From NCBI GenBank assembly GCA_031835245.2, contig JAVKOQ020000018.1, positions 62,001 to 126,000 of the forward strand: a stretch of DNA of 64,000 nucleotides, in the 5' to 3' direction. Source of the stretch: Balamuthia mandrillaris. Its lineage: Eukaryota. Numbering within the stretch: position 1 is the stretch's first letter; each line of letters begins with the position of its first letter. Shown piece after piece: positions 1 to 64,000 of the stretch. Below the pieces are notes generated by a model, which saw only the letters and a program-made list of their open reading frames with translations, was not told where the DNA came from and did not search any database. The position numbers and the translations under genes are program-made.

Positions 1-261
1 CCACTGCACCGTCTTACGAAGCAAGGACCTTTCCTCCTCTGCTGCAACTTCTCCTCGTTCTGGATGGTCGTTTGTCAAGAAACGGAGCACTTTCTCTGCG
101 CCCAACCACAAAGAGAAGAAGAGCGGTGAGGCCAACAACAACAACAACGATCAGGACAAAAGAGAAGAAGACGAGGAACCGAAAGGAGGAGCTGAAGAAA
201 CAAAAGGCGCCGAGGGAGAGGATGACAGAGAAAAGGGTTGGAGAGCGAAACCCTCCGTCAT
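1..261 (-). CDS. Possible 5' end of a hypothetical protein running off the left edge
   Basis: ATG at 261, MTEGFALQPF..., a GT...GCAG intron-like segment, then an open frame to the window edge; no recognisable domain. Confidence 0.3.
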
Positions 262-474
262 GCGGATCGGCAAACGAAGGACCAACATTGTTGGCAGCAG
301 TCGAAAAGTTATTCTATCGCAACAACAGCATCAACAACAACAACAAACTAATGAAGAAGAAGAAACACAACAACAACAACAACGCGAAGAAGAAGAACAG
401 TGATGCGAATAGCTTTTTTTGTTTACATTATTTGTTGCTAATATAAATAGGAGAAAGAACAGAGAGAGAGAGGT

Positions 475-876
475 TCAGTTGACGTTCCAGCGATTGCCAC
501 ATGCCATGCAGCGATAGAAGATGGTGCTCGGCTCGTCGGCCGATCGCGTTTGCATCTGGAAAAAGTTTGCTCTCGTGTGCGAACATTTCGGACATTTTGC
601 TGTTTTCATCCACACAAAGTAAGGCCGAGACAGTGTCAGTGAAAGAGTAGAAAGAAGCAAAGAAGCAAAGTGTAAACCTTCTGTTTGCGGAGCGTTCTCA
701 AAGATCTCATCGCCCATGATGTGATCCACTTCCTTCCGCACCAAAGGCATCTTCTTGCTGATGCTTTGCTCGATGTTGAATATGTAGGGGCACGTTTGGC
801 AGTAAAACCGTAGCCTGTTGCCCGGCCCGTTTTCCACCAGCAACAGGTTCGCGCACGTTGGGCAAAACAACACCAT
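475..876 (-). CDS. POLR3K: RNA polymerase III subunit C11 (RPC10/RPC11), 2 exons
   Basis: N-terminal FCPTCANLL...FYCQTCPY zinc ribbon and TFIIS-like KCPKCSH...QMQTRSADEPSTIFYRC; 78-nt in-frame GT-AG intron at 600-677. Confidence 0.92.
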   Translation of the reverse strand: MVLFCPTCANLLLVENGPGNRLRFYCQTCPYIFNIEQSISKKMPLVRKEVDHIMGDEIFENAPQTEGLHFASLLLSTLSLTLSRPYFVWMKTAKCPKCSHTRANFFQMQTRSADEPSTIFYRCMACGNRWNVN

Positions 877-1113
877 CTTTCTTTACTCTTTCTCCCTCGG
901 TTATCTTGTTACACATTTTCCCGTGTCGACCTGACGAATACCATGTCGACACGGTTATTAAGCTTTTTACTCAAAGGAAACAGAAGGAGACATTCAGCTA
1001 CAAAAAAATGTCTATCTTTGCAGCTGCTTTTGCTTGAAGCCATTCGTTCTTTGTTTATTTACACATTGAAAAGGAGAGAGAGAGGAGAGAGAGAGAAGAG
1101 AGAGGAGAGAGAG

Positions 1114-1196
<83 letters not shown>

Positions 1197-1199
1197 ACG

Positions 1200-2219
1200 T
1201 TAGTAGGAATGTTTGTCGGCTCGGATTTGCTCGGCTCTGCCGGCAACCACCCCCTTCTCATCCCCCAGCAGCCTTCCGGTGGCCTCCCTCAGCGCTCCTT
1301 CCTGCCTCTCCCCCTCACGGCCCGGTACCGGCAGCGGCTGCTCCGTCGAGGTGATCCCAACGCGTCGAAAAGGTTGGATCACTTCTTCCTGCAGCACAAT
1401 AGGTTCTGCTCTCCTCTCGTGGAGCACCTCTCTTTCACGAATGGGTTCTCCTTCTCTTATCGTTGATGTTGTTGGATGGAGAAGAGGTGTTGTTGCGGTT
1501 GTTGCAGTGGGGATGGTTGGTTTCTCTTCCACTCGCTCAACGTACTTTTCCTCGTGAACGGGAATCCTTTTGGTGTGCATCTGCTCGACCATGGGTCCTT
1601 CCATCGTCTTGGTCTCCTCTCTCATCAGAATCGGCTCTGCCGCTGCCGCTGCCGTAGCGGTCGTCGTCGTGGTTGTAGCCACCGTCCTCTTCTCCATGAC
1701 GACAGGTTCCGTCTTCTCCACAAGAACAGGACGTTCTTCCACATGATGACGCTGATGGGGGGGATGTTCGTGAAGCATGTGCCTCTTCTCGTGCTCCGCT
1801 TCCATTTTTTTGACAGTTCCTTTCTTCTTCAAGTCGTCCTCCCTCTTATGATGATGCTCCAAATGGTGTTCATGAGGATGATGATGGTGATGCTCATGAT
1901 GTTCATGAGAGCGCCGGTAAGACTCATCTTTGCTCAATGGAACTGTTTGATAACCAACAAGCGGTTCTCTGTCTCTGTCCACTGGTGCAACGCCATAGGT
2001 TGTGGTGCCTTCTGTCGGCATAATTTTTGTAGTGGGCGTAGTTGATGTTAAGGACGAGTGTTCGGCCCGATGCAGGTCTTCCTTGGCTTTGCCGCGTTCC
2101 AATTGAAGTTCTCCTTTGGCTTGGAGGGTCTCCGAGCCAATGATCTTACCGATGCCTTTCTTGAGGGCTCCCATGCTTTCATCCCATTTGGCACCGTGTG
2201 TTCCGCCGCCTTCGCTCAT
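1200..2219 (-). CDS. Hydrophilic His/Glu/Thr-rich protein with CsbD-like segments at both ends
   Basis: Single exon from MSEGGG; GALKKGIGKIIGSETLQAKG and GALREATGRLLGDEKGVVAGRAEQ resemble CsbD/stress-hydrophilin repeats; central poly-His region. Confidence 0.6.
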   Translation of the reverse strand: MSEGGGTHGAKWDESMGALKKGIGKIIGSETLQAKGELQLERGKAKEDLHRAEHSSLTSTTPTTKIMPTEGTTTYGVAPVDRDREPLVGYQTVPLSKDESYRRSHEHHEHHHHHPHEHHLEHHHKREDDLKKKGTVKKMEAEHEKRHMLHEHPPHQRHHVEERPVLVEKTEPVVMEKRTVATTTTTTATAAAAAEPILMREETKTMEGPMVEQMHTKRIPVHEEKYVERVEEKPTIPTATTATTPLLHPTTSTIREGEPIREREVLHERRAEPIVLQEEVIQPFRRVGITSTEQPLPVPGREGERQEGALREATGRLLGDEKGVVAGRAEQIRADKHSY

Positions 2220-2300
2220 TTTGTGTTCTATTTCTTTCTTTCTATTTTTTTTGTGTTTTTTGTTTGAGTTTAAAGAAAAGAAAAAAGAAAACGAAAGAGA

Positions 2301-2338
<38 letters not shown>

Positions 2339-2730
2339 AACGAGAGAACGCGGGAACGTACGAAAAGATGTATCGTTGAAGCTTGTTCTGTTCAGTTTGT
2401 ATTTGAAAAATAAAAACGACTGAATGAAGGAACGATGGAATAACAAAGAACACAGGAGACAGAGAGGTATTGAAACGTACCTTAAATTAGTTTCTTTCAC
2501 TTTTCTCGAATGTTGCTGTTGTTTTGCATTGAATAACACTTTATAAGAGAAGAAAAAATAGATAAAAAGATAAAGAAAAGAAGAAAAGGAAGATGAGTAA
2601 GAAAAATACAGATTTTTCTTATCTTTGTAATCCTGTTTGACGAGAGAGAAAATACAAGGAAAGAAAGTGGAAAGAAAGGAGAAAGTAATATCCTGTGATA
2701 GTTTTGATGCTTTTAGGCGACGAATCCTTC

Positions 2731-3490
2731 TTAGTGTGTAAGAATACCTTCATAGTATTTCTTCTTGTAACCACCCCATGCCGATGGATCTTTTGTATAT
2801 GTATATCCTTTAAATGAAACTCTGTTTATGTTCCTATAGTCAGTATTGCAGGAGGAAGGAAGAAGAACAAAAAAAAGATGAAAGGGAAGGTGAAAGAAGA
2901 AAAATGGAAAAAGGGAGCAGAAACAAACCTTCCATCGTCGTCCCTCTTGAACTGACCTGTGAAGGTGACCGCATCTCCGACCTTTAGAGTTCCTTTCCCT
3001 TCCATATGGTCTTGTTTTTGGTTGTGTTTTGTTTTAAAAAAATCCAAACCCCACAAAAACAAAAACAAAATACAAACCATCGTGCCATTCGCCAGTATAA
3101 ACATATTTGCTGGTCTCCAAAGTGCCCTCTCCATGCTTGCGTCCCTTATAAAAAGTTCCAACGTATCGCACCGTCTCCTCGCTGCGTTCATGTCGTTGCT
3201 TCCAAACCAAGGTGCCTCTCCCGTGCCAACGCCCCTTCTTGTACTCCCCTTTGTAGATATGCTTTGTGGTGGTCTCCTGGCCAAACCCATCCGGCAAGCC
3301 GTTCTTGTAGGTTCCTTTGTAGGTGCGGCCGCTCATGAGAGACTGATGAGAACCTTCTCCGTTCCAGTTTTTCAAGTACTTTTTTTTCGTTGTTATCGTT
3401 TAAATAAACGGAGAAAAGGCAAAGAAAATGACAAGGAAGAGAAGGAACAATCAAAGCAATAGATGGAGATGGAAAAGGAAGGAAGAGGGA

Positions 3491-3539
<49 letters not shown>

Positions 3540-4965
3540 ACACATACATGCTTGAGAGCATGAAAATACCCGTATCCAAACAAAGCGCCACCAATATGAG
3601 CAGCATGATCAAGTCCCAACTTTAGCCTTCCCAACATTCCGATCACATCAAAGGCTAACACTGCCGTCGTAACGTTTATAGCAGGCCAGGCAAAGGGAAG
3701 AAAGATGATTCCCAAATGTGTGTCTGGGAAGGCTAAAGCGTACGCCCAAAGAACGGCAAACAAGCATCCGCTCGCTCCCTTTGATCAAAAAAAGAAAAGA
3801 AAACATTGACATTAACTAATGCCAACAGAAAAAAGATATAAACATAGAGAAGACAAGAGCAGGTCACCAGAGAAGGGATTGTACTCCCAAACTTGAGCTT
3901 ATGTGCCAAACTAGCAGCAGAAGCAAAGAATCCTCCACCAAGGTATAACGAAAGAAAGCTCGTTCGGTCCATATGGTTGTGAAGTTCAGAGCCAAAGGCG
4001 TAGAGGCCGTACATGTTGAGGCCCATGTGCATCACCGTCATATGGGAAAACGCTGGCAATGAGGAGAGTGAACAAAGAGAAACAGCGAAAGAAAGAGGAA
4101 AAGAAACAACAAAAGAGAAAGAGAAAACGACGAAAGATGAACGACGAAACAGAAACGACAAAAGAGAAATGAGAAAAAGGGGTGATGTTTACCTGAAGAA
4201 AGAATAGTATGAAAGCGTTTCGCCTTTACGTTCTCAACGGAGAGCAAAAAATGCCTCTGCATGAACAGAGCCACTCTCGGGTTGAAGAATTGGCCGTACT
4301 TCCACGCCCCAAAGACGGCCGTGTTGGCCAGGAGAAGAGCGTAAATGGTCTGTTGGCTGGCGGGAAGCTCGTGCCACCTCTCCACAAAGGTCTTTGCCGG
4401 TTGATCTTTGGTTCTGTTCTGTTCGTTCTTGAGCTGAGCGAGGGCTTCTTCCTTGGACAACAACGTCTTGTTCTTCTCCTCTGCGGAGGAAGAAGAAGAA
4501 GAAAAGATTTGAGGAAAAAGAGTAGAGCCTGCGGCGTGAATGACGATCTCATCGTCGTCGTTGTCTTTTACTTTGTTGTTGTCGTCTTCGTCCTCTTCCT
4601 TCTTTTTGGTGGCGCTGAGAACTACGCCGCCAGCAGCTAATAGAAGAGCAGCGCTGTAAGTGGCAGTAGTGGTAGCGGTGGCGGAAGAAGATGAAGAAGC
4701 GATGCCGTAGCGTTTGGCAAAAGAAGTAGTGGATTGGCGAAGGCGAGAGAGTGTGGAGAAGGAAGAACAAGGAGAACAAGGGACTCTCATCGGATATCTA
4801 CGCAGCAAGAACGAACTCGTTTGTTTTGGATGGCTCTGCAGAGATGGAAGAGGGAAAAAAAATTCAGAGACATCAGAAACAAATGATAAACAAACGCAAA
4901 AATATATATAAAAATGGAACACATGCCCATAAAGGCAGGCCAGCGCTTCTGAATGAAGGAAACAT
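2731..4965 (-). CDS. PARL/Pcp1-type rhomboid protease with C-terminal MORN repeats (multi-exon)
   Basis: LLLANTAVFGAW, FSHMTVMHMGLNMYGL, GASG catalytic Ser motif across a splice, DHAAHIGGALFG catalytic His; spliced in frame (intron 3379-3547) to YKGTYKNGLPDGFG/YKGEYKKGRWHGRG/YVGTFYKGRKHGEG MORN repeats; start codon uncertain. Confidence 0.75.
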
Positions 4966-5278
4966 GTTTTGCCTTGTACCCAAGCAACCCCCTATGTGCT
5001 GCTCCCCAAACCCTACCCGCACGCACGTCTGACCTTTCTTCTTAGGTCCTTCTGGTTGATTTTTTTTTTGTTGGTAGTTTTTCTTTTCCTGGAACTCTTG
5101 TGTCGTCATGAAAACAATTTCATCCCTTCCACCAATGGGAAATCAAACGTCAAACAAGCTGGAGAGAGAAGAAAGTAAATGGGGACGAGGAAGCGAGAAA
5201 GAGAAGCGAGAGAGAAGATTTGTTTGTTTCAAGTTTTATATTTTATAATCACAGTTCTTTCTTACAAAAAACTACAGC

Positions 5279-6448
<1,170 letters not shown>

Positions 6449-6769
6449 TTATAACAAAAGAAAAATAAAAAAAAGGATGCGCTTAAATAGGTTTGTTGGC
6501 GGTAAGGCAATACTTTAGGCAATAGACGTGGACCAATCGGCGCGCGAGAATTCGGTGGGGAAATAATACTGCGCGCTACTGCGCGCTCGGCAAAATGAAA
6601 CGAGCCATACTGCGCGCTCCCGCAGTTTGAAATTTCTTAACGATCGGCATGCTTTATTAGGATAATTCTACCGGGAAACGTAGATCGCATGTGCTGCACC
6701 TCCTCTGCAGCATTGCTGCACCAACAGTCAAACTTGTCTTCAAAAAAACAAAGCAAAGAGAAAAATAAG

Positions 6770-8644
6770 ATGGAAGGAAACAAACCCGAAGAACGCCGAC
6801 ACTTTGGAGGGGTGGTCTACAAGGATGCGGCTGGTGAGGTCACAGTATACGCCACCAAAGCCTGCGAGCAAATGGTGCACCAACTGAAAGCCAAGAAAAA
6901 GAAAAAGACAAAGACGAGCGAACAGAAGGACAAGCAGAAGGAGAAGGAAGCGGAAGCAAAGCAAGTGCATTCCTTCTCCAGGAGAGGGTTTGGCTGGTCC
7001 GGCCTCCTCGCCGCTGCCTCTTCCAAGAAAGACCACAGTGGTGGCCCCACCTCCTTTTGGGTATGCAGCGACAACTGGTCTTCGGCCCTGTTCAAGGTCA
7101 ACTTCTCCACCGGCAGCTGCACCGAATACCCGCTGAACGAGAAGCATTCCGACTTAGAGGGCATGTCGCCTGTTCCCTTGAATGAGCTTCACGACTCTGA
7201 CGCTCTTTCCACGGAGCTCGTCAAAGAGGTCTTCGTCATTGCCGGCTCTTCCTCCATCAACAAAACAGGTCAACACTCGACTCGCGTTCGTAATCGACTG
7301 TCTTTGGTGGTTCTTCCTAGAAAGAGAAAGGGTGAAAAGAAGCACAAGAGGAAGCTGGTGGAAGGAGAGCAGCTGTTCACTTGGGAGCACGTTCGAGAGA
7401 AGATCTATGAAACGTTGGAAGCGGAGGTGGCTGCCAACCGCCTCAACTGCGAGGTCCAAAGAGAACTGGCCGCCAAGAAAGGAGGAGTTGACATCGAAGG
7501 CATTTGTTTCGTCCCTTCCAATCGCACTGGAACTGGTACTCGTCTTGTTGTTTCTTTCTGTCTTCTTGTTCTTCTTCTTGTTCTTCTTCTTGTTCTTCTT
7601 GTTCTTCTTGTTCTTGTTCTTGTTCTTCGTATTCTTCTTCTTGTTCTTCTTGTTCTTGTTCTTGTTCTTCTTCTTCTTCTTGTTTTCTTCTTCTTCTTCT
7701 TCTTCTTGTTGTTGTTGTTGTTCTTGTTCTTGTTCTTGTTCTTGTTCTTGTTCTTGTTCTTGTTCTTCTTCTTCTTCTTCTTCTTCTTCTTCTTCTTCTT
7801 CTTCTTCTTGTTCTTGTTTTTCTTCTTCTTCTTCCTCTTCTTCTTCTGCTACTTCGGTCTTCTCTTTTTGTTTATTCTTCGTTTCCTTTAATATTCACCT
7901 TTGTAACTTATCAAACAAACATTAAAAAAGGTTCCCACGCCCTTTTGTTGGGTATGAGAGGTCCCATCACACTGGACAAGAAGGCTCTCATCATCCCGGT
8001 AAACATTCCTCATGGCTCTCTAAAGGATCCCCAACAATGGAACCTTCAACCCCCAAAGATACTTGACTTTAACGGCTATTCCATTCGTGACATGTGCCTG
8101 TGGGTGGGTGGCGAAGGCCGTTTGTTGGTGTTGGCCGGACCCTTGTGGCAGGACAAAGCCGACTCCGCCATTACCGCTTATCCTGTTTACGCCTGCGATC
8201 TTGTGGAGGTAACGCCTTCTTGATTCCCTCTTTACTACCAGTATTCTTTGCTGCGTTTCCTCTTCACTTCTTCATTCTTTTGCTTATCTATCGTCTACTT
8301 TCGTTAATTTTTTCTGCTCTTACCAACACTTCTTGTTTTAAAAGATATGTAAACCAACAGAAGGAGCGTACGTTGTTCCATCATCCGCATACAAGCAGGT
8401 ATTGGCCATCCCAAGAATACCGATACATAAGATAGACCACATGAACCTCCGAAGGAAAGACTTTGGGGTGGAGGGAATGGAGGCCAAGCAGGCCAAAGCC
8501 CTTCGCAAGGCACTGGCAGATAATAAGGAGAAGCCCACCTCGTTCTCCTCTCCCGAGGGCATCGCCAGCTTTGGGGACGAGCTGTTGGTGTGTTGGGACC
8601 ACAACGATGCCGGACTCTACGCCACTTTCTCCGTGGCTTCATAA
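6770..8644 (+). CDS. DUF3616-like (bacterial-type beta-propeller) protein, 3 exons
   Basis: Motif order DLEGM...IAGSSS...R.RL...GVDIEGI...LLLGMRGP...ALIIP...LDFNGYSIRDM...LLVLAGP...VEGM...SPEGIA...LLVCWD matches my recollection of DUF3616; introns about 7536-7930 and 8209-8398. Confidence 0.6.
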
Positions 8645-9410
8645 GACCAGCTATTGCGCAGCAAAATGCGCACAATAGACGGCCATAGAAGAAGAAGAAG
8701 AAGAAGAAGAAGAAGAAGAAGAAGAAGAAGAAGAAGAAGAAGAACAAGAAGAAGAACAAGAACAAGAAGAAGAAGAAGAAGAAGAAAAAGAAGAAGAAGA
8801 AGAAGAACAAGAAGAAGAACAAGAACTAATCAAAAACATTGTACCATAGAAAAATAATAAGACTTACTTACTTTCTCCAGGCCCGCGATCATTTTTGCAG
8901 CAAACAAGACCAGTAGCGGGAGAGCAGCTTGATGGTTTGTTTGTCTTGCAGATTGTCTTTTGTTTAAAACAATAAGAAAGGCAAGGTGGCATGAGCAGGG
9001 ACAAATCATCACCACATGGCGGAGAGAGTGTGCGATGTGAGTTTTTTTTGCTTTATTTTTCTTGTTTACAATATGCAAAGAAGTGGGGAAGAACAGCAGC
9101 TGGGCTGAAATGGTTTGTAGCTGGTGTGAGCGGGAATGGTACCATTTGGGTGAGCTGCAGGAGCAGGACAAAGCATTGGGAGGATATGACCGGTCTGGGT
9201 TTGCAGGCACGCTTCCTTACTGCTGGTGTGTGGCCCTCTCCGCACTGCAATGCGGACGGAAACTGTGTGAGTGATTCACAATCGGGAGTCAACCAGTAGG
9301 CATACGCACATTAGCGCTTGCCTGTTTTCTTCCAAAGACTCTGCAGTGGCCACAGGGCGAAGGGTGGGGGCGAGTAAGGTCCTAGTCAGCACCTCCATTC
9401 GCGCATCAAG

Positions 9411-9509
9411 TGCGTCCAGTTTTGCGTTGGTACCTTCTACCGCTGCGTCCAGTTTTGCGTTGGTACCTTCCACCGCTGCGTCCAGTTTTGCATTGGTACC
9501 TTCCACCGC
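9411..9509. repeat. 33-bp tandem repeat x3 (encodes 11-residue AAVEGTNAKLD)
   Basis: tgcgtccagttttgcgttggtaccttc(t/c)accgc repeated three times. Confidence 0.95.
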
Positions 9510-9923
9510 TGCCGTTAGCCCGTCGAGCTTGCGATTAATGTCTTGCAAAAGCTGGGTAGGATAGAATGAGTTGTTGGGCCGAGCAAGTAAACACAACACT
9601 GAAAAAAACTTACGTCGTTTGTGGTCATGACGTTCTCCACAGCGTCTGCTATGCTGTCGAAAGGGAATCGGCTGACCTCGTCCGCTACTTCATCCAAGGG
9701 AAACTCGGCCACTGTTCTAGCCAATTTCCCCAGCTTTTTAATCCCTAAGGCCGCTCTCTTGTTCTGGTCTTCAGAGGTCTGCCCCTCGTCTACTTCTTTC
9801 TCCTTCTCCCCCTCGCTACGAGGTCGCTTTCTTCCTCCTTGCTGTTGTTGGTGCTCTTGCCCCTCCTTCGACAGAAAGAAATTAACAAGCCGTTGGACGA
9901 TCTCCGGCTTGTTCCCTTCGTCG

Positions 9924-10053
9924 GAGCGCTACTTTCGCTCCCCTATTTTGCATCACTCACTCTTTTTTCCCTGCACGACCCTGTTCCGTTTGGACTTGGT
10001 TGTTTTTATTTTCTCTTCTGCTTCTCTCAAAATACCACGCGGGGTTAGCGCTC
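9924..10053. mobile_element. MITE-like insertion with short terminal inverted repeats and target-site duplication
   Basis: GAGCGCTA...TAGCGCTC termini (extendable to CGGAGCGCTA/TAGCGCTCCG), flanked by CGTCG at 9919-9923 and 10054-10058; removing 135 bp restores the host reading frame. Confidence 0.65.
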
Positions 10054-10624
10054 CGTCGGAGATGCCCACCGCCAGGCACAGCGGCCTCAAAAAGTCCAAG
10101 GTGGCAGCACGGAGCTTCGCTTCCGGTATGATCATCCCCTTTTTGCTTCCCTTTTCGTCGAGGCACACCCCAACACACTAATTGCCCCTCGTATTGGTTT
10201 TGCTGTGATAGCGTTGAAGGCCTTTGAGGATGGGCAAAAGCTTGCGTGATCTTGATCATCCCCCATGGACCTCCTTGTCTCTCGCTCTATGGGACCACAG
10301 ACATCACCAACTTCAAGCGCATCTCACACTGCCTTTGTTCACTAAACAACACAGGACATACGCTCCACATGGGAGCCCTGAGAAGACACCAGATGCAGAA
10401 GGAGGTAAACACAATGGCCACGCTGCTCATGGGTGGGCGGGTGGGCAATCTCCCGCACGAAGACCTCCACAATCACTCCGAACTAAAGCAAACTGAGACA
10501 CGAAACTGTCTCCTCCCTGCTACTGCCTGCCACGCAACCACCCAGCCAATCATCCCTTGCCACGCATCCAGCCAGTGTCTCCTCGTCCTATGGGAACCTC
10601 GATTCTTGCTTGCAGAATCACTGA

Positions 10625-10706
10625 GTGCGGATGGCCGAGCGGTCTAAGGCGCTGGTTTAAGGCACCAGTATCTTCGGATGCGTGGGTTCAAATCCCACTT
10701 CGCACA
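10625..10706 (+). tRNA. tRNA-Leu (anticodon AAG)
   Basis: Cloverleaf: acceptor GTGCGGA/TTCGCAC, D-arm GCCGAGCGGTCTAAGGC, anticodon stem CTGGT/ACCAG with loop TTAAGGC, long variable arm, T-arm GTGGG-TTCAAAT-CCCAC; oligo-T Pol III terminator at about 10710-10716. Confidence 0.96.
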
Positions 10707-11387
10707 ACATTTTTTTGTTTTGGCTTCCCCTCCTTATCTTCGATCAGTTTATCGGATATTTATCCGCTCCACCATTGGATCCTCGCTTTGAAATAATAAG
10801 CCGATAGCAAATAAAAAGCCCGAAGGAACAACCCGCGGGTGCGTTCGTTGCAACAGCGCTTCCGTCGCCGCTACGTCGGTGGGCCGAGGAGGAGGAGGAG
10901 GGAGGTGGAAAAGTTAGAAGACTGGCAGTTTTTTTGCCAACCTTCAAAACAAGAGCAGAAGAGGAGGTGAGAAAAAAAAAAAAAAAAGAGAGAACAGACA
11001 ACACCCAGCAAACAAAAAATAAAAAACCAAAGCCAACCAACTCAGGTTAGCTGTACAGGTGTGGTTGTGTGTTTTGTTTTATTTCGGTCAACCATTTTTT
11101 TTTTGGGGGTTGTTGGGCTACCCCTGTTTTTGCTTGTTTGTGATAAATTGGTCCTGTTGGCCCCAGCGAGCAAGCAAAGAAAAGTTGAAAAAATAACATA
11201 GCATACCGCAGGGAATAACTCTTTTGTTTTTCTCGATTTGCCACCCACTGTACGTACCCTTTGTTGTGTTGTGTTTTTGTTTCTTTCTACGCACTTTCAC
11301 CAACACCCTGCACCCTTTCGTTTTTATCTTCTCTAAAACACGCTGTTTTCAGTTCTTTTTCTTTCACGAGCAGTGTCTCAGATTGAT

Positions 11388-11961
11388 ATGAAGAAAGAGG
11401 CCAGCAGCGGAGAGGGGAGAAGGCACTCTTTGGCGGTGACCAGCAGCAATGGCAATGGAAGCACCAGCGGCAACGACTCTGGCAGCAACCAGGCCAGCGC
11501 GTCGGGCTCGCTGCGGATGAGACGACCCTCCACGGCCTCTCCGGTGCTGCCGGCTCGCACCGCCGCCAAAGCCTCCACAGGGGGAGGCAAGAAGAACAGC
11601 GCTGGCGAGGAGGTGCTGTTGGGCTCCAGCCCCACCCGACTGTTGGAGGTGATGGAGAGCAGCAACGCCAACCAGAAGAGCAACAAGAGCCCAAATGTGA
11701 GCGGCAACCTGACCTCCACTGCTTCCTTGAGGAAGGTGAGCAAGAAGGAAATGGATCAGGCCACGATACTCAGTGTGAAGTTTGGACTCCCGGAAGAGGA
11801 TGTGTCGGATCCTGTTAAGCGTACGTATTGCAGTGAGAGGAAAGAACGTTGTGCGCAGGAACTCATTTACTTGTTCAACAACTTACAGCTCCTATTCACT
11901 GCGTATGGCACACTGGTATTCTGCACCACGGGTTCTCTCTCTCTCTCTCTCTCTCTCTCCC

Positions 11962-11992
<31 letters not shown>

Positions 11993-12301
11993 CCCGCTTT
12001 CTCTCTCTCTCTCTCTCCTCTTCTCTCTCGCGCTCTCTGCTCTTCCTTTTTTGTTTTACTGACATCCAAACTACTCAACAGCAATCTTTACATATTCCCC
12101 AACTTTGTCTGTTTCGCTTCCAGTTCAAACCGTATCAAGGTTCGCAAGAGCACCAGCAAGAAAGAAAGATTCACATTCAATCAACATGAGTATTGACTTG
12201 TTTTCCTTTCCAGAAAACGGTAGCCTTCAGCGAGATCAGTGCCATAGAGCTGCAACCACATTCTATTCGTCTCACTTACACCAAAGACAACAAAGAGCGA
12301 A

Positions 12302-12342
<41 letters not shown>

Positions 12343-12513
12343 AGCTTGTTTAACACTTTTTTTTTGTTCAGTGCAAAGTGAGCCATTTCACACATCGCAT
12401 ACGAACATTTAAAATCCTCTATCTCGTTTGGAGATATGCCCAAGGAGACACAGTACGCATCCCTTCGTTTATCATTAATGCCGTTTTCCAAACTTCTTAT
12501 TTCTTATTCATCC

Positions 12514-12557
<44 letters not shown>

Positions 12558-13353
12558 CTCCGAAGTCTATAAATTTGGACGAAATACGAGCGAACAAAAC
12601 CCTCAAAGACATTTCATTGGAGTCAGTGTCAAAGTCTACCAACGCACGAGGCGAGGATTGGGAAGAGGGTGAAGGTGAGGTTGATGACTTGGCCAGCTCC
12701 ATTCAGGAGTCGGAAATAGAGCTTCCACCGACCTCTCCTGAATCGGTGGAGCCAATGCCGCCAAACTACGAGAAGCCACCGACGAGAGCTACTGTGTTTC
12801 CCATCAGTATTGCCAAGTTTTGGCACCTCTTCTTTAGCAATGATTCGAATCACGCGGTTGAAGCACACGAAAAAAATGGAGATCATGGTACGATTATTTC
12901 TTTATTTCCTTAATTTATAGTTTTATCGGTGTTTTCTCCACTAACAATATATATCAAACACAAGACATAACAATGGGGCAATGGACAAAAAGCGAAGAAG
13001 GAGGAAAGCCTCATCTGGTCCGGATTTTGGACGTGTCTCTGGATGTCAAATCGAAGATTGTTAAAGGCGTTTGTAAAGTTCACCAAACTCAAAAAGCATA
13101 CATGACTCCTGAAGGGTTGGCTTTCTTCCTATTCTTTGTGCCTTATCGTCTATCTTGTTTTTTTCAGAATCTAATTTTTCTTGTCACAAAACAGAGTATT
13201 GATAATGTTTACATGTTCCGAACAATCGGGGGTGCCTTACTCTGCTGACTTTAATTCAAGGTCCATGTGGGAATGCAAGGAGATGGATGGCCAAACAGAC
13301 GTTAAAATTTGGGGCTACATCGAATGGAAAACAAAACCTCCCCTTGTTAAATG

Positions 13354-13394
<41 letters not shown>

Positions 13395-14108
13395 GTTCTC
13401 CTTCTTCTGTCCTCTTTTTCTTTCTTTCGTTCTTTGATCATGCTTCTTGTTAACCCTTCTTAAAACCAAACAAACAAACAAACAAAAAAAGCAATTGTCG
13501 AAAAAGGGTCCATCAAAGGAATGACGGACTACACCGACCTATGGATGGAAATGGCCTACCAAAAGCTCAAACCCAAACCACGACGCGGTAGCTCCTCCAC
13601 CAATGGCGAAAACTCTGCCGAAGAGGATGAAGACACATCACCTTCCTCCGCCTCCTCTGCTGCTCCCGGTGCTTCTTCTCATCCCTCTCGTTCTCATCAC
13701 CATCAACACAAGCCAACAAGCGGAATTGCCTCGCTCTTCAACGCAGCCCCGCTGATGGTGGTGGGCCTGGCCACCTTCATCTTCTTCATGCTGGGCATGA
13801 GCTTTGTGCTGTGGATGCAAATGAACAGCGTGCACAACCAAAACCTGTTCCTGTTGCAGGAGATCGAGTTGATGAAACAAATCGCAGCCGCCACGACCAC
13901 CGCACCGCCACAAACGATCCATTTTCCTTCCACAGACGCGGAGGAACTAATGGGGACAGCAAAACTGGCGAGCGACGATGCGGAATGGGCGGCCATCATC
14001 TCGCAGCTGGAGGCCAAGTTTTCCTCGTTCGAGTTGGAGAAGCAACAGCTCGTCCAGAGATTCAAGGATGAGATCCTCGAGTTGGTCAAGAGGAAGACTC
14101 AGGTTTAA
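11388..14108 (+). CDS. GRAM + VASt (StART-like) + TM lipid-transfer protein, LAM/Aster/GRAMD1 family (multi-exon)
   Basis: GRAM-like YCS...AYGNLYIFPNFVCFAS; VASt FPISIAKFWHLFFSND, GVPYSADF, WGYIEWKTKP; C-terminal TM helix and coiled coil. Confidence 0.8.
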
Positions 14109-14337
14109 CAAAAACAGAAGAAAGAAGAAAAGAAGAAAAGAAGAAAAAAGAAGAAAGAAGAAGAAGGAGATAAAGAACAAGAAGACACAAACACAGCAGA
14201 AAAAAAATGTAGGTTTGTTTTATACAAAGAAAAAAACAACTCTTGTAGAACGTGTTGTTTGTTATTCAGTTTACTGGATGGAGAGAGAAAGAGAAGCGAC
14301 CATAGAGAAAAAGAGGCGTTGCGCATTTGAGTGTGGA

Positions 14338-17300
14338 TTATTCGAAGTTGACCACTTCGGCAGAACTGGATATATCTTTCTTGCTCCTTCTCCTCTGCAC
14401 CAGCACCACCGTCACGATCACCACAACCACCGCCAACACCACCACTCCCAACACCACCGGCAACACAATCACCAACACTCCATCGTCATCCTCCTCATCT
14501 GCATCCTCTCCACCATCACCATCTTCACCTCCTTCGGACGCCAACAAAACGGACACATCAGGATCGTACCTCAGAGAGTGTTGGAAATGAGGCAAAGTGA
14601 ACACAACTTCCACATCTGATGCTTCTTGCTGCGAGGCCTCCACCACCACTCCCACCTGCAATGCTGTTGCAAAGTCCTCCTCCGCCCAAGCGATCGACAG
14701 CACGCGCAACAAAGCCGAACTGTGCTCGGCCTCCAGCTCGAACTCCTGTTGAATGCTCTCCTCCCCTTCCTCGTCTTTGTTCTCGGTGATGCTCAACCAT
14801 TGGGCCTCTCCTGTGCGAAGGGTGGTGTGCAGCTCCAACACGTTGTTCTCATCGGCAAACGGCCAATCCTCCAACACCAACGTCCACTTCAAGCTGTCCA
14901 CCCCAAACTCCAAAACCGATCCGTCTGGCAGCTCCACTGCTCCTCCGGCTTCAACCGCTCGGAACCGCACTTCCATTCTTGTGGAGGCCCCATGAGACAC
15001 GTTCAAGTTGGTGGAGAAGACCGTCTCTCCAGAGGCAGAATCCACGACATTGTCCCACATCACCTCGGCCAGAGAAACGGTGAGCACCGCTTGTTCAGAA
15101 GGGTCCTTCTCCACAAACTCCAAGAAGAAGGCTCGAAGAGACGCAGTTGCGCCAGGGTTTTGGGGATCATCATCAGGAGGAGCAAAGGCTCCAAACACAA
15201 AGTCAGGGGTGCCCTCTGGGAAAGCCACAGCCGCGGAGGTCAAACGCAATGCAGAGGTCACCACCACATCCATTTTGAAGTTGTCGGATTGAAGAACGTG
15301 GGACGGAGTTTCCCCAGCAGTGGGTTCAATCATCACGGAGAATGACTTGGTGGAAGAGGTGTCTTGGATGGAGAGGGTGTAGTCTGCTTGCGATTGTCCT
15401 GGTTGCACGTTTATCACGTTTTCCTCCAAGGAAACAGAAGGATCGCCGATGGGCAGGCCGTTTGTGGTGAGCTTCAACGGAAACTGTCCCTCTGGAAGAG
15501 GATCGAAACGAACAGAGAATCGCTCTGGTCTGGCCTCGAAGAGGACCACTTTCTTCTGTTTGTTCTTGTCGGAGACCACCAGGTGGGTTGGGTTGGGTTG
15601 CCATGCAGCCGTAGGGAGGATGGTCATTTGGCAGTCCCTCTGGCCCAGCTTCCATGGACCCCAGACAGCTGAGGAAGATTCACAAAGGAAGACAGGCACG
15701 TTGGAAGGTTGCCCAGTGTGAAGGGTGTAAGAGAGGATCAGCTCTGAAGATCGCAGGCTGAAGAGTGCCCCATCCTCTGTGGTCCAAAACAAATCAGAAA
15801 AGAGCGACACAACTCAACGGCAATAAAGAAAATATGTGGCGTACCAGCTATAACGTTCCCATCCAACAACGCAACAGGCCCGTTGCTGTACCATTTGGAA
15901 GAGTCCAGTTGGACTGGTGATAAGGTCAAAAGTCAGTCATTTTTGAGAGGCAAGGACTACACATGAACAGGATACGTACCAAGGAAAGAGCCACTGTTGT
16001 CAGCAAAGCTAACTCTCCCATTTTGTAGCCATTCAGCATTCAACAGTTCTACAGCTAAACCAAGAAAAAGAAGCTCAATGGTCGAATGATAATTATTGGA
16101 GAAGACAAAGATAGGTGAGAAGTGAACTTACATCGATTTCCACCTTCAAAGGCAACCTCACCATCTGAAATCCATTTGCTGTGGGACAAATAAACCCCTT
16201 TACACAGAGAAACCAAAGTGAAGATAAGCTTACTAGCAGAGAAATTATAGGAGAAGGAAAAGGAAAAGGAGGAGTAGGGAGGAGGAGTGAGAAGGAGAAG
16301 GATTGAGAAGAAGTCAGATACGTTACCTCTTTCAGGCGTACCCACAAACTTCACAAGACCTTTGCTGTGCCAGTGTGCGTCAGGGCTAACTACAACCGCA
16401 GCGTTGGCTTCACAACCCGAACGGAAGAACGAAAACCAGAGATTTAACAAAACAAACAACAATAATAAACGTATAAACGTGAGCAATGGACAAGAAAGAA
16501 AGAGAGAACGCACGAATTAGTTGATCTCCATGAATGATCACATTGTTGTTGCTCTCCCACAACGCCCCGTCCTTCAATATGACTTACCGAGTAATGAAAT
16601 ATACGTTATCAGCATACAGAGAGCGAGAGAAAGAGAGAAAGAGAGAGAATCAGAGACTAAGAAGGCATCGGCATGCTAACCAGCATTTGATGAAGGACCA
16701 ACGGCAAGGTTGTCGGTCGTAAGGATAGCTCCTTCCCCCATGCTGATGGCCGCTTTGTCAACGTTTTGGATGTAAACGTTTTGCAGCGTGAGCGAAGTGT
16801 TCTCACGCATTTCAAGGACGGCTGACCATGTACAAGGTCCTGCTAGCCACACGTTGCTAAAGCTCCAACTCGCCGAAATACCACCAGTGGTAGTACACCC
16901 TTGAATAACAACGTCAGACGGCTGTGCTCCTTCTCCACTGTATTTTTTTTGTGTTTAGTTACAAAACGTTAAAAAGAACGAAGAAGAAGAAGAAGAAAAA
17001 GAAGAAGAAAAAGAAGAAGAAGAAGAACGAAGAACAAGAACAAGAAGAAGCAGAAGGAGATGAAGAACAAGAGTCAACAATAAGTTCAAAAAGCAGTAGT
17101 CAAACTTACATAATTATCACATAATAAGTGGGTGAAAGTTCTGAGTACAAGGAAGAGTAATTGTTGGGAGTAAGGTGCAACACAACGGGTTCGTTTACAA
17201 CACCGACTTAACGTCACAACAAAACACAACAAACCAAACATAAATAACTGTTAGAAAACTTGGACGTAACAAAGGGTAAAAATAAGCAAGGTTTTTGGTT

Positions 17301-17554
17301 TAGTACCAACGGCCTCGGCAATTGTGCTCGAGCAAGCACCTTCTGCTTCCGGAGGACAGCTCGTTTGGTTGGCAACGATCCACACTTCTGTTATTATTTG
17401 AAAATAAAAAACGGGGCGTTAGAGGACACAGAAAAAGAAAAAAAATAGCGAGTTCAAAAGAGGAATGTTTACCTCGGACCAAGGCATCAGCAGCAAACAG
17501 GTTGAGAGCACCTCCGGCCCAAAGCGCAAGCCACAGCAGCAACGGGAGCTTCAT
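14338..17554 (-). CDS. Type I membrane surface protein with ComC-supersandwich-like membrane-proximal domain (multi-exon)
   Basis: Signal peptide MKLPLLLWLALW; SLKWTLVLEDWPFADENNVLEL...LPHF...YDPDVSVLL resembles the Dictyostelium ComC-type domain; TM helix followed by RRRSKK. Confidence 0.65.
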
Positions 17555-17736
17555 TCTTTTGTTTGTTCTATTTTTTCAATGCTCGTCAAAACTGGATGGT
17601 GCACTGAAACTGGGGCATTTGTAGTTTGGCTATAAAGCAAGATGGGGCGTAACGAATCATTGAGCGATCTGCTTAATTATGAAATAAGTTTATCATTATG
17701 GAGAAAGATCCTGTAAGGGCCTGCGCCTTGTAGGGA

Positions 17737-18489
17737 TTAGCCAAGCCACCGCGCCACCTCCGTATGGCCACGGAGGACAGCAACGTTGTGGCACGATGCT
17801 TTGTCCCAGGGGCACCCGTTCTCAACGGCCCATTGCAAGACCTCCAGATGTCCTCCAGCAGCTGCCTGGTGGCAGGTCCAATGGTCCCAAGGACAACGGT
17901 TCCTTCTGAGCCACTTGAGCACCTCCAAGTGGCCTCTGGATGCTGCCGCAATGGCGCATAAAGGCAGCCCGTGCTGGCTTGGCCAGGGAAAGCCCTCTGC
18001 ACGAGCCCATTGCAGTATTTCCAAATGGCCATGCCTGGCTGCTTCTGCCATCCACCCCGTGGACGTGTTCTTCCTGCAGATGTGTCGCTGTCGCAACCAC
18101 TTAAGCACTTTCAGGTGCCCGTGGGTAGCTGCCGCGAAGCACACCAAAGTAGCATCGTATGGGCAATAGGGCCAGGAGAACAGCCAGCGGAGCACCTCCA
18201 GCTGGCCGTTGGCAGCGGCAGCCACGCTAGAGTTCTCGCCCAAGCGGTAGCCGTTCTGCAACGACCACCGCAACAGGGACATGGAGCTGCAGGCTCCGCT
18301 CACAGAAAGCTTGCTTCGTAGTTGTTCGGGACAGCAGGAGTACCACCGCTTGCAGGTCCTGGCAGCTATTGCCACCATATCTTTGGGCAGCAATTCAAAG
18401 GTGTAACTAAGAAGCTCGTCAGGTAACTCCTCCTCCACCCAACACTTGTCAACGACTTCTTCGTCCTCTTTGCGTTGCATGCATGCCAT
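17737..18489 (-). CDS. F-box + ankyrin-repeat protein (CPW-type repeats), intronless
   Basis: LPDELLSYTFELL...ARTCKRW F-box; repeated AAxxGHLEVLKWL...CPWD units. Confidence 0.85.
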   Translation of the reverse strand: MACMQRKEDEEVVDKCWVEEELPDELLSYTFELLPKDMVAIAARTCKRWYSCCPEQLRSKLSVSGACSSMSLLRWSLQNGYRLGENSSVAAAANGQLEVLRWLFSWPYCPYDATLVCFAAATHGHLKVLKWLRQRHICRKNTSTGWMAEAARHGHLEILQWARAEGFPWPSQHGLPLCAIAAASRGHLEVLKWLRRNRCPWDHWTCHQAAAGGHLEVLQWAVENGCPWDKASCHNVAVLRGHTEVARWLG

Positions 18490-18727
18490 TCGTTTTGCCT
18501 CCTAGCTTTCTTTCTTACGCCTCTATGGTGTCGACACTGATCACCTCACGCATATAATGAACAGTTTTGTTTTAAGTTGACCGCCTAAGAGACGGAGGTA
18601 ATATGTTAATATAGGTTCCTTCACAACGGACCATGTGACCCAAGGTAATGCAATTTTGGACCGCTTCGGGGTGTTCATTCCCCTTTGAGGGATTTATTGT
18701 AACAGCACAAACCAAACGTGAAAGAGG

Positions 18728-19684
18728 ATGCAGGCGCTCTTCCTTTGTGTGTCCCTCGTGTACGCGTTGGCAATAGTGGTCCAAGGCCAAGGGCTTGCTA
18801 GTGGTTGGAGCAAAGCGCATGCTGACCTAAGGAATTCAAATGTGCACCCTTCGACGGGTGGCATCCGGTCACTCCACAATACAGAAGTTCGTAATGCTTT
18901 GTATCACTTCCTTTGTTATTTTACCGACTAACTCTTGTTTTGTTTTGTCTTTTGGTAGTATGTTGCGTTATTCGAGGCGGAGTGGAAGAACGGAGGAGCA
19001 GCGCATGACCAACATGGCAATAGTTACTTCCCAGCCATTAAAACCCTCTATCAGCTCAACCGCACAGGCGACTGGAACTCCGCCCAGCTACAAACAGCGG
19101 AGCACTTTGGAACGCCTGCACTGAGTGACGACGGCAAAGTGCTGCTCCTCTCCAAATCCTCCTTGGATTTGCTCGATCTGGATTCTCACACTGTCCTCTC
19201 TACCTCGTGGTCTCCGCTCGAATGGACTCTACATGGGTCCTCCGCAACTGTAGGTAAGTTGTTTGGTACAAGAGCTAAAAGGAATTCTAATACATAACAA
19301 AACCGTAAAGTGGAAGGAATGATCTACGTGCTAAACTCCAATGGAGAGTTGATGGCCTTTGATTTCGACCTGCAGCTGCAAGCCTCCAATGGTGCTGCTA
19401 GGCTATGGCCTCAAGTGGACAATTTTGTGGAGTTCTGCACACCTGCAACGGACGGGCAGGGCAACTTTTTCTACTTCTCCGAGTCGGATGAAAGCGGGAC
19501 GGTCTTCGCTGTTCGGCTTCCCGAGAATGAGCTTCGGTGGAACCGTTCCATGACTGAGCTGGATCCTCTTCCCTCTTTGAACGGCTTGTACAACTTGGGA
19601 GGTGCTCCTTCTCTCTCAGAAGACAGCGGTCTCCTGTTTGTGGTTTGTATCAAGGCTGTCTTGTTCTTCTCTCCTCATCTCGTC

Positions 19685-19728
<44 letters not shown>

Positions 19729-20308
19729 ATCTATCTATACTTATGGTTCGTTTGCACCATGAAGCCATTGGTTTTCGGTGGGGTGGTGGCGTTGGACGCA
19801 AGCAATGGGGAAGTGGTCTGGGCCACTGCCATAGGCGATGGGTATTATTACGCGGAGAAACAGGTCCCAACTATAAGTCCCTTGGATGGGTTTGCCTCAC
19901 TCTCTGTCCCTATTTTCTACGCCGATTGCGTTCACTGACACGAGCCTTGTCCCACAACTCTCAGAACAATCGTCACCCATTGGCAAGAATCCCAGAATGA
20001 CTCCTTGGTGGTGGTTGGTCTCGACCCTCACACCGGGGAACAAGTGCATTTTCTGAAAGCATTTGAAGGGTCAATCTCTTCAAGCTCGTTCAACTCCCCA
20101 GGAGCAACCTCAGCGGATGGAGTGTACTACCTTTCCGTTCCAGACCTCATTGTGGCTGTGGACTTGGAGAACTTTGAGGTGATGTGGCATTTTAGCGAAA
20201 CCAAACCTGTTAGCTTTCAATCCATTTCCATCGCAGCCGATGGAAGCGTTTACTTCCCTCTGAACTGGGAGTTCATGGCAGTGTTGCGTGAGTAACTTCT
20301 TTAACAAC

Positions 20309-20347
<39 letters not shown>

Positions 20348-20771
20348 TTCTTCGTGTTGTTTCCTTATCTTTTGTTAACTCACAGGGTGCAAGGCAAACT
20401 TCGTCCTGGATGCCACGGGCACCTGCAGCAACGAATGTGCCCACCCAAAGGCCAGGCTCATTGGCAGGAACCTTTGTGGCTACGACTGCGGTGACTCAGT
20501 CCAAGTCCTCTTTCCTTTGGTGGAGCCTCGATGTGGCGCTTGTCAAGCAGGCGAGTACTGGTCTACGGAGGAGCTTGTGTGTCAGTACTGTCCTGCGGGC
20601 TTGAGCAGTCCTGCTGGCTCCATCGGCGCAGACTCATGCGTGGAAGATGGCTCAGGGAGCACAAGGGTCTGTTCTTTGTTTGCTCGTTTGCTCCAATAAT
20701 GACCATAAATAACTTGATAACGTGAGAGAGAGAGAGAGAGAGAGCTACAAGCAGCATCAATTGGGGTTGTT

Positions 20772-20775
<4 letters not shown>
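18728..20775 (+). CDS. Secreted PQQ/BamB-like beta-propeller protein with C-terminal Cys-rich repeats (multi-exon)
   Basis: Signal peptide; WSKAHADLRNS, VVALDASNGEVVW, GLDPHTGE, SIAADGSVYF; C-terminal CPPGC...CQAGEYW...CQYCPAG; 3' end approximate. Confidence 0.6.
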
Positions 20776-21847
<1,072 letters not shown>

Positions 21848-22150
21848 TTGTTGCTTCGTGCGTGTGCTATGAGCGAAGTGTAGGGTAGACAAAAAGTAAA
21901 ACACAAAAGTGACGGAAGAGGGAGAGAGAGGAAAAAAAAAGCTTTAACACCGGTAACGTTTAGTGCCTTTTATCCTCTCCTCGCCGTTGTTTTTCTTTTT
22001 CCATTCCGTTTTCTTTCGGTCGTATAACGAATGTGACGCAAGCTATAGATCAAACCAATACCAAATCAAAAAATCTGCTGATCTCAACCATTGATTGGCT
22101 GAAAATCAAAAAACAAGATCGGCAAAAGGATTTGTTTATTCTTTTTTTCT

Positions 22151-22865
22151 TCACTTGGAGAAACAGGCGGACTGCAGGGCCTCCTCGATGTCGGCTTTGG
22201 AGGGGGGGCCGACCTCAAAGTCCACGAACGCCGCGCGTTGCTTCATGACGGTGCAAACGTTCCACGGCCAGAAGCCGACCACCTTGTCAAACAGCCAAGG
22301 AGCGTACAGCCCTTGGCCTTCACCCGCGACGGCGGTGAGGGGCCTCAGCACGAAAGAAGAGCGGTAGTCCTCCTTCTTGCCCTCGCACCTGCTTTCCGGC
22401 CTGCTGTACACGGGGCAGTCCTGGTAGTCCCCGCACTTGACCGTGGCGTTGGACGCGTAGGTGCCGTTGGGGCTGCCCACCGTGTTGGCAAAGTCCACCG
22501 TCCGCAATGCCGTCTCCCCGCTCCAGTAAAACGGGAAGCCCTCCTGGCAGGAGGCCGCCTCGTAGACCTTCTTCTGGCAGCCTTGCCCAGGGAGGACCTT
22601 CCAGGCCGACACCTTGCCCTCCTTGCAGAAGAGGTACTGGTCGATGGGGTAGGGGCTGGTCACCTGCACCCTGCCACGAAAGTTTTGGCCGTCGTAGAAG
22701 ACGCGGGTGAGGGTCAGGGCCGTGGGCTCGCTGCTGGCCACCTCTCGGTAGCTGTACTGCGTGGGGAAACGAGGCGCAGCAGCTGCAACGGGAACCGCCT
22801 GCATCATCATCAGCAGCGACGATGCAGCGGCAAGCAGAAGCAAGACAAGGCTGAGGCTGTTCTTG

Positions 22866-22870
<5 letters not shown>
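22151..22870 (-). CDS. Secreted Cys-containing hypothetical protein, intronless
   Basis: 239-aa ORF with signal peptide and strong GC3 codon bias; PRFPTQYS/VFYDG possibly ependymin-like. Confidence 0.7.
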
Positions 22871-22906
<36 letters not shown>

Positions 22907-23154
22907 TGTTTGGTGTGGTTCTTGTCAAGTCTTTTGTGTGTGTGCGTAGGTAGACGTTTGTTGTCTTTGACCAGAACAACACCAAAAAAAAAACAATGTG
23001 CATGGTGGGAATGGTGGGAATGGTGGGGTAGAAGGAGTAATTAGGGGTGAAGATGAAAAGGAACGTGTGTTATCTTTCTCTCTATCTCTCTCTCGCTGTA
23101 TTTACAGGAACATGGAAACACATAATAACAAGGAAAAAAAAAAAACAAAACTGT

Positions 23155-24467
<1,313 letters not shown>

Positions 24468-24754
24468 CTAGCTGTTTTTTTTTTTTTTGCACCGCTTAGC
24501 TTTCACTCCCAACAACAGAAAGGCCTCTTTTTCGATTGTTTTTCTCCCTCTTCTGTTTCCGTTTTGTTGGTTGCTTTGTTGCTTTTCTTCTGTTTCTGCC
24601 GGGAAATTCCGCGGGCGAATGGATCGACCAATAAATGAATGATCTAAAATTTCAAATCCCCAATCAAAAATCAAAAGTGGTATTGCTTTAAATTAATTAA
24701 AGCAAAAATTTCTGTCGACACCCGGTTGCGGGACAGGAGAACAGAAGCGTTGTT

Positions 24755-25810
24755 TCAGGGGCACCCATTCTCTCTTGCCCACTTCAACACCTCGGAATGT
24801 CCCTTCTCAGCGGCCCACTTGCCCACTCGGCTGTCCCAGGGGCACCCGTGCTCTCTTACCCATTTCAAAACCTCCAGGTGTCCGTTTCTGGCAGCACAAG
24901 CACATGTCTCTTCATTCCACGGGCACCCGTTCTCTCTCGCCCACTGTAACACCCCCAAGTGCCCGTTCCTGGCTGCGCGAGCACATGTCTCTTCATCCCA
25001 AGGACACCCGGTCTCTCTCGCCCACTGCAACACCTCCAAATGTCCATTGGCGGCAGCCATCAAACAAGTCTCCAAACCCCAAAGACACCCGTTTTCTATC
25101 GCGAATTTCAGCACTTCCAGATGTCCATTCGAAGCTGCGGCAGCACAAATGTCTGAGTTACCGAGGAGCGACGCCTGGTTCACCGATTTCAACACTCCCA
25201 AATGGCCGTTCTTGGCAGCGAGGTATACCACGTCTTCATCCGAAGGGCACCCGTTGTTTGTAGCCCAGGCCAGAACTTCCACGTGCCCGTTCTCGGCAGC
25301 ACAGATGCAAGTGTTGCCGTCCCATGGGCACCCGTTTGCCCTTGCCCACTTCAGCACATCCAAATGGCCACCCTCAGCGGCGGAGGCGCACGTCCACGCG
25401 TCCCAGGGACAGCCATTGTAATACGCCCACTTCAGCACCTCCAAGTGCCCGTTCCGTGCTGCAGCTTGGCAGATCCACTCGTTCCATGCACAGCCATGGC
25501 AACGCGCCCAACGCAGCGCTTCCACACAACCGTTGGCTGCGGCTTGCTGGCAGGTCCACAGGTCCCAATAATAGCCCTGTTGAAGGCAGGCCCACTGCAA
25601 GGAAGCGAATGACGAGCAGGCCCATCGAATGGAGAACTTGTTCCTGAGGTGAGAAGGGCTGCAGGAGTACCAGCGGCGGCTGGTCCTGGAGGTCGGCGCA
25701 ACGCTCTCCTTCGGCACCCAAGATAGAATAAGGCAAAACACCTCATCTGGCAAAAGGTCCACCACACTAAAAGTCATTTCCTCGCTTTCGCCATCCTTCA
25801 CAGTTTGCAT
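24755..25810 (-). CDS. F-box + ankyrin-repeat protein (CPW-type repeats), intronless
   Basis: LLPDEVFCLILSWV F-box; about 11 TCxxAAxNGHLEVLKWARENGCPW repeats. Confidence 0.88.
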   Translation of the reverse strand: MQTVKDGESEEMTFSVVDLLPDEVFCLILSWVPKESVAPTSRTSRRWYSCSPSHLRNKFSIRWACSSFASLQWACLQQGYYWDLWTCQQAAANGCVEALRWARCHGCAWNEWICQAAARNGHLEVLKWAYYNGCPWDAWTCASAAEGGHLDVLKWARANGCPWDGNTCICAAENGHVEVLAWATNNGCPSDEDVVYLAAKNGHLGVLKSVNQASLLGNSDICAAAASNGHLEVLKFAIENGCLWGLETCLMAAANGHLEVLQWARETGCPWDEETCARAARNGHLGVLQWARENGCPWNEETCACAARNGHLEVLKWVREHGCPWDSRVGKWAAEKGHSEVLKWARENGCP

Positions 25811-26295
25811 TGAAACTTGCTCTTGCGTTTTTGTAGTAGCATAAAGAAAAGAAAAGCGAGAGGTGGCAACTGTAGAAAAAGCAGCGGGGCGGTTCCTCAA
25901 TGTTTCCTGTTCTTTTCTTCAAATGTCCATGGAGTGAGAACGGAACGGGAAAAATAAGAAAAACGCAGGAAAAAAAATGAAAGAAAAGTTCAAACTTGGG
26001 CACGAGTCTATTTTGTTTTGCAGTGTTTCCAGGCTCCCCCCTTCTGTTCCATCGCCACGTGAGCGGAGTATGCCCGCACACCCATCCCAGGCGTCAGGGA
26101 GATCTTGGCCCCCAAAGCTGGGATGCCTCGCGTCATTCAAGAATGATAAGAATTCAAAGAATTTTAAAATATGTCGACAAATTATTTAAGGCATGCAAAG
26201 AATGAATTGATTTCTGTCGACAAGTTCATTTTTTTTTGTTTAAAGGAAAAAAATAGAGAGAGAGAGAGAAAGAGCGAAAGTGAGAAGAGAGAGAG

Positions 26296-28724
26296 ATGAC
26301 TACGACACTACGGAGCGGCCTTCCGCTTTTATTTTTGGTGGTCTGCGGCCAGCTCCTGGCGCATGTGGTGGTGGCGGCGGCGGCGCAGGGCGAAGTCTAC
26401 GGCTTTGGAGGGTTCGTCAAGGCCTCCGCCGACCTCATGCGCAGCGCCGAGGACCGCAAGCTGGACTACTCCCTCATTAAAGTGGAGCTCCTCACCGAGC
26501 CGGGAGGCATCGTCAAGGACGTGGCCGAGTGCGCGCCCAACGGCTATTACTTCCTGCCCATCTATGACAAAGGAACTTTCAGGCTTCGCATCCGAGGCCC
26601 CGAGGGCTGGCATTTTGGTTCGTTACCCTTCTTTTTTTTTTCTCTCCCTCAAAATCACACATTTGATTAAACTTTCCCTCACTCGTTTGCTTTTTTTTTT
26701 CTCACTCTCTCCCTCACTCACGCTCTGTCCCCCTCGCAGCTCCTGAATCTATTCTTGTGGATGACACTACCTCAGAAGATGTCAACTTTGAGTTCACTGG
26801 CTTCACTCTTTCCGGCAAGGTATAAAAAAAAACGCTTGTTCTCTCTTCTCTATTTTTTTTCTTCCCCTTCAACCATGCTTGCTCTTCTCACTTCGCTTCT
26901 TCCTTTCTGTGATTGTTTTTTTTTTGGTTAAAAAAGGTGGTAGGCTCTCGCAACAAGGAGAGCTGCGCGAGTGAGGACGTTGGCCCGGAGGGCGTCACCA
27001 TCACATTGGTCGACAAGGAGAGCGGCAAGGAGTTGACCACGACCACCACCGCCAAAGGAGGCAGCTACATCTTTGAGAACGTCTTCCCTGGCACCTATTC
27101 TCTCAAAGCATCTCATCCCTCTTGGCTCTTCTCTTTGGTACATTGCTCCTCCTTTCTCTTATGTTTGCCCGCTTTTTTTTTAACACTGTGCTCCCTTTTT
27201 TCCAAACTTAAAGGACGAGACAGTGGTAGAATTGGAGTGGGACAACGTGGTCGTAGGCAAAGACTTTGGTATCAAGGGCTACGGCCTCACAGGCTCCGTT
27301 ATGAGCAAGGAGGACAACCAACAAGGACGTCCTGAGCCTGTAGCTGGCGTCGACTTTCTCCTTTATTCTGCCGCCAATGAGAAGTCCGTGAGTGTCCACT
27401 GCGATCCTCCCACCGTCAGACCCCCAAATGGTATTTCCTCTGCAGTTTTTTCTTTTGAGACCGATTATTATTCACTAACGCTGTTCCTTGTTTGCCTTAT
27501 CTCGTTTTCTCTGTTCTTTTACTCGAGAAGACCCAAGGACGCCCTTGTGCGGAGCGGTCTCGGACGAGCATGGTCATTTTGTCTTTAACGGCATTCCTTG
27601 TGGCCGCTACACTGTTGTTCCCTATTACAAGAGTGCCGATACCATGTTTGACTTGCTGCCCGCTCGTCAAGATGTTTCTGTCTTGCAAGGTACTTCTATC
27701 ACCCAAAGAAATACTTTCTTCTGTCGTTTGTATATTTCTGCGTCGTTAGTTATGTTATTTGTTTTTTCTATCTTTTTTTGTTTAAATCTATGTTCTGCTT
27801 TGGCAGCTCTATTTTTTGGTGGTTAATAACAAAATAAACAACAGGGGATGCTACACTGGAGACTCCTTTCCATGTATCTGGCTTTTCTGTCAGCGGAAGT
27901 GTTGTTGATCAAGAGGGCAAAGGTATAGAGGGGGTCAGCATTATCGTGAACGGCAAAGCAAGCGCAGTCACTGATAAACAAGGGTTAGTTCATCCGCGTT
28001 CTCTATCTTTTTTGTTCCTCACACATGGTTTGCTTACTTTATTTTAGTCTCTTTACTCTTGAGAAGATGAAGACAGGAAATTACGACATTGAAGCACAGA
28101 AAGAGCACGTTTTCTTCGAGACATTGCGTGACTACCGCGTTTCTCCACAGTCTGCCCGTCTTCCTGCCATTACCGCCACAAGGTTTGTTTCACTCGTTCT
28201 CAGCCTCTCTGCTTGTCTCTTTCATTTCAATACTGACTTGTGGTGTATGACAGCTACCATTTGTGCGGGCACATCACCATCGATAACCTTCCTTCAGGTT
28301 TGACACCTGCTTCCCATAGAGAAGTTGTCCTTGTCGCCACTGAAGGCAAAGAGCAGCGCACGTAAGTCTTCTTTTCCGCTTTTATTGTTGTTTGCTTATT
28401 TTTCTTCGTGGTTGTTTTATGAAGCTCGACGGACCCGTCAGGCCACTTTTGCTTCAAAGTACAACCGGGAACCTATCAAGTGACTCCTCGTCTTCTTCCT
28501 GAAGAAGAGAAGGCAGGACTCTTATTGAGTCCTCCCACCCGCAAAGTGGCCCTCAACAAAGCGCCTGTGTTGGACATTGGCTTTGGACAGGCTCTCTTGA
28601 CAGTGACTGGCGTTGTGCGGTGTATCGAATCGCCGTGCGACTCGTCCATTTCCATTATGCTCACATCTGTTGATCGACCGAATTATATGATGACAACCGG
28701 TCTTGGTGTTGGTATTACAGGTTT

Positions 28725-28768
<44 letters not shown>

Positions 28769-31650
28769 TTCTCTTTCTCTTTCTCCCGCATTGAGCTCCC
28801 GTTTTCTGCATTCCTTTTCAACCTTGCGCCTAATGAATTTGTAACCTTTTTAAATTGTTGAGCAGACTATTTGGGAACAACTTCCAACAAGGAGACTTTT
28901 GCTCACTTTGTGTTTAGAGATGTGTTCCCTGGTAGCTACATCATCCAAGTCCATCGCGAAGGATGGTGTTGGGAGAATGAAACCTACAAGTTGGATGTAC
29001 GTTTTATCTCTTTGCTGTTGCTGCTGTTTTTCTTTTAAAAGTAATTAATACCTGTATAACATTAGATCAAAGCAAGAGACGAAGACAGCAAAGAAATGCG
29101 CAAAGACTCTGTTGGCAAACTTCATTACGTCACTCCTGACTTTTCTCAAAGCGGTTATCTCCTCAACATAGTCTCCACCCATGACGTTAACTTTCTCTAC
29201 GGAAGCGGAGACAAGGAGAGAAAGAGTTTGGACCTGACCAAAGGACACAACAGAATCTGCCTCCAAGAACCAGGAGTGTATAAGTTCACCCCCAATTCTT
29301 GTTATCGCTTCGAGGAGAACGTATACACATATGATACGGCCTCTCCTCGAATGCTTGAGTTGGTGGCCACTCATTTCCGGTTGGATGGAGCTATTCAAGT
29401 AGAACTTCCTGCCGACAAACAACTGCCAGACAAAATCGAAATCCAAACAACCAGAGCAACTCAAGGAGCTCCATTGGCTGAAGGTTTGTATCCTGTTCTT
29501 GCCTTTATTGTCGATGCTTGCAATCATTCCACGCTGATTCTCTCTCTCTCTCTCTCACTCATAGAAATGATAATTGCAACGCCAGAAAACAAGCCAGACA
29601 ACTCAAACGCCAACAACAACAAAACCAACAATGTTCCTATCGCTCACCTCTTCAACTACAGCTTATGGGTGAAGCTTGGAGAGCAGCTGACGTTTACACC
29701 AAAGCCTGTTAAAGATTTGCTGTTTTATCCTCGCTCGCAAGCCACAAGCATCACCTCCTTCAACGAGTGTCCTTCTCCTGTCCCTACCATCCAAGCTCGT
29801 CTTGGCAAATATCCTTTTCTGTTTTCGTTCTTCCTTTGTTTCTTTTTCTTTGTTTATCTCGAAGTTTTTCTTGACAACACCCAACATTCATCAGTGGATC
29901 CGTCACGCCGAAAGAACATTCTCAAGATGTTTACATCAAAGTCTTTTCTAAGCGCACTGGAGAGGAAGTGGGTAACACCAAGACTTCCTCTTCTGGCTCT
30001 TACACTATCGGACCTTTCTACGATGATGATGAGTATCGAGTAGTACGTCTTTCGTCCTCATATTCTCCCTTTCTTCCTTCTGCCTTTCTTCGTTCTTACT
30101 TTTTCCTTCTCATCCTCATTTTCATACTGGAAATAACAGGAAGCAGAGAGGGATGGTTACCGAATGGTAGACAAACCAGGCGCCTTTGGTAATTTTGTGG
30201 CACACAAGCTGTCAGAAGTGAACGTGGAAGTGTTGGAAATCGTAGACTCGAAGGAAGTTGGTCTGGGTGGCGTTTTGCTTTCACTCAGCGGAGATGCTTT
30301 CAGGAACAATAGTGCTGCCAACGAAGAAGGCAAACTCACTTTTAGAGGTTTGTTGGCAGGCAAGAACTATTTTCTTCGACCAATGTTGAAGGAATACGTT
30401 TTTGAACCAACCACCCAGGTATTTTTTCCTCCGTCGATAGCTTTTCTTTTCGTTCTTTTGATGTCTTCTTGTTGTTTCACTTCTTAATTAACAAATTCAA
30501 AATGAATTTTTTTAAAAAAAAGAGCTTCGCAATTGCGGATGGTGAGTCAAAGAATTTGCGCTTCAAGGCACAACGCGTGGCGTTCAGCTGCTATGGCTCT
30601 GTCAAGTCTCTCAACGGCCAACCTGAAAAATTTGTCAGTGTGGAGGCTTTTGGTCCCAATGTGCGTCTCTCTCTCTCTACCTCTCTTTCTCTTTTTTCTT
30701 ATTTCCTATGCTGATTTTTGTACCCTTGTTAACACCACTCCAAAAACAATGATAGGGAGAATATGAAGAAGCACAAACAGACGTAAATGGCGAGTTTAGA
30801 TTGAGAGGACTGGTGCCCGGCAAAAAGTACTCTCTGAACGTCAAGCTTGCGGGCTCACGTTTGGAGAGAGCCGCGCCAACTGCTCAACAGCTCGAAGCCA
30901 CCAACGGAGACATCAGAGGCATTAGCTTCATTGTCTTCCGCTCTTCTAAGACCACCGAATTGACTGGAGAAGTCATCGCCTCTCCCAGACTTGCTCTTCC
31001 TACCATTACTGTACGTTTTTTTCTCTCTTTTTGTTTTGCTCTTCTTTATCCTTCGCTCTTCATTTTTAATGGTGCTGATGAACCTTTGGCAAATAAAGGT
31101 GGAACTGTATGGCAAGAACGAAGATGGCAAGAATCAACTGCTCCAAAGCGTCCCTCTCGGCGTCTCCAACTTTTTCACCTTCCACTCCTTGCCCAAGGAC
31201 CAACCTGGCCCTCTTACCATCCGTCTCAAGTCCTCCCTTCCCTCCAATCTCCACAACATCGAAGCTGAAGAGAGAACCATCTCCTCTCTCTCCTCCTCTC
31301 CTTCCCACGTTCAACTCTCCTTCAAAGCCACTCCTCGCAACTTGCAAGAGGAGCTGTTGAGCGGCTCTTCCTCCTTCTTTGGCCTTCTCTTCGTGGTGGC
31401 TGCACTTCTGGCCATTTATCATCACAAGTTGGTGTTGGAGTTCGGCAAGGCAGCGTGGAAAGGAGAGCTTTCCCTCTCCACAGTGGCCAACATGTTGTGG
31501 CGTGCGTCGAAGCAAAGCGGAAACGGCAAGCAAAAGTCGGACGCGGATGTGCAGTCCAGCTTCTTGGCCCCTCATTTGGCACGTCACCAAGCTGCTGGCA
31601 AGAGCAAAGGCGGAAGTTCCCGGAAGAAAGGAAAACCTTCTCGTGCATAA
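26296..31650 (+). CDS. NOMO1: Nodal modulator (NOMO, BOS complex subunit) homolog, multi-exon
   Basis: GFGGFVKAS...LDYSLIKVEL...ECAPNGYYFLPIYDKG...GPEGWHF; YFLRPMLKEYVFEP; RVAFSCYGSVKSLNGQPE; C-terminal TM helix. Confidence 0.92.
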
Positions 31651-31666
31651 ACGGTGAACGGTGGCG

Positions 31667-31706
<40 letters not shown>

Positions 31707-31710
31707 CGCT

Positions 31711-31741
<31 letters not shown>

Positions 31742-32065
31742 CCTCTCTCCCTCTCTCCCTCTCTCCCTCTCTCCCTCCTCTATTTTGTTTTTGTTTTCTT
31801 TTTTTTATTTATTTTAAAACGTTCATTTGTTAAACAAACAAACAAAAACAAAGATCTAAACTGCAGTTAAAAAAGATATTCTTTCTTGAGAGTCAAAGGA
31901 AAGAGAGAGAGAGAGCAGCAAGTACACAAGACTTGCTTCTCTCTCGCTGGCCTACCTTCCTTGTGCCCTACACTCTCGGTAGCAAACACACTGCGCAAAA
32001 ACTCAAACGTCAGCAAACCGGCGCTTGGAGCTTGTGGAATAACTTTTGGAAGGTGGGGTCGCCCA

Positions 32066-32480
32066 TCACCTCTTCCCTGCCCATCCTCCCAGATGGGCCG
32101 CGCAGCAAGGCCAAGCCCTGTTTTTTTTTGATACCCATTGGCTTCCAGAACCAAGAAGGGCAGCAACAACAATAGGATAGGATGCCTTATAACACCACAG
32201 CACCCGGCGGGCAGAGTTGTGAGGCTCCACTGTCAAAGGGGAGAGGTGCACTCCCACCACCGCACTCAGGGCACCCTCCGAAATATGCTTCTCATTTTTG
32301 TCGCTGAAGACGTTGTATTCCACCACGCCACATCGTTGTCGAAGAGCCGCTTGGAGTACCGTCGTCTTTCCTACACCAGTGGGTCCCTTCGCCACCAATA
32401 TTCTCCTGGGAACATTGCGGAAAGCCCGAGCTCCTTCTTGATTCTTTCGATAGCTTGGGCACGTGCCGACCGAACTTTAG
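32066..32480 (-). pseudogene. Fragmentary P-loop ATPase
   Basis: Walker A KGPTGVGKTT; upstream RAQAIERIKKEL...PGEY lies in a different frame; stops nearby. Confidence 0.45.
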
Positions 32481-33315
32481 GGCGATAAAACAAGCTTGGA
32501 ACGCACAGCGAGGGATAAGGCCCTTGGATGGGGGTCGCACTTTTTGGGGGTGCTTTCGCACAGCAACCACCCCGCCCAAAGGAGAAAATGTGCCTTTTAG
32601 GGGAGATTTTAATGACCTGTGTAACGCTTACAATTGTTTATACAAACAGGCAGGAGGAATCGGGACCTCAAAGATGGAGACCCCCGTTATGACCAGGTAG
32701 CTCCGTTGTTCGTTTACACATCTTGTCTTTTGCAAAGATAAAGTCAGCTTCTCCAAGGGCGTAAGTCCTGCTTGGCTTTTGTCTTTTGCTTCTCGTGTTG
32801 TGCGAATAACTTCTTTAGGAGCTGGTAGCCTACCAGCTGGAAGCAGTTGACGGCCCGCAGTGCCTCTCCTAGTTGCGAGGACCTTTCCCCGTTGTTCGAT
32901 AATCGTCCGCCAGCACGGGCGCGAGGCTGGACCAAGAGAATTAGGACCTCACGGACCTAGAGAATTAGGTCATAATTCTCTTCGACTCTGTTCTGCCAGA
33001 GTCATCTTCTTGGCTATCTCGTTGCCCACCAAGCTCTCTGCGAGAGTTCTTACCTTCCTTCGCTGACGTTAGGTCCCGCGCTGCTCGTTGTTTGTTGCTT
33101 GTCTCTCTTTCTCTCTGGAAAAAACTTTTTAAGTTACATCCACTTTTTAGGGTACAAGCCGCGGAACACTGCTATGCAAGGAGAAGAAGAAGAAGAAGAA
33201 GAAGAAGAAGAAGAAGAAGAAGAAGAAGAAGAAGAAGAAGAACAAGAAGAAGAACAAGAAGAACAAGAAGAAGAAGAACAAGAAGAAGAAGAACAGAAAC
33301 GGACAGCTCTTACGC

Positions 33316-34320
33316 TTACTCAGAAGGGGTGGGGGTAAAGTTGGCCAGGTCGTAGAGTGCTTCCGTCCTGTCGTCACACTCATAGAGAGTGTCCAACGGC
33401 TTGACAAATTTTTTAAAGCGCTCGTGCTGGTGGGCAAACTCCTTCATTTCTAATGAGTCCATGTCGCCATAGGCTCGAGCGTAACGGAGTACTGTGCGCC
33501 AATACTCCTTGGTCAAGCTTCTGCAACCATTTACTCGTTTGGCTGGCGAAGGACGCTCAGCCATGTCCATTTCACTCTTGAATACTTGGCGTAGGCATCA
33601 GGGTCACTGTCAGAAGCCGCCTTCCTTTGGAATTCGATGATGTCGTGCATGCACTCGGAGTACTTGGGGTGTTTGCGGGTGATATCAGGCCACAGTTGTA
33701 ACCGACCCTGCTCCTTTTCTTTCCTCTAGGTGGCCCACTGTGCGCACACTCCTTTTGACCTCATCAAGGAAGCCTCCCAAAACCCAAAAGCAGGTGCTTC
33801 AGAGCAAGCAAATAGGCAAGAGGGAAGCTCCTCAAGTTTGCAGCTGAGCTGAAGCAGAAGCCTTTGAGTTTTGGGGAGGATGAGAGACGATTGGTAGGTG
33901 CTCTGTTGGAGTAAGCTTGCTGGTTGAAATGTTGCTTCTTCCGGGGCTTGTTGGTAGGATTGAAAGGAATTGAGTTTCTGGTGCTTGTCTTGGTCTGGTT
34001 CCATGGTTGTAGCGGGCATTTCATGTCGGTAGGGGTAACCCGGGTTGGCAGGAGTTCGGGAATAGTAGTGTTGGTTTGTGTTCGTTGGGTGGTCGGGCTC
34101 TGCTTGGCTTGTGCTGGTCAGGCGTCCGTGGTCGGATAGATATATCGTCAGGCTTGGCTCTGCTTCTAGTGCGGTCGTGGTGTTGGCTGTTTCTCAGGTT
34201 GGAGGGGATCGGCGGCTGGTTTGCTTGCTGTTTCTCAGGCTTGGCTCTGCTTCAGGTGTGGTCGTGAGTGTTGCTGGGGTTGAGCGCACTCGTGTCGTCT
34301 GGAGTTGCAATGGATTCATG
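33316..34320 (-). pseudogene. Degenerate coding-like remnant of unknown family
   Basis: Protein-like blocks in shifting frames (LQLWPDITRKHPKYSECMHDIIEFQRK; TKEYWRTVLRYARAYGD...YECDDRTEALYDL) interrupted by stops. Confidence 0.3.
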
Positions 34321-34883
34321 TCGTCATTTTGATGGAAATTTCCTTTTAGTGGAAATTTCGAGTTAGTTAACTTCTTATACATGACGACATGAAATGCGAT
34401 TAATTATCCCTTTTTTTGTGCATTACCTTTTGGTTCAATTACTTTTTCCGTTGGTCGTTGGTAGGTTGATGCTGGTAGGCCGAACAGAAGTTGATAGTTG
34501 TTCCGGCGGGGTCGTAGGTCGTAGGTAGTAGGTAGTTGTTGGGCTGACGGAGAGGGAAGTTGTCCGGCTTGTCGGAGGGCAGGCGCAGGGTCGTAGCGAA
34601 GGCAGTTGTTCCGGCAGCGGGCAAGGGGGAGGGTGGGGTGGAGGAGGACCTTTATGGCAGAAACACAAAAAACAAAAGAAAAAGAAAGTACGGCGTAAAT
34701 GCGGACAAAAAAACATTCAAAGCATAGGAAAGTACCTTGTTTTCTCTGTGGGACGTCATGTCGGCTGCTGCTGAGTATTTATCTGGCTAGCGGGTCAAAG
34801 TTGTGTTGGTGGTGGAACAAGAAAAAGGGGTGAAGGTTCCCAAAAGCTGAGAAATCAGAGGAGAGATAGAGGGGTAACGGGAG

Positions 34884-35177
34884 GGGACGTACCTTGTAGT
34901 CATAATGGCTCGGCATACATAAACGATGGAACGAAGAGGGAAAGAGCGAGAGATAGAGAGAGAGCGAGAGAGAGAGAGAGACGGAAAAGGGATAGGGGAC
35001 GTACCTTGAAGTTTCTTGGCTTACATAAATGATGGAACAAAGAGGAAAGAGAGAAGGAGAGAGAGACAGAGAGGAAAAAGGGGTAGGGGACGTACCTTGA
35101 AGTTTCTTGGCTTTATAACGGAAATTAAACGACGGAGAGCAGAAATGAGGAGGAGGCGTACCTTGTAAACACATTGG
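34884..35177 (-). repeat. Tandem array of intron + micro-exon-like units
   Basis: Minus strand AG|CCAAGAAACTTCAAG|GTACGTCCCC twice (35005-35019, 35096-35110) plus variants at 34893-34908 and 35162-35177. Confidence 0.7.
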
Positions 35178-35207
35178 CATGGTTGGAAAAAAAGGAATGA
35201 TATGTAC

Positions 35208-35243
<36 letters not shown>

Positions 35244-35269
35244 TAGTGATGTTGCTACGGCCTGGCAAG

Positions 35270-35407
35270 TCCACATCCACATCCACATTCACACATCCAC
35301 ATCCACATCCACGTCCACGTCCAAGTCCACATCCACATCCACATCCACATCCACATCCACGTCCACGTCCACATCCACATCCACATCCACATCCACATCC
35401 ACATCCA
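35270..35407. repeat. (TCCACA)n hexanucleotide microsatellite
   Basis: About 22 imperfect copies seen directly. Confidence 0.9.
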
Positions 35408-35469
35408 AAGTCCACTCCTCCTCCACCCCTTCTATCTACATAAGGACAACAAAGAAAAGAAAAGAAAAT

Positions 35470-35760
35470 AAGTGTAGTTAGTCTGCAACAAACAAATGGG
35501 AGGGAGTGAAGGGGGAGGGAGGGGAATGGAGGGGGGGGAGGTGCGGTGGAGGAGGCGCAGTTGACTCAGGAAACGAACAAACACAATTGACCACATACAA
35601 CAGACACACACAAACAAATAGTGAGAGAGAGTTTGTTTTGTTACCACGAGAACAAAAGAAAAAAAAGTGTAGTTAGTATCCAACAAACAAATGGGGAGGG
35701 AGAGGGGGGGGGGGAGGGAGGGGGAGGTTCGAGGTGGAGGAGGCGAAGTTGAACTCAAGA
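35470..35760. repeat. Two diverged copies of an approximately 100-bp G-rich direct repeat
   Basis: aagtgtagttagt...caacaaacaaatggg...ggtggaggaggcg.agttga at about 35470-35571 and 35665-35760. Confidence 0.8.
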
Positions 35761-35995
35761 AAGAGAGAAAGTTAGTGGAGTTGGGTTAGTTGGGAGACGA
35801 CTGAGGAAAGTTCTTCTGATTACATAGACGGCGGTGATCCACGGAAAGATAGAGGAAAGATAGAAAGAAAGAAACAACAAGAACGAAACGACAAGAAAGA
35901 ATATCAGAAAAATAAGAGAAGAAAAAGAAAGGTGAATACCTGGTCGTACCAAACTGTTCTCTGCTCAGGTCTTTCCAAAGTACGTTGGTTGAAGG

Positions 35996-36195
35996 CGTAG
36001 GCGTTGGTAGATGTAGAAAGCGTAGGCGTTGGTAGATGTAGAACTCGTAGGCGTTGGTAGATGTTGAAATCGTAGGCGTTGGTAGATGTAGAAAGTGTAG
36101 GCGTTGGTAGACGTAGAAAGCGTAGGCGTTGGTAGATGTAGAACTCGTAGGCGTTGGTAGATGTAGAACTCGTAGACGTTGGTAGACGTAGAAAT
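35996..36195. repeat. 25-bp minisatellite x8
   Basis: Unit cgtaggcgttggtagatgtagaaag starting at 35996, 36021, 36046, 36071, 36096, 36121, 36146, 36171. Confidence 0.95.
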
Positions 36196-36208
36196 ACATT
36201 CCTGTATG

Positions 36209-36255
<47 letters not shown>

Positions 36256-36391
36256 CAGAGACAGAGACAGAGACAGAGACAGAGACAGAGACAGAGACAG
36301 AGAGAGATCGACGAGGACTCAGCCAGGCATGTAACCCCGCCTCCTCCACCTCAAATACTTACCGTTCCAGTTGCAGATCGACGGACGGACG

Positions 36392-36438
<47 letters not shown>

Positions 36439-36473
36439 GAACAGAGAGAGAGGAAGAGAGAGAGAGAGAGAGT

Positions 36474-37967
36474 CTACGCAGCCCACGGAACCATGTCCAA
36501 CCAATCCAAAAAGAGCTCACGGGCAGGTTGCAAGCGCTCCATGTGGCGGATCGGTTCAAAACACCATGTCAAGGCCAAGGGGGACAATACCATTGCAACG
36601 TTGCTGGCGCTCATCCGGTTCTGGTCCTGCTCGCTCACAACGGCGCGGCCCAGTTGCAAGATTTCTTTCAGCCAGGTCCTACTGCGGTCGTCCAATTGTC
36701 TCCATACCTCTGCGGGGTCCAAGTCCAAGTCCTCAGGTTTCTTCCTTGCGGCGATCCAAACGCTCTCAGGGATGATACCTTCCTCGAATGCCTTGCGGTA
36801 TTTGCTTAGAATGAATCCGGTGATGTCGTGGACGTCCTCCTTGCTCCATTTGATGGTTCGTTTCCGAGCGTCCATGGCGAGCAGTTGGTTTATCCGTATC
36901 TTTCTTCCTGATAGTCGCAAGATTCCTTCGGTTTCTAGCACGTCTGTCTGCTGGAGGACGCTCAGGGCGGCTGCAACGTTCCTCGGTAATGCCTGTTCCA
37001 CTTGGTGGTGGTTCTGTCTCAGGCGGCGGTTGCGCTTTCCGCGGAGGGGATTGGGCAAGACCCTCCTGGCTTCCTTCATAGCCCAGCTCCAACCGCAGCC
37101 TTTGGTGGACCTCTGGGCCTGCTGATTTATCTTCATCTTAGGTGGCTCAGAGGGTGGTAGCGTTTGAGGCTGTGGTGGTTGCGGTGTAAGGGGCACATCT
37201 GACTGCTTGGGTTGATGGAGTTCGGCGGTACTGGCGAGAGGCTTGACTTGTGGTAGATGGTTCCTTGGCTTTTGGGCATCCCCAACGTCATCTTCGGGGG
37301 CGCATTCACGGTGGGCAGGCTCCTCATGCTGCTGCGGTGACAGGGGGGTGGGGTCCAGCCTGAGGCGCTGTGGCTTCTTCTCCTGGATGGCATCGATTGG
37401 TATCTTGAATGGCTGCAGATCATAATCGGAGGGCTGATCCGCTGGGATGACATCCGTTCGGCTGAGGTCATTGCACGCGTCGAGATCGTAGGGAAGGATC
37501 GCGGACGCGTCGACGGCAACTTCCGGCTTGCTTTCGGGCAGGGTCATCTTCTGGTCGTCCAAAACGGCGGCGGGCTCGGCAAGTTCCATGTTCAAAGGGG
37601 CAGCGGGCGTGGCATTGACCAAGCTCTTCATGGTCCAGTGCTTGTGGTCTGCCATTTCCAAAAGGGCGGCAACGGCGGTGATTTCCAAGGTCTCGGTGGC
37701 AACTTCCATGTCCAAACAGGCGGCAGAGGGCTGTTCAATGGGAGCGAGGGGGCATTGGTCTGGTTTACCGGCGGCGGGGGCGGGGGCTGGAGCGGGGGCA
37801 GGGGTGGGGGCGGGGGCGGCGACGGCAGCAACTGGAAGGGCGGCGGCAGCTCTGGGGCGGTGAGGGGCTGGCAGCTCTGGTTCCTGGCGGCTCATGGCTT
37901 CCCAAAAGGCAACCTTCGACTTGACGGATCCAACCTGAAAGATTGAAGGAGAGTGGGAGAAGTTCAT
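36474..37967 (-). CDS. RhoGAP-domain protein with long Pro/Ala-rich N-terminus, intronless
   Basis: TEGILRLSG (arginine finger), DVHDITG, NRMSASNVAMVLSP. Confidence 0.82.
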   Translation of the reverse strand: MNFSHSPSIFQVGSVKSKVAFWEAMSRQEPELPAPHRPRAAAALPVAAVAAPAPTPAPAPAPAPAAGKPDQCPLAPIEQPSAACLDMEVATETLEITAVAALLEMADHKHWTMKSLVNATPAAPLNMELAEPAAVLDDQKMTLPESKPEVAVDASAILPYDLDACNDLSRTDVIPADQPSDYDLQPFKIPIDAIQEKKPQRLRLDPTPLSPQQHEEPAHRECAPEDDVGDAQKPRNHLPQVKPLASTAELHQPKQSDVPLTPQPPQPQTLPPSEPPKMKINQQAQRSTKGCGWSWAMKEARRVLPNPLRGKRNRRLRQNHHQVEQALPRNVAAALSVLQQTDVLETEGILRLSGRKIRINQLLAMDARKRTIKWSKEDVHDITGFILSKYRKAFEEGIIPESVWIAARKKPEDLDLDPAEVWRQLDDRSRTWLKEILQLGRAVVSEQDQNRMSASNVAMVLSPLALTWCFEPIRHMERLQPARELFLDWLDMVPWAA

Positions 37968-38713
37968 TTTTTTTGTTTGTGGTTTCTTTGAGTGTTTGTT
38001 TAAAAGAATTAGCAAAGCGTCAAAAAAGCTTTGAATGAAGGGATAAGGGAGTGTCCGTGAAACGGGTTTTAAAGAATATCAGCGCTGGTAAGAGTGATAA
38101 CAGTTGTGTGAGGGGAGGGTCACAGTGTGAGAAGAACTCGATGTGTATCGTTTCTAGTTGAAACTACAAAATAAAAAAAATATCGTTTTGGCGCACTTCT
38201 AACCGAGCGAAGAGGAGCCAAGCGGTAACGGTCAGTTTTCTTTCCAAATAGCATCTGTTTCACCAACCGCCATCCCGCCTGGAAGCTTCATTGGTCCGGC
38301 CCGTCCGCCTCAACTCCATTCTTCCCCGCTCTCCTTTTTTATTCCTCTTTATCCGCCGACTCGACATCTCGTTCGGATGGAGCATCTCGCATTGGTGGGG
38401 AAAATTCGAAAGGGGACAAAAACGGGGAAAGAGATGGTAAAAAAGGCGAACAATAGTTCCGCTCCGATCCAAACTCCCGCTCGTTTAAAGTTCACGGATG
38501 GATCTCTTTTTTTTTTTTTCTATTGGAGAAGAAAATTCGAATGAAAATTTACGATTGTTCATTAGAGAAGAAAATTCACCCAAGATCGAGCTCACTTCAC
38601 GGGGACATCTGATTTTTTATTGGAGAAGAATTGGCATGACGTGGCAAACGAGCTTTTTTGCGGACTGCCCTGTTTTTTCCGCGTCGTCGTGGAACAAGCC
38701 CAAAAAGAAAAAG

Positions 38714-39161
38714 ATGGACGAAGGAGGACGCCGCAAGCGTTTGCCAGAGATGACCTGGGCTACATTGTTGCTCTTGAACACATCAACTTGAATATTCCTG
38801 AAACGGTGCTCCTTCGAGATATCTCTCCTTTTTTTTAAACAATTAAACGAGTGTTTTCTGTTCGCTCATCAGAAAAAAAAATTGTACAAAGGGACCAGCC
38901 TCTACGTTTTATTTTGAAGGTTTGGGTCTGACCAGGGATCCTTATCTACGAGTGGGAGCGCGTACCATGTGGGCCAACGCTGGATGGCAACAGATTCATC
39001 TTCCTCGTGGGTAAGAAGTGTCTGCCACCAACTTTTTTAATAGGTGTTATTTACTAAGTAACACCTACTTACAAACCCTTTTTCTTTCTGTTGTTCTCTG
39101 CTTCTCTGCTCCTCTTCTTCTCTTTTATCTTCTTCTTCTCTTCTGGTGGTTCTCTTCGCTA

Positions 39162-39249
<88 letters not shown>

Positions 39250-39517
39250 TTCTCTCTTTCTCTCTTCACTTTCCTGTTGCGTTGGTATTGCAGCAATCCA
39301 GCTCAGGTGGTGAGAGGCCACATCGGTCTGATAATGCCGTCGTTGGAGGAGCTGATGCAGCGCTTACGGTCTATCCGCTTTAACCAAGAAACTTTGTTCT
39401 CGTGGGAATTCGTTCCTCCTTCTTCTGGTGATGAAGGTTTCTTTCTTGCTTTACTTGTCTTCTCTTATTCGCTTCTCTTTGTCTCCTGTTCTCTTCTCTG
39501 CTCTGTTGCTTCTCTCT

Positions 39518-39552
<35 letters not shown>

Positions 39553-40287
39553 TCTGTCTCCTTCATTTTCTTTATGCCTTAACATCCGAAGCAAACCCAA
39601 ACAGAATGTTCCTTATCTTGGAACTACATCGATGGTTTCGATCCAACAAAAGAAGGCTACGTGCGAGTAACAGGTCCCTATGGCAACCGCTTCCATTGTT
39701 ACCAAAACACCGCCGCCATCTCCTTCAAAGGCGGCCTTGGCATTGCCTAGCTGGAAGAAACTTGTCAACGTGGAACGGCCGCCTCCATCGCCCGTTTCTA
39801 CTTGCATCACTTTGATGCTCCCACTCAAGTTGTTCCGTTACCCTGATCACCAGCGGAAGAAGGAAAGAAAGAAGAAGATGGATTGAAGGTTGCCATCATT
39901 CGAGTTGGGACGAATCCACGGCTTATCTTTAGAGAGGGCGAAGCAGAAGATGAACGAAAAGATGATTCAAAGTTGGGATACCATGTTTGTATTTATGTGA
40001 CTCGGTTCTCAAAAGTCTACGAAAGTTTTCGCGCAGCGGATCTGCTCTTCAGTGAGAATCGGTTCGACGATCGCTATGACACCTTGGAGCAGGCTTTAGA
40101 AGCTCATCAGTTTCGCTTTGCCAAGATCGTCAGCACGAACGAAGATGAAGAAGGAAAGAAGAAGAAGAAAGAAGACGGAGCAACGCTGCACGCGTTGGAG
40201 CATGAGGTGAGGTCGTTGGGGCACCCGTCGTTCATGCGACCGCTGGTAAATCGTATTGGTACCACTGGCATTTATTGCTCGCAGTAA
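38714..40287 (+). CDS. Glyoxalase/VOC-superfamily-like protein (multi-exon; apparent 1-nt frameshift near start)
   Basis: IVALEHINLNIP...FYFEGLGLTRDPY...MWANAGWQQIHLP...GHIGLIMPSL; ATG 38714 is out of frame by one base at cgtttgcc. Confidence 0.6.
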
Positions 40288-40533
40288 AACAAACACGCGT
40301 TTGCCATTCCCATCCCTTTTTTCTTTTATTTTTTTCTCTTTACATGCATTTAAGACTTAGGCTTCCAACCCATCACCCTTCAGTCATCGATGTTACACAA
40401 GGTCCTCTCTGCTGCTCCCATCTCCTTCCCGCCACAACGAGTGCAGCATGCGCCATGCTGAATAAGAAGAGGAGCATCGAGGAACAGGAGCAAGAGCCAG
40501 ATAATGTTGCTTTAAACAATGCAGAACGAGCAC

Positions 40534-41578
40534 TTAAGGTAAAAGTTTATGGCGTTCTGCAAGGCAACAAGATGGTTGGCCACAATCCTTGTGCGTCCTA
40601 CACTCACCGCGTGGCATCTCCTCCATTTTCAGCCAGACGAATCGTTGTTCCTCCAACGCTTGCAGCTGCTGGGTGCGCTTGGTGACCTTTGCCAGAAGAA
40701 ATGCTGGGCTGGAAGTCTGGGCCGCTTTGGAACGAAGGTACCATGCCTTGTTGACGATGGTTGCTGCCGCGAATGACTGGATGTCCAGCATGGCAAGTAT
40801 TTCAGTCCACAGCTCCTTTGGCAGAACGTCATCTTGTTCTTCTTCGCGCATGAGACGAAACTCGTGTTCCTTTAGTTCATGTTGTTCTTCATTGTGTTGT
40901 TCTTTTTCTTCTTGAGTTGCTTCCGTTTGTTGGCGTTCCGTGAGCAGAAGAGAGATTTGTTCTTCGATGCTTTGCAGACGTTGTTGCAGATGGGCCACAT
41001 ACCCTGAATAAAATGAAGATGCAGCTGCAGAAGGGAAAGAAGGAGCATAAGATGATGACGAGGAAGAAGAGTTTCCGGCATAAAGTTGAGTCCATTGCCA
41101 AGCTTTGTAGTCATACGCAAAGGGATCCCTTTGATACAAGGAGAATCCTTCTGTGTCGCTCACAAAAGCCAATCGCAGCATCCACTGAGGGTACTTTAGG
41201 GCCAGCTCTGCCAGTTGCAGAAGGGTTCCGACGCCATAGTACGGAACCCAATCGCGCCAAGAAGAAAAGCTTTGTCCTGAGGTGTTTGCTTTGTTTTTCC
41301 TATTGTTAACAGACCATAGCATGATGTGACTCACAAGCTAAACGTACAAACCATTATAAGGGCCAGCAAACATAGAGAGTATTTGTGTCTTAACACATAC
41401 TTTAGGCGACTGAGAAGAAGAAGAAGAAGAAGAAGAAGAAGAAGAAGAAGAAGAAGAAGAAGAAGAAGAAGGAGAACAAGAAGAAGAACAAGGAAGAACG
41501 AAGCCTTCCGCAAGCCCTTATCGAGATGGGACGTTTGTTGTTCAGCTGCTCCTGCCAATCGACCATTATCCGTTTCAT
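40534..41578 (-). CDS. F-box protein with coiled coil and C-terminal Cys/His cluster
   Basis: VLPKELWTEILAMLDIQSFAAATIVNKAWY F-box; ECRTHKDCGQPSCC terminus; 5' exons uncertain. Confidence 0.6.
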
Positions 41579-41834
41579 CCAGTAAGTTGCCCTACCACAA
41601 AGTCAAGTTAAGTTAGCCAGCACTGTGTAACTATGTTTATCTCTTTCTTTCTTCGTTCTTCCTTGTTCTTCTTCTTGTTCTTTTTCTTCTTCTTCTTCTT
41701 CTTCTTCTTGTTCTTGTTCTTCTTCTTCTTCTTCTTGTTCTTGTTCTTCTTCTTCTTCTTCTTCTTCTTCTTCTTCTTCTTCTTCTTCTTCAAATTCAGA
41801 GTCCTTTGTCTTTGAGAACAATGACGGTGATGTT

Positions 41835-42503
41835 ATGGATAGCAACGGTGATAGTAATTTATCAGTATCATCATCATCTTCATTAAGAGGAAGAAGAGGA
41901 GGAGTAGAAACAGAGGAAGATGCAAGAAGCAAAACAACAACCCCACCAACATTGATTGATTTGTTGTTGTTGACTGAAGACGAAAAAGAAGATAAAGAAG
42001 AACACAAAGAAGAAAAACAAGGAAAAAAGAGAAAAATAGAGAAACAACAAAATAGAGCTAGAACAAATGATGATAATGATGACGACGATACTACACATGG
42101 CAGCAGTAGTAGTAATGGTGGTGGTGGTGATGGTGGAGGAAGACGTCTTTCTCGTGTTATCACATTGATGAACCGTTTGACAGAAGAGCGGTGGACAGAG
42201 TTGACGGCAGTGACGAGTCGATGGAGCCCTTCTACCCAACGTAAACATGCCTGGACTTTGACCATCTGGGAAGCACATTGTGCGCATCATAAATGTTTGC
42301 CAGCTCTTCCTTTGAATCTCCAACGTCATAACGTAGGAGCCTTTGTTCAATGGTTGATTTTGGATGTGGGTTATGCCTTGAGCTCTGTGCGCGATGTCAT
42401 GATTGCCAGTCTTTATCGTTTGCATGATGAAAGTATCCAACAACAGCTTGACTCCCTTTCTGCATCCTCCTCCTTCTCCTCACAGAAAGATAATGCAAGG
42501 TAG
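41835..42503 (+). mobile_element. Truncated tyrosine-recombinase N-terminal (core-binding/SAM-like) domain; DIRS/Crypton-like remnant
   Basis: SPSTQRKHAWTLTIWEAHC...P...VGAFVQWL...GYALSSVRDVMIASLYRLH fits the YR core-binding pattern; no catalytic R-H-R-Y domain seen. Confidence 0.45.
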
Positions 42504-43330
42504 AAGTTTGTGACGTGGTGAAATGGAACAATGTGGTTTGCCACAATCCTTGTGCTTCCTGCACTCATCGGGTGGCCCGCGCACCAAATCTCCCTGTCTC
42601 AGCCAAACAAATCGTCGTTCCTTGCAGCTGCTGGGTGCGCTTGGTGACCTGTGCCAGAAGAAACGCTGGACTTACGGTCTGGGCTGCTTTGGGCCAACGG
42701 TACCACCTTTTGTTGACGGCGGTTGCTGCTGTGAAAGACTTGATGCCCAATATGGCCAGTATTTCAATCCACAGCTCCTTTAGCAGAAGGTCTCTTCATA
42801 GGTTCCTCTTCATAGGTTGGGTGAGGCATGAGAGAACTCCCTTGTGTTTCAAGTTGTTCGTAGTTTCCTTCTTGTTCTTTTTCTTCTTGTGTTGCTTTCT
42901 TTTGTTGTTCTTAGCGCATAAAAGAGATTTGTAGTTCAATGTCTTGCATACGTCGTTGGAGATGGGCCACATACCCAGAGTTATATGAACCCGCAGACAC
43001 AGCAGCTGAAGAAGCAGGAGATGGAGAAGAACAACGAGAACTATCACGTGCGTAGCTTTGAGTCCATTGCCAAGCCTTGTAGTCGTAGCGGGTGGCATCG
43101 GTTTGGTACAAGGCAAGTGCGTCTGTGTTGTTTAGCTTCACCAATCAACTCTGCCAGTTGCACAACGGTTCCGATGCCATAGAATGGCGCCCATTCAAGC
43201 AAATGCGGCAAATATACTCCGCTCTCTGTCATTCTCTGTCCGTTAGCTTTCTAACAGAGACAAAAAAAAACAAACAAACAAGCCAGAACTGGTAAAGCAA
43301 ACATGGAGTACAATGGTGTCACTAACTGTA
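42480..43330 (-). pseudogene. Decayed paralog of the 40.5-41.6 kb F-box gene
   Basis: WAPFYGIGTVVQLAEL, YDYKAWQWTQ, LKELWIEILAILGIKSF, DECRKHKDCGKP match the neighbour; premature TAA at 42911, frameshifts and an aacctatgaagag duplication at about 42792-42818. Confidence 0.75.
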
Positions 43331-43420
43331 GTGGACACTAAAGAACGAATGAAAGTAAAGGTTGCCATTGGTTGATTTTATAATAATAAATCTTATAATC
43401 GTTTGTTTCAAACTTTGATT

Positions 43421-46975
<3,555 letters not shown>

Positions 46976-47245
46976 TTTTTGCTTTCTTCTTCCTTGTTCT
47001 TCTTCTTGTTCTTTTTCTTCTTCTTCTTGTTCTTCTTGTTCTTCTTGTTCTTCTTGTTCTTCTTGTTCTTCTTCTTCTTGTTCTTCTTCTTGTTCTTCTT
47101 CTTCTTCTTCTTCTTCTTCTTCTTCTTGTTCTTCTTCTTCTTCTTCTTCTTCTTCTTCCAAACTGGGTTATTTCTTGGAACACAGGTGGTGTGGTGTCAG
47201 GGGGTGGGGTACCCTTGGCCAAGCGGTTTTGGTGAATGTGTTCTT

Positions 47246-47287
<42 letters not shown>

Positions 47288-47806
47288 AAAGGAGGAAGAA
47301 AAAGAATGGGAGCGGACAGCATCGTCGTCATCATCATGATGATAATGATGACGGTGATTGGAAATGCCGAAGAAGAAGGAGGGAAAGGGGGTGGGAATTG
47401 ATGGTTAACCTCCGTGCGTGTTTGTTTTTTGGCCCCCTCCTTGCTGTTTCTTTTGAGCCAAGCTTGGATGGGCAGCTTTGAACAACGGGCGGGTGATGAT
47501 GTGCCACTCTTACAAAATAAACAACACAGAAAGTTTTTTTCATCTCAAACAACCACTCGCTAATTCCTTCTCTTTCTTCTTTCTTCTTTCTTCTTTCTTC
47601 TTTCTCTTTCTCTTTCTTTTTCTCTTTCTCTTTCTCTTTCTCTTTCTCTTTCTCTTTCTCTTTCTCTTTCTCTTTCTCTTTCTTCGTTCTTCTTTCCTCT
47701 TTCTTCTTTCTTCTTTCCTCTTTCTTCTTTCTTCTTTCTGCTTTCTTCTTTCCTCTTTCTTCTTTCTTCTTTCCTCTCGCCATCCAGGCACACACACCCC
47801 GCTCGC

Positions 47807-48283
47807 TCACTCATGGTGCTGGTAATGGCAACACCCAGGGTGAGCAAACGGGTTGCCGCAGCAGGGCCACCGGTCGTTGGCCTGGGCCTCGCTCCTGTTC
47901 ATGTAGTTCTCCATGGCGGCGTCGGGGAAGCCGCCCTGGTGGTCAAAGGGATGGTAGGCCGCAGCAGGGCAGCCGGCGTTGGTCCCTTGGGTGAAGGCCC
48001 GGGCGCAACCGGCGCACAGCCGCTCTCGCGCCCGCTCCTCCTCTGTCACGCGGTCGGCGGCCGCCAGCTCCTCCCGCACGAGCGCCACCCTGCCCTCCTC
48101 CTCCAGGGCGGCGAGCAGCCGACGGGCCTCCTGTTTGGCGGCCTCAAAGTCGGCCACGAGGAGGCGGCCCTCCAGCCCGGCGTAAATGTCCCTCACCTCT
48201 TGGAGGAGAGCTTTGTAGCCCTCGATGTTCTCTTGGTACAACGAAACCTGTTGTCTTTGTTGTTGTTGTTGTGCTTGTTCCAT
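47807..48283 (-). CDS. Small coiled-coil protein with C-terminal putative zinc-binding motif, intronless
   Basis: 158 aa, GC-rich codons; CAGC...N...YHP...WPCCG...HPGC. Confidence 0.7.
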   Translation of the reverse strand: MEQAQQQQQRQQVSLYQENIEGYKALLQEVRDIYAGLEGRLLVADFEAAKQEARRLLAALEEEGRVALVREELAAADRVTEEERARERLCAGCARAFTQGTNAGCPAAAYHPFDHQGGFPDAAMENYMNRSEAQANDRWPCCGNPFAHPGCCHYQHHE

Positions 48284-48560
48284 GTTTCGTTGTCCGTTCT
48301 GCTTCTTTCTTAAGTGGTTACGTTCTTCTTCCTCTCTCTTTTCCTCTCCTTCAGGGAAGCCGATTTCGTTCGTTCACGTCGACAAAAAAAGTTAAACTCA
48401 ACGAGTCGCAAAATTCGCCGATGATGTCACCGCATAGGCGGAAAAACCCCCGCAGGCGCTGACGTCACCCTATCCTCCGCTACTTGGAAACGGGCAAAAA
48501 CGGTTCCAAATGAATTGGCATTTTCACGCTTTGCAAAGAAGGAAGAACGAAGAGAGAGAG

Positions 48561-50204
48561 ATGAAGGTGCAGCCGTTGTGGATCGTGCTGGCGGTGGCCA
48601 CCGTGTGGGTGGCCTGGTGGCTGGCCGCGACGGTGCTCCCCATGACCAACCACAAGCACGCACTGACGGTGCATCAAACCCGGCCGGGAAAGGCGTACCT
48701 GCGTAACGCCCAGGGCCTTTGGCTGGCTTACACTCACTCCTGGCTCCCTGCCGACCCTTCCACCGCCCCCAAGTACCGTTCGATCTACTCTGATTTATTT
48801 TTTTGATGAACGATTAACTTCGATTTCTTTTTCAAAAAAAAAAAAAAGAGGAGTGGTTTATGCGGCACACGGCTACTCCGATCACTGCGGGCGGGTGATG
48901 CGCAAGGTGGGCGTCCACCTGAACGAGGCCGGCTACGTGGTGCTCTGCCTGGACATGCAAGGGCATGGCAGGAGTGAGGGGGACCGCGGCTACGTCGAGC
49001 ACTTTGACCACTACATCGAGGAGTACAGCCTCTTCCTGAAGGAGGTCGAGGAGAACTATGCGCCCTACAAGGACCTGCCTCGTTTTCTTTTGGGGTTCCT
49101 CTTTCCTCTCTGCTTCTATGCTTCTCTCTCTCATTCTCTTTCTTCTCTCGTTCTCTCGTTCTCTCGTTCTCTTGCTTCTCTCGTGCTCGTTCTCTATTCT
49201 CTTCTCTCTGCTTCTCTCTGTTTCTCTCGTTCTCTTCTCTCTCCTCTCCTGTCTTCTCTCTTCTCTCCTCCTCTCATTCTCTTTCTTCTCTCGTTATCTT
49301 GCTTCTCTCTGCTTCTCTCGTTCTCTCGTCTCTCGTCTCTCGTCTCTCGTCTCTCGTCTCTCGTCTCTCGTCTCTCGTCTCTCTTCAGTTGAATGACAAC
49401 ATTTGTTTACACAATACAAAAGAGGGTCGATGGGAGGAGCTATCGCCATAGGGCTGGCCAACAGGATGCCCACCTACTTCAACGGCGTTTTGTTGTTGGC
49501 TCCCGCCGTCATTCCGGACCCCAACGTTGCTCTTCCTTGGAAAGTTGCTTTGGGAAGGTTACTATCTCTATTTTTGCTGCCGCTCTTTTCTCTGCTCGCT
49601 TTGCTCCTTGCTTCTTCCCTTCTTTCTGCCTCTTTGCTTCTTCCTTCTCTGTCTCTCTTTCGTTGTTTCATGACAGACTGATAAAGCTCACAAAACAAAG
49701 GATGTTGTCCGACTATTTGCCAAAGCTTCCTATCGGCTATCTTGATCCCTTCACCATGTCACCGGACGTGGATGCTGGTTCGTATCGTTCTAGTTGTTTC
49801 TTCCGCTCTTGTCACTTCTTCGTCCTCTTCCTTCGCCCTCAACCACTGCCGGTGAACTAACGAAAAATGGACTGCCAGTTTATTCCTTCATAGCCGACCC
49901 GTTGACCCACAAAGGCCCCGTCGCCACAAGATGGGGAGCAGCCATTCTGGACCACATGGAGCGGATCAAGGAGGAGGCAACCACCAAGATGACCTATCCC
50001 TTTTGGGTCGCTTTCGGCACGGACGACCGGGTCTGTAACATCGAAGGAGGCTTTTACCTGAGGGACCATGCCGTCAGCAAGGACAAGACGTTGCAGCAGT
50101 ACGAAGGAGGCATGCACGACCTCATCAGCGATCCTAACGTTGGGAAAGAGGTGCTGAAGGACATGCTTCAATGGATGGAGCAACACAGGTCTTCTGCCTC
50201 TTGA
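48561..50204 (+). CDS. Monoacylglycerol lipase / Hydrolase_4 alpha-beta hydrolase, copy 1
   Basis: N-terminal TM; HGYSDH, DMQGHGRSEG, G-G-S-M-G-G elbow across a splice, GTDDRV, YEGGMHDL. Confidence 0.9.
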
Positions 50205-50398
50205 GTTCGCTTCCACCTTATTTATAAACAGTAGACATTTCGTCCATAGAACAAATTCTTGTTCATGTATCGATGGTGGCGTGACGTCAGCAGTGTGCAC
50301 CTCTTTACAGTGATGTCGACAGATTTTAATCACATGCGGCTACTCAAATAAAATCAAACTCTGTCTTATTTTTCTTGAACAACAGGAGAACAAAAGAG

Positions 50399-50987
50399 AT
50401 GAAGGTGCAGCCGTTGTGGATCGTGTTGACGGTGGCCACCGTGTGGGTGGCATGGTGGCTGGCCGCGACGGTGCTCCCCATGACCAACCCCAGACACTCC
50501 TTGACGGTGCATCAAACCCGGCCGGGAAAGGCGTACCTGCGTAACGCCCAGGCCTTTGGCTGGCTTACACTCACTCCTGGCTCCCTGCCGACCCTTCCAC
50601 CGCCCCCAAGTACCGTTCGCCATTGCTCTTGCTCTTTTTCTTTCTAACTCTTGTTCGTTGTTGCCAATGCATGCAGAGGAGTGGTTTACGTGGTGCATGG
50701 CTTTGCGGACCACTGCGGACGTTTGCTGCGGTACTCGGAGGCAGAGTTCAACGAGGCCGGCTACGTGGTGTTGTGCATGGACCTGCAAGGGCATGGCGGA
50801 AGCGAGGGGGATAGAGGTTTTGTGGAAGACGTTGACCACTACATCGAGGAGTACAGCCTCTTCCTGAAGGAGGTCGAGGAGAGCTATGCGCCCTACAAGG
50901 ACCTGCCTCGTTTTCTTTCGGGGTTTCTCTCTTCTCTCTCTCTCTCTCTCTCTCTTTTGTTCTCTCGTCTCTCTTTCTCGTTCTCTT

Positions 50988-51020
<33 letters not shown>

Positions 51021-51883
51021 CTCCTCTTTCCTCCAATGACAAACAAACCAAAAGAGGGTCGATGGGAGGAGCGATCGCCATAGGGCTGGCCAACAGGATG
51101 CCCACGTACTTCAACGGCGTTTTGCTGTTGGCTCCCGCCATCATTCCGGACCCAGCCGTCGCCTCGCCTGCTCTTATCGCTTTAGGACGGTTCGTCTTTT
51201 TGGTTCCCTCTCTGCTGTTGCCCGGCTGTTCTTCCTCTCTGCTTCTCTCCGCTCTTTTGTTCAGCACACTGACCACCGAGAACATTCTCTTTTTTTAATA
51301 ACAATAGATGGATATCGTATTACATGCCAAGGCTTTCCATGGGCCATGTTGACCCCTTCAGATCGTTTGCAAACATCGAAGCGGGTTCGTTTCCTTCTTC
51401 TTGTTATGTTATTGTTCTTCTTGTTCTTCTTGTTCTTCTCCTTCTTGTGCTTTTTCTCCTTTCTGTTTCTCCTTCACTCCTCCTTCTCCTCTTCTTGTCT
51501 CTCGTCTTTCCTACCAAATAACTCACCAGCAACACCACAACAATCCCACAGCTCATTCCTTCATAGCAGATCCGTTAACGTACAAAGGACCTATCGCCAC
51601 GAGATGGGCAGCAGAAGTCATGAGACAAATGGAGCGCATCCAAGAGGAAGCGGCCACCAAGATGACCTATCCCTTTTGGGTGGGATTCGGCACGGCGGAC
51701 AACGTGTGCAGCGTGGAGGGAGGCTTTTACCTGAGGGACCATGCCGTCAGCAAGGACAAGACGTTGCAGCAGTACGAAGGAGGCACGCACGACCTCCTCA
51801 GCGATCCTAACGTTGGGAAAGAGGTGTTGAAGGACATGCTCCAATGGATGGAGCAACACCTCGCTCCTGTCTCCTCGCTCTAA
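50399..51883 (+). CDS. Monoacylglycerol lipase / Hydrolase_4, copy 2 (1-bp deletion in exon 1; pseudogene or assembly error)
   Basis: Near-identical to copy 1 at both ends; CAGGCC at 50549 versus CAGGGCC at 48711. Confidence 0.82.
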
Positions 51884-52427
51884 GCAAACCAAAAAAAAAA
51901 CCCAAGTGTATAGACAAACTTTGGAGGTTCTCATACCCTCCTCAAGTTACCACCCTAGGAGTGACGTCATCCATTCCACCGTACGATCTGTGCCCGATCA
52001 AAACCTGCAATCTCACCAAAGGGAGACTCCGTGGGGCACCAAAATCTGTCCAAATAGGACCATCGGAATCTGCAATTACCTTAACCAAACGGGAATTTCA
52101 CCGCCAAAAGAAAATAGAAAAAGAAAATATTTATTAATAAAAAAAAAAAAGAAAAAGAGAGTAGCAGAGCAAGAAGCAGCAAGCGGCTAGCTGTGCTAAA
52201 ACAAACGAAAAAGTCATCGAGTTACCACCAGCTCCTACCGCTCCTATGCCTATGTCTCTTTTGGACTAGTCCTATTTATTATTTATTTGAGGAAAAAAAA
52301 CAAGCTTAGAGGAAAAAAAAATATCTGATCTCATTCATTCGCGCACACAAAAAAAAAAGTGAAACGGAAATCAGATCATCCAACCACCTCTCCGTCTTCT
52401 CTTCTCTATCTCTCTGTCTCTCTCTAG

Positions 52428-52772
52428 ATGCAGTTCATAGAGGATGGGGTATCGCGGCTGCGCCGGTCAAGGAACACGGTGCTGGTGGTGGTCACGCTGG
52501 CAGCGCTGTTGGACACGGTGGCCTACACCGTGGTGGTCCCTTTGATCCCGCTCTACGTGGAGATGCTTCGGATCAGCAACTTTCAATTGGCTGTGCTGCT
52601 TTCCGCCTTCCCTATCGCTGGTCTTCCTCTTCAACCTGTGTACGTTAAAAGCTTGCTCTCATGCCCTTTTTCTGCTTCTTCGTTTCTCGTTCTCTCTTCT
52701 TCTCTCTTCTCTCTTCTTCTCTCTTCTCTTCTTCTCTCGTGCTCTCTTCTATTGTCTCATTCTTATTTTCTC

Positions 52773-52819
<47 letters not shown>

Positions 52820-54653
52820 TCTTCTCTCTCTTCGTTTATGTTATTTAGCTTTATGGTAAACGTTTCTTTTTTGTTTTGGAAATAACGAAAAAACAGGGTG
52901 GGTCTTCTCAGTGACGTTTGTGGTAGAAAATGGCCGATGGTTATCGGCTTCGTTTCTATGGCGGTCTCTACTGTCATGTACTGCCTTGTGCAGAGCTTCC
53001 CTTTGCTTTTCATCACGAGAACATTCCAAGGAATAAGCTCTGCCTTCACATGGACTGTTGGTCTTGCCACTCTCGCAGATATTTATCGTGAGTCTTTTCA
53101 TTCCTTCTCTCTCTTCTCTTCTCTCTTCTCTAATAGCTCGAATAATAGGTCCGCACGAGTTGAGTCATGCAATGGGCATCGCCAATGCTGCAAGTTCCAT
53201 TGGAGGAATCCTTGGCGGTCCTTTTGGTACCTTTTTCTTTTGTCCTCGGTTTTGCTATTGGAGTAACATAACCATTTATCTATCTTCAGGAGGTCTGATG
53301 TACGATTGGGGAGGCATAATGATGCCATTCGTGGTGATTGGGGTGTTGTGTTTAGTCGACGGCTTTGCTCGTCTTTACTTGCTCGACATTGACACCATCA
53401 AAGCTATCTACAATCCTTCTTCCCCCTCTGAAAAAGAGGACGAAGAGGCGCTCCTCACCTCTTCTTTACCTGAAAAAGAGGACGAAAAAGAAGATGCAGC
53501 AACTATCGTTCAAGAATCACACACTTCAAATCGCGAAATGAGACGCATTAATCGGCCTTCCAAAACCTCCACTGCCGTGACGGAAGATCGCGACTTCGAG
53601 GAGGTAACTCAAAAGAGCGGCATTCTCTCTGCCGACGAGGAAGAGGACCCAGAAGACCTCTCCTCCAAACCCCAAGGCTTTCTTCCTCGTGTCTCATCTA
53701 CCACTTCTTCCTCTTCCTCATCTTCTCATCATCGCTCACCGCAAAACATCGTCAGCTCGAACGTTCGATGGTACAATCCATCATCCTACCGGTACCATCC
53801 TCTCGTTGCTCGCTGGTGGAGAGCCTTCTTGCTTTGGTGGCGTGGCCCCTTGGCCACTCTCCTCAACAAGGCCTTCTTGCTGACCCTCTTCGCCACCATG
53901 ATGGGCGGCGCAGTCGTCACGCTTCTCGAGGTACTTCTACCTATTCACTTTGTGGAGGTCTACCAGGCCTCCTCCGAGATTGGCTTCTTCTTTGGGGTGA
54001 TGGCGGTGGCTTATAGTGTTTGCTCGGTGGCGGCAGGATGGCTGGTGGACAAAGGCAAGTGCACGAACTACTCGGCAATTATTTTGGGATGGTTGTTGTC
54101 GGTCGTGGCGTTACCTCTTCTTGCGTTAGCTCCAAGCATGTTCCTTTCTTTTGCAACGGCGATTGATGAGAATGGTGGTCAAGTGATGGAAGACGAAGAC
54201 GGAGATGTTGAGAAGCAAAGAATGTGGCAAAGGACGATGAGCATGGCGTTGGATGCAGTGGTCTTGTTTATAATAGCGGTGGGGCATTCGTTTGCGACCA
54301 CCCCGGTGATGGCCTTTTTGAGCGAGGTCAGCACTGCCACCGACCCCAATGCGGAGAAGAACAGGGGCATCATGTACGGCCTCTACACTTCGGCTTATAC
54401 TGCGGGAATGATCGTTGGTATGTCCTTCTTTCCTTTTTATCTTACTTTATCTTTCCACCTCCTTACTCAGAACACAAACAAACAAACAGGGCCGTTGTAT
54501 GTGGGAATTTTATTGGACTTGGTGACAGAGTTTTGGCGCATTTTGGTCGTGTTATCGGTCAGCACGTTTGCCTTTTTGCTGGTGTTTGTTATTTACTTCA
54601 AACAGGCTTTCGAGCAATCACGGATAGGCGGCAAACGCATTCCTGGATTGTAA
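52428..54653 (+). CDS. MFS transporter (SLC18/vesicular amine transporter-like)
   Basis: LLDTVAYTVVVPLIP, GLLSDVCGRK, RTFQGISSAFTWTVGLATLAD, multiple TM helices. Confidence 0.88.
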
Positions 54654-54802
54654 ACAACCAAAAGATCTTTTTTTTTTTGAACTCCCGTTCCTCCACTCAC
54701 CTTTTTTCACGAAGTAGACGCACATCACATTTGCGTGCCATCGCTGCACCGGTCTGCCTTTCTGCAGTGGTGTAACTTACAGGAAACAACTGCAATTACC
54801 GT

Positions 54803-56997
54803 TCAAATGCAGTTCCACACCAATCGCCAAGGAGAAGGACCCAACAACCCTCGATCGGTTTGCCAGCCGGCCAACTGCCACCCTCGCTTGAGCTTGGCGA
54901 ACTCCTCTTTCCACTTTTGAAGGGAAGCACCGACGCTCTCCGCCTCCAAAAAGGGCTTTCTGTCTTTATGCGCCTCGAGGTGCTGCACCGTTTTCCACAA
55001 GCAGTAAGCAAGACAGTAGCCCGCAAGCATGTCTTCCGGCTGTGTCTCCTCATGAAGAACGATGTAGATCCGTTCTACAGTTGTGTCATCATCCACCAAG
55101 CTCTTCCAACGCATTTCCTCATCGTCGTCACCAACTAGCATCACTGCTTCTTCTTTCCGCTTCTTCACGGAAACAAGCAACAAATACTTTTCATCATTCG
55201 AGCGTCGACTAAAGTGATGAAAGAGTTGCTGATTGTGGGCGCTGCTGTTCTTGTTGAGCACAACACTCAACCTTGCTCCTAACTCGACCCTTCGCCCAAA
55301 GTCCCACCACAAAACTCTTTCTTTGCTGCTCACTTCTTCCGGTGTTAAAAATGGCGACTTCTTGTTCTTCTTCACTTCGTCATTCTTTTGTTGTTGATGA
55401 AGCAACCAATGATCGAGAGCGAGATGCAATCGCTGTCGGTTAAATGTATCCATCGTGATGCCACGAACACAACGGTAGTTGGCCCACAGGTGTAACGCTG
55501 TGAGAATGATGAAAAGCAGCCATATGCGTGCTCTCTGTTGCGCAGCGGAGAAGGAAGAATCGTTGAGAAAGGAGGTAACGGCGAGACCTAAAAGCATCCC
55601 AATGAGATTGGCGGCTGTTTCTTGGCTGCCGTCTTTGGCAGAGACATCTGTTGTGTTCGTGGTATTAAGGTTACGATGTAGATAAAAGCAGAGAACAAAA
55701 GAAAAAGCGCCTAAGGGTCAGAAAATGGCGGAGAAAGAGCGTACCAGCCATATTATTGTTACGGGCTTGGTGGACGGTAATGGCAGCTCGTGTAGCTCCT
55801 CCAGCTACTCCCACGATCGCTTTTAACACACTCCTAAAGAAACGCGTTGAGCAGGTTGTCAAAGACCGTCCAATAGCCAAATAAAAGGAAGGAGAAACAG
55901 CGTACCCAGCGCAAGCAAGAAGAACGAAATACTCAGGAAACATTGGCGATAACAGTTCCATTGTCATTGCCAAGTCTGTTACGTTGCGATGAAGAAGAAA
56001 AAGCAAACGATAGATAAGAATAGAACGCAAAGAACGTTACGACGATAACACCAAGAAAGAAAGAAAGAAAGAAAAAAGGCAAAAGACCATTTAAAATGTC
56101 GGCCATAAACCGCCAAGTCTTGGCGTTGCTATCGAGCTCTGGTCCTTGCAGCCATGCAAAGGCTATTCTGCCTACCATGCCCGTCCCGTCTCTTATTACC
56201 CTTTGTGTTTTCATAAAGGAAAGGAGAAGAAGAAGAAGAAGAAGAAGAAGAAGAAGAAGAAGAAGAAGAAGAAGAAGAAGAAGAAGAAGAAGAAGAAGAA
56301 CAAGAACAAGAAGAACAAGAAGAACAAGAACGGAGAGCGAAGAATTATAAGAATAAGAATGAAGAAAGAAGAACAAGAAGCAAGAAAGAAGAAGAGGAAG
56401 AAGAGAAAGAAGAAATAAGAAAATAAAAACAAACCATTGAACGACGGCAGCAGCAGGGGTGGCGGTGGCCCTGCCCACGCCAACCCCCTCCAAGATGGCA
56501 TGCGTGCACAGCAGCCCCGTCACGGAGCTGCAGAGGGCCTGCAACGTGTCCCACAGCTGGTAGCGGAGGTAGTCCGACGAGACGCTCCTGGGGTAGCCCT
56601 CGGGGAGGAAGACGGCGCGGAGGTAAAAGATGAGAACGTAGAGGGGACGCGCCAGCAGCAGCGGCAGCAGGGTCCGTCGGTTCGTGCGCCAAGGTTGCTG
56701 TGGGTGTTGTGGTTGCGGCTGGTTGCAGGCAGTGGAGCCATCCGAGCGAAGGGTGTAGCGCTTGGAGGTGAGATGAGAGGAAGAGGAGGAGGAGGGGGAC
56801 GAGCCGACCAACCGCTCTTCGATGGCGATCATGGCATAACGATCGGGGGAGGGAAGGCATGCTGGTGGTGAAGTTCGTTGTTGTGGCACTCGGTTGGAAA
56901 TGTTACCACCACTGTCCTTGAGATCCCTCCTCTCCGCGTTGCCTCCGTTGTTTTTGCGGCTCCTCCTTTGCGGTGGTGGCTGGCTTCGTCCCTTCAT
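54803..56997 (-). CDS. RUSF1: RUS1/DUF647 family protein (multi-exon)
   Basis: FLPEGYPRSVSSDYLRYQLWDTLQ, DSNAKTWRFMADILND, GATRAAITVHQARNNNMAD, AKDGSQET, HLWANYR...FNRQRL; start codon uncertain. Confidence 0.9.
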
Positions 56998-57172
56998 CCT
57001 TCTTCGTCGTTTGCTTTGATAAGCGACCAAAAAAAAAAATATTAAATCTTGTTGTTTTTCGTTGTAGGCCCTCTTCGATCTATCGAGGAGAGGAGGTGAG
57101 CTCTGCTGGTGGTTGGAGGCCTTGAAGTACGAAGGGGGGGGGGAATGTCTCGCTTCACATCCACTGCACTCT

Positions 57173-57220
<48 letters not shown>

Positions 57221-57238
57221 GAGAGAGCAACCGCTTTG

Positions 57239-57569
57239 TTATTTTGGAGTCACCTTGGCGAAGAGGGCAGCGAACTGCGATGGGGATGCTGCGCCGGAGA
57301 GGGTGTGCCTGCCGTTGTGAGAAGCAGAACGAAGGAGCAAGCAAGCATGCAAGAAGAACACGAAGACATCAGGGAGCAAGCAAGAAAAATGCAGTGGCGG
57401 CAAACGCACTTATCGTTGATGATGAACAGCGGAACGCCAGTGCATCGCTTGGCTGCTTGCTGCTTTTCCTGCCGTATTACCGCCTCCGCTCCTTCCTCAC
57501 CGCTCAGGTAGGCCGCCACCTGTTTGGCCCTCTCTGTTAGCTCTCGAAGAGAGGAAGAGGCAGAGAGAG

Positions 57570-57604
<35 letters not shown>

Positions 57605-58259
57605 AAGAGAGAGACATCATCGGTCATTCCAACTGCTTTAGCAGCAGCACTGAGCACCTCAATGGCGCCAATGTCCTCCCCTTCCAGCCAGTACTTGCTG
57701 AACAGCACCTCCGCCAAGGGGTCCTGTTTGTCCCGGAGGCCTGCCAGGTGCAACAACCGATGGGCACGAAACGTGTTTGGCATCTTATCGCAGAGCTTCA
57801 GCTCCATCCCTTCGGCCCTGACTGCAAGGAGAATGAACAAACAGAACAGCTGCTCAACAGGAAGAAGAAGAAGAAAGAAAGAAGAACAAGAGGCAAGAAG
57901 AAGAACAGGGCACGCACAGTGCGGCTCAAAGTGACGAGTAACGCGCTCACGGGTGGAGCCCAACCATTCCTGGCAGAAGGGACCCATGTCCACAACTTCC
58001 GGCGGCAGCGAGGGCCGCAGCTCAAACGGAAGCCACCGCACCCTAAACTCCACCTCCCCCGACTCCCGAACGGCCGCCAAGGCCTTCTCCATCCGCCTCT
58101 TCCCTATGAAGCACCACCTCTTCACAAGCTCAGAGAGAGCATAAAACAAAAGCGATATGAAAGAAGCACGTACGGACAAACAGGGTCTGAGAGGATATCG
58201 ATGGTTATTACCACGTTGGGTGCCGCGGCAGCAGAAGAAGAAGAAGAAGAGCCTTCCAT
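57239..58259 (-). CDS. DsbA/FrnE-family oxidoreductase (multi-exon)
   Basis: DILSDPVCP|WCFIGKRR (CPWC across a splice), WLPFELRP, NTFRAHRL, GVPLFIIN. Confidence 0.85.
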
Positions 58260-58370
58260 GATGCGTGGTTGTTCTCACGAGAACTCTCTCCTCTGGCTTG
58301 GTTCACGCGTTAATAACGACTCGGTCCTTTTCGCTGATTTGCGTTACAGTAACAAAGAAGAAAGAAAGAG

Positions 58371-60267
58371 ATGGAGGGAAGAGAACAGCAACAAAGAGAC
58401 AGGTTTCGTGGCTGTTTGTTGGGCTTAGCTGCGGGAGATGCGTTGGGCACCACTTTGGAGTTCTTGAAAGCCGACCCGGATCACCCTCTCACAGACATGG
58501 TTTTTTTTTTTCCCTCTCTTCTTTGCTTCAACCTGATCAGACGTCTGATATGTTGATGGGTGAACGTAAACTGAAACAAAGGTTGGCGGGGGGAAGTACG
58601 CGTTGATGGCTGGACAATGGACGGACGACACTTCCATGGCCCTCTGCCTGGCCGAAAGTTTGATCGAGTGCCGGGGGACGTTTGACCCTTGCGACCAACT
58701 TCGCCGCTACTGTCAATGGTTTCTTTCTCTCTCCTCTATGCTTGTGCTTCTCTTTCTCTCTTTTCTCCTTTACTTTCACCTCTCTTCACCGCTCTCATGC
58801 TCTTTTTATGTTCTCCTTCTTGTGTTACTCCTCTCTCTCTCTTCTATACTTGTCTTGGTGTTGCTCTATGCTTCTCTTTCTCTCCTTCTCTTTAACTTGC
58901 GCTTTCTCTCTCTCTCTCTCTCTCACTTGTCTCGCAAACAAAAGGTACAGGGAAGGTCACCTCAGCAGCAACGGCGAATGCTTCGACATTGGCATAACCA
59001 CCCGCATGAGCATGTTCGAGTTCGAGAAGACCGGCAACCCTTATCCTGCCTCCACGGGAGACAAGGCTCGTGCGGGCAACGGCTCGCTCATGCGTCTTTG
59101 TCCTGTCCCTCTCCTCCTCTTCTTTCTTGCTTCTTCTCCCTCCAACCAGGAAGAACAACGAATGAGGCTGTTGAAGACGGCGGAAGACTCCTCCAGGACG
59201 ACGCACGGAGCGCAAGCCTGTCTGGATGCATGCCGCTTCTATGCAGCTTTGTTGGTGGGAGCGTTACAACCCAACATCACCAAAGAGGAGCTCCTTTCCC
59301 CTTCCTTCTTCTCCTCTTTTCTCTCTTCTTCCACCGAAACAGCCGAGCAAGCGGAACGAAGCAAGTGGTTGACTCTTGTGCCAGAAGTGGAGGAAGTGGC
59401 AAACGGTTCCTACAAGCACAAGGAACCTCCGGAGGAGATCACTGGCAAAGGCTATGTCGTCTCCTCCCTGGAGGCCGCTCTTTGGGCCTTCCACAAGAGC
59501 AACAGCTTCGAGGAAGGAGCCTTGTTGGTGGCCAACCTGGGGGATGATGCCGACACCACCACCGCCATCTACGGCCAGGTGGCCGGGGCGTTCTATGGCG
59601 CGGAGGCCATTCCGGAGGGGTGGAGGAGGAAGCTGGCGTTGGCTCCGTTGATCGAGGCTTTTGCGGATGAGCTTTACTCGCTGTCCCAACAGCTGCGCGA
59701 CGGAGGTTCGTGTCGTGCGCTTCCTTCCTTCTGTCTTCATCTCACTTGTTGTTGCTGTTTGTCTCAGGAGAAGTGGTTCTGTCGGAGAACTACCGGGCCG
59801 CACAAACGTGCTACCAGCTGTTGGAGAAAGGATGGCAACCCATCCAACGTCGCCTCACGCCCGGTCCGCGCATGTACACCAGCGTCACCTCCTTTTTGAA
59901 CGACGAGAGCCAGCTCAAGCAACATTACTTTGAGGCGCTCGCTTCCTCCTCATCGTCCCCTTTCGGAGATGCTCTTTGGCAGGACTTTGAGCATCGTTTT
60001 CGTTATGTGGAACAACAACTTCGAAACAGAACCGGAGAGGTGGTGAAGAAAGAGGAAGCGGAGCCTTCAACCGCTTCTTCTTTTCTTCCTCCCCCTCCTC
60101 CTGCTCCGCTTGCGCCTCCTCCGCTTCCGTTGATGAAGGATGGCGAGAAAGAAAAGGAAGAAGGGCGAGGACAGCTGCTGAGCGCTATCCAGGCGTTCAG
60201 CAAAGCCGGTCTCAGCAAAACGGAAACAAAAGATAAAAGCGGACTCATTCTTCCTGAAGACAATTAA
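58371..60267 (+). CDS. ADP-ribosylglycohydrolase (DraG/Tri1/ARH family) with C-terminal poly-Pro and WH2 motif
   Basis: [64 protein letters not shown]; in-frame splice 59706-59767 to tail ending PPPPPAP...[25 protein letters not shown]. Confidence 0.88.
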
Positions 60268-60749
60268 CATGTTTATGTAAATCAACACAAAATGAAAGGA
60301 AAGAGAGAGGATGTGGCACCAAAGTCTTTATAATCCTTGAGGCATTGGAGGGAGAGAAGAAGCAAAGAACTCCTTCTCCCCATCCTTAGAAAAAAACCAA
60401 GAATTCAGAATGACTGGCCTTATAAGTGTTTCAATATCCCCAAAACTAATAGCCCTCATCTTTGTAGGATGCTAAAAGCACAAAGATGGAGTTAATTGTC
60501 ATAATTGGGGGGTTGTTGAATGAAGAAGAGAAAGAAGTTCTTCTTTTTCAATCCCAAAAGATGGGTTAAAAAAACGGTTTTGAAGGCAAAGCTTTTCGCT
60601 CTGATTTTCGATTGTGGGAAACAAAATGAAAAGAAAAGAGAAGTGGAAACAGAAACAAGAAACAAGAAACAAGACAACAACAAACAACAAAATACGAGAC
60701 AAGGGAAGGAAGGAAGAAAGAGGATGACCCAAATATCAATGTTGGTAGT

Positions 60750-61898
60750 TTAAATAACGAAAGGAACAAGGATCCTTCGGTTGCGGGGGTAGTCACGGAA
60801 CTCCCTGAGGTAGGCCTTGTGCTTGCCTACAGCCCACACCCACATCTGACCAGCTCCCACCAAAGTGAAGAACACCGCTAATAAAGAGAACGAGAAATGA
60901 AAAAACAGGAGAGAAAAAGAAAAGGAGATTAAGAGAAAGGAGTAGGACACAAAAGAAACAATGAATAAACTGCACAATAATAAGCAAAAGAAAAGCATAC
61001 CAGCAAGCGTTTGAGTCATGATGCTGAAGGAGATCCATGCGGCAATCTCACAGGTGTAATTGGGGCAAGAGACAAACTCGAAGAGGAAGCCACGTGGGAT
61101 AGCCCTCACTCTTGTGCCTGGTGGCCTCAAGTTGCGGAGGATTATGTGGCAGTACAAGTTACCTAACTCAAACAACTAAAGGTAGGATAAACGAAAGATC
61201 AGAAGATTCGGTTTAAACAAAATAAAAAATAAGCACACCATGCGATAAACATGACAAATAAAACAAAACATTACAAATACAAACACAAACACAAACACAA
61301 ACAGCAAAGGCAAGGCAAACGTAAAACACAAGGAAGAGAACGGATTCACGTACAACGAAGCAAGCGAGGCCAGCATAAAACTGAGTGGAAGAGGGAGGAG
61401 TGTAGAGAGGGTGGTTCACAAAGTAGCCGACCAAGGCACCAGCACCCCAATAATAACCGCTGTTCTTGAAGATGTTGAGCAGCGGCATTGTGCCCTTGCT
61501 GAAGCGATGCACAAAGATGGTCTCCAACTCACGTTTCAGGTAGTGACCGACCCAACAAGCACATGCCACTCTTTAAAGGAAAAGGAATAATACCAGGATA
61601 AGAATATGTAAAAGAACGAAGAAGATGAAGAAAAGAACAAGAAGAACAACGAAGAAGGCAAGCAGAAGCAGAAAAAGAAAGAACATAGAATAAACAAAGG
61701 AAAAAACAGTACTGGGCTTCAAAGGTCATGGGGGTAGAGGCCAGGTCGCCATAAACGAACCAAGGGCGCAAGTAGAAGAACAAGTAGATGAGCAACGGGC
61801 CGGCGTACTCCACCATGAACACCTTTTTTTTGTTTTTGGGAGGAGAAAACACATAGAAGCGTTACCATTATGTTTTACGAAACTAAGAAGAGACAGAA

Positions 61899-61958
<60 letters not shown>

Positions 61959-62522
61959 CGGACGTACAGTGGACCAACCGACTTGAGGACCCAAATCCTT
62001 GAAAACGATAGTGTTCGGTTTTTTGCCGGTGCAAAGGCCGTAGTGAGACAACGTCTTGTCATTGTCCAAGGAAACAGGGCGAGTCCCTTTTATTTAATCA
62101 AAAAGCATGATTAATCCAAGAGCGCTTTAGAGGAGGACGAATACAGTGAAGAGAAATAACAGAGAAGAAAGGAGCAAAGCAAGAAGAGAAGGAAAAAGAA
62201 AAAAAAAACGGGGAGCTGGGCAAAAAACCTTGTTCAGCGGGAAGGGTCAACCTCTGCCTAGCGGGATACTTGCCAGGAACTGTTTTTGCAAAAAGGAAGA
62301 AGTGATATTTGTATCATAAAAAATATCCAATCCATCGAAAATCAAAAAAATAATGGGGCCGCTGCTTGCTTGAAACGATTTTTTAAAAATAAAATATTAA
62401 AAGGGATACGAACGTAGTTTGGCCAAACGCTCCTTTACAGCGAGGACAGTGTCGTTGCCAGACACATCAATCACCTTCAAGGTCTTTCCGCGCTGATTCA
62501 CCACCGTCAGTTGTTCGGTCAT
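60750..62522 (-). CDS. TECR: Very-long-chain enoyl-CoA reductase (TSC13/TECR), multi-exon
   Basis: [65 protein letters not shown]. Confidence 0.93.
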
Positions 62523-62622
62523 CGTTGCTGCTCCCGCTACTTTTTTCCTCGGCACAAATAAACACCGGCAGGTCGACATGAGCAAACATCAGCTGCAGAC
62601 GTCAGCCGGCTTGAACTGTCCG

Positions 62623-62630
62623 TGTCGACA
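62623..62630. promoter_or_regulatory. TGTCGACA palindromic promoter motif (representative of 7 exact copies)
   Basis: Exact copies at 944, 18529, 24713, 26172, 26215, 50314, 62623, all in short intergenic regions upstream of start codons. Confidence 0.65.
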
Positions 62631-62699
62631 TTAAACGATCTACTAGGGAACCAATCTACCAATAATTTTCAAACCACCAATCAAAAATCAAAGTTTTTG

Positions 62700-63000
62700 C
62701 CGTAACTTGCCTTATAAAGGTTACTCATTTAACCCGGTCAAACTTTTCAAATATTTTTCAGTTAATCCAAAACTATCGATGAAAATATCTTTGCTGACCA
62801 CTGCTCCTAAGGCGGCGCCAAGATCAAGCCGATCCATGGGACAACGAAAATAAAGCAAAATTAGTAAAAGGAAAACAAAAAACAGAGAAACAAAAAATAA
62901 CCCACCTCCGGCGTGCCTAATCACGGCTTGTCTTACGACTCGCTATAAGCAACGGTGCCGGCACCAAAGCAACCTTACCGCCTACCGCCCCCTCACAGAG
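62700..63000 (-). ncRNA. Candidate Fanzor omegaRNA scaffold
   Basis: Directly 3' of and overlapping the Fanzor stop; nested complementary pairs 62978-62983/62810-62815 and 62924-62930/62825-62831, plus small hairpins including GUC-GUAA-GAC; boundaries are inferred. Confidence 0.5.
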
Positions 63001-64000
63001 GAGGAGGAGGAGGTGGTAAGTGCTTGCAACGTAAAAAAGCGGATCAAGATGTTTCGGGCGGCGTTGGCATCTCGATCCGCCTGGTAGCCACACTCGGGTT
63101 GAGGGCACCGAAAGGTCTTGTTTCCCCCCAACTGGTGGTGGACTTGGCCGCACTTGCCGCAGGTCTTGCACTTGCCGCAGGTCTTGGAGGTGTATTCCTC
63201 ATCGCAGAGGCAGACCGTACAGGACGGAAATTGCTGGGCCTTGTTGAGGAGCCTCTGCCTGAAGCGATAGTGGGACCAGGTCAGCATGGCTCTGGCCGTT
63301 CGCGAGCCAATGCGGCGGTGGCCTCGCCGCACCATCTGCTGGCTCCTGAACTCTGGCAGAAGGATGAGGGAGAAGTTCCTGACCAACCAAAACACGAGCT
63401 TCTTGTGGAGGTCATCCACCAGGTTGCGGATCCTCTGGCGAAGCCGAGCAGCGGCCCTTCGGAGACGGCGCCGTTGCCTGTGGTTGCCCTTGGTGCCCTT
63501 ACTCTGCATGCGATCCAGGCGGTGGCACAGCTTGCCTATCTCGTTGATGTCCGCTTTGCCCCACTCGGTGACCTCCCCGCAGCCGTTGTAGGTGGTCATG
63601 AATGTGCGCACTCCTGGATCCAAGGCGATGATGCCTGCCTCTCTCCTTCGGTGCTCACGGGCTTGGCTCTCACCCATGAGCTTCAAAGGCTGAGGCACAC
63701 AGAGGTAGTAATGGCCCAGTCGAGTGTCTTTCACCAGACGAACGGCATAGAGCACCTCCGACGGAACTTTGTAGTTCTTGTCCCTCGCTTTGATTCGCGC
63801 CTCCCCGAAGAAGAGTTGGCGGATGGACTTGCTGTGGTTCCACTCCCTGGCTTGGATGCTGAGAGACTGGCTCTTGTCCTTCCGACCACGGAACTTCATC
63901 TTGAATCCAGTCCTGCCCGCCGCCAAGCTGGTTTTCACGCCGTTGAAGAAATCATCGACAGCGTCACTGCGAATGTATCGAGGAGTTTCCAACACCCACG
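62982..64000 (-). CDS. Fanzor2 / IS607-TnpB-family RNA-guided endonuclease (5'-truncated by window edge)
   Basis: ETPRYIRSDAVDDF...FKMKFRGRK; RuvC-I IALDPGVRTF; bridge helix RLRQRIRNLVDDLHKK; LILLPEF; WSHYRFRQRL; DEEYTSKTCGKC...FRCPQPECG zinc finger; RuvC-III DRDANAARNI; frame open to the window end. Confidence 0.93.
   Translation of the reverse strand, partial: WVLETPRYIRSDAVDDFFNGVKTSLAAGRTGFKMKFRGRKDKSQSLSIQAREWNHSKSIRQLFFGEARIKARDKNYKVPSEVLYAVRLVKDTRLGHYYLCVPQPLKLMGESQAREHRRREAGIIALDPGVRTFMTTYNGCGEVTEWGKADINEIGKLCHRLDRMQSKGTKGNHRQRRRLRRAAARLRQRIRNLVDDLHKKLVFWLVRNFSLILLPEFRSQQMVRRGHRRIGSRTARAMLTWSHYRFRQRLLNKAQQFPSCTVCLCDEEYTSKTCGKCKTCGKCGQVHHQLGGNKTFRCPQPECGYQADRDANAARNILIRFFTLQALTTSSSSSVRGR

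What the first reader, a model, noticed from the sequence alone, without database searches (positions are those of the whole stretch)
58371..60267. ADP-ribosylhydrolase fused to a poly-proline + WH2 actin-binding tail
Seen: a complete DraG/Tri1/ARH-type domain with metal-binding TDDT and DADT motifs. It is spliced in frame to a helical segment, then [14 protein letters not shown] and [21 protein letters not shown], which fits the WH2/thymosin helix + LKKT(ET) pattern. Established: WH2 binds G-actin, poly-Pro binds profilin, and bacterial toxins (C2/iota/SpvB, TccC3) ADP-ribosylate actin. Inference: an actin-targeted eraser that could protect a bacterivorous amoeba from actin-ADP-ribosylating toxins, or reverse endogenous actin modification. 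I do not recall this architecture being characterised.
Basis: partly seen in the sequence, partly recalled or inferred. Interest (0 to 1): 0.72.

Follow-up and report, generated by a model that had tools for sequence, protein, structure and literature searches.

The report
Amoeba ADP-ribose eraser with actin grip
This is a real amoeba gene, also present in Acanthamoeba, that joins a bacterial-type enzyme predicted to strip ADP-ribose from proteins to a short motif that likely grips actin, so it would be a repair enzyme for actin poisoned by bacterial toxins, although neither binding nor activity has been measured.

Summary
Four exons give a 508-residue protein (NCBI KAL6075657.1, Balamuthia mandrillaris) with an ADP-ribosylhydrolase domain, all DraG/Tri1 catalytic residues, and a Pfam WH2 motif above cut-off. 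New here: the 'helical segment' is an unnamed three-helix domain shared by 69 protein clusters, and all 8 that carry an organism name are amoebae. The WH2 is conserved in Acanthamoeba castellanii (37 bits), hidden in a 105-residue fragment misnamed 'GRAM domain containing protein', and in one environmental relative. Most family members lack it. The poly-proline run is absent in Acanthamoeba, so it is not a core part. The last splice junction is supported by homology but was not bridged by RNA. Best reading (0.45): WH2 tethers the enzyme to actin so that it removes arginine-linked ADP-ribose (Arg177) put there by bacterial toxins. Rivals: a cytoskeleton address tag for other substrates, or a partner of the amoeba's own ADP-ribose writers. 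Three literature searches on this architecture did not turn up a description, and the scan had not noted it elsewhere. New variant of a known kind.

The parts
58371..58499 (+). Exon 1: start codon and first helix of the hydrolase, with E30
58500..58581 (+). Intron 1 (82 bases, GT..AG)
   Evidence: spliced out in one contig of run X9
58582..58718 (+). Exon 2: metal-binding T57-D58-D59
58719..58944 (+). Intron 2 (226 bases, GT..AG)
   Evidence: exon edges agree with the GenBank protein; no RNA joint listed
58945..59705 (+). Exon 3: rest of the hydrolase (D103, N134, H176, D290, D292, T293)
59706..59767 (+). Intron 3 (62 bases, GT..AG); if kept, the frame stops at 59899 without the tail
   Evidence: homologues continuous across it; not bridged by RNA
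59768..60267 (+). Exon 4: three-helix domain, linker, poly-proline, WH2, stop
59785..60033 (+). Unnamed three-helix domain (residues 349-431) with a conserved P-G-P turn; marks the amoeba family
   Evidence: (pLDDT 90)
60088..60129 (+). Poly-proline run (residues 450-463) in a disordered linker; likely profilin or SH3 site; not conserved in Acanthamoeba
60160..60243 (+). WH2 motif (residues 474-501): predicted helix 474-489, then LSKT and a T-x-D-K-S extension

Best explanation
The gene encodes a bacterial-type ADP-ribosylhydrolase fused to a three-helix domain and a WH2 motif, which likely binds actin and would hold the enzyme on it so that it removes arginine-linked ADP-ribose (probably at Arg177) added by bacterial toxins. 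Shown: gene structure, domain order, intact catalytic residues, conservation of the WH2 in Acanthamoeba. Inferred: step 1, the WH2 helix binds the cleft between actin subdomains 1 and 3 on a modified monomer or a capped barbed end; step 2, the two-metal site cleaves the arginine bond as in DraG and Tri1; step 3, the freed actin polymerises again and the barbed-end block is lifted. The three-helix domain is probably a spacer or substrate guide; the poly-proline run, where present, probably adds a route through profilin.
For: Catalytic residues: 8 of 11 checked sites invariant in 17 of 17 near-full-length family proteins, E30 and T293 in 16 of 17; they align with DraG, including the position of the D97N change in 2woe (through P0002) and with Tri1. 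Nearest characterised relatives are arginine-specific: Tri1 E 2.6e-57, 37% identity, rmsd 2.2, against human ARH3 E about 1e-13 (specificity). WH2 above the Pfam cut-off in Balamuthia and in Acanthamoeba (27.6 and 37 bits); the two motifs align without gaps over 31 residues, 0 of 5000 shuffles as good; P0002 also matches, 0 of 5000. The window's own actin has Arg177 and Thr148. Passages read: many toxins modify Arg177 and the product blocks barbed ends; SpvB modifies actin in Acanthamoeba rhysodes (review).
Against: No binding or activity data exist. Only 2 of 69 family rows reach the Pfam WH2 cut-off and one more is similar (many rows are fragments, so this is a lower bound); the other tails show no general WH2 likeness (5 of 67 at or under 5% of shuffles, mean z 0.06), so the core enzyme works without it. 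The protein is below the NCBIfam cut-offs for Tri1 and DraG, and its very closest solved relative (2cwc) has no substrate stated in the entry, so arginine specificity is inferred. The same fold also cleaves serine linkages and other substrates. Acanthamoeba has PARP-like writers with actin or actin-binding domains, which offers a non-toxin reason for an actin-bound eraser. Expression in the RNA runs laid was very low.
Confidence: 0.45

Rival explanations
1. The WH2 binds actin but is only an address tag: it brings a general eraser to the cell cortex or the phagocytic cup, where the real substrates are other ADP-ribosylated proteins (small GTPases, adaptors).
For: Most family members lack WH2 yet keep the enzyme and three-helix domain, so the ancestral substrate need not be actin. 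Arginine-modifying toxins also hit non-actin targets such as CRK adaptors. The Balamuthia linker is 44 residues and disordered.
Against: In Acanthamoeba the linker is only 8 residues, which would hold the enzyme close to the bound actin itself. Actin is the best documented ADP-ribosylation target in an amoeba in the papers read.
Confidence: 0.27
2. It reverses ADP-ribosylation made by the amoeba's own enzymes on actin or actin-bound proteins, as part of normal control of the cytoskeleton, not defence.
For: PARP4-like proteins of A. castellanii carry actin or actin-binding domains (PMC4245714 section 3.1.2). A rat-brain enzyme that ADP-ribosylates actin and a hydrolase for it are cited in a review.
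Against: PARPs usually modify acidic residues or serine, not arginine, while this enzyme is closer to arginine-specific ones. No amoebal writer was searched for: no genome is held.
Confidence: 0.18
3. The tail is a decayed or chance WH2 look-alike, or is rarely included because intron 3 is kept, and the protein is an ordinary ADP-ribose clean-up enzyme.
For: No RNA joint over intron 3. The Balamuthia motif reads LSKT, not LKKT. P0002 has no Pfam WH2 hit and the Pellita end is not significant (424 and 2313 of 5000 shuffles). No solved WH2 was matched by sequence.
Against: Two genera score above the Pfam cut-off and share 31 aligned residues while the linker before it has diverged entirely. Keeping intron 3 would remove the three-helix domain that the whole family has.
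Confidence: 0.1

Closest known systems
Tri1 (Serratia proteamaculans, PDB 6dre; NCBIfam NF041672) and Imm-ARG immunity proteins
   Same: Same fold and catalytic residues (37% identity, rmsd 2.2); enzymatic protection against an arginine ADP-ribosylating toxin.
   Different: Tri1 is bacterial, sits beside its toxin and blocks it with an N-terminal extension. This protein is eukaryotic, lacks the first 60 positions of the Tri1 model, scores 277 against a cut-off of 490 and carries a likely target-binding tail instead.
DraG (Rhodospirillum rubrum, PDB 2woc; TIGR02662)
   Same: E-D-D catalytic set and two-metal site conserved.
   Different: 27% identity, 128 bits against a cut-off of 337; the GenBank name 'dinitrogen reductase glycohydrolase' is an over-transfer.
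Stand-alone bacterial ADP-ribosylglycohydrolases (PF03747; Thermus 2cwc)
   Same: 55-61% identity over the hydrolase domain to many 305-330-residue proteins, the named ones bacterial.
   Different: They end where the three-helix domain starts and fall on the other side of a 98/90 branch.
Vertebrate ARH1 (ADPRH), ADPRHL1 and the rat-brain 'ADP-ribosylactin hydrolase'
   Same: ARH-family link to actin has been proposed: ADPRHL1 acts on muscle actin assembly and ARH1 is speculated to free actin from toxin modification; an actin hydrolase from rat brain is cited (title only).
   Different: Distant in sequence (ARH1 absent at E 0.001); ADPRHL1 is catalytically dead; no WH2 is mentioned for any of them in the passages read.
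WH2 proteins with poly-proline (WASP/WAVE, CAP, BimA)
   Same: Proline-rich stretch followed by WH2.
   Different: Single WH2, no acidic tryptophan end after it, so not an Arp2/3 activator or tandem nucleator; the partner domain is an enzyme.

Membership tests
ADP-ribosylglycohydrolase (PF03747, DraG/ARH fold) | Pfam score above cut-off over the whole domain | tested here: met
   237 bits against 26.2, model positions 1-286 of 287
ADP-ribosylglycohydrolase (PF03747, DraG/ARH fold) | All-helical ARH fold | tested here: met
   AlphaFold2 model pLDDT 83; Foldseek 2yzw, 6dre, 2woc at probability 1.00
ADP-ribosylglycohydrolase (PF03747, DraG/ARH fold) | Two-metal and catalytic residues (E, TDD, D, DxDT, TH) | tested here: met
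   E30, T57, D58, D59, D103, H176, D290, D292, T293 present and conserved
Arginine-specific hydrolases (Tri1, DraG, ARH1) | Hydrolysis of arginine-linked ADP-ribose | not testable with these tools
   Inferred from nearest characterised relatives only
Tri1 equivalog (NF041672) | Score above curated cut-off and toxin-blocking N-terminal extension | tested here: not met
   277 against 490; match starts at model position 62
DraG equivalog (TIGR02662) | Score above curated cut-off | tested here: not met
   128 against 337
WH2 motif (PF02205) | Pfam score above cut-off | tested here: met
   27.6 bits (29.2 on the exon alone) against 23.1; Acanthamoeba 37 bits
WH2 motif (PF02205) | Short helix with exposed hydrophobic residues, then an LKKT-like stretch (LKKT label recalled) | tested here: met
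   Predicted helix 474-489 at low confidence (block pLDDT about 50-55); LSKT here, LKKA in Acanthamoeba; helix definition
WH2 motif (PF02205) | Binds actin | not testable with these tools
   No complex model was obtained and no binding data exist
WASP/WAVE-type Arp2/3 activators | Central and acidic segments with a terminal tryptophan after WH2 (definition recalled) | tested here: not met
   No tryptophan and at most 3 acidic residues in the last 12 in P0001, P0184, P0002
RPEL actin-binding motif (for the R-P ending of family members without WH2) | Profile match to RPEL | tested here: inconclusive
   No RPEL among the 25 of 38 Pfam families shown for 26 members, none in the PDB profile search; short motifs can fall under HMMER's filters

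The most novel reading that the evidence does not exclude
Acanthamoeba and its kin carry a dedicated anti-toxin enzyme: a bacterial immunity-type hydrolase, taken up by amoebae long ago and later fitted with a eukaryotic actin-binding motif, that finds toxin-modified actin and repairs it. It would be a eukaryotic counterpart of Tri1 aimed at the target rather than at the toxin, and the wider three-helix family in Amoebozoa and Heterolobosea would be its untargeted ancestor.
Probability: 0.35. Interest if true: 0.82.

Novelty: new variant of a known kind. Interest (0 to 1): 0.62.

Why it matters
Amoebae are the natural hosts against which many bacterial actin toxins are thought to have been selected, and the papers read describe the attack but no amoebal repair enzyme. 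A target-tethered eraser would be a direct counter-measure and a ready tool for reversing Arg177 modification. Because the orthologue exists in the laboratory amoeba A. castellanii, where the annotation hides it as a misnamed fragment, the idea can be tested at once. The unnamed three-helix domain also marks an amoeba-wide enzyme family that was not found in the literature searched.

Tried and rejected
No whole genome is held, so paralogues and amoebal writers were not searched. No RNA holder was listed; this says nothing on expression. Word-based searches with exon 4 found only the protein itself and with the helical profile 7 proteins; only the full HMM search opened the family. Three of its 67 hits (P0126, P0176, P0179) were dropped as unrelated repeat proteins. 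A degenerate DNA pattern for the P-G-P motif gave 3 metagenome matches, all unrelated. The three-helix domain has no specific structural match: Foldseek nothing at E 0.001 or better, VIA-align best Z 8.3 (rmsd 3.7, 80 aligned) among generic bundles, Atlas nothing usable; this does not show a new fold. Atlas with P0002 gave only plain PF03747 clusters under 0.9. PDB sequence searches with exon 4 and with P0184 matched no solved WH2. No model of the tail with actin was obtained, so that question is open. The idea that all family tails are degenerate WH2 motifs was not supported. The Pellita end looked like half a WH2 but is not significant. An RPEL likeness of the R-P ending (recalled) found no support; [RK]P occurs in the last 30 residues of 31 of 69 rows against a shuffle mean of 19.7, maximum 29. 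Rfam gave nothing at gathering level in 58000-61000. Earlier findings: none on this architecture. PMC427739 was not held.

Full report
Observation. The region holds a four-exon gene on the + strand: 58371-58499, 58582-58718, 58945-59705, 59768-60267. The introns (82, 226, 62 bases) are GT..AG and pyrimidine-rich, and the joined frame gives 508 residues. A public protein with this sequence exists, KAL6075657.1 of Balamuthia mandrillaris, named after DraG; it may come from this same assembly, so it is not independent support. Pfam finds ADP_ribosyl_GH at 14-313 (237 bits) and WH2 at 474-501 (27.6 bits, cut-off 23.1). AlphaFold2 gives a confident hydrolase and three further helices (349-370, 382-401, 407-431), a disordered linker (437-474) and a low-confidence helix at 474-489.

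The critical junction. If intron 3 were kept, the frame would stop at 59899. RNA evidence is thin. No holder was on record as RNA. Of four runs laid, three raw-read runs gave mean depths of 0 to about 3 over the gene and no listed splice joint; the fourth, X9, whose RNA status is a guess, has intron 1 spliced out and a contig that starts at 59766, at the intron 3 acceptor, but nothing listed that bridges it (3 pieces were not shown). Homology is stronger: relatives pass directly from the hydrolase into the same helical domain, and that domain, the proline run and the WH2 share one exon.

The enzyme. By sequence and by fold the nearest solved proteins are Thermus 2cwc, Serratia Tri1 (E 2.6e-57; 37% identity, rmsd 2.2), Listeria Lmo0067 and DraG; human ARH3 is far behind (E about 1e-13). 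It is under the NCBIfam cut-offs for Tri1 and DraG, so it is neither. The residues E30, T57, D58, D59, D103, N134, H176, D290, D292 and T293 match the DraG and Tri1 sites. Among 17 near-full-length family proteins, 8 of 11 checked sites are invariant, E30 and T293 are kept in 16, and Y259 varies. DraG and Tri1 act on arginine-linked ADP-ribose (PMC8120803, passages); ARH3 acts on serine (PMC6309922, passages); a wider substrate range for the superfamily is suspected (PMC9503650, passages). Arginine specificity is therefore likely, not shown.

The family. A profile of the helical domain alone found 67 clusters among 1.84 billion representatives. Three were dropped as unrelated repeat proteins. 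Of the other 64, 40 show a hydrolase match; the 24 without one are all fragments of 172 residues or fewer. With the earlier hits the set is 69 rows, 64 with a P-G-P-like turn. Of 27 proteins looked up, 8 carry an organism name: Balamuthia, Pellita, Acanthamoeba, Acrasis, Pelomyxa, Rhizamoeba, Willaertia and Mastigella. All are amoebae of Amoebozoa or Heterolobosea (classification from my own knowledge). On the hydrolase domain alone, 7 family proteins fall on one side of a 98/90 branch against 38 of the 113 bacterial-type rows (every third). Identity of 55-61% to bacterial-type proteins suggests a transfer from bacteria, but the tree has no independent root and the direction was not tested. 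The three-helix domain folds confidently (pLDDT 90) and has no Pfam family or specific structural match.

The WH2 is conserved, but only in one branch. P0184 is A. castellanii ELR14823.1, a 105-residue fragment named 'GRAM domain containing protein'. It holds the end of the three-helix domain and a WH2 of 37 bits. Unnamed exon-like fragments P0139 and P0190 share 31 identical residues with it and continue back into the last helix of the hydrolase, so the Acanthamoeba gene very likely has the full architecture. The Balamuthia and Acanthamoeba motifs align over 31 residues without gaps (0 of 5000 shuffles), and the environmental protein P0002, which is 57% identical to the query, ends in poly-proline plus a shorter related motif (0 of 5000 against each) that Pfam does not score. 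A genomic-looking member of its cluster breaks off at the same place as P0139 does, which suggests an intron-bearing relative of Acanthamoeba. In a quick tree of 32 rows, Balamuthia, Pellita, P0002, P0003 and P0190 group together with moderate support (86, not starred; P0190 fills only 30% of columns). Against generality: only 2 of 69 rows pass the Pfam WH2 cut-off, the other tails show no likeness to the two WH2 motifs as a set (5 of 67 at or under 5%, mean z 0.06), and Pellita's end is not significant. Many end instead in a short R-P...KK stretch (34 of 69 end in a basic pair against 11 of 113 bacterial-type rows) of unknown role. Poly-proline occurs in 2 of 69 rows; the linker is 44, 29 and 8 residues in Balamuthia, P0002 and Acanthamoeba.

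Mechanism. WH2 is a helix that binds the cleft between actin subdomains 1 and 3 (PMC10381072, passages) and can engage monomers and barbed ends (PMC10638096, passages). Many bacterial toxins modify monomeric actin at Arg177; the product caps barbed ends and filaments collapse (PMC7390403, PMC9266650, PMC10638096, passages). A review states that SpvB modifies actin in Acanthamoeba rhysodes and triggers its degradation (PMC8402458, passages; the primary papers were not seen). An actin gene in this window has Arg177 and Thr148. The simplest joint reading is a tethered eraser: grip actin at the cleft, cut the arginine bond, return the monomer. Thr148, the TccC3 site, lies beside the cleft and its modification is expected to weaken WH2 binding, so that substrate is unlikely. 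No complex model was obtained. I put WH2-actin binding at about 0.85 to 0.9 and the full toxin-repair reading at 0.45. Rivals are an address tag for other substrates (0.27; toxins also hit CRK adaptors, PMC9787417, passages), service to the amoeba's own writers (0.18; A. castellanii PARP4-like proteins carry actin or actin-binding domains, PMC4245714 section 3.1.2 read whole) and a non-functional tail (0.10).

What is known. Enzymatic immunity by this fold is known in bacteria (Tri1; Imm-ARG, PMC3482391, passages). A link of vertebrate ARH proteins to actin has been proposed, and a rat-brain ADP-ribosylactin hydrolase is cited by title. A survey of ARH domain fusions names zinc-finger and WD40 additions and has no occurrence of WH2 in its main text. 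Full-text searches for ADP-ribosylhydrolase + WH2 + actin and for ADP-ribosylglycohydrolase + WH2 gave 0 papers; WH2 + Acanthamoeba + ADP-ribosyl gave 12, none of the 9 listed on this protein by title or abstract; the Balamuthia annotation paper does not contain the terms. The library is open-licence only, and supplements were not read; those of PMC4245714 and PMC9503650 could list this architecture. The scan's own notes hold nothing on it.

Verdict. A real, conserved and apparently undescribed architecture within a known enzyme family: new variant of a known kind, interest 0.62. The function is a well-grounded prediction and can be tested in A. castellanii.

Noticed in passing
window 60320-60497: Just past the stop codon, RNA reads pile up (summed depth roughly 35-130 against 0-3 over the gene) in three runs, in both mate directions, with sharp ends and many variant letters; likely a multi-copy transcribed element. 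No Rfam match at gathering level, no second copy in the window, fold z-score -1.3.
   Followed up: partly
window 62985-63998 (-): TnpB/Fanzor-like open frame with Pfam Cas12f1-like_TNB and OrfB_IS605 hits, cut by the window's end.
   Followed up: partly
window 5282-6406 (-): Intronless conventional actin of 375 residues with Arg177 and Thr148.
   Followed up: yes
A. castellanii ELR14823.1 (P0184): Named 'GRAM domain containing protein', but the only Pfam hit is WH2; it looks like the cut-off end of the orthologue of this gene.
   Followed up: yes
C-termini of family members without WH2 (alignment A5): Many end in L-x-R-P, a few hydrophobic residues and KK; several others end in LKK/LKS/LRS-type words. 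Role unknown; resemblance to RPEL or to half a WH2 is recalled and was not supported.
   Followed up: partly
L004-L017: All 12 viral-contig actins aligned keep Arg177 and Thr148.
   Followed up: no
P0005, P0007, P0016-P0023 and others: Many close bacterial-type hydrolases are fused to a second hydrolase or to phosphatase-like domains, as described for predicted anti-phage systems in PMC9503650.
   Followed up: no
window 48667-51880 (+): Two tandem copies of a serine aminopeptidase S33 (Hydrolase_4) gene.
   Followed up: no
window 57253-58302 (-): A DSBA-like thioredoxin gene lies head to head with the hydrolase gene with very little spacer; one X9 contig spans both.
   Followed up: no

Follow-up and report, generated by a model that had tools for sequence, protein, structure and literature searches.

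Near one end of a 64,000-nucleotide stretch of Balamuthia mandrillaris DNA (the whole of which we call the window), we find part of a mobile element that encodes a Fanzor2 protein. Our preferred reading, to which we assign a probability of roughly 60%, is that this is a multi-copy, IS607-derived element whose family likely encodes an RNA-guided homing nuclease, while the window copy itself is probably impaired by a duplication. Three points, namely an 18-bp duplication, a 175-bp extension of the element past the nuclease stop codon, and the presence of many copies, go beyond an earlier account made from the letters of the DNA and its reading frames (hereafter the sequence-only reading). Fanzors have been proven to cut both in vitro and in human cells (PMC13565253), and the coexistence of empty and filled alleles in an amoeba with a diploid-like genome makes Fanzor homing testable from sequence alone.

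The Fanzor2 frame lies on the minus strand and is unbroken from 63998 to its stop codon at 62984-62982, being open at the window edge. This 3' part of the gene (62982-64000; 338 codons plus stop) covers the end of REC, WED, RuvC, and the zinc finger, while the 5' part (~220-250 codons, by sister gene models) lies beyond the window. The sequence-only reading had claimed an uninterrupted frame of more than 337 amino acids with a set of named motifs (DPG, the Pro of LILLPEF, the Glu of DEEYTSKTC, DRDANAARNI, ETP, and FKMKFR), and all of these are located as it described. ETP stands at residue 4 and FKMKFR at residue 32 of the window frame, and the RuvC-I DPG (63612-63620, minus strand; residues 127-129) contributes catalytic D127. 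Pro215 of LILLPEF (63354-63356, minus strand) occupies the canonical RuvC-II Glu position, a feature also given in PMC10530073, and the shifted catalytic Glu267 of DEEYTSKTC (63198-63200, minus strand) sits six residues ahead of the first CxxC. The zinc ribbon (63090-63179, minus strand; placed by profile and translation) comprises a doubled CxxC and CPQPEC, the latter a four-residue second knuckle that is family-wide and is also present in P0240 and P0243, and the RuvC-III DRD (63069-63077, minus strand) carries catalytic D310 within DRDANAARNI (residues 308-317). D127, P128, G129, P215, E267, and R309 are invariant across an alignment of 120 sequences (the window protein and 119 homologues). 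Fanzors and pro-Fanzors are described as having a DPG, a Pro or Gly in place of the former RuvC-II Glu, and a Glu that lies six residues ahead of the zinc finger (10.1101/2023.08.09.552727; PMC10530073; PMC11832414).

A profile search of the window protein gave 103.2 bits against NCBIfam guided_TnpB (cut-off 100; E 1.8e-29), with both Pfam PF07282 and PF01385 above their cut-offs. Its AlphaFold model has a mean pLDDT of 87.5, and the top solved structure is that of the mimivirus Fanzor2 (9B0L) both by sequence (E 1.3e-19) and by fold (E 5.4e-12), the fold search ranking 9b0l first and SpuFz1 28th or lower. The Fanzor2 motif of Bao and Jurka, given in PMC3627910 as D-x(125,275)-[TS][TS]xx-C4 zinc finger-x(5,50)-RD, is found in the window protein as D127, T270-S271, C274 to C303, and R309-D310. 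The search pattern of Yoon et al., which asks for 12-18 residues between two CxxC, matches 112 of 120 homologues and fails on the window protein because of its duplication and its CxxxxC second knuckle; that pattern is a filter rather than a definition, and we read the failure as a lesion of this copy plus a quirk of its family, not as exclusion from Fanzor2. Taken together, the window protein is almost certainly a Fanzor2.

Phylogenetically, a FastTree of 168 rows (317 initially, 302 with the RuvC-III motif, 199 after removal of near-copies, then thinned; Fanzor1 rows absent) split a side with DPG and the shifted Glu from 16 canonical TnpB rows (support 100*), with the window protein on the former side; P0002, which is frameshifted, was excluded from alignment A1. 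The window protein belongs to a group of 49 rows (support 93), most of them metagenomic proteins, which adjoins cyanobacterial pro-Fanzors within a 76-row group (99*); most viral-contig rows, and the giant-virus rows, lie elsewhere in the tree. A single-protein scan of viral contigs returned no relative, whereas an alignment-based scan did find relatives. The profile search and phylogeny that the sequence-only reading had proposed thus bear out its assignment to a Fanzor2 of the IS607/pro-Fanzor lineage; the nearest relatives are metagenomic IS607 elements and cyanobacterial pro-Fanzors, not giant-virus rows.

Judging from the flank and the sister gene models, this Fanzor2 is encoded in the genome of a eukaryote. 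A neighboring exon (58946-59701) matches a B. mandrillaris protein at 100% identity, and among named proteins the closest relative of the window frame is a "Transposase" from B. mandrillaris. Contamination, with bacterial or viral DNA joined to an amoeba contig, is extremely improbable; the sequence-only reading had named bacterial contamination as one case that could refute it. Contamination would accord with an intronless nuclease gene whose nearest relatives are metagenomic (one, P0114, labelled a bacterial MAG protein), and the X1 contig that crosses the junction reaches just 25 bases into the element, below the 31-base rule applied; however, this 329-base contig spans the junction without a mismatch, 16 sister models lie on 15 contigs, the element is present in all four read runs aligned to 62000-64000 (from four studies), its GC content is 58.6% versus 57.6% in one host exon, and the nearest named prokaryotic relatives are just 35-41% identical over full length.

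We placed the right end of the element at 62807, where its minus strand ends in TTAG (62807-62810), because of a depth step at 62804-62870 in runs X1, X4, and X7 and because 17 contigs (7 + 6 + 4 from three runs) depart from the window sequence just before this base; the element hence extends 175 bp beyond the nuclease stop. Depth in X7 peaks at the right end (6481 versus 330-2064 elsewhere in the element), a contig depth that was not counted as evidence. Across the stop codon, a hairpin (62966-63024, minus strand) forms the predicted first stem of an omegaRNA (-31.5 kcal/mol, z -4.6, 0 of 200 shuffles as low; its limits were picked after viewing the larger fold), and the predicted scaffold of ~220 nt would run to the right end (62807-63027, minus strand, boundaries inferred), including a U-rich stretch that differs in length among copies. 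As a whole, 62807-63024 folds modestly (z -1.5, 12 of 200 shuffles), and the fold evidence backs the first hairpin only, because the 180 nt after the stop (z +0.6) and the 139-nt end (z -0.1) are unremarkable when folded alone. Set beside a pseudoknotted omegaRNA, the single sequence folded here gives one strong hairpin and a modest overall fold; no Rfam family matched the predicted scaffold, and its size would fit that of the ApmFz2 scaffold (205 nt; PMC11832414). The adjoining host flank (62787-62806, minus strand) is the putative guide, which may begin one base later. The right-end motif had no match in JGI metagenomes, and the window holds no second copy. Separately, at 62835, in the predicted stem region of the omegaRNA, the window carries a minority base (the other base accounts for 7906 of 10,994 depth in X1 and 9 of 9 reads in X22). 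Joints and loose ends also occur near 62807-62930 (62875 back to 62807 in X7, and a second right-end-like start behind 62857 in X22), which suggests that other genomic sites hold derivatives of the right end, either tandem or short and non-autonomous.

Flank-only contig alignment revealed three empty alleles at the insertion site, one each in X4 and X11 and one as a minor contig in X1. All three contigs depart from the window sequence at 62790; the X4 allele, after an insertion of 8 bases, returns to the flank as far as 62807 and from there carries other sequence in place of the element, while the minor X1 and X11 contigs continue into the same six bases as X4, all three reading AAACGG on the minus strand up to 62807. 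X1 holds both states (depth 35.9 for the filled allele and 7.4 for the empty one), X4 and X11 gave the empty allele only, and X13 gave no contig on the flank and is uninformative. The insertion is hence polymorphic, and heterozygous or mixed in X1. In the region 62484-62790, X1 also shows two haplotypes ~10% apart at a depth of ~5:1, versus 1:1 for a simple diploid, which could reflect aneuploidy, mixed culture, a paralogue, or gene conversion.

These alleles further offer a view of what the nuclease might read. The last two bases at the junction are AG in the element and GG in the empty allele, and with a guide start at either 62806 or 62805 the empty site still has GG as its last bases, the filled site having A for the first G; since the contigs depart at 62807 and not at 62806, only one of the two Gs is fixed by the data. 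From this one site, we predict a target-adjacent motif (TAM) that is G-rich and ends in GG. IS607 recombinases insert at GG (PMC6188088), IS607 nucleases read TGGG, GGG, or NGGG TAMs (10.1101/2023.08.09.552727; PMC10530073; 10.1101/2023.11.20.567912), and Fanzor2 TAMs are described as short and G-rich (PMC13565253). IS607 insertions have a GG core, no target duplication, and no terminal inverted repeats; here, for the right junction, there is GG in the empty allele and AG at the element end. A conserved stretch likewise ends in AG in six cyanobacterial-type related loci (239 examined), the next base being G in four and C in two. In a comparison by eye, 19 of the 20 bases of the predicted guide agree with the X4 empty allele, whereas gaps of 3 and 7 bases interrupt the predicted target in the minor X1 empty allele, and 5 further bases are missing from X11; these gaps may be old haplotype differences, because X11 has them without a filled allele.

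The homing mechanism that we propose draws on work with IS607 TnpB and Fanzor2 proteins. A read-through transcript across the right end would yield the ~220-nt omegaRNA, with its last 17-20 nt supplied by host flank. The protein would read the short GG-ending motif, which is found in the empty alleles (ACGG, minus strand) and not in the filled one (TTAG), such that empty alleles would be cut and the element's own copy spared. Repair from the filled homologue would then copy the element in and retain it. The Balamuthia genome is described as diploid-like and rich in transposon fragments (10.1101/2025.02.25.640156), and such a genome would supply homologues for this copying-in repair. Movement to new sites would likely depend on an IS607 serine recombinase, acting in trans or since lost, and the omegaRNA of the window copy could still serve a sound sister protein.

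A bolder version holds that a transposase-less Fanzor2 family with a new C2H2 finger has behaved as a natural gene drive, spreading from one homologous chromosome to the other, and has been caught in the act at this locus, which we consider a long shot. The ~5:1 excess of filled over empty alleles in X1 speaks for it, as does the surviving X1 empty allele, whose missing target bases resemble those of an escape allele, and the X4 empty allele, which still matches the guide where no filled allele is seen. Yet X11 shares the short haplotype without a filled allele, the indels may run in either direction, and this is one locus. If true, it would be field evidence of Fanzor homing in a eukaryote; restorative homing has been shown only for bacterial TnpB and IscB, according to a 2026 review (PMC13565253).

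How the element was mobilized bears on a second alternative, in which a eukaryotic cut-and-paste transposon, one that has inverted repeats and makes target duplications, took over the nuclease (the Fanzor2* class), and mobility no longer follows IS607 chemistry; this would be compatible with nuclease activity. Within the 49-row group, an IS607 TnpA lies upstream in four of the seven loci with upstream DNA (L001, L080, L082, and L085; that of L080 is truncated, scoring 104.8 where the cut-off is 110), and tnpA in relatives of this kind overlaps with the beginning of the nuclease frame. Neither the window nor 12 sister models gave a TnpA or resolvase signal. The Balamuthia models retain the PFWN and GSGWF blocks, and in place of the stretch that overlaps tnpA in relatives they have, ahead of these blocks, a C2H2-like finger and basic patches. 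The finger matches zf-C2H2_4 at E 1.9e-4, which is under the curated cut-off and comes from gene models beyond the window, and atlas matches for the family N-terminus, all <0.9, are a lead only. None of 141 relatives whose N-termini are long, and none of 142 representatives, has the C2H2-like pattern (the two sets may overlap). In P0241 and P0002, the C2H2-like finger and basic patches fall in residues 3-25, and a low-complexity E/K tract separates them from the HTH. On the gene models, the Balamuthia family may have lost TnpA and acquired a C2H2 finger. The capture reading gains from this swap and from the missing TnpA, as well as from the high copy number and the precedent of Fanzor2* in molluscs and Chloropicon (10.1101/2023.08.09.552727). 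Against it, the terminal TTAG is absent from the empty alleles, so there is no TTAN-type target duplication at this site, and the GG of the empty site and the AG end match cyanobacterial-type IS607 ends; we regard such capture as rather improbable, and keep to an IS607-derived element.

For the window copy itself, the principal doubt comes from an exact in-frame 18-bp tandem duplication (63150-63185, minus strand) that reads KTCGKC twice and starts four residues after E267. It is found in 0 of 120 homologues, 0 of 133 further motif-bearing relatives (142 examined), and 0 of 12 sister gene models tested, and reads without it make up 138.6 of 145.2 depth in X4, 553 of 553 in X7, and 10 of 15 reads in X22; X1, which gave no contig with an 18-base gap, is uninformative here, its repeat contigs probably being too short. 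The window copy further carries a private F203, where S makes up ~99% of family depth. The lowest inner pLDDT of the AlphaFold model is at residues 272-274, a dip that we set aside as a sign of damage, as it is expected for columns with one sequence. With the duplication beside the catalytic Glu, this copy is probably impaired, and, because the duplication is absent from homologues, it is doubtful that its protein would be active as it stands. The "apparently intact" catalytic site of the sequence-only reading accordingly stands for the residues and falls short on their spacing, and "potentially active" is weaker for this copy than was claimed. By virtue of the duplication, the window copy is also a poor tool candidate.

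The opposite case, that the window copy is itself a working nuclease whose first CxxC binds zinc while six extra residues loop out of the ribbon, strikes us as unlikely. The duplication may simply loop out, given that Glu and Cys are normally spaced if the first CxxC is the one used. The window copy has its three catalytic residues and both knuckles in one frame, as none of the 12 sister models tested does; the structure model is confident overall, and the polymorphic insertion is probably young. However, it would require a knuckle spacer of 20 residues (counted from the first CxxC) versus 14 in 110 of 117 homologues (range 9-16), two extra cysteines would compete for zinc, F203 is private, and the 5' part beyond the window may be broken, like many sister models.

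At the level of the family, gene models comprise 16 sisters on 15 contigs that differ in length, 11 of the models being named B. mandrillaris. Twelve tested sister models are 74-99% identical to the window protein over the best aligned stretch, and none of them combines DPG, the shifted Glu, both knuckles, and DRD in one frame; the remaining four are, by eye, fragments. Some of these breaks may be assembly errors, though frameshifts at 63124 and 63575 carry about one-fifth of X1 depth, and the family, judged by its models, may now be mostly dead. Single X4 contigs have a depth of 139-148 inside the element versus 6-13 in the flank, a ratio that fits tens of copies, summed contig depth not being a copy number. 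Ten of 17 common in-frame variants listed are synonymous versus 23% expected (p = 0.0015), which hints at purifying selection on the family, with the caveat that the 17 are the best-supported in-frame rows of a table with 73 more, that three are linked, and that this is not a dN/dS estimate. RNA reads of X22 cover the element at about the level of the TECR exons (see below) and, at positions private to the window copy, carry the family allele (19 of 21, 9 of 10, and 13 of 13 reads), so they show transcription of the family only. Overall, the family was very probably active in this lineage at some time.

Among known systems, the mimivirus ApmFz2/ApmFNuc (PDB 9B0L; PMC10530073, PMC11832414) resembles the window protein in its DPG, its shifted Glu six residues before the zinc finger, and its RD, and its long right-end omegaRNA and GGG TAM are like the predicted scaffold and the G-rich motif of the Balamuthia empty alleles; it differs in being viral, 22% identical (structural alignment), situated beside an IS607 TnpA, and free of the doubled CxxC. 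Cyanobacterial pro-Fanzor IS607 TnpBs (10.1101/2023.08.09.552727) share the rearranged active site, the AG end, and an adjoining tree group, and include the nearest named prokaryotic relatives (35-41% identical), but are prokaryotic and have an overlapping tnpA that is not seen in the Balamuthia models. Fanzor2 is already known from amoebal nuclear genomes, which we liken to this one by description: Acanthamoeba castellanii, a free-living amoeba, has ACa-1 and ACa-2, which unlike the Balamuthia models carry a serine recombinase (PMC3627910), and NlovFz2 of Naegleria lovaniensis is active, a proven RNA-guided nuclease (PMC10432273). The Fanzor2* elements of molluscs and Chloropicon primus are likewise multi-copy, eukaryotic, and without TnpA (10.1101/2023.08.09.552727), but are defined by inverted repeats and target duplications, whereas no TTAN duplication is seen at the insertion site described here. 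CboIStron and ISXfa1 (10.1101/2023.11.20.567912; 10.1101/2023.08.09.552727) serve as models of mechanism, with GG-core insertion, a G-rich TAM at the empty site, and cutting of the empty joint to retain the element, and differ in being bacterial, with scaffolds that end in CGG and, for ISXfa1, a canonical active site. The literature searched, including supplements of PMC10530073, PMC10432273, and PMC10711439, holds no mention of a Fanzor, TnpB, or IS607 element in Balamuthia and no relevant report of a Fanzor with a C2H2 finger; Repbase, subscription papers, and bioRxiv supplements (e.g., of a 2026 Balamuthia genome preprint) lie outside that search and may list the family. Within this scope, the family adds an unreported lineage near the cyanobacterial pro-Fanzors, with a predicted GG-ending TAM and an unusual N-terminus.

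Finally, the neighbor of the element is a TECR-like gene (very-long-chain enoyl-CoA reductase; 60753-62522, minus strand; PF02544, and a weak PF00240 at its ubiquitin-like start), as the sequence-only reading had held in placing the insertion upstream of TECR. The gene is spliced, with joints at 62085-62228 and 62279-62414 in RNA reads, and X7, tentatively listed as DNA, is probably RNA because it shows spliced TECR joints without intron cover. The element's right end and the TECR start codon are 284 bp apart, a gap that contains three CCAAT motifs (62651-62681), a possible TECR promoter that the insertion would leave uninterrupted. It is very improbable that the insertion is a domesticated regulator of TECR: it does lie close upstream and reads toward the gene, but it is missing from three alleles, among them the sole allele of X4 and that of X11, X7 and X22 show spliced expression of TECR, and intergenic gaps in Balamuthia average ~664 bp (10.1101/2025.02.25.640156), so most insertions fall near a gene.

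Farther along, a spliced ADP-ribosylglycohydrolase gene (58370-60267, plus strand) has a C-terminal polyproline and WH2 (PF02205) tail. Its best matches besides B. mandrillaris are ~50-58% identical, and the few named ones are bacterial, on account of which the gene may have been acquired from bacteria and joined to an actin-binding tail. Two further spliced genes lie on the minus strand, one at 57250-58300 that resembles a DsbA/FrnE-type oxidoreductase in motifs such as AHRL and GVPLFII, and one at 55900-56900 that resembles the RUS1/DUF647 type (FLPEGYP, YLRYQLWD).
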